A DNA stretch of 64,000 nt. Source: the human T2T-CHM13v2.0 reference genome, Homo sapiens. Shown one piece after another: positions 1 through 64,000 of this stretch (position 1 is the stretch's first letter; the number at the start of each line of letters is the position of its first letter). The translations under genes and the position numbers were made by a program. Location of the stretch: the NCBI RefSeq assembly GCF_009914755.1, contig NC_060925.1; one strand, 5' to 3'. The notes below the pieces were generated by a model. It was not told the origin of the DNA. It did not search any database and saw only the letters and a program-made list of their open reading frames with translations.

Positions 1-925
1 TTACCAAGATCTTTCTTCCTCTTCTCTTTTATACTCTGGGCTGGAGCCAAATGGAGCTGCTTCAAATCCTGAACTGGCCTTTCTCTCTACTGTTTCCTGG
101 CCTATGTATAGACTGTTCCCTCCGCCTGGGGTTCTCTTGTGTGTCTTCCTCCTTCCACGTACCCTCCCGCCTTGCTCTCTCTACTATTTGGCTACCTCCC
201 CCTAGCTAACTCCTATTCAACCTTCAAGTCTATACAAGGATTCTGCAGGGAACCCTTTCCTCATGCCTCAGGTCTGATGCAGCCCACACAGCCCTCTGCT
301 CTGTGCTTACTTCAGCCTAGCATGTATCTTGCTTATGGAACCTGATTGCTCATCCATAACCCTTTCTAGAATGTAACTTCCTTAAGAATAGAACTCTGCC
401 TTATTCTCAGTTGCAATCCTAGCACCTAGCACAGAGCCAGACAAATAGTAGATAGTAAATTTTTACTGAATGAATGAATACACAAATATAAAGAAAATGT
501 ATATTTGATATTATGGAAATAAAACATAGGTATGAAGAGAAATATTTTACCTAAAATACATATATTTTAGGGTAAGTAGACATTATTTTTGTGTGTTACA
601 TTATTCATATCACTGTTATCCTACATTAAGAAATACAGGTATATTACTTTAGATATCATTTGAAGAAAACATAGACTCCATGTAGGAAGGCTTGGTATGT
701 GGAAGATATGAAGTGTGATTTTTTTTCTCCCATGGGAATCAATACAATTATTGATGTTAATAACAACAAGAACAACCATTAATAATATGTTCAATACATA
801 TGTAGTATTTTTGGTTGGAAAAATGGAAACCAAAGGTCTCCTGTTTATTGAAATTATAATTTTCTTCTAGAGTTTCTACACAGGACTAGGCATCAGAAAA
901 CATATGTTCCAAAAGTGTGTCAAGG

Positions 926-939
926 GTCACCATGGAAAC
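926..939. promoter_or_regulatory. RFX X-box GTCACCATGGAAAC (candidate distal promoter/enhancer)
   Basis: Matches the X-box consensus GTNRCC-AT-GGNAAC in unique sequence. Followed by two GTGAGT donors (995, 1163). Confidence 0.55.
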
Positions 940-1869
940 CACAGGGCACAACATTTGTGTCCCAGGCTTCTGGAACACTAAGGACCGAAAGAACGTGAGT
1001 GAGAGCAGGGGAATTTAGGAATCCATTGAGGATGCCTGAATGGGGTTGTTGGCCCTGATCACACTCTAGAGACAGGCATATCATCACAGGCAATCAGAAA
1101 TGAAGAAGGACATTAACTTGTACCCTGTGGAATTGTCTTCAGTTGATAAAAAGGACTTCTCTGTGAGTGTATATTTTAATTATGCTGTTAGCTAGGAGTC
1201 AATTAAATTACAATACCTAGATCCAAATAGTCGTATTCATTTGAGACTTGTGAAAATTAGATTTTGGAAACAAGTTAGTAGTTCTTAATCTATGCTTAAT
1301 ATTAATAATATTTGTATTTATTAATATAAATGCTAGGCTGTATTTGTACAGCATCACATTTGTACACAGTGTCTAGCATCTCAGCATGACACTCTCATTT
1401 AATTTTACTGTTATTCTTGTGAGTTAGAAATTATTATAATTTCTATTTAATATCAGAAGAAACAGAGTCCAAAATAATGCATACAGTTGGTGGGAGAGAG
1501 ATACCTGAAAACCAGGCTTCTGATTACAAATCCAGCATTTTTTCCACTACTCCAGGCTACAAAGTAACTGATTTATGAATCCAGATGATTCACATGAGTT
1601 CATCTCCTCACATTTTAATTACTCATTTATTTATACATTCTCCAAATACATACTGAGCATGTATTTTGTGTGTTTCCTCATTTATAAAATGGAAATAATA
1701 ATATACCTACCTGATAGGCAACCAATGTAAGAACTGAGATGTAAATTGCTGTGCTTGGTTTTAAATGAAACCGAACTATTAACTACTATTATTTTCCTGC
1801 TAGAAATATGTAGAGTAGAAACATTATTAAATGTGCACATGGAAGTGAACATTCAAAACTTTAGATTAC

Positions 1870-2206
<337 letters not shown>

Positions 2207-2326
2207 TCACTAATATTTCTCAGCATGGCTATGGTGGTGATGGCTGGAGAAGAGTGGTGTGGGGAATATTATCTATTTTTGTAGTAAAAATGTTCACTTA
2301 TTTTTTCTGTAAAAAGAGTATGAATG

Positions 2327-2627
2327 GCGTGGGTGCGGTGGCTCCCACCTGCAATCTCAGCACTTTGGGAGGTCGAGGCAGGAGAAACTGGCTCTAGCCC
2401 AGAACCTCAAGACCAGCCTGGGCATCATAGTGGGACCCTGTCTCTACAAAAAATTAAACAATTAGCCAAATGCAGTGGCTCATGTCTGTAGTCTCAGCTA
2501 CTCTGGAGCCTGAGATGGGGGAATCATTCAAGCTTAGGAGGTTGAGGTTGCAGTGACCTGTGATAGTGTCACTACACTCCAGCTTGGGTGACACAGCGAG
2601 ACTCTGTCTCAAAAAAAAAAAAAAAAA
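2327..2627 (+). mobile_element. Alu (J-like)
   Basis: Diverged dimeric Alu with poly(A). Confidence 0.9.
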
Positions 2628-3980
2628 GTAGTAATGACAAATAAATATAGATGGATAAATTCTGTAAAATTTAAAAAATGTATTGAGTTGTTAACTTGTT
2701 TGTTAAGTATAGCAAACTGGACAATAAATTGACTACTCTGAAGTATATTGACCTCATGGAACTTTCTTTTACCTTCTAAAACTGCACCATTCTTTATTGA
2801 CTGCATTAGTCAAGAAGGAGATGAATATTGAATTGACTTGTTTTACTTAATGTTCACTATACCAGTATTTCTTAAACTGTATTTTGTAGAATGCTGGTAT
2901 ACCATTCCATTAATAAATCACAGGGTTAGAAACAATTGAAATTTTTATAGAAGCCACACAAAAACAATAGCAATGGCAGATAATGCAACATCTTATATTG
3001 TTTCATTCGGAGATTATTTCAATATTTCCTCTAAATATCTTGAAGAAAATAGTTCTAGATATTATGCATACATTATTATTGACACTTTATGGCTAATGTG
3101 TAATAATCTATAAGTTAAACAATGTAATTTAAGCTCACTAGGGAAAAATTAAGAAAAGGTTGTTGATACTACAGCAAATAATGAATACTGGTCTTATTTC
3201 CACCAGCTATGTGAGTTTGGGAAATCAGTTACCTCCTTCTCTTTTTTTCTCTTTTATTTTGCCATATAACCTTTTATAAAGGAACTATTGTGTAGAAGCC
3301 TTGAGTGCTCATCCACTGCCTTCCACTCCTACCCCCATATTGGGCCTGTGCTAAATCCCTTGAGTTTGATGGAGTCTGTTTGAAAACTGGAACTAGCTGA
3401 TCTCCCAGGTCCCTTCTGGTTTTTACTTCTTTGATTCTGGTTTGGAATTCTTAAACAGGCATTGGTGATTTGTCTGATACAGAATGTGGCTGGGTTAGGC
3501 TAAGGTCTTATCATTTGCGGGCAGACTTCTGGAACAGAACCGTTTATGAGTCATGCTATCTATTTTTGGTATTCTGGTTCTACTGTAATAACTTTTTTAT
3601 TACATGTATTTTACTAAAAGCTGCTTAAAATTATTTTTGGGATCAAAAATTGTCAAAATATGTATATGAATAAATAATTCAAATTACCTTGAATTTCAAA
3701 TTACTCAGTGGCACAGGTTTTTACTACGTTTCATACTTAATCTGAAAATTAATTTACAGAAAGAATTCAAAGTATGTATTCTATATTTTCTTTACGTTCT
3801 TTGGTAACTTTGTATCACTACTGAACAAACAACTAAAAGAGTATGTTCTAATGATACATTCTAATAAGAAATGATGATAATTTTAAAATAATACAATATG
3901 TAAACCACACAGCTGTCAGGCCTTTGACAATCTTGAGCTCATTTTTCCTTGCCCTCTTCCAGCAAGAAAGAATATTTTCC

Positions 3981-4503
<523 letters not shown>

Positions 4504-4890
4504 TCACTAGTCTGCATCCAGTTCTGGGACCCACTTAGTAAGCAATTGGACAAATGGGCAGAGACTGGACTGGAAAGTGAGGGGCTTGAAGCCATGTAAT
4601 ATAAGACAATGTAGAAGAAAATGGAGATATTTATCTGGGGAAGACTAAGGAGAAATGGAAGGTGTTCAAGGAAACTGCCTTTGCATTTTTGAAGAGCTGT
4701 CATGAGTAAGGGTGATCATAGGTCCTGCAGCCTCCAGGCAGAATTAGAACTAGTGGCTTTTGACATAATTTAGAGCTGCCTCCAGCAGTGAGTTTTCTAG
4801 AACTGCAGGTGCACAAGCACGGGTTGCAGGGTAGTTGAAGCAGTTTTCAAGCAATGGTTGAGGAGTTAGATTTAAATTTTGTCATTTTCA

Positions 4891-5188
<298 letters not shown>

Positions 5189-5624
5189 GGCGTTGTTTTC
5201 AAACTCGACACTTTTTACACTTACCTGCTGAATTTCTGTGTGTAATATTACCTTCCTTTTGTGCAGTTGAGCGATATGTAAACTCTCTTAGTATTTCCTT
5301 TATATGTGAAACGCCTTTATTGTTTCTTAAAAGTCCATTCCTTAAGTTTATATCAAGTTTCGTGGTTGGAAAATTTTCTTCCATTATCTTCCCTTGTAGA
5401 CTGTAAAAGTATGCCTTTATTATGAAACTACAACCAACAGGAACTTTGACCTCAGGATAACTGAGAGAATAAAGTGTTTTTATGATCTCATTAGAACCTT
5501 GGTATGTATTATACGTGTGCTGTGTGTGCATTATCTAGTTCATATTTTTCTTGTAGAATTTTCTATACCATTTAGAATGGCTTAGAGAGATTTGATTATA
5601 CTGACACTTCCTTCCATGCAATTT

Positions 5625-6372
5625 TGTTGTTGTTTGTTTGAGACAGGGTCTCACTCTGTCACCCAGAGACACTGCACTGCTGGAGTGCAGTGGCATAATC
5701 ACGTAATCACAGCTCACTGAAACCTCTGCCTCCCGGTTCAAGCCATTCTCCCGCCTCGGCCTCATGAGTAGCTGGGATTGCAGGTGCCCGCCACCACATC
5801 TGGCTAATTTTTTTTTGAGACGGGGTCTTTCTCTGTCGCCCAGGCTGGAGTGCCGTGGCACTATCTCGGCTCACTGCAACCTCCCGAGTAGCTGGGATTA
5901 CAGGCGTGTGCCACCACACCCGGCTAAGTTTTGTATTTTTTTTTTTTTGAAACATAGTTTTGCTCTTGTCACCCAGGCTGTAGCACAATGATGCGATCTT
6001 GGCTCACTGCAACCTCCGCCTCCCAGGTTCAAGCCATTCTTCTGCCTCAGCCTCCCTAGTAGCTGGGATTACAGGTGTGTGCCACCATTCCTGGCTAATT
6101 TTTTTGTATTATTAGTAGAGTTGGGGGTTTCACCATGTTGGCCAGGCTGGTCTCGAACTCCTGCCCTCAGGTGATCCACCTGCCTCGGCCTCCCCAAGTG
6201 CTGGGATTACAGGCATGAGCCACCGCGCCCAGACAAGTTTTGTATTTTTTTAAGTAGAGGCAAGGTTTCGCCATGTTGGCCAGGATGGTCTTGAACTCCT
6301 GACCTCAGGTGATCCGCAGGCCTTGGCCTCCCAAAGTGCTGTAATTACAGGTGTGAGCCACCATGACCAGCC
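5625..6372 (-). mobile_element. Composite/nested Alu cluster
   Basis: Several right arms and two left arms in tandem. One full Alu (~5935-6232) is nested in the linker of another (AAGTTTTGTATTTTTT repeated on both sides). Confidence 0.9.
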
Positions 6373-6891
6373 CCATGCAATATTTTAAAAAACATTAATT
6401 ACTTACAGAGTTTTATTATCTTTGTAAAAATGCTAAGGAAAAATAAACATTTTCATTTGAATTTAAGGACTTGTATTTGTTAGGTCATAATTCATTCCTC
6501 ATGATCACAATTTTAAGCAGGAGAGTTATATAAAAGATTTTTGTAAATTCATTTTGGAAAATAACAAGAAGGTGTTCAACTATATCTGGCTTCTCTGAAA
6601 GTGTAGATTGGAGTTCATTAGACTATTTACTTTGTGCAATTAAAAGTTTATGAACTGAATGAGAACTCTGACTTCTATTTCTAACGCACTTTTTAATGAA
6701 AAATTGTTGGGGAATTTGAATTTAGATTATGCAAGAATTTTAAATCAGCATCTTCGGAAATACAACAACATCTTTGGATTTATTTAGCCTTTTAAACAAA
6801 GTGGGCAAGTTTATCGAGAGATTCATATACTTTGTTTTTCCCTATCTTTCATATAAGAAATACTAGATTTTTTTTCAATAAAATAATTTGA

Positions 6892-7200
6892 GGCCTGGCG
6901 CGGTGGCTCAGCCTGTAATCCCAGCGCTGTGGCAGGCCAAGGCAGGGCGGATTGCTTGTGCTCAGGAACTGGAGACGAGCCTGGCCAACATGGCAAAACC
7001 CGGTCTCTACAAAAAATACAAAAATTAGCCGGGTGTGGTGGCGCACGCCTGTAGATCCAACTATTTGGGAGAATGAGGCACGAGAATCGCTTGTACTCGG
7101 GAGGTGGAGATTGCAGTGAGCAGAGATTGAGCCACCGCACTCCGGCCTGGGTGACAGAGCGAGACCCTGTCTAAAACAAAACACACATTAAAAAAAAAAA
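6892..7200 (+). mobile_element. Alu, CpG-retaining, at the edge of the CpG island
   Basis: Dimeric Alu with many intact CpGs. Confidence 0.93.
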
Positions 7201-7736
7201 AACCACAAACAAAACCTGCAATTGGCCCTCGAAGGGCTGGTTCCCTCAGTCAGCTCTGCACGGGTGCGCCCCCTTTCTCCCTAGAGGTCAACAAGCGACT
7301 GCGAAGGAAAACGCCGCCACAAGTTTCTTGCTGTTTCTGGAGAGACCTCTCAGAGCGCATGCTCTTCGGATAGTCGGTCTGTAGCGCCATTTTCGTATGG
7401 AAGGGACTGCACTCTGATTAGGTACAGCCTTAGGACGCCCAGCGTTCAAGTTGTTCAAACAGTACGTAGAGCCTCGCAGAGACAAGTCAATGGCCTCTTT
7501 TAGCGGGACTCCTGCCTGGAGCGCTTCAGCTGAGACTATGTAAAGAAATTCCTTTGTGTTAACCTTCCTCCTTGGACCAGTGGACTCTCCTCTTTCTCCT
7601 GTTCCCTCCGCGCCCGCCCAGGCTGGCTCAGCGGTCTCGCCCCGCCCCTCCGGGACCGGAGCACTGTAAAGATTAGGCATCTGTGATGCTTTTGCGCTCA
7701 CATTGGCGGCCCAGATGAGAGGGCGTGGAGAACCAG

Positions 7737-7788
7737 ATGGGAAACTTTTTGTCCCGTGAGAACAAAGTACAAGTTATATCAGAGTCTG
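7737..7788 (+). CDS. CDC14A: Candidate alternative first coding exon of CDC14A: MGNFLSRENKVQVISES(D), in frame with exon 2
   Basis: ATG at 7737 (+4 G) with an in-frame upstream stop at 7716-7718, 17 open codons + G, then donor CTG|gtatgt at 7789. Phase 1 matches the exon 2 acceptor and regenerates GAT (Asp) exactly like canonical exon 1. Confidence 0.7.
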
Positions 7789-7951
7789 GTATGTGTAGAG
7801 GAAACCAATACATGTACTGTGAGCTAGGAGCTGGTGCTTCTTTTTCAATTGTATTTTTTATAAAGATGCAGACCCCCTCAGTGTTGGGCGTGGGGGGTGG
7901 CTGAAATGTTAGCTAGAGGCGAGGCAGGGCACGGAGATCTGAGGTTTTTAC

Positions 7952-7954
<3 letters not shown>

Positions 7955-7990
<36 letters not shown>

Positions 7991-7994
7991 CGCG
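7955..7994. repeat. (TG)14(CG)6 alternating purine-pyrimidine microsatellite
   Basis: Read directly. Confidence 0.95.
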
Positions 7995-8574
7995 CCCTAC
8001 AAGAGTTTAGAAGAGCATGGGTGAGTGGGCGAGAAAGAAAGAGAATGAGAGAGAGAGAGAAAAGAAATCTGGAGTGGGACAAGACTTAGAGGGTGCAGAA
8101 AAGAAAGGGGGCGCCAGCACATCCTAGCCTCCGAGGCCGCGACAGCGCCTTTGGCGATGTCCACTCTCAACCCCGCCGTTTCATTCATAAGTTTCTGGCC
8201 TACAGGCCCCGCCCGCTCCCCTGGGCCGAGGGCCCCGTTTCCTGAACAGCAATTGGTGGACGGCAACAAAGCCTTAGCAACCGGCTCCTAGTGACCCGCG
8301 GGGCGCCTGGTAACTGGGGCTGCTGCGGAGAAAGGAGCGGGGCTGTCCCTTTAAGGGATGGCCGCGGAGTCGTGAAAGTGGAGGGGGCTGAGGGAGGGCG
8401 GGGAGGAAGGTCTGGGGGCGGACCCAGGGGGAGGAGGAGGAGGAAGAGTAACTGCTGAAAGGAGGTGGCGAAGGAGGATCCGGAGCAGCTGCTGCCAGCC
8501 CGCGGGCACTGAAGTCCTCCCGGCTGCCGCTCGAGTAGCCACGGGCGCGATCGGGACCAGAAGTCTCCTCCTCC

Positions 8575-8931
8575 ATGATCACTTTGGAAGCCGGGGGAAC
8601 ACTTTGCCCTGCCCTGAGAGCTGGTCTGCGTTTCCCAGGCGCGGCGGCGGCGGAGCAGCAGCTGCAGCAGCCGAGTCCAAATAGGAGCGGCCACAGCCAG
8701 GGGCGTGTGCGCCCCGCGCGGAGCGAGCTCGGGTTCCCCTCGGAATGTCCCCGGGGCGCCCGGCGCGCTGACCCCGAAGCCGCCTCCGCCTTCGGCGCCT
8801 GCTGCCTCCCTCGGCCAGGCTTGTTGTTCGGGACTGTGAGCTTCCTGGCTCCTGGGCAGTGGGGAAGCCCCCGGGGGCGAGTGACCTCAGCTGGCCACGA
8901 CCCAGCCCTCCCCCGTGCGTATCTCGCTTAA
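8575..8931 (+). other. Long uORF (118 codons) in the canonical 5' leader, ending TAA one base before the main ATG
   Basis: ATG 8575, TAA 8929-8931, then g-ATG 8933. Relevance depends on the TSS lying upstream of 8575. Confidence 0.5.
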
Positions 8932-8932
8932 G

Positions 8933-8981
8933 ATGGCAGCGGAGTCAGGGGAACTAATCGGGGCTTGTGAGTTCATGAAAG
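8933..8981 (+). CDS. CDC14A: CDC14A canonical coding exon 1 (MAAESGELIGACEFMK + first base of D)
   Basis: aagATGG start at 8933. Translation matches the N-terminus of CDC14A as I recall it. Donor AAG|gtgagg at 8982. 49 nt, phase 1. Confidence 0.97.
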
Positions 8982-9726
8982 GTGAGGAGCAGCCGCCCCG
9001 CATCTTCCAACGCTTTCTTGCCCCCAACTCTTCACTTCCCGCGCCACTGTCCCCACCTTCTCCTGAGGCTGCCAGTGTCCTGCAGCCGCTGCGCGCGCTC
9101 TCGTCCCCTCTAGGGACTCTCCTTTCTCCGAGGACCCCCTGCTTCCGGCTTCTCTTTCTTGTGTCCCTTGCTCCCTCTGCAGCTCCCTCGGATGGCCTCT
9201 CGGCCTCGTAATGGGACAGCACCGGCTTCTGCCCGTACTCCGGCACTCAGCAGCTCATGGGGAGCCTGCTCCGGATGCTCACCGGTCACCTTTACTCCAC
9301 CATCGCAGGCTTCGGTTTTCGGGACACCCCCAACCACACCCCCCAAGTCTCTCTCCCTTCCTCTTTTTCAAATCTCCGAAGCTGCGTCGGGAGGCTCACC
9401 TCTTTCTTCCCCTTCTCGCAGCTGCTGAGGTCTGGAGATTTGGGAACCAAACTTGCACCTCCAGTTCTGCGGGTACCCCCAGCTCCTGCCTACTCTGCTG
9501 GCCTGAAACAAGGGAAATGTGGGTGCTCTGAGCCCCGCTGAGTTCCTCGGTCAGGTCCTCCTCTTGCCTAACTGTTGTGCTCTTGAGTCTCTAGCTTTCT
9601 GGGAGGGATGAGGTTTCTGCAAGAATTCCACGTGTTAATGGGGTCTTTAAATTGTGATCCTTCGTATGTTACCACCCACCTTCACTTCCACTTCTCTACT
9701 TCTCATATGTTTTTTCTGTCTTTTAA

Positions 9727-9831
<105 letters not shown>

Positions 9832-12244
9832 TAAGTTTATGTTTTGTTTTTTTTTCTCTTGGCCATTCAGCTTGTTCTTTGACGAGGAAACACTATGCAC
9901 TTTTATGGCAGTTTTATTCATTTCCCCCCCAATGATACGAGTAACAATATCAATTTTTTAAGACTCAGGTGCCTGGGGAGAAGTTCAGAGAAAATTGACA
10001 GAATTTGAACCTTTCAACACTTCAGTTCTTTTAGACATCTATCTGTTTTAGTTCTTCCTACCACCACAACAAACAGCAACTGGAGATTCCTAACATTCCC
10101 CAGAGTAGGACCAGGGAGACACACTGTCATTGCCAGACTCAGTAATTGGCCTGTGAATCAGTCACTAAGTATTTATGGAGTGGCCATAGGGTACAGGGCA
10201 GTGCATGTATTACAGGTGCTTGAGCTTTATAGTTTACAAGACTTCTGTTCTATCTCAGGATGTTTTTGTTTGTGCAGCTCTTTTTCAGAAAGTGGGACAC
10301 ATTAACTGCGGGGAGCTGTATCAGAGTCACATTTATGACTAACATTTTATCTGACATATTATTGATTCTTTTATTTGGGTACCCCAAACTTTTTGATATT
10401 ATTTTCTTTGCTTCTAAGGAAATGATATAGCAGTGCTGATTTATTTTCTTTGATTACTTTGCTTCTGTGGGATTAGGATTTGAGAGTGTAAAATAAAAGT
10501 AGGGAACTGTTTTCTGTGAAAGACCACTGATCTACAGGAAAAAGATATCTTAATACTTCAGGCATAGTAAAACATTAATTGAAGAGAGATAAATCTTTAT
10601 TCAGTAAAAGTATCAGATAATAAGAAATAAGAAGGCTGAATTGACTTGGTTATGTACTTTTATGAAAAGAGCTGGTGTTTCAGAGGAGTCTAATATATTC
10701 TATTTTAAACGTTTAAATTACTTGTTATCTTTACCAAATGTGCAGATAAATGAACATAGTTAAATTAATCATAATTAGCTTCCTTGGACTTGTCTTGTTA
10801 GAAAGGTTATTGGCAGTTCTGCCTAAGGATTTGTGGGTACTACCAGGTCTTCGAAGAGTAAGTGTTCTGGACCTTCAAGAGCATATCTTTTATTTGGGGG
10901 AAAACAATCTTTGTCACTTCATCATAGAGGTTCTTGAAACTGAGGTCTGCGACATTTCTCTTAGTGGTGCTGGGAGGAGAATGCTTCTTGAATGGCTAAA
11001 GTAAGAGTGGGAATGAAAGAGCCCTTTGCTGCTGCTCATGAATGCCCAGAGTTGCTGAGGCAAAGAGGTCTGAGTCCCTGGTGTCAGATTACAGCTCTGC
11101 TTCTAGACAGGATGGAGTTATGTGCGGCTGTGTACCTGGATGATGTCACTGCCAGCAGTGTTTATTGAGTGTTCACTCTGTTGTTGGGAATGTGCATTGT
11201 TGTGCCTCTGTTTTTGTGATTTTAGGTTTTGGGGGTCTCTCATGAGTCTGAGAGTGGGGATGGTGTATATATCATTATGTTCAATTCTACAGTACAGTGG
11301 TTGTTAATATGTCATTGAATGAGCTCTAGCCATGGAGATCTGAGTCACTTCTCTTGGGATTGCTAGGTGGTAGATCTAGCAGAAAATTAAGCCAAACTAA
11401 ACACTGTGCATGATGGCTTTTTGATTTTAATATTGATAGATGAGGGAAATTTTTAATGTGATTTTCATGTTGGTATTTTGGGATAGGCCTACAAATCATA
11501 TTCCTCTTATAGTCTACTGTTTTTCTGGTATCTTATAAGGAAAGACTTGCTGGAGAAACCATCCAATTTATATTGTGAGTTGGGATTGACATTTGAAATA
11601 CGATGAGGACTTCAGCCTGGGCAGAGTGTGTACTTTTCTTAGTTTGAACTTACCCTACTGTGCCACAGTAATGGCTGTGGCTCTGACACCTCCAACTCCA
11701 TCTTTTTTGTTACCCCAACATATTACATGGTGCTAGGTGATGCAGAGAATAAAACAATGTTGAATGCATATGTTACCTTCAAAGAGCTCCAAGCCTGTAG
11801 GGAAAATAACAGAACTGCAGTTTGAGGTATAGGAAAGATACCTGCCCAAAGAGAAATACAACCTCTATGCTAGGAGAGGCATTCACAGGCAGGTAGGGGC
11901 ACATCTGGTGGAAGGGTTCAGCAAAGGCTTCGTGGAAGAGTTAAGATTGGCTTGAAGGATGGACAAGGTCTTATCAGGCAGAGACATGAGAGGAGGGATC
12001 TTGGAAAACAGCAAGTGTGAGGAGGGGAGAGGCTTGGGACGTGTGTTCAGGGAACAGTAAGTCCTCCAGTTTGCCTGGTGTGTATTCAGGGAACATGTAG
12101 GGGATGGAGAATGTGAAATTGAGATGTTGGCTGGGGACAGAATGAATGTCAGGGTGAGAAACCTGCAGTTTCTTTGGTACACCATGGGACTCTTGAGGGA
12201 TTTGGGGCAGCCATGGTATGACTTGATTTGTGCTAATTACAAAC

Positions 12245-12460
12245 AATGGGAAACATTTATTGAGCATTTAAATGTGTGCCAGATGCTGTTCTAGGTGCTC
12301 TATAACTATTAATTCATTGTGTTTTCACAACAATTCTGTGAGACAGGCACTATTATCCTTATTGTACAAAAAGGCATAGAGAAGCTGGGTCACTTGCCCA
12401 AGGTCACAGAAGTAAAAGTAGCAGAGCTGGAGTTTGAAACCAAGTCATCTAGTTGCAGAG
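12245..12460. mobile_element. MIR SINE
   Basis: MIR core ('cacttgcccaaggtcacag...gcagagctggagtttgaa'). Confidence 0.7.
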
Positions 12461-12551
12461 GACATATATCCTTCTCAAAAAATTAATACAGTAGCATCAT
12501 TTAAGAGGGGTTGTTAAGGAGATAAGAGCCCACTTAAAAAAATTCAGGGGG

Positions 12552-12860
<309 letters not shown>

Positions 12861-13600
12861 ATTCAGGGGAAAGAAACAAGTACCTGGATTAGGATGGTGA
12901 CAATGGTGATGGAAAGAAGCGATCTGAAGCCATGTGACCTGGCAACACAGGAGGGTGGCGTGGAGGGGTGCTGAGGAAAAAGAGGGATCAAAGAAGTCCT
13001 TAAGACAGCTTAGGTTGTGGTGAGCCTACTGGAGCTCTTAACTGAAATAAGGAAGGAGGGTGGAATAATTGGCTTTGGTGGGAAGATCAGGCATTCCATT
13101 TTGGCCAGATTGAATTTAAGAAATTTAAGGGATATTTACATCACTGTTAGATATCACATACATTTGAGGTTCTTAAATTTGGGAATTTTCCCAAAGAGAC
13201 TAATAAAGCTGTGAGAATGATGCGATTTCTGGGAAGATAGAGAAGGTCTCAAGGTCTGTATTTCACAAGTAGAACCAGGATGGGAGGAGCAAGGGAAGGT
13301 GGAAGTACGCAACAAAGAGGTGGACAAACACTGAAGGGGAAAGGAGAAAGGGAGAAGGACTGACTCCATCTCGTCAGCTCCACTTTGGGGAAGTATAGAA
13401 TGAGAGAGACTGCAAAGCCCCTAGAAGGATGTCTAGTAACCCGGGCTCTGTCTGGAGGACGTCCTACAGCGAGAAAGATTTTGACTATCACATCATAATG
13501 TGCATGTCTCTGAGGAGAAGAATATATTTATATTCATTATCACACAGGCCTTTGTACTGTGTAATTATTTGCTGAATGTTTAAATTAAATGCTGCTTTTC

Positions 13601-13741
13601 CAGCTGGGTGTGCTTGTAGTCCCAGCTACTCTTGAGGCTGAGGCGACAGGATTGCTTGAGGCCCGCAGTTGAACTGAAAAGCCAGCCTGCCAGCCTGAGC
13701 AACATAGTGAGACCCCATCTCTTAAAAAAAAAAAAAAAAAA
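13601..13741 (+). mobile_element. Alu monomer (FLAM-like)
   Basis: Single arm with poly(A). TSD AAATGCTGCTTTTC. Confidence 0.85.
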
Positions 13742-15127
13742 GAAAGAAATGCTGCTTTTCTGGCTAAATTATCACCTTAGAAGCGATTGTTTTTGAATCA
13801 GGAAGTAGACTCTTTAAATATTAGGCTGTGGATATTCTGGCCACAGCTGTGTTTTGCGCAGATGTTTCTTTAGTTATGAAAGGAGGACAGCATTCCATGA
13901 TTGAAATGTCAACCTTCTGAGATGCTGGTGGAGAAAATTTAATGAGGTGGCCTCATGAGGTAAGGCTATTAAAAGTGAACGTTTGAATTATCTGCTTGAT
14001 TTTTTAAAACAGAACTTATTACTATAAAGGCCTGGGCAGCTTTAATAAAATGAGGATGATAAGAAATCATCCTTTGTCCTTGGGTTATGATTTCACAGGT
14101 CAGAGTTAAAATCAAAGTATAGGCTAACACACTAGTGGTACAAAAATAGCTCCACAAAAAGGGAGCCTTTCAAAGAAGATTTATCTGCATTTGATTAAGC
14201 TACAAATAACACACCACTCCCTGGAAAGGCTTGTTCTTTGGTATTGGAATTGGGCCCCGTAATCCAAACAGGCGCTTACTTTTAATAACTTGGCTTACTT
14301 TTGTGTGGCTAAAAAGTTAGTGAAATGAAATATATTACTTGTTATGACATCTGTGTGCCCCTCCTAGTGGTGGTCATGGGTGTAGGGTTGGATGTTCATG
14401 GCATAGAAAGCCAGTTTGCTGGGAAGGATAGTGTATAGGGTCTTCATTTTCAGCCTGTCCATTGTCATTTCTTCTCTTTTTGAGTTGTGAAGAAAGGTAT
14501 TGAAAGTGCAGGAAAGAGCTCTTTAGGGAGAAACTCTAGGGACTGAATTTTAAGCAGTTTCTGAAGTGACTTGAAGAATTTCACCAAATGTTTTAGCATG
14601 TTAAGAATGAGCAGCCTCTAATGAGAACTAATTAGCTAAATGGAAGATTTAAATAATTTAAAACATTCAATTTTCATTTAAACTTAATTAAAGCAGCCTG
14701 ATATTAATGCATCCAGGAAGTTTTGGATAAGTAATTTATAGAAAAATGATTTCTTTTATCTTGTCTATAGCATAGTTTTGAGTCAAAATGTGAACATAGA
14801 ATATTTATGAGAGAAGCATGGAAAAACTACTCTTGCCTAGAAATATTTGTGGGAATGCATATTTAGGTTAGAGGTAGGTCAGGAGAAACCCTTTTGGTTT
14901 TTAAATTTTTATTTCAAATTAAATGTATAGCAAGTAGGATAATTTAATGGAAGGTTGAATGCCACTTAAGCATATACACACATACACATATATATGATCT
15001 GATAGAGCCTTACGGTCATCATTTAGAACCTCAATTCTCATTATAAATTGCTATGATATAGACAGAAGAGGAGATTTGGTTGAACCTCGAGACAAATTTC
15101 ATTGTGGGAATAATAATAAAGCCATAG

Positions 15128-15155
15128 CAACAACAACAGCAGCAGCAGCAGCAGC
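15128..15155. repeat. (CAA)3(CAG)6 trinucleotide tract at a MIR end
   Basis: Read directly. Intronic. Confidence 0.85.
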
Positions 15156-15380
15156 TAACATGTATAGCCCTGTGCCAGGCAGTGTTCTAAGTGGTTTACA
15201 CGCACACATTAACTCAATTAATCCTCAGAACAAGCCTAGGAGTTAGATGCTGTTATTATCACTACTTAACAAAGGAGGAAGTAGAGGTCCAGAGAGGGAA
15301 GTATATTGCCTAAGGTCACTGAGCTGGTAAGGCAGAGCAGGGATGCAAGCCAGAGGCAGTCCACCCTGGAGTCCAGGCAT
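15156..15380. mobile_element. MIR SINE
   Basis: MIR core ('ttgcctaaggtcac..agctggtaag..gcagagc'). Ends approximate. Confidence 0.7.
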
Positions 15381-15827
15381 TTCCCAGTTGGCCTGAGACT
15401 GATGCCAATGGGGAGGGTATGGGACAACTTTGCCCCTTCCTGACAGACTTGATCCCTCTAACTTGGGTGGTGATGGCTCTTGGGGGAAATGTGCCACTGA
15501 CAGTATATGCACAAACTATGACCAGCTCCTATCTGGGAATGTGTGGTGGTAATTTAAACATTTTTCTTTGTAATTTCACTTTTGGGGGGTATAATTTTGC
15601 CTTTTTTTTCCTATCAGTGCACTACCAAAAAGAAAGAGAGGAAAGAAATTGAGTTAATTGTAGGACACGTGAAAACGAAAGAAGCCCAGTTTTTATAAGC
15701 CTATGATAACTGCTTTTGTAGGCTGTCTGGTGAAATGTTCTGGCTGCTTACCTGGTGTAACTTAAGGTGATTTTTTTTTTTAAGGTATTCTCCAAAAAAA
15801 ACCCTCAGAAAACTGTTTACTTTCTAA

Positions 15828-16230
<403 letters not shown>

Positions 16231-16321
16231 CTTTTTCACCTTCTGTTTTGAACACATGACAGCCAGTGTTATGATGTAGTATATGTTAAGAGGAAGTAGA
16301 TATATCTGTGTACATTCATAG

Positions 16322-16626
<305 letters not shown>

Positions 16627-18790
16627 ACAGTTCTTAATTCTGTAATCCAGGGGAATCAAATTTACCTTCTAGATAATGATTTATTTAAATATCTGCTGTT
16701 TTGACCTCTTAGGCATTCGGTGTAGAGTTGATCTCTAATCTTCATAATGATAAATTATTACTCTGTTTTTTCAGTTTGCTTGAGATAAGGCTGTGAAAAC
16801 AAAAAATGTAGCCGAGGTGCTAAGGAGAGTTATCTTAACAGGGCTAGTCATAATCATGCAGCCTGAGAGAGAGCTCCAAGTGGGCTGCAGGAGATCCCAG
16901 TGGGGAGCTGTCAGCCTTCCAAGTTCTTTCTGTGCCAGGTCACCACAGGGCGGCTTCATTATTTTGTTTGAAGTAGATTCCTAAGACATCAGATGTTCTC
17001 ATTTGTAAGTTCATAAACACATTCCCAAGCCAGAAGTAAATGACTTTTACTTAGCCACAGCTCAATACCCCTTTGTGCTTAAAAAAAAAAAAACAACAAA
17101 AAACAAAAAACAAAAAAACTAAAAACTAAAACACAAGCCTCACAAAACTCTTGACACATTTTTATGGGAAGTGAAAAGCATAACTTAAAACTTTCATAAG
17201 TGGTTGAAAATTGCTATACAAGAAACTTAGTATTTAGATGGGATAGATTTTGATGCAGAACACTGTACTAATGCTTTGGAGATATGTATTTGTAAAGAAG
17301 GAAGTAGAAACACATGCAGTACAGGATAATACATGACCAAAGCTGCAAATGTATGTGTTAGGAGTTCAAGAAAGGAAGAGATTATTGCTACCCAGGGTGA
17401 TAAGCACTGAGCTAGTTTTTGAAGGGTGTATAATAGCAAAGAGTACATTTTATGATCTCTGTGAGGACCAGTACTACCTGTTTTTGCTCACCATTATGTC
17501 CCAACACCTAGCACTGTGCCTGGCATAGATATGGGGCTCAAGAAATTTTAGTTGAATGAATGAATGAGTGAGTAAGTGAATGAGGAAGAAAGGAAAGAAA
17601 AAGATTTCAGGCAGAGTCCTGAGAAAAGGCACAAGAGGTGTTTGGGAATAGCAAGATTCTGTTAGAGGAGGTGTAATAATATTTGAATGGAGAGGAGTCA
17701 CAGGTCACAGCAGCAGTCACTTAGTTGGGGACTGGATTGTGGAAAACTGTTTGGATGTCAGTAAATTGTGCTTGCTTGTAAATGGCAGAGAGTGACCAGG
17801 GCTCTACTTTAGGACGAGTGCTGCCATCGCTCGAAGGTGGGGTCAGTTAGGCTATGGAAGAATTGGATTAGGGTTGCAGCAGTGGGGAAAGAAAGGCCAG
17901 ATGGGGAGAGGCTGGAAAGAATTGGTTGACTGGATTTGGGACTGAGCAGATGCGGGTAGGGAGGAGGAAGCAAAGGTGAATTCAAAGTTTCTGGCTTGGG
18001 TGACTGGGAGAGAGGGACACCTTTAAGTAGGTGAGGTACGTAAATCAGAAGGAAACTGCCTTTTTGCTATTCTGTTTTGTTTTGAGGATTGGAGATAGGA
18101 AGTAAAAAGGGGGTCATTATAATGGAGTCTTTGTCTTTTGTGATCTTTAAGCGGAAAATAGACCGTGTCTGTCCTGGATATTTAAAATGTGGGGAGGTAA
18201 GTGGCACAACTGATCTCAAGTTCCTTTCTGGCTTTGTGATTTGAGCTGAATTTTTTATACTGAATTGTGAAATTCATTGTGTCTTAGAAATATTTTTTTT
18301 AATTTTTCAAAGAATATTGCTTTTCTACAATGAAGAAATTCAAACCTACAGTGCTATAAATTTTTAATTGGCATAATTTTGTATATGCAGTTTTAAATGC
18401 TGATTTTTTTAATCATACATGAGCATTGTAAACCAATGCCATTTTTCAAAATCACCATAAATGTCTCTATATTAATAATATTTCGGGGAAAGGATATACC
18501 ATACTGTATTGAACATTTTTCTCTCTTTGGTCATTTTGGTTGTTTCCTATGTCTTGTCATTTTAAGTTGTTCCAATTCACATTACTGAAGCAAAGTAGAG
18601 CTGTGAATAATTCTTTTTAAAGCTTTAGTTTCAATTTACTTAAAAAATATATTGGTTTGTTTTAATCAACGAAATACTTCCAGGAGCACCAAAGAATTTT
18701 ATGTGGATTGAGAGTCATCAAAAATATTGCTCTATTTATTAAAAATATGTAACATCCCCAGTTCTTGACAACTTGAAAATGAAGCAGCAT

Positions 18791-19415
18791 TGTTGCCTGG
18801 GGTAAATACCCGGGGTTCTTCATCTCATCGAAGATTAACAATAGGTACACGTGAGTGGGTTAAGGAGCAGAGACTTTAATAGGCAGAAGAAAGGACAGAG
18901 GAGAGAGTAGCTCTCCCTCTCTTGTGAGACAGAGGAGTCCAAAGGGAAAAGCGGGCCTGCAGCTGACCGCAACAGGTTTTATAGTCTGGCTTGAGGAAGC
19001 GGTGTCTGATTTACATAGGGCCCGCAGATTGGTTCAACCAGGTGTGACGTTTACGTAGTGGGTGGGGAAGGCTGATCACCCCACCCTAATCTTATTATGC
19101 AAATGGACTTTCCACTCGGCCAGTGCCGTCTTGTCTGCTCCTCACTGTACATGTGGCTGGCAAAAAGAGAAGATGGAGCTGCCATTTTGAACATGCCTAG
19201 TCCCAGGTAGTAGTATTCCTACTGGCACAACTGCCGACATTCACCTGTGCAAGTTTCCAGCTTGCTTGTTTACGTGTGCAGCTCTCTTTTACAGGCTGCT
19301 GTTTGTTAAAAGAGAAAATGATTTTAGGGCTGCTTTTCGTTAAAAGGAAACCCTTACCGAGGGCTCCCGAACCCTCAGTACCTGCCTAAGTAATTTCTTT
19401 TTAACTCGTATATCA
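18791..19415 (-). mobile_element. ERV1-class solo LTR (MER51-like)
   Basis: TG...CA termini, ~625 bp. Minus strand starts TGATATACGAGTTAAAAAGAAATTACTTAGGCAG, resembling MER51 as I recall it. Subfamily not verified. Confidence 0.7.
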
Positions 19416-19854
19416 AAAACATCTGGTAAATGATCACAATTATTTGTTGTTGACAGTGAATTCCTTTATAAGAAATAATTTGTGTAAACTATAAATTTGA
19501 ATAAGATATTTCCTTTATTGTTAATTTAATTTTTTGGTCTTAAATATTTTCACATCCTAGTGACAAATTGAAGAATTTGCCAGTTTAGACTTCTCTTTTT
19601 TTTTTTTTATAAAATTTAATTTTCTTTTGAGAACTGGAAAAGGTAGTTTATTTCAAATTTGGTCCCCATGATTGATGTACTTTAGTAATGCATTTATTCA
19701 GTTTTGTGTATCTGGATATGTGGCATTTCAGTGAGACAGCTTCTACAGAGAATTGGAAAATTACATTCTGAAATATCAAAGTTTTATAATTTGAATAATT
19801 TACGGAAACCTTTCTAAAATGAATATACATTTCTGCCTTCTTAAAGAATTTACT

Positions 19855-20118
19855 GGCCAGGCATAGTGGCTCACGCTTCTAATTCCACGCTTTGGGAGGC
19901 CAAGGTGGGCAGATTGCTCGAGCAACATGCTGAAACCCTGTCTCTACAAAAAATACAAAAATTAGCCAGGCATGTTCCACATGGCTGTAGTCCTAGCTAC
20001 TCTGGAGGCTGAGGTGGGAGGATCACTTGAGCTTAGGAGGTCGAGGCTTCAGTGAACCATGAGCATGCCACAGCACTCAGCCTAGGTGGCAGATCAAGAC
20101 CCTGTCACAAAAAAAAAA
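19855..20118 (+). mobile_element. Alu (J-like, internal deletion)
   Basis: Alu sequence with poly(A). Confidence 0.9.
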
Positions 20119-20181
20119 TTTATTGATCACAATTTACTTTTTTTCTGTCATACACAGACTTCATCATTATGGATGATCATC

Positions 20182-20491
<310 letters not shown>

Positions 20492-21917
20492 CTGTGATCC
20501 TCACCACAAATTTTAGAGTAATTATTTTCCTTTTGAGAGCCTCAGCCACTTTATGAAATCTGAGGGTTAGCCTTTTATGTATGGGGGAATCGCTCATCAT
20601 TCTGTTTTCTAACAAAGCTTTGCATATACTGTCTGTATAGCTCTCCTGCCTTCAGTACTAGCCATTGAATAATGGAGTTAATTTACACTGCTTGAGAATA
20701 TTTCTGTGGGAGTGAATTTTAATTTTCCCAGTGCATTCCTGAAGAAGTCTCCTTTTGTTTTCGTTAATCTGAGTCTCTAAGGGAGTTTTTATTAGCTGAC
20801 CTTCTCTAACGAGGGATGTTAGAATTACAGACCCTGATACTGGAAGGTTTCTTGATACCATCTGGTCTGTTGTTTGGCTTTAAGGCAAAGTGAAAGCACT
20901 CACTTATTTTACAGAAACAGCAGCTGACACCTGACCTGACCAGTATTTACCTCGGGTTAAGAAGGTAATAAGTGGAGAATGGTTCCTCACCCTCTGGTGT
21001 TGTAAACCTGAACTTTCTTAGAAATCTAGACAATGCATCAAGGGACAGGATTGATAGTTGATATTGGGGTTCTCTCCTTCCTTTATGATCTCAACAAATG
21101 TCAGACTTTTTGCAGACAAGTAAGTAATAAAGATGATAAGTTTCCTAATACATGTAGCTGCTTTGTAGTCTGTGGGTTTGCTTTCTGGCTGTGCAGAAAA
21201 CAGTGAATTTCATGGAAAAAGTTGTGTTCTTTTCCTTCCTCAAAGAGGAGACACTCTGAGGGAAATGTTTTCTGTACCCAGACCCAATGCACTGAGAGGA
21301 CAGACAGAACAGAGAACATCAAATAGGGCAAGTAGACCTTGAGAAACATTTGAACAGTTGAATGGGTTTGTCCAATAAGGATAACTAGAGTCATAGACTC
21401 TGTAGAGTCTATATAGCGGCTAGAACTGTGATATATGATATTACATAAGAGCTGGAAAGAACTTTAGGAGCCATCTAATTCAGTGGCTTCATTTGATAGA
21501 TGAGGACGTGGAGTCCCAGAGAGGCTACGACACCAGATTAGGGACACTGAGTGACCAAATTGGGACTGGAACCTTTTGGCACCCAGTGATCTTTAGTTCT
21601 GCATCAGACTGCTGTGTGTGTGGGAAGCTTGTTAGATGTGCAGCAACTCTTCCCCAAGAAGTTGGCATCAGTGTGACTGTGGGTGGTTATGCTAAAGGGC
21701 TTGAGCAAAAACTCAGACTAGTGCCCTCATCTGAGGTTGGTATTTGTTATGCAGTTAGGACCTTTTTAAAATGTGATCATTATGAGTTCAGCCATAATAA
21801 TCACGTCTCATACAGAAACTTTATCATCTGACTGGAGGGGTGCGGATAGTATTCTAGTGATAGGGAAACTGTTAGGTAATGTGTGGCCCAGAGGCATTGC
21901 TGATCAATTTCAACAAA

Positions 21918-21922
<5 letters not shown>

Positions 21923-21958
<36 letters not shown>
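21923..21958. repeat. (AC)18 microsatellite
   Basis: Read directly. Confidence 0.95.
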
Positions 21959-21960
<2 letters not shown>

Positions 21961-24169
21961 TCTCATTGTGTTTTGGAGGATACTGCTATTTTAGCATTTA
22001 TCACATTGTAATAATGTCTTTACCTGTCTTCTCAGTAGATAGTGAGCTCCTTGTGGGTAGGGACTGGTGACCAATAGGCTTTTAGTAACTATTTGAGTGA
22101 GCAAGTGAATGAAGAGACAAAAAACGTCAGCAGTGCTGGTAAAACATTGAAAGGTTGGCATGCCTTATAACGATCTTATAGAATTTATTCATCCTGTTTT
22201 TAAAGCAGTTAATTTTTTTTGTATTGCAAGTACTCTGTGATGAATATGCTAACTTGTAATGCCTTGCTCAGAATAGGTAGTCATAAATTTTGTTGAATGA
22301 ATGAGTACTTCTTGGAATGTAGCTTATCTTTTTGCTGAGGTGTTGGGAATTTTCACATGAAGCTTCTAATGTGTAGAATAAGGTATAACAATACTTCAAA
22401 CAATGATTCCTCTGGGAATTGACTCACTTAAATTATAGTTTATTAGAAAAACCGAAGACAAAATAATGGTACATCATAAACTTCATAAATCTGTGAGAAG
22501 AGCTGCACATGTTGAGTATGACAGCAAGGCTTTTAGGCCCAGCTTCTATGTCCCTTCAAATTTGTAGGACCTGCACCTGTGGGGTGGTGGGTGATCCTAC
22601 CCTTGTGAATGTTTGCTCTGATCCTTGGGCTCCTGTTTCTTTGTTCTCCTGGTAAGGAGATGAACCTCCTTCCTCCTCCACTTGCAGGACTCCAAATGCT
22701 CCAATTCTTTTAGTTTCTTTCCTGTCAAAACAGAAAAGGGTTTGATTTTAGCTATTTACACTTACTGAATAAAAAGATGGATGGACCGATTTTCCCTTAA
22801 TAGTTCATGAGTTTCATTGTAGGCATTGACCCATAATTTGCCAATCTTCTTAGAAGAAATCTGCAAATAGGTGGAGAGAATCATTCGTTCATTTGTTAAT
22901 TCATTTGGAGATGAACGCACGGGTACTCTGAAATAATAAAATGTCCGTGTTTTTCCCTGGCCACATGAGACCAAAAGACTACTCCCCTCTGCCAAGACAA
23001 AGTGGGGACCCGTGCTTGGCTGTGGCTCTGGAAGCCTTTTCCTAGGAAATGCCAGAGTGGAGAAGACTCTGTCCATTGTCATTAACTTCAAGTTTAGGAG
23101 TGCACTCAGCCCTCAGATTTCTGAATAGTCTCTGAAGTACTTATTTCTACCATCTCCTCCCTTTTCACTATCCCCAGGTTGATGACCTTCCATTTCTCCT
23201 CTTCCACCCTGCTTTTGTTCCAAGCTGCCCAAATAAATCTAGCACATTTGATTATTTTCATTGATTATCAATTAATTTTTATTTTGAATTTCCCTCTAGC
23301 TAATAGTATGTATTATAAGTATGTTTTCATTTTTCCCTCAACTCTGGTGAAGAAGGTTCTTACAAAGGAGCATGTTGTTGGAAGATGTCTTCTTTATTCA
23401 CAGTATTTCATTATACCAAAGTTGGTGATAACCCAGCATGGTGTGAACAACTATCAGCAATTTTTCAATGATCTTGACATTTAAAAATATATTTATTAAT
23501 AGTAAGCTAGAAAACTATATGTATAAGACTATATTATTTTAAATACATAAATAGTCTTACAAGTGTAAGTATTGTATCAAATGACCTTAAGATAAGATAG
23601 AGCTTGTTGGCTTTATATTTGTGACAATTCTGACTTTTGAAGACTTGTTCAAAATTGCTCTTGGTTGTGCAAAACTTTTGACTGAACTTTTTTAGTGTAA
23701 CTTGAAGCTCATCCGTCTTTTTGTGGGATATAAAGGCTGGCCCACTGAGCTTCAACATACTGTGGGGTGGGAAGTCCTCTGGGTTAGGATTGCTTATTTT
23801 TTTTCTACCTTTAACCTGAGGCTCTTGCCAAAAGAGAGGCATAACTTCTTCATTGTTGCTATCTTTGGATAGCAGCCTACTCTTAAAACAGCCTGTCTTT
23901 TTGAGAGACAGTGAAGGAGGGTGGGAACTAGATCCTCACCTATTTTTCCATTCTCTTATGTTCCAAGTCCCAACTGGCTTTTTGGAAATATGACCCTCTT
24001 GAACAAAACAGGATAAAAATTACCAGGGCCTATTCTCACTGTTGGGAAATAATTGGGCCTTTGTAGGGAAAGGATATTGTCTTCAAACATTTTATCTATA
24101 CTTCGTTTATGGTACTTGGTAATTTCTTTTATCTTTTATAGTTATTTTGATATGTCTTTTCATCTTGAT

Positions 24170-24332
24170 CAGTATTGTCCATCAGTGCAGAACATTGTTG
24201 AATTCTGTAGCCATTAGCTACGTGTGGCTTTTGAACACATTTGAAATAATTGAAGAATTTTTAATTTGTTTCACCTTAGTTAATTTAAATTTAAATAGCC
24301 ATGACTAGTGGCTACCATGTTGGAGAGTACAG
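24170..24332. mobile_element. MER3/MER33-like hAT fragment
   Basis: 'gtagccattagctacgtgtggc...aaatagcc..tagtggctaccatgttgga' motif. Confidence 0.6.
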
Positions 24333-25058
24333 ATCAACTTAAGGATAATGTTTGTATTTGATTTACTTTCTCCTGTGTTATTGTAGTATGCCAATTTTAT
24401 TTCCTGGTGTTTGGTGAAATAGGTTCATATGTGAACCATATTGCTTTCAAAAGTACATGTGGCTAAGCCAATCTGATTGTTAGAAATTGTACATCTTTGA
24501 ATTTGAGTTTGAAGTTGGATTGTAATGGTTAGTATGAAACTGGAATTTGATGACGAATTCTTTTTTAAAAAATTTCAACTTTTATTTTAGATTCAGGGGT
24601 ATATGTGCAGGTTTGTATACAAGCATATTTTGTGATGCTAAGGTTTGGGGTATAAATGATCCTGTCACCCAGGTAGTGAGCATAGTTCCCAATAGTTAGT
24701 TTTGCAACCCTTTACTCCCTTCTTCCCTCCCCACTTCAGTAGTCCTTCATGTCTATTGTTGCCATCTTTTTGTCCGTGAGTAGTCAATTGTGTAGTTCCC
24801 ACTTATAAATGAGAACATGCGGTATTTGGTTTTCTATTCCTGCATTAATTCTTTTAGGATAATAGCCTCCAGCTTCATCCATGTTGCTGCAAAGATAGAA
24901 CGATTTATTTTCTTTTGGATATATACCCAGTAATGGGATTGCTGGGTTGAATGGTAGTTCTGTTTTAAGTTTTTTTGAGAAATCTCCAAACTGCTTTTCA
25001 CAGTGGCTGGACTAATTTAGATTCCCGCCGCCAACAGTGTGAATCTGTTGTTTTTTGA

Positions 25059-25385
<327 letters not shown>

Positions 25386-25809
25386 TTGACTTTTTAATAG
25401 TAGCCATTCTGACTGGTGTGAGATGGTGTCTCATTATGGTTTTGATTGGTGTTTCTCTGATGATTAGTGATGTTGATCATTTTTCATATGTTAGGTGCTT
25501 GTGTTTCTTCTTTTGAGAAGTGTCTGTTCATGTCTTTTGCTCATTTTTTAATGGGGTTATTTTTCTCTTGTTCAACTGTTAAATTCCTATGGATTCTAGA
25601 TATTAGACCTTTGTCAGATACATAGTTTGCGAATATTTTTCCCCTTCTGTATGTTGTCTGTTTACTCTGTTGATAGTTTATTTTGCTGTTCAGAAGCTCT
25701 TTAGTTTAATTAGGTCCCACTTGTCAATGTTTGCTTTTTGAGGACTTAGTCATAAATTCTTTCCTGAGGCCGATATTTAGAATGGTGTTTCCTAGGTTTT
25801 CTTCTAAAA

Positions 25810-26402
<593 letters not shown>

Positions 26403-27925
26403 CTTCTGGGACATTTAGTTTGAGATCTTACATTTAAATCTTTAATCTATCTTGAGTTAATTTTTGTATACGGTGATAGATAGGAGACCAGTTTCATTCT
26501 TTTGCATTTGGCTAGCCAGCTATCCCAGCACCATTTATTGAATAGGAAGTCCTTTCCCTAGTGCTATTTCTGTTGATTTTGTTGAAGATCAGATGGCTGT
26601 AGGTGTACAGGTTTATTTCGGGGTTCTCTATAATGTTCCATTGTTCTATGTGTCTGTTTTTGTACCAGTACCATGCTGTTTTGGTTATTATAGCCTTAGA
26701 GTAGAGTTTTAATTTGGGTAATGTGATGCCTCTGGCTTTGTTCTTTTTGCTTATTGCTTTGACTATTTGGCCTTATTTTGGTTCCATATGAATTTTAGAA
26801 TAGTTTTTTTTCTAATTCTGTGAAAAATGATACTGGTAGTGTAATAGGAATAGTGTTGAAACTGTAGATTGCTTTGGGCAATATAGTGATTTTATCCATA
26901 TTGTTTCTTCCAATCCATGAGCATGTAATGTTTTTTCATTTGTGTTGTCTGTAATTTCTTTTAGCAGTGTTTTGTAGTTCTCCTTGTAGAGATCTTTCAT
27001 GTTGGTTAGATGTATTCCTAGGTATTTTAGTTCTTTTGAGGCTATTGTAACTGGGATTACATTTTTGATTTGGCTCTTAGCTTGAATATTATTGGTGTAT
27101 GGAAATGCTACTGATTTTTGTACATGAATTTTGTATCCTGAAACCTTATTGAAGTTGTTTATCAGTTCCAGGAGCCTTTTGGCAGAGTCATTAGGATTTT
27201 CTAGGTATATCATTATATCGTCAGTGGAAAGAGATAGTTTGACTTATTTTCCTATTTGAGTGCCTTTTATTTTTTCTTTGGTTGCTTGCTCTGGCTAGGA
27301 CTTCTAGTACTGTGTTAAATAGGAGTGGTAAGAGTGGGCATCCTTGTCTTGTTTCAACTCCTAAAGGGAATGCTTCCAGCTTTTGTTCATTCAGTATGAT
27401 GTTGGTTGTGGGTTTGTCATAGATGGCTCTTATTATTTTGGGGTATGTTCCTTTGATGCCCAGTTTGTTAAGGATTTTTACCATGAACGGATGTTGGATT
27501 TTATCAGAAGCTTTTTTTGTGTCTTTGAGATGATCACATTTTAAAAAAATGTTTAATTTTGTTAATGTGGTGTGTCACATTTATTGGTTTGCATATGCTG
27601 ACCCAACCTTGCATTCCAGGAATGAAGCCTACTTCATCGTGATGCATAAACTTTTTGAGGTGCTGCTGGATTTGGTTTTTGGAGGATTTTTATGGATAAC
27701 TTGAATTATTTTTGCTTTCCCAAAATTTATTCAAAGTGAGTTTAAAAAGCTGAAATAACCATAGCTAAAACTTCAAATTCTACCAGTGTCAATATTCATA
27801 TACAAGTAGAAAAAAAACAAGTTATATTAGTCAAAAGTGTTGCTTCCATTAACCCAAGGATAAGAAAATCTCTTATTTAGAAAAAAGGTTACCTTAATCA
27901 ATACTGGTAGATGCATATTTATACA

Positions 27926-29591
27926 CAGGCATACTGTGGAGATATTGCAGGTTTGGTTCTAGACCACCACAATAAAGCAAATACTGCAACAAAGCAAGTC
28001 ACACAAGGTTTTTTGGTTTCTCAGTACATATAAAAGCTATGTTTATACTATACTGTGGTCTATTAAGTGTGTAGTAGCATTGTGTCTAAGAAAGCAATGT
28101 ATATACCTTAACTAAAAATACTTTATTGCTAAAAAATGCTAATGATCATCTGAGCCTTTAGCAAGTTGTAATCTTCTTGCTGGTGGAGGGCCCTGCCCCA
28201 GTGTGATGGCTGCTGACTGATCAGGGTGGTGGTTGCTGAAGGTTGGGGTGGCTGTGGCAATTTCTTAAAATAAGACAGCAGTGAAATTTGCCATATTGAT
28301 TCACTCTTCCTTTCATGAAAGATTTCTCTGTAGCATGAGATGCTATTTGATAGCATTTTACTTAGAGTTTTCAAAATAGGAGTTAATCCTCTCAAACCCT
28401 GGGGCTACTTTATCAACTAAGTATGTGTAACATTCTAATTTTTTTGTTGTCATTTCAATAATATTCACAGCATCTTCAAAAGGAGTAAATTCCATCTGAA
28501 GAACCCAGTTTCTTTGCTCATTCATGAGCAAAAGGTGTGAGCATGATAAAGTTGAATGAGAAGCAACTCATCATTCAAGTTTTATCATGAGAATTTAGCA
28601 ATTAGGCTCTACTTTTAATTTTAGTTCTCTTGCCATTTCCACCACATCTGCAGTTACTTCCATCACTGACATCTTAAACCCCTCAATAGCATTCATGAGC
28701 GTTGGAATCAACATCTTTCAAACTCCTGTGAATGTTAATATGTTGACTTCCTCCCATAAATCTTAAACCTTATGAACCAACCTCTGCTAACTTCATACTT
28801 TTATTCTGCAGCTTCCTCACCTCTCTTAACCTTCATAGAATTGAAGAGAATTAGGGCCTTGCTTTGGATGAGGCTTTGGCTTAAGGGAATGCTGTGGCTG
28901 GTTTCATCTTCTATCCAGATCACTAAAACTTTCTCCATATCAGCAATAAAGCTATTTTGTTTTTGTATCATTCATATGTTCACTGGGGTAGCACTATTAA
29001 TTTCCTTCAAGAACTTTTCTTTTGCATTCACAGTTGGCTGTTTGGAGCAAGAGGCCTAGCTTTTGGCCTATCTTGGCTTTCGATACACCTTCTTCACTAA
29101 GCTTAATCATTTCTACCTTTTGATTTAAAGTGAACCATGTGTGACTTTTGCTTTTACTTGAACACTGAGAGGCCATGATAGGGTTATTAATTGGCCTGAT
29201 TTCAATATTGTTGTGTCTCAGGGAATAGGGAGGTCCAAGGAGAGGGAGAGAGATGGGGGAATGGCTAGTTGGTGAAGCAGTCAGAACACATATGACATTT
29301 ATCAATTAAGTTTGCTATCTTATTTGGGTACAGTTTGTGGAGACCCAAAACAATTACAGTAGTAATATCAAAGATCACTGACCATCATAACAGATACAAT
29401 AATAATGAAAATTTAAAATATTGTGAGAGTTACCAAAATGTGAAACAGAGACATGAAGTGAGCACATGCTGTTGGAGAAATGGAACTGATAGACTTGCCT
29501 AATGCAGGGTTGCCACGGTTCTTCAATTTGTAAAAAAATGCACTATCTGTGAGCATGATAAAGTGAAGTGCAATAAAATGAGATATGCCTA
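27926..29591 (-). mobile_element. Tigger1 (pogo/Tc1-mariner) DNA transposon, internally deleted
   Basis: Terminal inverted repeats (TIRs) CAGGCATAC... / ...GATATGCCTA. Minus-strand frame fragments MASQCSSKSKSHTWFTLNQKVEMIKLSEEG resemble Tigger1/TIGD1 transposase. Many stops. Confidence 0.9.
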
Positions 29592-29770
29592 TACTCTTCA
29601 TTTTGGTTCTTTTGAGTTAGTTTTTGTTGACTTGTCTTGGACTGGTCAGTAAGGGGATTATAGGTATAGTTCATTTTGGATTCGTGGGTATTTTGTTTAC
29701 ATTTACAATACAACACCACACTGGGAAGTTAAGAAATGAGTCTAGAACTTTTATTTCAAATCACTGCTGC

Positions 29771-30530
29771 TTTCTTTCTTTCTTTTTTTTATTATTATTA
29801 TACTTTAAGTTTTAGGGTACATGTGCACAATGTGCAGGTTAGTTATATATGTATACATGTGCCATGCTGGTGTGCTGCACCCATTAACTCGTCATCTAGC
29901 ATTAGGTATATCTCCTGATGCTATCCCTCCTACCTCCCCCCACCCCACAACAGTCCCCAGAGTGTGATGTTCCCCTTCCTGTGTCCATGTATTCTCATTG
30001 TTCAATTTCCACCTATGAGTGAGAATATGCGGTGTTTGGTTTTTTGTTCTTGCGATAGTTTACTGAGAATGATGATTTCCAATTTCATCCATGTCCCTAC
30101 AAAGGACATGAACTCATCATTTTTTATGGCTGCATAGTATTCCATGGTTGTATATGTGCCACATTTTCTTAATCCAGTCTATCATTGTTGGACATTTGGG
30201 TTGGTTCCAAGTCTTTGCTATTGTGAATAGAGCCGCAATAAACGTACGTGTGCATGTGTCTTTATAGCAGCATGATTTATAGTCCTTTGGGTATATACCC
30301 AGTAATGGGATGGCTGGGTCAAATGGTATTTCTAGTTCTAGATCCCTGAGAAATCACCACACTGACTTCCACAATGGTTGAACTAGTTTACAGTCCCACC
30401 AACAGTGTAAAAGTGTTCCTGTTTCTCTACATCCTCTCCAGCACCTGTTGTTTCCTGACTTTTTAATGATCGCCATTCTAACTGGTGTGAGATGGTATCT
30501 CATTGTAGTTTTGATTTGCATTTCTCTGAT
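29771..30530 (-). mobile_element. L1PA 3'-end fragment
   Basis: T-rich tail then the classic L1PA 3' UTR (tatactttaagttttagggtacatgtgcac) and the ORF2 C-terminus ([19 protein letters not shown]). Confidence 0.92.
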
Positions 30531-31479
30531 GCATCTCTGTGTTCTTCTCATGAAGCCTGTGTAAAGGGACAGCTAAATTTGGTGCCACCTGTAATATAAA
30601 TTTCAAAATATTACCAACCTGCCTAATAGGGATGAAATATACAAATTCAGCATTCTTTATTTATCTAAGGCAAGTGGCTATTGGCAGATTTTATGTAATG
30701 TAATGACATAGTTATGATAGTGTCATTTGGGTGGCAGCAAAAAAATTAAATGACTAATTCAAAGGTCTTTTGGGGATGGATTTTGGAAATGTGTTGGTAT
30801 TTAGTAAATTTGTGGTCTAGACTAAATTGAACTTAAAGCATTAATGAACAAACTATTTCATAATGAATACTTGTTTCTGCTTTTGTATTACCTGTAGGAC
30901 ATTCTTCTAATCATAAGTATATGATACAGTCCCTGACAGAGAGACTTACATTGTAGTTGATTAAGTAGAATCAATACTTAAAATAATTTGCAATATTTAG
31001 TAGTATATGTAGTAGACTAAACGAATGACTCAGACGGTAAGTTTTGAAAACTTTGAGAGAAAGGTGTTCCCTAGGATGATTGGAAAGGCTTCATGGAGAA
31101 GGTGGGATTTGCACTGGACTTTGAGCAAGGTAGAGTGTAGCAGAAAGAAAAGGAGGACACTCTAGACAAGGAAACCGATGTGAGTGGAGGCTTAGATAAA
31201 GAATACATTTAGAATATTTGGGAATAAGGAATGGACATGTTTGTTGGAATGCAGATTTCCTATGGGACCTCTCAGGAGATAAGGTCAGCCTGGAAGCTAG
31301 GGGAATGTTGTGTAAGGCTTTGATTGCTGGGCCAAGGAATTATTCTAAAGGCAGTAAGAAACCATTAAACATTTTTGAATAGTGGGAGGATATGTGAGAA
31401 CTGAGACTTTATGAAGACTAATATCTTTCTTGGAATACAGGATGATTGGGAAGGGGAGAGAGATTTTAAAAAGTACAGG

Positions 31480-32290
31480 CATTTCTCAAAAGAAGACATT
31501 TATGCAGCCAACAGACACATGAAAAAATGCTCATCATCACTGGCCATCAGAGAAATGCAAATCAAAACCACAATCAGATACCATTTCACACTAGTTAGAA
31601 TGGCGATCATTAAAAAGTCAGGAAACAACAGGTGCTGGAGAGGATGTGGAGAAATAGGAACACTTTTACACTGTTGGTAGGACTGTAAACTAGTTCAACC
31701 ATTGTGGAAGACAGTGTGGCGATTCCTCAAGGATCTAGAACTAGAAATACCATTTGACCCAGCCATCCCATTACTGGGTGTATACCCAAAGAATTATAAA
31801 TCATGCTGCTATAAAGACACATTCACACGTATGTTTATTGCGGCACTATTCACAATAGCAAAGACTTGGAACCAACCCAAATGCCCATCAATGATAGACT
31901 GGATTAAGAAAATGTGGCACGTATACACCATGGAATACTATGCAGCCATAAAAAATGATGAGTTCATGTCCTTTGTAGGGACATGGATAAAGCTGGAAAC
32001 CATCATTCTGAGCAAACTATCACAAGGACAAAAAATCAAACACCGCATGTTCTCACTCATAGGTGGGAACTGAACAATGAGAACACTTGGACATGGGAAG
32101 GGGAACATCACACACCAGGGCCTGCCTGTCATGGGGTGGGGGGATGGGGGAGGGATAGCATTGGGAGATATACCTAATGTAAATGCTGAGTTAATAGGTG
32201 CAACACACCAACATGGCACATGTATACATATGTAACAAATGTGCACGTTGTGCACATGTACCCTAGAACTTAAAGTATATATATATATAT
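31480..32290 (+). mobile_element. L1PA 3'-end fragment with TSD AAAGTACAGG
   Basis: ORF2 C-terminal peptides and 3' UTR. Tail converted to (TA)n. TSD at 31470-31479 and 32291-32300. Confidence 0.93.
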
Positions 32291-33016
32291 AAAGTACAGG
32301 TGTGAGATGAAAAGGATCTGGACTTCTGTTGGCAAAATAGGAAGAGAAAGGGAAAGGATGAATTATAGTAGTAGCTTGTTTGATATATCAGAATTAAATA
32401 TTTATTTGTTGGCCTACTGTGATTGAGAGATTTAATGCCTGAGTGACTGGGAGAAGCAAAGTGTTTTTTTGTCTGGAGGGATGATGTGAAGGAAAGATGG
32501 GTTGAGTTTTAGATATTTTGAGTTCCAGGTGACGGAAGGGCCTGTAGATGGTGGACCCAGCAGGTAGCCGAGATGGAGAAGACTGACACTGGCTCTCAAG
32601 TGGAAGAGACATCACTTTTCCATAGGGTCGTCAGTTAAATTCATGATGTTGGCTAAGAGAGAAGATCTACAGATTGATGACTGTATCCTGGAGATGTTAG
32701 GGGATGAAGAGAGGGGGAGGAGCCAGTGTGTCTTATAATACAGAAAGTTCATGGAGAACGAAAACTGAAAAAATACCACTGGATTTAAGATACTTGAGAA
32801 TTGTGAGCTATGTTTGAGAGGAATAGTTGGAATCCAAAGTACACAAGTAAGATTATGACTAAAATATATGATAAAGAAATAAAAGCAAGTAGTACAGGCC
32901 ATGTACTTGTTATATTCCTGTTGGTTCTTTCTTTGCCTGTTCTTTAGTGTGTTTACTTAAATGGTCTGGCAGGCAGATAAAAGGAGGTGGAACTTAAAAC
33001 TGTCCAATTAGTTCTG

Positions 33017-33319
33017 TTTTTTTTTTTTTTGCGATGGAGTTTCACTCTTGTTGCCCAGGCTGGAGTGCAGTGGTGCGATCTCTGGCTCACCGCAACCTCC
33101 ACCTCCACCTCCCGGGTTCAAGTGATTCTCCTGCCTCAGCCTCTCGAGTAGCTGGGATTATAGGCAAGCACCACACTGCCTGGCTAATTTTGTATTTTTA
33201 GTAGAGATGGGGTTTCTCCATGTTGGTCAGGCTGGTCTCGAACACCTGACCTCAGGCAGTCTGCCTGCCCCAGCCTCCCAAAGTGCTGGGATTACAGGCA
33301 TAAGCCACCGCGCCCGGCC
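33017..33319 (-). mobile_element. Alu, 200 bp upstream of exon 3
   Basis: Dimeric Alu. TSD-like TAGTTC. Confidence 0.93.
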
Positions 33320-33493
33320 ACTAGTTCCCTATTAAGAGACTAGTTAGAGTAACTAGAGGGCATTAGGACGAAACCATTAGTTATTTGGATTATACCATGG
33401 ATCAGATTAGTTATAAGATAATTGAAATTTGATTGTAAATTTAATGAAATTAAAGATGAACATTGATGTTACTGAAAATTATACTTTGACTAA

Positions 33494-33634
<141 letters not shown>

Positions 33635-34663
33635 TAAAACATTTGAACCATAGGATCTGCTCAGTGGGGTTGGTGTGCACAAAACATTTAGTCAGGTGAT
33701 CTTGATCTCTGGAAATTTATGTGAGTAGTTCACCTAGAGTTTGAAAGTGATCCTCCTGATTATACCACAAAGGACATGTTAACCTCTTTCAGTTTTCAGA
33801 ATGAATTGCAATATGAGCTGAATGAAGTCACTGGAATAGTGATCTAAGAAAGAAAGCACAAATCCTTTTAGGCTGTTGTTAATGAGTCTCTATCAAATTC
33901 CCTCCTAGGATAATTTTTCTGAAACCTTCAGATATGCCTGTAGACCCTGTTTCCAAGTGATGAACAGGGCTTATCATGGCTGGAGCTGTGTGCATAACAT
34001 TTTCTGTTTGGTCAAGATTGAAATTTTTTGCATGTTTCTTAAATGTTCTGTGTAGTTAACAGCCAGGTGAGATTGATGAACCAGCAGCAACAGAGAATGG
34101 AATTTACCTGAGATGATAGAATTCTGGTCATACATTTAGTATTCATCTATAGTTTTGATTTCACATGGGTATCTGGTTTCCTTTTCTGTACTTTTATGTG
34201 GATTTTGGCATGTGGCTTTTTTTTTCTTCTTCAAGCATATGAGGAAACTCATCTATATACCTAGTTTTAGTAAACTTATTTTATCACACAGAAAGCAATA
34301 TTTATCTCCTTGTCTTCCAATTTCTAAATGAAGATCTTTACTATTTCAGTTTGAAAGACAAAATGCTATACAGAGGACTCTTAAGGATAAATACTAAATT
34401 ATATTGCTCAGGTATTTTGCTCTTTCTGCTGGGTAAAATGTTACTGGTGTTACATAGTACAATGCCTTGGACATATTAACTGTTCTGTGATTATTTTTTG
34501 ATTTGATTGGTTTTTAATGAACTTAGGTATAAAAAGCAGTCTGATAGAGAATTTCCTGTAGAATATGTTGTATCCTTATGAATTTACAAATTTTTGCCAT
34601 TGATTTCAAAGTGAGAGGTGGACATGGAATTATACCAAAAAGAATCAATAATCATATAACATA

Positions 34664-34743
34664 TTAGGTTGGTGCAAAAGCAATTGTGGTTTTTATAATT
34701 ACTTTTAATGTTAAAAACCACAATTACTTTTGAACCAACATAA
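34664..34743. mobile_element. MADE1 (Hsmar1-derived MITE), full 80-bp palindrome
   Basis: TTAGGTTGGTGCAAAAG...CTTTTGAACCAACATAA inverted repeat flanked by TA. Confidence 0.9.
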
Positions 34744-35624
34744 TAAAATCTGTTTTACTCAACTTTTGTAGGAATTAACTTACAAAGTTGTCTGACTTGA
34801 AAAGATACATGTAAATTCCTTTAATTAAGCCAGATCTGTTTTTAAGAAAAGAAGCCAGTATTTTAGAAAGTAAAATAGAGGTTTTTGCAATCACCTAGGA
34901 AGTAAATAATATCCTTTTTATAGAAAATGAACTTTTAATGGCTGAGTAAACAAGAAAAGGATAATTAATAAATAATGGAAGTCTATTTTTTTCTTTTGAA
35001 GACCAAGGAATTTCTTTGCTGTCTTGATTAGTCATTAGTATGTAGTTGGTATGAATTGGGTATTATAATTAATCTGGGAACCGAGTACTATCTAGGGTAG
35101 CCAAAGAGAAAGGAGTCATTATCAGGAAAGTAAAATCACTGGTCTGACTCAGTGTTCTACTTATAGCAGTTGCAGAAGAGTAGATGGGTTGAGTTGAGAG
35201 TATTTTTTCTACCATTTTCTACACTGAACAGTATGGTAAGTATATGTATGTAAACTTGTTTCTATTTGCTTTCATTTATAATGCTGTGTTTCGACATTAT
35301 TAATAAAGTTTAAACACTCTCCTTGGTTCATTTTAGTGGTAAGGTAATCTGTTGGTTGTCTGGAATGACATATGTAGCTTTAGGACAATTAATGGGCACT
35401 GCATTACTTGCTGAATGATTGAATTTTAAAAACCCAAATGTTGATAAGTCATGAGTTGTCTCAATGAAGCATACTACATAGAATCTCTAATTAGGAGAAA
35501 AAGATTTACTGTACCAGTCCAAAGTTGGAATTGCTTCAGTTTTGTGGAATCTTAGTTTCTTCATCTGTAAAATAGGAATTATAGAACTGTCACAGGGTGG
35601 TGGTTAGTATTATATTAGAAAACA

Positions 35625-36022
35625 TGTCTTAGTCTGTTTTGCATTGCTATAAAGGAATACCAGAGGCTAGGTAATTTATAAAGAAAAGAGTTTTATATAG
35701 CTCATGGTTCCACAGGCTGTACATGAATCGTGGCACCAACATCTGCTTCTGGTGAGTCCCTCAGGAAGCTTTCACTCAAGGCAGAAGGTCAAGGGGAACA
35801 GTCATGTCATATGGCAAGAGAGGGAGCAAGGGAGAGGGGAGGGAGGTGCCACACTCTTTTTAACAACAAAATCTTGGGGGAACTAAGAGTGAAAACCCAC
35901 TCAATCCCCTCAGAATGGCACCGAGCCGTTCATGAGGGATCTGCCCCCATGACCCAAGGCCCCACCTCTTAACACTGGGGATCACGTGAGATTTGGAGAG
36001 GACAAATATCCAAACTATATCA
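35625..36022 (-). mobile_element. MaLR solo LTR (MST family)
   Basis: TG...CA termini. Characteristic 'ttgctataaaggaatac...gtaatttataaagaaaagag' and 'ggacaaatatccaaactatatca' ends. Confidence 0.85.
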
Positions 36023-38191
36023 ATATGTAAAAGCTTTGTACATTTTAAAGTCCTATACATAATAAAGTTACCAATGTAACATTTGTGAATTCTGATAGGG
36101 AATATAATAAAGACAGTTCTTCTACAAAATCGATGAACACCTGTTTCTCAGCCTTAAAGCTATTGTTTATATATGGGAAAGCTGTCCAATATAATTTTAG
36201 GAATCTAAATGACCATTTAGTCAAGACTCAGAAAGGGAAGCCTGGGAAAGGTGTGTGACTTGCCCAGTGCAGCAGGCAAAGTCAGGGCTAGATTTCATGG
36301 CTCTTGACCACATTTTTCCTGTTCTTCTTTCCACCTTCAGTAGGAACCATAGCCTCTGGTTTACAGTCATCCTTTGTTCACTCTTAGCATTGCCCCAGCT
36401 ACCTGACCTTGTTGTCCCACGCTGACTTTGAGGCTCCTCTGCCTCTTTCATTCCAGTAAGTGTTAGGGCCATTCTGTCTGCTTCACTTCCACGAACCCAG
36501 ACTCCAGATTCTCCCACTTGGAAAATGCCTTTGTTACTCACTTTGCACATTCTGTCCCTCTCACACTACTGGGATTGCTAGACCTTCAGTCTCCCTGTTC
36601 TCTCAGTCCACTGGCACCCTGCTGATGTCTCTTGCCTGCAGCCCATGGTCACTTACTTCAGTAAGGTCTTGGGTACTTTGCTTTCTTGTCTTTCTGCCTT
36701 GCCAGCTCTCACCCTTGTTGTTTTCCCAGTGGATGATTTCATGCACTAATTTACTGGGAAGCAGCAGTACCCTTGCCACTCCCAGCCTTGCACTTTACTC
36801 TACCATACCAGCTGTTCCATGCATTTGCTCATGAAGACCAGTCTGACTGGGATGCCCTTACCCTCTGGCTTGATAGCTCTTCATTCTTTAATACCTTGTC
36901 CAGCCACCACCCTTTAGGAAGCATCTTCTTGTCCTTTTGGACTGGATTGAGGGTGCCTCCCTTGTTTTCCCATCATTCTCTGTGCAGATCTGTATCGTTG
37001 ATGAATTGTAATTACCTGTTTGCACCTGTCATTCTCACTAGACTATGAGCTTCTAGAGGGTGGAAGGTGGAGGATGTCATGTATCTTTGTGTTCTCAGTG
37101 CCTAGTGCAGGGACAACAGACACACAGAGACTTCTTTTGACTTTGTCATGATCCCCTTCATTTGCAGATCCCCCTTTCTCCTTTTGCTTCCAGAGGTTTC
37201 AGAAGAAGAGCCTGCCTCCATCCTTCCTGTGTGCTGATTTCTTAACCCTTTGTTATCTAACTTTTGCCTTCCCTACTCTACCGAAACTGCTCTAATAACG
37301 TCTTAAATGCTGAATCTGATGGCACTTGCTGGATCCTCAAACTCCTTTACTTCTCTGAGTAATTTCGCACTGTGTTAACCAGTAACTTCGTCTTAGGATT
37401 CTTCTCTTGTGTGATTTCCCAGTTCTTTTAGGCACATTTCATTTTTTAGTTTGGAAATTTTTATTCCTTCCAAGAAAGCTTGTGTGATTTTTCTTCCTCA
37501 TTCTGTGCTTTATATAGATAGGTAATATTTTGCTGTACATTTTATTCCAATCCCAAATTTCTCATTTTTGAAATGAGAAGATGTTTTTTTCCAGTTGATG
37601 ATTTGAGTTGGTGATTTATCGCTATTTTTGTGTTTCTGTGTCTATATGCATTCTATTCCCAATGTCCTTATTTTAATTATGTCAATCAGAATGGAAAATT
37701 ATCCCATCAAACATATGCTTAGATTAAAAATCCAAACATAAAATGCATCATCACCAATAAAAAACCTGCTGCTTATTTAAACTGTACTTTAAAAAATTGT
37801 CAGTACTAGGAATTAGGCAGTAATAGGTTGCTGTTTGGTCTTTCCCCTAGGATAGGGGAAGCAATCAAAAGAGGGAAGATGCATTGAAGTGAGAACAATT
37901 TGTTAAACTGTGTATGTTATTTAATGTTAAATGTCATCAATGATTGATAGCCTTGAGCTGGAATTATTATTCTGGTAATTCAAGGGATCCATAAACCCTT
38001 GAAATTATACAATTTTGTATGTATTTACATTTTTCTTCTGGGAGGATTCATGGCTTTTTTTCAGGTTCTCAGAGGGATCCTTGACACAGACATGCTAAGA
38101 ACACTGGGCTAAAGTCTTCTGAAAAAGAAGACTTTACTAACAAAAGACAAAGTTGTGGTATTTTGAAAAAACTGAATACCTTCCTCTATTC

Positions 38192-38517
38192 TTTTTTTTT
38201 TTTTTTTTTTTTTGAGAGGGGGTCTCACTGCGTCACCTGGGCTGGAGTGCCATGGTGCAGTCATAGCTCACTGCAGCCTCAAACTCCTGGGCTTTGATGA
38301 TTCTCCCACTTCAGTCAACTGACTAACTGGAAATATAGGTGCACACTTCTGCACCCCACCCAGCTAACTATTTTTTTTTTTTTTTTTTTTTAGTTTTTGT
38401 AGAGGCAGGGACACACTATGTTGATCAGGCTGGTCTTGAACTTCTGGGCTTAAGCTAGCTTCCCGCCTGAGCCTCCCAAAGTGGTGGGATTACAGGCATG
38501 AGCCACTGTGCTTGGCC
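38192..38517 (-). mobile_element. Alu (J-like)
   Basis: Diverged dimeric Alu. Confidence 0.9.
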
Positions 38518-41241
38518 GTCAATACAGTTTTAATTATTGATTTCATTTTCCTCTGAGAAAAATAAAACCTGAGCTTGGAGAAAAAAAAAGTCTCTGAAAA
38601 AAGGGGACATTTTCTAGGGCAGTGGTTTTTCTTTTTTTTAATACCTGCTGTTATGAATCAACAGGATAATTACAGTAATCTTGAGGACTATTTTAAAAAA
38701 GGATTAAAGGAGTATTCACAGAAATGTAATTTTAAATTTACAAAACATCCCATATAGCCCTTTCAGGGTAAAAGGGGAAGTGGGTGGGTATCATGAAACC
38801 AACCATTATATTGAAGCATTGGAAGTACCTGGCAGATGGTGGGGCTTAGGGAATGTCCTTGTTGCTGAATGAATCAGTGCCATAATCCTATCCTGTAAAC
38901 CAGGCACCTGCCACCCTATCGGGGGTTATATACACCAGAACTCTTTTGATGTAATGACTAGACCACCCTATTATAACTACAAAAACATGTTGAGATTTCT
39001 TCATGTGGTTCTTTTCTGTTTCTGGCTCATAGGTTTGTGGGGAAGAAAAGCAAGCTACATTCTGGAGATAGTTCATGTAGTTTAAAGAGGTTCTAGGGGC
39101 TCCAAAGCAATGTCAACTCCCATAGGAGCGAGCATATACCGAGTTTGCAAGGCAAGAACCCCTTATGCCTGTTAGGAATCCTCAGGCAGGAAGAACCCCG
39201 TTTATAGAGAATCCCACGTGCCTTCAATTATTGATTATTAACACGATGAAATCATCTTCATGAGCAACTTTTCTCTGACATTTTGACTTCTGCTTTAATC
39301 AAATGTGCCATTTCATTAATGAAATGTATTGGGTTTGAAACAAAGTGGGCCACACAGAGACACCTTTTTCTTTTTAAAGAAATGATTCGATCTATTTCAT
39401 CTTGGCACTAAATAAAAAACATAAACCATATTTTGTTTTGTACAGCCAAAGAACATTTTCCAGAGTATTCCTTTCCTGAGAAAGTTGGAGGTAAAACTTG
39501 TAAAGGTCATGGCTGCTCACAGGAAGACCTGCTCATTTTATCGCTTTTGCAGTGAGATGACCACTGATTGCTATGGAGATGCTGATTGCTGCGGCCATTA
39601 CTGGGCTAGCCTAGCCACCTGTAAGAGAATGATGCCTTGGTCATTGCGGTCCCTGTGCTGTGATCTCCTTAATATGACCATGATCATTGACAGAACTTGC
39701 ATGTTTAGGAGGTGCATGGGCTCTATTTTTATTAAAGAGCATATTATCCAGGCTGCATTAATGTCTTCCTTAGCTCAGTCAGACTGATTCATACAGCTTA
39801 ATTAAATACAGCATTCTAACCAAATAACTTGAAGATTTTACTTTTCTGTGTTTCTTTAAATTGACCTTTAACTCTTTTTTTTTTTTGGCTTTGGCTTTGA
39901 GCCTAATTGCATCACCTTTTGTTATTGAATGGTTAAGTAGTTTGTGCTCTCCTGACTGAAGCTGAACAAGTGCATGATTTGTGTTTGTTGCCATAATCCA
40001 AGTGTAGCCTGAGCTATTTGTTATTTGTGCAGCTTGTCATTATTTTTTTCTCTCTCCAAGTTGCTGTGGCTTGTGTTTTACAAGGAGTGATCCCACTAGA
40101 ATATAACCTTTCACATAGCTTTTCTTTCCAAGATAGAAAATGTCTGGGGTCAATACCCTTATCTTAATTTGTATTGTTCTATCATAGCAGTCATTGTACT
40201 TTGGTTTATAAGTACCATTAAGTATTTATGATATACACTTATGATTTACATAACAGGGGCAAAACTTTGACTCTCAGGTAAGCAATACAGAAATTTCTAT
40301 AGGTTTGATTATGTTAATTGATAGTCAATACTAAATTCCACCTTTTATCTACTATATTTTTTCCTTGTTAAATGAAACACTTACTGTACCTGTAATTAGT
40401 ATCATTTTATTGGTCCTTGTGTGCTGTAAATGCATCCTATACAGTTATTCTCCTCTGTTTTTAATAAGCCTTGGCCAATATTTTGCATTAAATATTCATT
40501 AGCCTTTGAGGTTAGAGAGTGGGTTTCTTCTCCCCTTGTCACTGCATTGCTCAGCAAAGTGTTTGACACACAACAGCTACTCAATTCATGCTGATGGAAC
40601 CCATAGAACCTTCTTCAGCCGCAGTATCCTGGCACCCAGATTTAGCAAATTGGTCACCTGTGGCCTGCATTCTGTCCACAGACATGTTTTCTTGAGCTTA
40701 AACACTGTTTAAAAAATTTTAATTCATAGTCAACATCTGCAGTTTATGAAAGCTTCAATTTTGTCTTCTTTTAAATATTGCAGTATCTGACCATTCTGCA
40801 CCCAGATTCCCTCACAAGAGCAGTAGGTTGGAGCTTACTGCACTTTGGATAGGGAATGCTTTTCTTATTTACCAGCTGCCCCACTTCAGATTCTTGGCAC
40901 CTGAGAACATCTGAATTTGGAACTTCTGGAATAATGACATTTAAGGCAGCTTAATTACGGAATCATTAAAGGGACTTGTTCCTAAGGTGTTATCACCTGG
41001 AATGCATGAATTTACAAATTGTAATAAGGTTTGCTGAGGAATCTGGGGAAATGTGTTTTTTGTAAAATGCTTTTAAAAGGCTTATTGCATGATTTAGAAT
41101 TCCTTTTTAAGAGAATGTAGAGTTCTTTCGAGACTACTTGACCAGATGGACAGTGTTTTAGCTTCATATAAAAGATTCCCAGGGGTGGGACCAGTTACAT
41201 GTTTATGTAGTGCTTCTCCAAAATTTAGCCATATCTTAGAG

Positions 41242-41395
41242 TAGTGGATTTCAATGTGTGGTGTCTGGACCAACAGTGTCAGCATTACTGGAAAACCTGT
41301 TAGAAATGTAAATTCTCAGGCCCTACTGAATCAGAAATTCTGGAGGTGAGACCCAGCAATCTGTGTTTTAATAAGCCCTGCAGGTGATTCTGAAC
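41242..41395. mobile_element. MER5A-like hAT fragment
   Basis: 'gttagaaatgtaaattctcaggccc..tactgaatcagaaa..ggtgagacccagcaatctgtgttttaa' motif. Ends approximate. Confidence 0.7.
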
Positions 41396-41884
41396 CAATC
41401 TGTTAAGAGAATGAAATATAATACAATAATAATATAATGTGGTTTAGAGTTAGATTTAGTTATTTCTGAAAAGTCTTAGTACTATTGACCAATTCAACCT
41501 GAGAATTATTCAAATTCTGAAGCATGAAACTTGTTATGGCCTCATAATTAAGATTTACACAAATTATCAGGCTCTGTGAGAAAGTTTTGGACTGATCCTG
41601 CTTACTACTCTTACTGTGTAAATGTTCGTCAAAGGCCCTCTCTGACTCTGGGCTTATGTTCTCCTTGTAAAACACAGTGTGCTCATTATATTTTAGCCTT
41701 GCCCAGGACCCCTAGTCTGGGAGACGTTATGTGTCTGATTAAACTGGACCCCTCTGGTGCCATTCCTATTGCTTTGGATAATGGTGGAATGTCACAAGTG
41801 AGCAATAAATGCGAGCTGTTGTTGCGGTTATTATAGAGGGCTGGCTATGTCCACTTCAGTTTAGAAAGTTCAGAAGGGTATTTG

Positions 41885-42158
<274 letters not shown>

Positions 42159-42507
42159 AGAAGAGTATTTGTTCCAGTTTCAAGATAGAAATCTAAAACA
42201 TAAGGTGGATAGTGGCTGGCTGCAGATTGTGATTTGTAATGGGTCATGTGCTGTGCTGCTACAGAGCTGGCAAATAGTCCAGAGGTCTCAGTATTCTTTC
42301 TGTGACCCTCTCTATTTTATATTTACACTGTATTTATTGGAATTGACCAATTTTAAACTTCACTTTGCTATGGCATACAGTGTTTTTGTAACCTGTGAGC
42401 TTCTTGTGTAAAGCAGAAAATAATCTGTAATAGAGCAGGTAGCTCATTGAAAGCCTGTGGCTATGATGTAACCTTGCAAGTGTTCTCCTTGAAGGGCCCA
42501 CTCATCA

Positions 42508-42666
42508 TATTTGCTTTGTAATCCCTGCACTTTGGGAGGCTGGGGTGAGCAGATCACTTGAGGTCAGGAGTTCAAGACCAGCCTAGCCAACATAGTGAAA
42601 CCCCATCTCTACTAAAAATACAAAAATTAGCCAGGCATGGTGACACCTTCCTGTGGTCCCAGCTAC
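42508..42666 (+). repeat. Local duplicate of the 41879-42037 Alu segment
   Basis: Same 5' junction TATTTGCTTTGTAATCC and the same private variants. No tail or TSD. Confidence 0.8.
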
Positions 42667-44574
42667 AGAGGAGACAGACCAGAGTAAGGAAGAGGCCACT
42701 GTCCAATTTAGAGGCATGATATTCTCCTGATATTAGGGCAGAATCTGAGAAAACATTGACTGGGCTCATACATAGAGTCCTGTCCTATTGTCTCCAAACT
42801 GTGACTTTGTCTGCATGGTAAAGTTCTTCCATGAAAGATCTCAAAAGAGAAGTTAATGTTCCATAGAAGGTACTTCAATCATCGATGTCTCCACTGGGTG
42901 TTAGTATTGCTTCTTCTAGGGTGCTTTGATTATGTAATAGTATTTTTTAAGTGGGGGACATGCTTAAAATTTGAGAGGAAAAAACATTAAAGAGTTTTTT
43001 TTTTTTAAATCAGCCCACTCATATAAAACATCAGCTAAACAACGGACAAAATATTTTGTTACCCCTCAAATTTTTATTCCAATACCAAAGTATCTTCTCT
43101 GTTGAACAGCATCACTGGTAGAAAACTGTGGGCCAGGATGACCATAAGAGGGAGGCCCAGTTGTGAAAAGGAAAGACATTAGCAAAAGGCCTAATTTTGA
43201 TATTAGCAAATTTGAGATTAATTAGAAAATTAATTAGGAAATTAGGACAAGGTCTAATTTTGAGATTAGTAGATTTTTCTCTGCTCTCATTAACTTTGAA
43301 TTCGTTTTGATTCCTCGAGTGAGAGAACTCACCTCTCAGTGATTTGACCTCGGAGATGCTGGCCAAGCTTCGCTAAGCAGGAAATCATTTCTTGGCTGGT
43401 GTGCTTTTGAAACTTAACCGAGGAAACTGAATTCCAAAAATACCTAAGCAAAGTAAATGCTAGCAGCTTTAAACATTTTCCTAAAAATCAGGCAGAAAGC
43501 TCTAAAAAGAAGTCAGTTATGTTTGCTTCCTGTGGGGAGTTTCTCATAGGAAATATTTTAAAATAAAGTTTCTAGGAAGATTTTGTGAAGATCATTCTCT
43601 ATCTGATGTAATTTATGAAAGCTTATAAAGTTTAAGCATTCTTCTAAAATCTTTAAAGTGTTAATTTGTATTATATTTACTTAAATAATATTTATAGCTA
43701 TACAGTGAAAAGAAAGTCTTCCTCAGAGTTCTGTCCTTTAGTTTTATGGCTCATGTTCCAGGATAAGTCTCTGTATTCTATATACTTTAGAATGCGAGAG
43801 AGAAAAAACGAAACCAAGTAAACACAAAAGATTCTACTCCCCCCAACCCCCTCCAAAAAAACCCAAGGAAGAAATAAGCATCAGTGATGAAAGAACAGCA
43901 CTATAACTTGTCCCTTTCAGCAAGTAGATTTGTAAAATAAATACAGTTTCACATTATTAACCAATAGCAGTAGTTTGTCATAAAACCTAAATTCTTAGTA
44001 GAAAAGAGCATCAAAAATGATAATCCAGACTTGAAGATAGACTGTTGATATTTTCTTCCCCACAGGTATTTTAGGGAATTAGGAAATGTAAATAGGGAGA
44101 GGCTGGGAGCCATAAGAGCGTCGAGTCCCTATGCTCAGTCTGACTCATGTTTATTGAGAGCCTGGCCTGTGTAAGGCATTATTTAGATATTTGCAATTCA
44201 GAGATGATAGGAGATGCTTAGGTCTGAAGAGCCTTTATTTCCTTTTTGGTAAATCAAACATAACTTATTGATGGGGAACAAATAAGTGGCAAAACCAACC
44301 AACCACCCAACAGACAATGAGACAATGAAATAAAACAGAAAAAGGCAATGTTCAGGCAGTCAGTAGTTCCAAATTGAGAAAGCAAAGAATCAAGTGTCAG
44401 CACCATTGGTTGTAACCTTTACATCCCTAGGTAACTTCAATGCATCAACTCAACTGAGCTGAATTAAATGCTGTGCCTTTGTTCTCTCTTTATTTCATAG
44501 GAGTATTTGTATAAACCTGTCAGGAAATAAGGGCATTGGCAATAAGATACTTTCTTTGAGTCAAATACTAATTT

Positions 44575-44830
44575 TTTTTGTTTGATTTTTGTTTGTTTGT
44601 TTTTGAGACAAATTCTTGTTCTGTTGCCCAGGCTGTACTGCTGTGGTGTGATCATGGCTCACTGCAGCCTCCATCTCCTGAGCTTAAGTGATACTCCTAT
44701 CCAGTCTTTTTGTAGAGATGAGGTCTTACTATGTTGCCTGGGCTAGTCTCAAATTCCCAGCCCTAAGTGATTCTCCTGCTTTGGCCTCTCAAAGTGTTGG
44801 AATTACAGGCATGAGCCATCACACCTGGCC
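44575..44830 (-). mobile_element. Alu (J-like, partial)
   Basis: Alu sequence. Confidence 0.85.
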
Positions 44831-44870
44831 TTACATACTAATTTTTAAAAGTTTAATAAAAAGGGCACTA

Positions 44871-45182
44871 CTGGCTGGGTGTTGTGGCTCATGCCTGTAA
44901 TCTCAGCACTTTGGGAGGCCAAGGCAGGTGGATCACTTAAGCCCAGGAGTTCGAGACCAGCCTGGACAACATGGTAAGACCTCACCTCTACGAAAAATAC
45001 AAATATTTGCCAGGCATGGTGGCATGTGCCTGTGGTCCCAGCTACTCAGGAGGCCGAGGTGAGAGGATCGATTGAGGCTGAGAGGTCAAGGCTGCAGTGA
45101 GCCAGATCATGCCACTGCGCTCCAGCCTGGGTGCTGGGTGACAGAGCAAGACCCTGTCTCAAAAAAAAAAAAAAAAAAAAAA
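44871..45182 (+). mobile_element. Alu (J-like)
   Basis: Dimeric Alu with poly(A). Confidence 0.92.
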
Positions 45183-45227
45183 GGTAAAAGATAAAAGGGT
45201 ACAGCCATTTTCAGATAATGTGATTCT

Positions 45228-45442
45228 AGGAGTTCGAGACCAGCCTGGCCAACATGGTGAAACTCTGTCTCTACTAAAAATACAAAAATTAGCCGGGCGT
45301 GGTTGTGGGTGCCTGTAGTCCCAGCTGCATGGGAGGCAAGAGAATGGCTTGAACCTGGGAGGCGGAGGTTGCAGTGAGCCGAGGTTGCGCCACTGCACTC
45401 CAGCCTGGGTGACAAAGCGAGAATCTGTCTCAAAAAAAAAAA
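45228..45442 (+). mobile_element. 5'-truncated Alu with A/(TA)n tail
   Basis: Alu sequence. Confidence 0.9.
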
Positions 45443-46711
45443 ATATATATATATGTGTATATATATATATGATTTTTGGTTATAAAAGAAATGCCTGACT
45501 TGGAGTGAAGATTTCCTGGCTCATTGGAGGGATACACTTTCTGTGGTTACATGGTAAAGCCAGAGTGTTGCAGTTTCATCTTAGAACGGGCTTCAGAGAT
45601 GGAAGAGTTTTTTTTTAATTTGTAGACAATAGCAGGATCAAGAAAAGTACATAGTTGAGCTCTATTTACCTTTTTTAAAGAGGTTCTAAAAGCAGGGATT
45701 TTCTGTGTGTTGTAGTCAATGTATAAGATAGAAAAAGCTGCTTTTATAGTCAATGTGAATTTATAGACAAATACTGAAATGTACTTTTGTGCCTGTGTTT
45801 TTTTTGCTAGCTCATTAAAGACAGTTTATGTACCTATATTTAGAAAATCAATTGTCAAAATACATAAATTTTGAAAAGTGAGGAAATCAAGCAGATTTCA
45901 TTGAGTTACATTGTGTTCTCATTGTCTTATACTTATTCGAGTTTTGATTAATAATTTGATTTCATTTTACCAGATCTTTTTGTCATTTCTTTTCATGTTT
46001 AGCATGTGTACAACATACCATGTTGATTATTTTGAACTTAGTTAAATACTTGAGCATGCAGCATATTGCCTGGCATATAACAGGTGCTTAATAACTGTCT
46101 GAATTCATGAATTTAATAGATGGCTATTGTAATGTGTTGTATTAAGATGTTTGCTGATATAATTTTTTAATGGTATTTTTCCATTAACCAAGTATTTTCA
46201 GATATTAAAAGGGGGTTGTTATATAACATCCCAGAAATAAAATACTAATATTGGTCTTCAAAAATACGATTTTTTGGAGATCATAGTAAACTGGTTGACA
46301 TTTTAAAAAATTGTGTTATATGAAAACTATAGATAATATTCCTGGGAGTTGGAGTGGCATGTAGGGGGTAACAAAGTGTGAAGAGACTTTCTGTAGAAGA
46401 TTTAGAATAAATAGTCAAAAATGTTTCCAGTTAATAGAGATGCCAATATTTTAATTATTTTCCACCATATTAGTTTCTTTTCTGGGAGAGAAAGATATTA
46501 ATTATATTGTTGATTCTTACATTATGATTGGGCTGTACAAAATCTGAGCTAGTAATTCTCTAACCCTCAAATGCCATAGAAATTAAAGTTGAAAGTTGTT
46601 AAATTTTATGGGTTGTAGCACATCTTGAAGGTTAAGAGATGATGTTTGCCTTCTGTATATGTTAACTTTGTCTCTATGGTTACACTAACTCTTTTTATCT
46701 CCTCTTTCTAG

Positions 46712-46915
<204 letters not shown>

Positions 46916-48436
46916 TAGCAGTTTGGGAATTGATCTGTAGTGAGAAATATGGACTAGCAGTGGTGGAATGTTTACTCTTTAGATTTTATTTTCTACTAGT
47001 TAATGAGAGAATCTTGAAACTGCAATATGTAGCTTGAATTCCACAGTTATATAGGTATTTTAATAAAAAGAATACCTACCAAGGACATTTCTAGGAAAAA
47101 AAAATGTGTGTGTGCATGTGTGTATGTTTAAATGCATGAAATATGATATTATGGAAGATTTTAAAAGACTTGACGTGTTCGTTTTTTGGGAGAAGAGGAA
47201 ACCTTAGATTGCACAGGGGAGGATTGTTATTATTATTATCAATCCATTCATTAATTTATACAATTGTTTGCAGTAGGCAAACTGAATATAAATCCTGCAT
47301 ATATTATAGCTTCCCTAATAACTACAAGAGACTTTTCCAAAACTAATTTCAATTAGAAATTTTGTTCTCTGCAGACACTAACATGTCAGTATGAATTCCA
47401 CATGACCATGCTGTAGAGTTTTAGGTGGTGATTCTGGAATTTTCTATATATGCTGTGATTGGGCAAAAGCTTAGAAAGCAGAAACCATCAGAGCTAAAAC
47501 ATACTTGCAGGGATATGTGTGATATCAGCTGGGAATATGCTGGTTTAAAGGCAGGGAGCAGAGAGGTATCATTTCCCCTCATCCTTGGGGAGGGCTCGTG
47601 CTCCTCTGAAGCCATGGAAGCAACCCTGCTGAGTGACTTTTCAAGGGCCTCATTCTAAGGACCTTGAGGGAAGAGGGCACCAGCTACTAGACCTCAAACT
47701 CTGCCCCATCAACCCAAAAGCTCTAGGGGAAAAAGCCCAGCAGTATTGCTGGAAAAGCTGTCAGCTATTGCAGGGTGCAGGCTGAGAAGAGTGGCAGACT
47801 GTCAGCCAGGCTGTGGGCTGGGGCCTTGCTTGTAGCACTGAGGTGCCCAGCCCTGCCCACCTTTTGTCCCTTGATGTAGCTGCAATAAACCCTTGGCCTA
47901 CCCCTTGTGGCAGCATTCTTTCTTGCTCTGTAGATAGCATGGTATAGTACAAGGAATAGTGTCTAAGAGTCAGAAAACATGTTTTTCATCTTGAAGGGCT
48001 CTGTGATGATGCACTTTATCTCTCTCAGCTTTATTTAGTTTCCTTATCCGCAAAATGAGAGGGTTGGATGTAATGACCCCTACATTTCCTTTCAGTTCTT
48101 AGGATACTGAGAGTATTTGTAGTGCCAGCCAGGCTATTGCTTTTATTTTAAGAGCATACATGAAAAGCTGGCAGTTAGCATGAAGGTTCAGTGAAGTTCT
48201 GGTAAGCTGAATATTTTTTACCTTACATTGATAATGACTACTCATTTGAAATTGATGATTGACACTGTGATTGAAATATGGAAAAAGACTGTACTAATTT
48301 CTGGATTCAAGCCCTGTAAACAAACGTGTTTTTCCTGCAGGGTTTTGTGATGCTTTGTAAGCGTGTTATTTGTGGATCCTTTCTCATAAAGGATTGCCAT
48401 CAAGAAGAGGTCATTTGCCACTCTTCGCACGTCTTT

Positions 48437-50031
<1,595 letters not shown>

Positions 50032-50094
50032 ACTCTTCTCATTTCTTTACCCCTTTTTCCCTCCCTTGCATCTTCTCTCTCTTCTTTCCTTACT

Positions 50095-50400
50095 TATTTA
50101 TTTATTTATTTATTGAGACTGAGTCTTGCTCTGCCCCACAGGCTGCAGTGCACTGGTGCGATTGTAGACCATTGTATCCTCAGACTCCTGTGCTCAAGCG
50201 ATCCTCCTGCCTCAGCCCTCCCTAGAAGGTGGGACTGCAGGTGTGTGCCACCACAGCCAGCTAATTTCATTTTATTTTTGTAGAGACAGTGCCTTGCTTT
50301 GTTGCCCAGCCTGGCTTCAGGACTCCTGGCCTCAAGTGATCCCCCTGCTCTGGCCTCCCAAAGTGCTGGGATTACAGATGTGAGACACCACACCCAACCT
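50095..50400 (-). mobile_element. Alu (J-like) with (TTTA)n tail
   Basis: Dimeric Alu. Confidence 0.9.
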
Positions 50401-52937
50401 CTTCTTTCCTTTTTAACTCCTATTCTTCCTGTTTTGTTTAGTGTGGTTCTTCATTTTAGCAGGGTGCCTCTAGAACTTTGAAAGGATTAAATTAGATGCG
50501 TTGAGCTTGTCACAAAATACTCTGTGACAAAATATGTCTTCTGATGGAGAAGTTTCCACCACTTTAAAGCAACCAAAAGGGGAAAAAGCAGTCCTAGCAT
50601 GGTGGAAGAAGTGCTGAGTACAGCATGAGCTTGTCTTACACACTAGTTACAGTCTTGAGAAGCAGTGTGAAGTGATTATTCTTGAACTGGTCATGTCCCA
50701 ATTGATTTTTCTAATTTTGTAACTGTATTCCCCAGAGGGCTTTTTGACACAAACCCTTAATACACACGGAACTAAAAATTGGCAGTGGATCCTTAAAGAG
50801 AATTTTATGCCTTTCTTCGTATTGTTTGTATGTATTTACTTGTTGACAGTCTTGTAAGATAGTCAATAATATCCATTATACATATATCTCAGTTAAAATT
50901 TACATATATTAAATGTTGCTAGTTGGATAAGTGTCCGTTTTCTGGGGGAATCTTCTCTGGATACAAAAGACCTTTACCTTCGGAGCAGCCATGTAACTTA
51001 CATGAGGCAAGCTAGGTAGGTAGGTATATTTTATCAAACAGAAGTCTTTAAGAGTGAAGGTGTTCCTGTTCCTAAAATGTGGAATCGGCCCTCTGTTAAG
51101 TGGCATTGACTGACTAATAAAAGTATTTTGTACTAAGACAAACCTTTTTCTCAAAGCCTTAGTTTTCTCATTTGTAAAATTTGGATAATACCTGAGTTTC
51201 CTTATCTGCTTCACAGGATTATTGTAAAGATCAAATATCCAACTGCCTGTTTGATAGCTCCATATTATACATCTAAATGATACCTCAAATTTATTGTGAC
51301 AAAACAGAAGTTTTTATTCCTTCTCTCCCTAAATGTATTTATTTCCCAAGTCATTCCCTTTTTAGTAAGTGGACTACCATCAGTGACTTGCTAAATCAAA
51401 AGAGTAGTCATTTTGATTTCTTTTGTTCGCTCATCCCACATTCTACTTATTCGTAAGTTTGGTCAGCTCTACCTCTAAAACATATTGAATCAGAATGTAT
51501 CTTTCCATCTCTGTTGCTATCACCTAGCCCAAGCCACTGTCATTGTTCACCTGGATTATGACCACAGCTTTATATGTTGTCTCCTTTTTATATTCTTGCT
51601 TCCCATTAATTTAGTTGCCATACAACTGTCAGAGTAGTCTTTTAAAATTGTAAATTAGATCACGTCATTACCCTGTTTCAAATCTGTTATTGCTCACTGA
51701 TCTTGGCATAAAATTTATCCTTACCAATGCCATTAAGATCCTTTCTGATCTGACCCTCTCTACCTCTGTGGTCTCCTTGCTCAAGTTGCTCCCCTCATGC
51801 TGGACTTCTAACTGAAATTCCATGCTTGTTCCTACCAAAGAGCCTTGATATTTCTGTTCTATCTGGAATGTTCTTACTTCAGACCTCTGCATGCCTGGCT
51901 CTTTCTAATGTTACTTTCTCAGAGAGATTTTCTCTTAATTTCTACCCTGTTACCTCCACCCCTAGTCATCCTTTAGACCTTTGTTGCTTTATTTTCTTTA
52001 CAGCATGCTACTATTTGAAATTACTTTGTTTATGCATTTACTTGCTTATTATCTCTTTCCCAGACTAGAGGGTAAGGACTTTATCTGTTTTGTTCGTCGC
52101 TGTGTGTGGAGGGTGATAAAATATTTAACAAGGGGTTAGGCCGGGTATTCACCCGTTGAGTTGGAAGCTGGGACAGGGTCCTGGAGGCTTCTTGCTTTGC
52201 TGAATCTTGGGGAAGTCTAGGGCCTAGGGGGTGGGCGTGGGTCCCAAGGAAGAGACTAGGATGGCCAGTGTGGAGTGGAGTGGTGTGCTGTGGGCTGCAG
52301 CTATTTACCAACTGGTATAGAACTATTTCAGTATTTGAACACTATCAATTTAGAGCTGTGCCTGGTATGTAATGGGTGCTCTGTAAGTATCTTTTGAGTG
52401 AATGAATAATGGGATGACAAAACATGAAAGAAAGAAGGTAATATATGGGAAACTCCTGAAAATAATGAAGTTGGACGTAAGGTATAAAGTGGTGTCTTCC
52501 CCTTTACCAGAATATTTGTAGTCATGACTGAGCCAACTTTGGTTTTTAAAGATACAGAATCAAAGTAAAGAGCATAGACCAAGGGTAGTAACAAGTATAC
52601 AAAATTACATCACTACCTAGCCTTTTTTTAAAAAATAAACTTGTATTTTCCCAATTTTTTTGTGGTAAAATATACGTAACATGAAACTTGCTGTCTTAAC
52701 CATTTTAAAATGTACAGCTCAGTGGCATTAACTACTTTTCAACTGTTGTGCCACAAACACCATGGCTTACTTTTGAGTGTGCCATCTTGTGGCACTTTTG
52801 GTTTCTCTGTTAGATAATGACTTCAAGTATTTCACAGCTTTTGTGTTTCTATTTCCTTATATCTAAGTGGGGGGAGACTTTTTATGCTTTCTCTCATAGA
52901 GCTGTCATAAGGATCAAAAAGGAGATAAAATATAGAC

Positions 52938-53131
52938 CAAGCTTGTTTAACCTGCGGCTGGCTTTGAATGTGGCCTAACACAAATTCATAAACGTTCTTA
53001 AAACATTATGAGATTTTTTTTTTTTTTAAAGCTCATCAGCTATCCTTAGTGTTAGTGTATTTTATGTGTGGCCCAAGACAATTCTTCTTCTTCCAATGTG
53101 GCCCAGGGAAGCTAAATGATTAGACACCCTG
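52938..53131. mobile_element. MER30 (hAT-Charlie) non-autonomous DNA transposon
   Basis: MER30-like internal sequence and a perfect 8-bp TSD ATATAGAC (52930-52937 / 53132-53139). Confidence 0.85.
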
Positions 53132-55699
53132 ATATAGACCATCATGTTCAGTGATCTTAAAGCCAGGGTTGCTGGAATGATGTGGGCACTGGAGACCACA
53201 GTGACACTTAGCAGATGCTAGGCACCCATTTTAGGGATGCCTCTACTAGTAGAGCATCTCTTCACCCCCTGCATTGTGACATTGTGCTCCTTGAGATGGA
53301 AGGCTCAGATTTAAGAAGAGACCAGCTTTGTCAGAAAGGTGTTTCCCTTCCAGGGCAACACTCAGTGCAGTTTTGAAGTTAGGATGTTTAGATCATTGTA
53401 GCATCTAAAACACTCTGATATGAGTTTGAAAAAGATGGCTTTTTAAAATTATGAGTATGAATTAATTAGGTTCTTGCCATGTGCTTAAAGACCAAGTCTT
53501 CACTAGTACCTGTGTTACTATATTGTTTTCAGTTTTGCAGGCCTAGGTCAAGGAGAATTTGGATCAGGTCACCGTGACTGAAGAATTGGAAAATAATATG
53601 TATGAGAAGATGTTAAAATAAGTGTGACTGTATAGCTTAGAAAATTAAGTTCAGAGTTAAAGAAATACAGTTTTTTTTTCTGTTATGTGGAGGATGCTTA
53701 AACAGAGGTGGTAGCCACATTATATACTTTCCTTACCCACTTGTTAAGTCTTTGCATTGCTAAATTAGAGGTCTACATTGTGGATTAACTGAGACTAGCC
53801 TGAACCAGATGTCATGTCTGAATTGGGAATAACAAGCCTGAGGTTTTTAGACTGTCTAACCATGTCTGTGTTGGCTATTTATTTTGTAGACTACACTTAA
53901 GACCTAAGTAGTTATACTCTACTGCTAAGTCTGTGACTAATTGCAAAGAAGCCATTCTCCATTTGGCTTAGTGGTTGTGAGCAATGACTTTAACATAGCC
54001 ACAGGCTCACTGGGCTTTGAATCCAATTGTTAGTTGTATGCCCTGAGCAAGTTAACTTATCCAAACTCCTGTTTTTTTCATCTTTAAAATAGGCATAATA
54101 ATACCCTATTTTACTTGCGGTGAGGACTGAAGGAGGTCATTTATATAAAGGTGTCATCGGTGCAGTGTCTGACGTTGTATGCACTTAGGAATGTCTGGTG
54201 GCCCTGGCAGGGAAGCTGTGTGGCCTTCCACAAAGTTTTCTGACCCAGTCTCCTACTTCCTATCACTCACTTTTGTGCGTAGACCCTTTGGGCTACCTCC
54301 CTGATGATCGGACAGCTACTTCCCCTCTTTCTGTCTGCCCATCTTCCTCTTGTCCATCATATTTTTCACTTAAATACTTCCTTGGCTCAGTAACAACACT
54401 CATATGGTTGTTAATCTGATTATTGCTTAGTATAATTCACTGGAAGGTAGGAGTATATTTCTCTCCAAGGATGTTATTTTAAGGGAATATTTTGTTTAAA
54501 CCAAATGAATTTGTGAGATCTGTAGTCAGGTATTCATTAGTTCAGTAAATCTTTGTTTAGCTACTATGAGCCCTTCCTAGCACTATGGTAGGTTCTAGGG
54601 AATAAAATATATATACATATAAACAATGCCTAGCTTAAAATGTGGGACAGGTGAGCAATAAACAATTGTTTAAAGCGGGCAATAGGTACAATTGGGTAAA
54701 TATGAATTTATCTAACAAATGTTTTTTTGAGGTATTTTCATGTAACAGGCCTTGTTCCTGGAGTTGAGGATACTAAGGTGAATGACTCCCTGCCTGTTGG
54801 TGTGGGTGTGGAGGGCTGGGTTCAGACCTGGAGAGAGGGGAGGTTCCAAGATGGTCAATCCCAGCAGGCCAGGTTGCTGAGGAACCATCAGACAGGGAGA
54901 ATAGCATGAAGGTGATGATGCTTTTTCTGGTGGTAGGGGAGTGAAGGGAGGCTGGAAGAAAACTAGTTATTTTAAATTTTTAATTTAATTTTATTTTAAA
55001 TGTCCGTTTTGAAAAGGGGATAATCTAATGAGAAGATAGGGGTGTTTTTTTCCCTTACAATTAAAAAAACTTTAAAAAGTGGAGTAACCACATTGTAGAA
55101 GAAATGTGGAAAAATTCTCTCGCAGTTCTAAACCTGAATTATTTATTAGGTGTGATTGCAGTGTAGTTTTTTGAGCCTTTTAAAATTTAGCCTATGTATG
55201 TTTTGCCATTTTGCTATTCAGGTGACCAAATAATATTTCATTTAGAGAGAATACCATTGTTTAACATTTTAGATTTCTTTCAAAATTTTTTATAATGTAA
55301 CACATCTCTTTCTATATTATAAGTGTTTCTTTTCGTGGATTTTTGTCTTTAGAGTGCCAGAAATAGGGTAAATAATTTTAAATTTCAGAGTTTTTAAGAC
55401 TCTTGGAGCATATTGCTATACTTAAGCAAGTTTATACTAAATTTGGTATTATGTGAAATCTCCAATTTCATGTAAACTTTGCATATTGGGTATGAACATT
55501 ACAGTTTTAGAAATTTAATTGGTGAAAAATGCTACCTCATTGTTTTAGTAATCATTTTTTTGATTAATGAGGTTGATTATTCTCATGTTTTTATTTATAG
55601 ATTTATTAACTGTTTGAAAACTTTGTGTTTTTATATTTGTTTCCTATATTTAGACCATTTTAGAGTGGATAAGTGCTATTAGCCTCCATTAAAAAAGTA

Positions 55700-55850
55700 A
55701 GTTAGCCAGGTACAGTGGTGGGAGCCTGTAGACCCAGCTACCTGGAGACTGAGGCTGGAGGATTGCTTGAGGCCAGGAGTTTGAGGTTGCAGTGAGCTGT
55801 GATCACACCACTGCACTCCAGCCCAGACCCTGACTCAAAAAAAAAAAAAA
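55700..55850 (+). mobile_element. Alu right-arm fragment
   Basis: Single arm with poly(A). Confidence 0.8.
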
Positions 55851-57102
55851 GATGAAGTCATTTTATCTGTGTCTATTTGTTTCAATAGATACAGACTACT
55901 AGAAATCATGCCCATCAGTCCAAGTTTCTGTAAAAAATTAGGAAGTCCATAGACCTTTCCTGCTGTTACTCATTAGAATGTCAGAATGCTCTATTAAATA
56001 CTTCTGTATACCTGAATATAAATGTGCTTAATTGGAACTGCTGATAATGGACCTATTGATTTTTGAACATTAAGCCGTCTGCTGAGTATACAGAAATTTT
56101 AACAGAACAGTATTATTTAAAAGTGGTTAGAGTGTGTGTGTTTAAATCATTGGACACTGATATACCCAGACAATTAACTGTGATTTTGTTTTTGTTTTTA
56201 TTGTTTGGACCAAGTATATTATTTTGCTTATATTTTGACTCACAATTCTGTAAATTCTGATTTCAGAACTACTTTACATTGACATTAAAAAACTGTAGAT
56301 TAAATAAATGTCATTTAAAATGTAGGTAAAATTATCAAAAAGTTGGTTCAAAATAATAAAGGCATTTACTTTAAATATTTATTGAACCAATAATATATTA
56401 GATGTCAGCTACTAGTGTTCTGTCATCCTTCTCTGTGGCTTGTTGGTAAATCTAACGGCAGTGTTTGCTTCTGCTTATAGAAGTTAGTGGAGAGGAAGGG
56501 AGGGGAGGCACATGGCTGGGGCTGGGCAATTTCCTGTTTGCAGTTCCTTCCTTTTGTAGTTTGATAGGCAACTCTTTTGTGATGTTGCCTGTAAATGGGC
56601 CAGTCTTTTATCTTTGTAGGCTTGTATTTTTGGTGGCTTTGAAACAGATCAGGCTCCTTAAACTCATACAGCATTTTCAATTTCAGACTCTTTGAGACTG
56701 GACATTCTGTTAGCCTTCTGCATATGGGTAGAGCAGTGTCACCTCTTAACTTTTCTTGCCTGTTTCATTTAGCTGTGGGCGAGGAAAATTAGCTGTTTGC
56801 TTTTCATTACTGGAAGATTTATCAAGTTAAGGTGCATCAATCTTTTCAGTTTTTTTTTCTTTTTTTCTTTTGGCATCCTGATAATAAACTTCCTTTGTGT
56901 TGTAAATAAGCTCTCAAATTTATATACACATACACAGCTGCACACACAGGCATACATACTCACTGCATTTAGTACTATATATTTAGTAGGGATGCACTGT
57001 GTATGCTTACAGTAATTTACTCACAAATTTCTGAATCTTATCAGTAGCTTTGGAATAACATATACTTTCTGTGTGAAGAAGCTAACATCCATTTGTTTCA
57101 TT

Positions 57103-57140
57103 TTAGGTTGGTGCAAAAGTAATTGCGGTTTTTGCTACTT
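57103..57140 (+). mobile_element. MADE1/Hsmar1 single TIR fragment
   Basis: TTAGGTTGGTGCAAAAGTAATTGCGGTTTTTGC, no second arm. Confidence 0.8.
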
Positions 57141-57707
57141 CAAACAATATATACTGAATTAAGGGGATGTACTTTTTTTTAGCACTTGAAATTATTTATT
57201 TACCAGTTTATTATCTCTCCCTTTAAGGGAAAGGACTTTGTCTTATTTTCCACAATAGCCCCAGTATCTAGAACAATGTCTGACACATCCTAAGCGTTCA
57301 ATAAGTGTTTGTGAAATGAATGACTGTTTAATTGATAAATAAGTCTTGGTTGACTTCCACAGTTTTGTGGAAGTTTAATATGGAGTAATTTAAAACCTGT
57401 GATGTGCTTAAAGATAAATTATGAAGTCGGTACTAATTGTAAAAATAACAGCAAGAATCAGTGTTGCAAAGCATTAACTAATTTTCTTAAAGTTACTGAG
57501 TAAAACAAAGTGTGTTATATAGAACTGAAATGGGCTTTGTTAATACTGTACATACAAACATTTGAAATTAATATTGTGGATAATAATGTTAATTTTACTC
57601 TCAGCATTGTTTCTGTTTTTCTCAATAGGTGAAACTACTTATTTATACATATAAGTATTTGCTACTAAGTGTCAACGATTTTTTTAACAGCCATCCTTGC
57701 AGTCTCA

Positions 57708-58060
<353 letters not shown>

Positions 58061-60108
58061 CTAGAAAATTTTTAATTAGAGTTGGATCTTGAAAATTTTT
58101 AGCTGCATGCATTCATTATGAAAAAAAAAAAAATCGGAAAGGAGGTACTCAAAGCCCTGAAGACATTATCCATTATCAGAGTGTGACTTGAAATTGTTTG
58201 CCGTGCCTGATATGAGAGCATGTTCTGTACATGTCTACCTAGGCTTCACCTGGCATTTACCCGAGTGAGGACTATCAGTGTTCCATTTTATACAAATATC
58301 TGAACAGAGCAGGCTCACATTTAGACGTATTCCCCATGCAGAGCTACAGGCTTCCAATCAATGAGATGTTTACTAGAATATATACAGAAACTGAAGGTAA
58401 TTCTTTAAATTTTTTGAAAAATGAGGTTATTTGGCTGCCTGGTAATTGCAGCATGGTAAAATTTGATATTGAATGTATTTGATTGTGTTTACTGTTTTCT
58501 TTTAGTTTTAAAAATAAACATCTTAATTAGAAAAAAAAGACCCACTTTTGCAAGACTGGTGAAGTATCTCCACAGAACACTCACTAGGAAGAACCCTTCT
58601 GCAGTCCTGCTTTGTCATATTTCAGTTGGAGAATCTGAACCCAGAGAGGTCGAGTACCTTGTCCAAGATCAAACCCAGCTAATGGAGAAGGACTAGAACC
58701 CCGATCCCTAAGTTTCTAGCTGGGAGCTTTATCCAGTCATATAGCATGTCACCGAGCACTGCTGGTCTTGGTATATTATACTACATCTAAACCATAATAG
58801 TCTGCAAAAAGATTAGAAACAGCATGCAGTGTGGAAGAGTAGAATTTTCTATTTAGAAAGCAGTGTTGTAGTGTTTCAAATACACTAGTCATACAGTTTC
58901 TTTTCCAGGTAGCTTCTGAGCTTTGATTCTGGCTAATGGGGCTAACACTGCCAAAACTTTCGTGTACCAACCAGGGACAATGGTGGTTGTTCTCATGTTT
59001 ACTTTGGTGATGTCCATGGATGTGTTGGGGTAGGTCTAAGTGCAAGGAGTGATAGGGGGATAAGAGAAGCAAGGAATGATATAAAGTAGGTTGGGCTGGT
59101 ATCTTAGGACAGAGTTTTCCAAGCTTTATTCACTGTAATTCACCATAAGAAACACATTTTACATTGCAGCCTAGTACACACACATACACACACGCCATTC
59201 ACATGTATAATTGAAACAAGAGGTTCATGAAACAATTCTTACAAGGTGTAAAGCATACTGATATTTTATATTCTGTTCTATTTTATTTAAAATATGTCTT
59301 TACCCATCAAATTGACTTCACTGCTCACTAATGGGTTGTAACCTGCAGACTGCAAAACATAGCCATTGGAGAATCTACTTACTGTGCTTAGATCCAGAAG
59401 GTTCTTGAATGTTCTTAGGGCATTGATTTTTGGCATTGAATGAGCAGGTGATTGTTTGATTGCTCTGCATCTAGGCTAGTTTGCAATTAACATGAATGGC
59501 TTAAGGAAAACTGAAAGTATTCTGAAGACTGCTCTCTCTAAACATCAAGATGCATACCTGTCTCTGGATGGTTTTTATTCAGTTGGTACTTGACTTTTTG
59601 GGAAAATCTGAGTTTGTTTTAAGCCTTCAAATAATATGATTTATCTTTTCTTATCTCACTTTCATTTGAATCACTGTGTTACCCTTAAAGCCCTCTCATA
59701 CTCCTCCCTTCTTCCTGGCAACCAAAATGTGCATTGATTCAGTTTGGGAGAACCTTGATTGAGAAGCCTGTAGCTAGGTCAACGTTGTGGGCCCTGAGGA
59801 GCCAGCGCTGAGCCTGCCTTACTGGGTCTGTCATTTTAGTATCTCATTGGGCTTAGTTTCTAAGTGTGGGCTGAAAAGTTATATAATGTCCCATTCACCT
59901 CAAGACATCGAATCTTAAACCTTAGGTTTATAAGGGTTTTCTTGATTGAATAATTTTAATTTATGTAAATTTTTATTTCAAGAAATGTTTTCTATTTGAT
60001 AGAGTGAGTAAAATTGTGGCCTTTCCCCTATTTTGGAAAGTGAATAGGGGAAAGTAAACCCCTCTTCATGAGCACTTTCTGAAATTTTAAATAAAAGAAG
60101 AGCTAACC

Positions 60109-60186
60109 GCTTGCAGTGAGCTGAGATAGCGCCACTGCACTCCAGCCTGGGCAATAGAGCTAGACTCCGTCTCAAAAAAAAAAAAA
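60109..60186 (+). mobile_element. Severely 5'-truncated Alu (Y-like 3' end)
   Basis: About 65 nt of Alu 3' end plus poly(A). TSD AAGAGCTAAC. Confidence 0.85.
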
Positions 60187-60532
60187 GAGCTAACTGCAAC
60201 TGCTGTTGAGTTTGCTGTGTGTTCAGTTATTTCTAAGATTTTTAGTGTTCAAAATAGGGTTGCCATGCTAAAAAACAGACTGTGGCCATGTAAACTACTA
60301 GGTTCCCACGTCACCAACACTCTGTCTCTGTGTCTTTCTTAATTTTCTTCCTTGTTGCTCTTCTGCCTTAGCTTTGCTTTTCCTGTGCCTATCTTCCCAA
60401 ACCCCCGTAACAAATGCTTGTAGGGGCTTTGAATTTTCATTATGGAAATTCAAACTTTTAATTGATGAGGACTTAAAGCCAGGGGTGTAGTTATACAGCA
60501 AATTCATGGGTAATAAAACTAAATAGTGGGAT

Positions 60533-60880
<348 letters not shown>

Positions 60881-61360
60881 TCAGCCTCAAAGAAATATTT
60901 TAGGAGGGCTGCAGTACCTCATAGAGTTATTTAATAAGAAATAATATTTGTGGTTCATAGTTTCAAATTAATGAGCAGACAGACAAGCCTTTCCATGTGA
61001 ATATACATACTGTAGGATGAATCAGACAATTCTTTCAAGAGTGGGTGTACGAGTCATTTAGTGGGCCTGCTTTGGGAAATTTCTTAATTTAAGAAACCAT
61101 AATTCCCTTCTCTGATAAACCTTTCCTGATGTTTTCTCCCTAGTTTTTCTGCCTACCCCTCACTCTCTGCCTCCCAGCTCTTCACTGTCATTTTCTTACT
61201 ATCTGACTTAGAACATGGCTCATTTATAGCTTTTCTTACTTCATTTTGCAATTAATTGCACATAATATGATCTACTAGGATGAGCTCCTTGTACTTACTT
61301 GCTTTGCACACTCGCCCTTGTAAGAATGAGCTTTTTGAGTAAAGGGATAACTCTTACATA

Positions 61361-63737
<2,377 letters not shown>

Positions 63738-63794
63738 TCTCACTCGTATTTGTATCTCCAGTACTTAACATAGTGTCTGTCTGTGCTATTTTAA

Positions 63795-64000
63795 AAATTT
63801 ATATTTATTTTTATTTTTTAAGTTGACTTCGTAATTGTACATATTCATGGGATACATACTGATGTTTTTTTAAAATGTACATGTAATGCTTTTATTTAAA
63901 AAAATCTTTTATTTTAGGTTCAGGGGTACATGTGCAGGTTTGTTGTAGAGGTAAATTTGTGTCATAGGGGTATGTTGTACAGAATATTTAGTCACCCAGG
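63795..64000 (-). mobile_element. L1 3'-end fragments, truncated by the window edge
   Basis: 'ttttattttaggttcaggggtacatgtgcaggtttg' L1 3' UTR signature. Confidence 0.7.

What the first reader, a model, noticed from the sequence alone, without database searches (positions are those of the whole stretch)
7737..7788. Alternative first exon giving CDC14A an N-myristoylation-type start (MGNFLS...)
Seen: 1.2 kb upstream of the canonical ATG, an ATG opens MGNFLSRENKVQVISES-G|gtatgt. The phase-1 donor joins exon 2 to give ...[12 protein letters not shown], replacing the canonical 16 residues with 17. The exon is too short for the ORF track. Established: M-G-x-x-x-S followed by a basic residue is the N-myristoyltransferase consensus; myristoylated cargo such as NPHP3 and cystin enters cilia via UNC119/ARL3; CDC14A acts at centrosome and cilia and is mutated in deafness/male infertility. 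Inference: promoter choice could switch the phosphatase between a soluble and a lipid-anchored, possibly ciliary, form. The transcript may already be annotated, but I do not know of its lipidation being characterised.
Basis: partly seen in the sequence, partly recalled or inferred. Interest (0 to 1): 0.85.

Follow-up and report, generated by a model that had tools for sequence, protein, structure and literature searches.

The report
Unsupported myristoylation-type upstream start for CDC14A
A short upstream reading frame that could give the CDC14A phosphatase a lipid-attachment start is really in the DNA, but no annotation or paper checked supports its use, and chance produces such arrangements often.

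Summary
The sequence facts hold. ATG 7737 opens a 17-codon frame, followed by G 7788 and GTATGT. Joined to exon 2 at 9740 it stays in the CDC14A frame and replaces the 16 canonical residues. The start fits the N-myristoylation pattern.

Nothing shows that the exon is used. It is in none of the six RefSeq transcripts (hub table). No paper found links CDC14A to myristoylation, and CDC14A is absent from two myristoylome supplements.

The arrangement is not beyond chance. An equivalent candidate arises in 35 of 1000 shuffles of the region upstream of exon 2 and in 63 of 300 shuffles of the whole window.

The ciliary idea fits poorly. High-affinity UNC119 cargo needs small or medium residues at positions 3-5; here positions 4 and 5 are Phe and Leu. 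The peptide has no cysteine and no basic cluster as a second membrane signal.

RNA-seq junctions, transcription start data and cross-species conservation could not be tested with these tools.

Best reading: a chance frame in the accessible upstream flank of the CDC14A promoter (0.62). A real myristoylated isoform remains possible (about 0.1). It would be a new member of a known kind, like the CYB5R3 promoter switch.

The parts
7737..7788 (+). Candidate coding part of a putative alternative first exon: ATG, 16 further codons, then the first base (G) of a split codon
   Evidence: Not in any RefSeq transcript (hub table).
7789..7794 (+). Candidate 5' splice site, GTATGT after CTG
   Evidence: crude matrix score 3.33, against 0.83-7.72 for the five annotated donors. 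16 of 501 GT sites upstream of exon 2 score at least as high.
7737..7904 (+). The same frame read without splicing: a 55-aa ORF ending in TGA
   Evidence: No Pfam family. No protein match among longer proteins.
7686..7718 (+). Upstream ATG in frame with 7737, 10 codons, closed by TGA 7716-7718
7715..7759 (+). Upstream out-of-frame ATG, 14 codons, overlapping the 7737 ATG. It would compete for scanning ribosomes if transcription starts further upstream.
7585..7621 (+). Long pyrimidine tract ending in CAG: an acceptor-like site that could make 7622-7788 a 167-base internal exon. It may equally be a CT-rich, GC-box promoter element.
   Evidence: score 10.95, against 3.86-9.23 for three annotated acceptors. 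2 of 646 AG sites upstream of exon 2 score as high.
7614..7706 (.). Promoter-like motifs just upstream of the ATG: CCGCCC at 7614 and 7642, ATTGG (inverted CCAAT) at 7702, and an initiator-like TCACATT with its A at 7700
   Evidence: consensus motifs recalled. The RefSeq 'enhancer' features 7243-7672 and 7713-7762 overlap (hub table).
9740..9830 (+). CDC14A exon 2, the acceptor the candidate donor would have to use
   Evidence: Hub table. Matches CDC14A structure 9rib, residues 17-45.
8933..8981 (+). Canonical coding part of exon 1: 16 codons plus G, with the same phase-1 donor logic
   Evidence: Hub table.
8017..8026 (+). Second in-frame mini start: ATG+G followed by GTGAGT, with A at -3 and G at +4. 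It shows that in-frame ATG-donor pairs recur upstream of exon 2.
   Evidence: donor score 4.68.

Best explanation
The 7737-7788 frame is a fortuitous ATG-to-GT arrangement. It lies in the accessible, CpG-rich upstream flank of the CDC14A promoter, about 750 bases before the annotated transcription start at 8484. That DNA most likely acts as regulatory sequence; RefSeq marks it as enhancer-type. Any 7788->9740 splicing would be low-level noise from scattered upstream starts. No distinct, functionally used myristoylated CDC14A isoform is made from it.

Shown: the sequence arrangement, its absence from RefSeq, and its chance frequency. Inferred: that it is not used.
For: - Absent from all six RefSeq transcripts. 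The only other 5' exon listed is 980-1162 (hub table).
- Chance level: 35 of 1000 shuffles for the region upstream of exon 2, and 63 of 300 for the whole window. The scan covers very many windows.
- In-frame ATG-donor pairs are common here. Of the 16 donors upstream of exon 2 scoring at least as high as the candidate, 3 have an open in-frame ATG in phase 1: 7788, 8020 and the canonical 8981. A second Met-Gly frame (ATG 9257, donor 9518) also occurs at a laxer donor cut-off.
- The start context is only moderate (C at -3). Two ATGs lie 22 and 51 bases upstream, and one of their frames overlaps the start.
- The site overlaps RefSeq enhancer-type features and GC-box/CCAAT motifs (hub table), which fits promoter or enhancer DNA.
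- No literature trace. The CDC14A papers read in passages (PMC6982189; PMC12796106) speak of six RefSeq transcripts that differ in exons 11-15, not at the N-terminus.
- CDC14A is not in the supplements of PMC4550359 or PMC4200515.
Against: - The donor is usable by my crude score. It beats two of the five annotated donors.
- The exon sits directly behind promoter-like motifs, with an initiator-like site at 7700, in DNA that RefSeq lists as active (hub table).
- A very strong acceptor-like site at 7621|7622 would also allow a 167-base internal exon.
- The local chance figure of 3.5% is not large if only this gene is considered.
- The residues encoded by exon 1 lie before the first globular domain (17-152), so an N-terminal swap is plausible for the fold.
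- The negatives are weak. RefSeq is not GENCODE. Mass-spectrometry studies cannot find a peptide missing from their database. The protein search looks at 90%-identity clusters, and I did not establish that the collection holds vertebrate proteins.
Confidence: 0.62

Rival explanations
1. A real alternative first exon, unannotated in RefSeq. A minor promoter around 7600-7700 starts a transcript whose first usable ATG is 7737. Splicing 7788->9740 yields CDC14A with a new 17-residue N-terminus. Met is removed and Gly2 is myristoylated by NMT1/2. This gives weak, reversible membrane affinity rather than a stable anchor, and probably not UNC119/ARL3-type ciliary sorting.
For: - Frame, phase and donor are correct.
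- The pattern G-{EDRKHPFYW}-x(2)-[STAGCN]-{P} is met (regex; pattern recalled from PROSITE), with Arg at position 7.
- The supplements of Thinon 2014 list ARF1/ARF3 (MGNIF...) and ARL1 (MGGFFS...) among the YnMyr-profiled proteins. I saw their rows and N-terminal sequences there, not their confidence class; that they are myristoylated is recalled. This suggests Asn3 and bulky residues at 4/5 before Ser6 are tolerated.
- GC boxes, an inverted CCAAT and an initiator-like site lie 35-125 bases upstream, in DNA marked active (hub table).
- The principle exists: CYB5R3 makes a myristoylated and a soluble form from two promoters (abstract of PMC2289487).
- CDC14A is reported in kinocilia, basal bodies and stereocilia and is needed for hearing and male fertility (passages), so a membrane-proximal pool would have a use.
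Against: - Not in RefSeq (hub table), and no print trace.
- Chance-level arrangement.
- Upstream ATGs and C at -3.
- Phe4 and Leu5 break the UNC119 high-affinity rule.
- No Cys and no basic cluster for a second membrane signal.
- Canonical residues 7/8-16 are ordered in the crystal, and a 14-345 construct was insoluble in E. coli, so the canonical N-terminus may matter for folding.
Confidence: 0.12
2. The stretch is transcribed and spliced but not as a productive coding start. It could be a non-coding leader from scattered upstream starts, or an internal 167-base exon (7622-7788) in transcripts from the 980-1162 promoter. Upstream reading frames then absorb most ribosomes, and 7737 acts at best as a rarely used start.
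For: - A strong acceptor-like site at 7621|7622 lies 167 bases before the donor.
- RefSeq already has transcripts starting at 980-1162 (hub table).
- That exon holds three ATGs: 1032, 1040 and 1100.
- By my own reading of the sequences shown, the frame of ATG 1100 stays open to the end of that exon and, joined to 7622, would stop at TAA 7667-7669.
- Further ATGs at 7686 and 7715 precede 7737.
Against: - No annotation of such an exon (hub table).
- A pyrimidine tract with GC boxes is equally expected in a promoter.
- With 3 such acceptors and 16 such donors in 9.7 kb, a donor within 50-300 bases behind a given acceptor is expected about 0.4 times by chance (my arithmetic).
Confidence: 0.2

Closest known systems
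NADH-cytochrome b5 reductase (CYB5R3): myristoylated membrane form and soluble erythroid form from alternative promoters (PMC2289487, abstract seen)
   Same: One gene, a shared catalytic body, and alternative 5' exons that add or remove an N-terminal myristoylation consensus.
   Different: In CYB5R3 both transcripts and proteins are demonstrated, and the myristoylated form also has a hydrophobic anchor stretch. For CDC14A neither the transcript nor the protein has been shown, and the peptide has no hydrophobic stretch or second signal.
High-affinity UNC119 cargo (NPHP3, GNAT1, LCK) released by ARL3 in cilia or at the immunological synapse (PMC8246649, passages seen)
   Same: N-terminal Met-Gly with Ser at position 6. 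CDC14A is reported at kinocilia and basal bodies.
   Different: The published motif needs small or medium residues at 3, 4 and 5 because these are buried in the pocket. The candidate has Asn3, Phe4 and Leu5. At most it would be a low-affinity cargo, which the paper says goes to other membranes.
ARF/ARL-type myristoylated N-termini (ARF1/ARF3 MGNIF..., ARL1 MGGFFS...) listed in the supplements of Thinon 2014
   Same: Gly2, Asn or Gly at 3, bulky hydrophobic residues at 4/5, and a small residue at 6.
   Different: In ARFs the following residues form an amphipathic helix coupled to the GTP switch (recalled). The candidate continues with a polar, net-neutral stretch.
RefSeq CDC14A variants that start at the upstream exon 980-1162 (hub table)
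   Same: An alternative promoter upstream of the main one, spliced into the common body of the gene.
   Different: That exon is annotated. It lies 6.6 kb further upstream. By my reading, it does not supply an in-frame start for exon 2: the frame of ATG 1100 hits a stop early in exon 2.

Membership tests
Annotated CDC14A exon (RefSeq RS_2025_08 on T2T-CHM13) | Coordinates belong to an exon of one of the six listed transcripts | tested here: not met
   The hub table lists 8484-8981, 9740-9830, 33526-33601, 46712-46804 and 980-1162 only. GENCODE/Ensembl could not be consulted.
Functional alternative first coding exon | ATG open to a GT donor whose phase matches the next exon | tested here: met
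   phase 1, the same split codon G|AT as the canonical exon 1.
Functional alternative first coding exon | Donor of usable strength | tested here: inconclusive
   crude matrix with recalled frequencies gives 3.33, fourth of six when ranked with the five annotated donors. No MaxEnt-type model was on hand.
Functional alternative first coding exon | Transcription start upstream and junction reads to exon 2 | not testable with these tools
   No human RNA-seq, CAGE or cDNA collection is held. Only motif hints are available.
Functional alternative first coding exon | Conservation of ATG, frame and donor in other mammals | not testable with these tools
   The genome collections held are described as prokaryotic and viral. 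The protein search found nothing, but it looks at 90%-identity clusters and I did not check that it holds vertebrates.
Co-translational NMT substrate | Met-Gly start fitting G-{EDRKHPFYW}-x(2)-[STAGCN]-{P} (pattern recalled from PROSITE PS00008) | tested here: met
   One search gives the peptide. The regex accepts it. Arg at position 7.
Co-translational NMT substrate | Myristate actually attached (labelling, mass spectrometry) | not testable with these tools
   CDC14A is absent from the supplements of PMC4550359 and PMC4200515. Neither study could have seen an unannotated N-terminus.
UNC119/ARL3 high-affinity ciliary cargo | Small or medium residues at positions 3, 4 and 5 | tested here: not met
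   Rule from passages of PMC8246649. The peptide has Asn3, Phe4 and Leu5.
Stably membrane-anchored myristoylated protein (two-signal rule, recalled) | Second signal: nearby Cys for palmitoylation or a basic cluster | tested here: not met
   no Cys in the 17 residues. Basic residues are Arg7 and Lys10; acidic residues are Glu8 and Glu16.

The most novel reading that the evidence does not exclude
CDC14A has a promoter-selected isoform, missing from RefSeq, that begins with the 17 residues encoded at 7737-7787 and is N-myristoylated. The lipid gives a reversible membrane-proximal pool of the phosphatase, for example at the apical hair-cell surface, the base of the kinocilium or the sperm flagellum. 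It would work as a low-affinity cargo rather than a classical UNC119/ARL3 ciliary cargo. It would be the first lipidated CDC14 known to me: no paper held links the two.
Probability: 0.08. Interest if true: 0.6.

Novelty: not a real feature. Interest (0 to 1): 0.22.

Why it matters
CDC14A loss causes deafness with or without male infertility, and where the phosphatase sits in the cell is thought to set its substrates (passages of PMC12796106). A lipidated isoform chosen by promoter use would add a new localisation mechanism, and variants in this exon would matter for diagnosis.

As it stands, the candidate is a sequence coincidence without expression support, so it should not enter variant interpretation or isoform models. 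One cheap look at public junction, CAGE and conservation tracks would settle it.

Tried and rejected
- **Key CDC14A papers:** Imtiaz 2018 (PMC6059191) and Delmaghani 2016 (PMC4908234) are not held. Their isoform figures, and any 5' end data they may contain, were not seen.
- **Protein database, ORF query:** the contiguous 55-aa unspliced ORF, searched against longer proteins, gave 41 word-sharing candidates and none at E <= 10. I treat this as uninformative, because of the 90% clustering and because I did not establish that the collection holds vertebrate proteins. I ran no further search on it.
- **Literature:**
  - 'CDC14A' + 'myristoyl' gave 7 papers, seen as a listing only; none concerns CDC14A lipidation by title or abstract.
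  - 'MGNFLS' gave 0 papers.
  - 'CDC14A' + 'alternative first exon' gave 2 unrelated papers (the turkey paper was checked).
  - 'CDC14A' + 'alternative promoter' gave 9 papers. One was checked and is unrelated; the rest look unrelated by title.
  - 'hCdc14A' + 'splice' + 'exon' was also searched. PMC4687116 was checked and says nothing on 5' exons.
- **Other searches on the region:** Rfam on 6500-10000 found only Alu-like SRP matches at 6893-7175. Pfam found nothing for the 55-aa ORF or for the 130-aa minus-strand ORF 7288-7680.
- **Not attempted:** folding or searching the spliced protein, because that would need a joined sequence.
- **Internal cassette exon 7622-7788:** considered and not adopted as the main reading. 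The acceptor-donor pairing is within chance, and the upstream frames would block translation.

Full report
**1. What is in the sequence**

- ATG 7737-7739 opens MGNFLSRENKVQVISES. The next base, G 7788, is followed by GTATGT.
- Exon 2 starts at 9740 behind a ...tttcag acceptor. The split codon G|AT reads Asp, just as at the canonical donor after 8981.
- The new frame therefore flows into the CDC14A body, and 17 residues replace the canonical 16.
- Exon 2 (9742-9828) matches residues 17-45 of the solved CDC14A chain 9rib at E 2.7e-13.
- The canonical ATG (8933) lies 1196 bases downstream.

**2.

- Without splicing, the frame continues to a TGA at 7902-7904, a 55-aa ORF. It has no Pfam match.
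- An in-frame TGA at 7716-7718 closes the frame upstream.
- Two ATGs precede the start. ATG 7686 is in frame, has 10 codons and ends at 7716. ATG 7715 is out of frame, has 14 codons and overlaps 7737.
- The start context is C at -3 and G at +4, which is moderate.
- The peptide has no cysteine. It has two basic residues (Arg7, Lys10) and two acidic residues (Glu8, Glu16).

**3. Surroundings**

- The site lies about 750 bases upstream of the annotated start of exon 1 (8484), in DNA of 50-57% G+C with CpG observed/expected of 0.5-0.8. This leads into the CpG-rich core at 8200-9000.
- RefSeq marks 7243-7672 and 7713-7762 as enhancer-type elements (hub table).
- Motif matches, with consensus motifs recalled:
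  - CCGCCC boxes at 7614 and 7642.
  - An inverted CCAAT at 7702.
  - An initiator-like TCACATT with its A at 7700.
  - Further upstream, a YY1-like site on the minus strand at 7385.
- An Alu-like element (Rfam SRP matches) ends at 7175.
- A (GT)14.5 microsatellite lies at 7954-7982, followed by a short GC run.
- A long pyrimidine tract ending in CAG at 7585-7621 scores as a very strong acceptor on a crude scale: 10.95 against 3.86-9.23 for three annotated acceptors, and 2 of 646 AG sites upstream of exon 2 score as high. So 7622-7788 could in principle be a 167-base internal exon for transcripts from the RefSeq upstream exon 980-1162.
- That exon carries ATGs at 1032, 1040 and 1100. By my reading of the sequences, the frame of ATG 1100 stays open to the exon's end and would then stop at TAA 7667-7669. 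ATG 7737 would therefore sit behind several upstream frames.
- The minus strand has a 130-aa ORF (7288-7680) with no Pfam match. I take it as a by-product of G+C-rich sequence.

**4. Is it more than chance?**

I scored donors with a simple position matrix whose frequencies I recalled, so the scores are relative only.
- The candidate scores 3.33. The five annotated donors of the window score 0.83, 2.18, 4.27, 4.55 and 7.72.
- Sixteen of 501 GT sites upstream of exon 2 reach the candidate's score. Three of those 16 have an open in-frame ATG in phase 1: this one, ATG 8017 + G 8020 | GTGAGT, and the canonical exon.
- I then asked how often a shuffled sequence (first-order Markov within 1-kb blocks) contains an ATG-Gly frame that fits the myristoylation pattern and runs open to an equally good donor in the right phase.
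  - In 1-9739: 35 of 1000 shuffles, or 78 of 1000 at a laxer donor cut-off.
  - For all four regions of the window that precede an annotated acceptor, each with its own phase: 63 of 300 shuffles. The real window has one such candidate.
- A reader screening whole windows, many of them, will therefore meet such arrangements regularly. The arrangement alone carries little weight.

**5. Evidence on use**

- The exon is in none of the six RefSeq transcripts (hub table).
- Literature searches:
  - 'MGNFLS' occurs in 0 papers.
  - CDC14A and 'myristoyl' co-occur in 7 papers, seen as a listing only; none concerns CDC14A lipidation by title or abstract.
  - 'alternative first exon' and 'alternative promoter' with CDC14A gave only unrelated papers.
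  - A last search on 'hCdc14A', 'splice' and 'exon' also gave nothing on 5' exons.
- The recent CDC14A papers I could read in passages describe six RefSeq transcripts differing in exons 11-15 (PMC12796106; PMC6982189).
- The two papers most likely to show 5' exon structure are not held (Imtiaz 2018 and Delmaghani 2016).
- CDC14A does not occur in the supplements of two myristoylome studies (PMC4550359; PMC4200515). Neither could have detected an N-terminus absent from its clone set or database.
- A protein search with the 55-aa ORF found nothing. It is uninformative for the reasons given under Tried and rejected.
Use and conservation remain untested.

**6. If the protein were made, what would it do?**

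- Gly2, Asn3, Ser6 and Arg7 fit the NMT pattern (recalled from PROSITE; regex).
- ARF1/ARF3 (MGNIF...) and ARL1 (MGGFFS...) appear in the supplements of Thinon 2014. I saw their rows and N-terminal sequences there, not their confidence class. This suggests that Asn3 and bulky residues at 4/5 are tolerated, so myristoylation of such a protein is likely.
- The ciliary route is not likely. High-affinity UNC119 cargo, which ARL3 releases in cilia or at the immunological synapse, needs small or medium residues at 3, 4 and 5, because these are buried in the pocket (PMC8246649). Phe4 and Leu5 do not fit.
- Without a cysteine or a basic cluster, one myristate gives only weak, reversible membrane binding (two-signal rule, recalled).
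- On the fold:
  - The first globular domain is given as residues 17-152, which favours tolerance of an N-terminal swap.
  - Canonical residues 7/8-16 are ordered in the crystal, and a 14-345 construct was insoluble in E. coli, which counsels caution.

**7. Comparison with what is known**

- A promoter switch between a myristoylated and a non-myristoylated form of one enzyme is established for NADH-cytochrome b5 reductase (abstract of PMC2289487).
- From memory only, the same holds for the sperm-specific against the somatic catalytic subunit of protein kinase A.
- If real, the CDC14A case would be a new member of that kind, not a new kind.

**8. Verdict**

The interpretation cannot be decided here and leans negative.
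- Best reading: a chance frame in promoter-flanking regulatory DNA (0.62).
- Rival: transcribed but not productively translated (0.20).
- Rival: a real myristoylated isoform (0.12), with ciliary UNC119 sorting a small fraction of that.
- A look at public junction, CAGE, GENCODE and conservation tracks would settle the matter quickly.

Noticed in passing
window 8017-8026 (+): ATG 8017-8019 plus G 8020 is followed directly by GTGAGT. The start context is strong (A at -3, G at +4) and the donor scores higher than the candidate's (4.68). Spliced to exon 2 it would also be in frame, giving a CDC14A that lacks the canonical N-terminal residues. It is not in RefSeq.
   Followed up: partly
window 7585-7621 (+): A 35-base pyrimidine tract ending in CAG scores as a stronger acceptor than the three annotated acceptors of the window on a crude scale. 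It may be a cryptic 3' splice site for transcripts from the 980-1162 promoter, or simply a CT-rich, GC-box promoter element.
   Followed up: partly
window 7954-7996: A perfect (GT)14.5 microsatellite is followed by a short alternating GC run, between the candidate exon and the main promoter. It is likely polymorphic and prone to forming Z-DNA (the latter recalled).
   Followed up: no
window 6893-7175 (+): Two sub-threshold Rfam matches to metazoan SRP RNA (49.7 and 30.5 bits against a gathering score of 70) indicate an Alu-type element that ends just before the RefSeq enhancer feature at 7243.
   Followed up: no
window 9257-9518 (+), intron 1: A second Met-Gly frame of 87 codons reaches a weak phase-1 donor at 9518. 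It does not fit the myristoylation pattern (Arg at position 6). It illustrates how easily such frames arise in this G+C-rich region.
   Followed up: no
window 980-1162 (+): The RefSeq upstream exon holds three ATGs (1032, 1040, 1100). By my reading, the frame of ATG 1100 stays open to the exon's end and stops early in exon 2 when joined to 9740. These variants therefore carry upstream reading frames ahead of their annotated downstream start.
   Followed up: partly
window 7385-7394 (-): A YY1-type motif on the minus strand, with a GCGCATGC half-site at 7355, lies inside the 7243-7672 enhancer feature. This may hint at divergent (antisense) transcription from this element.
   Followed up: no
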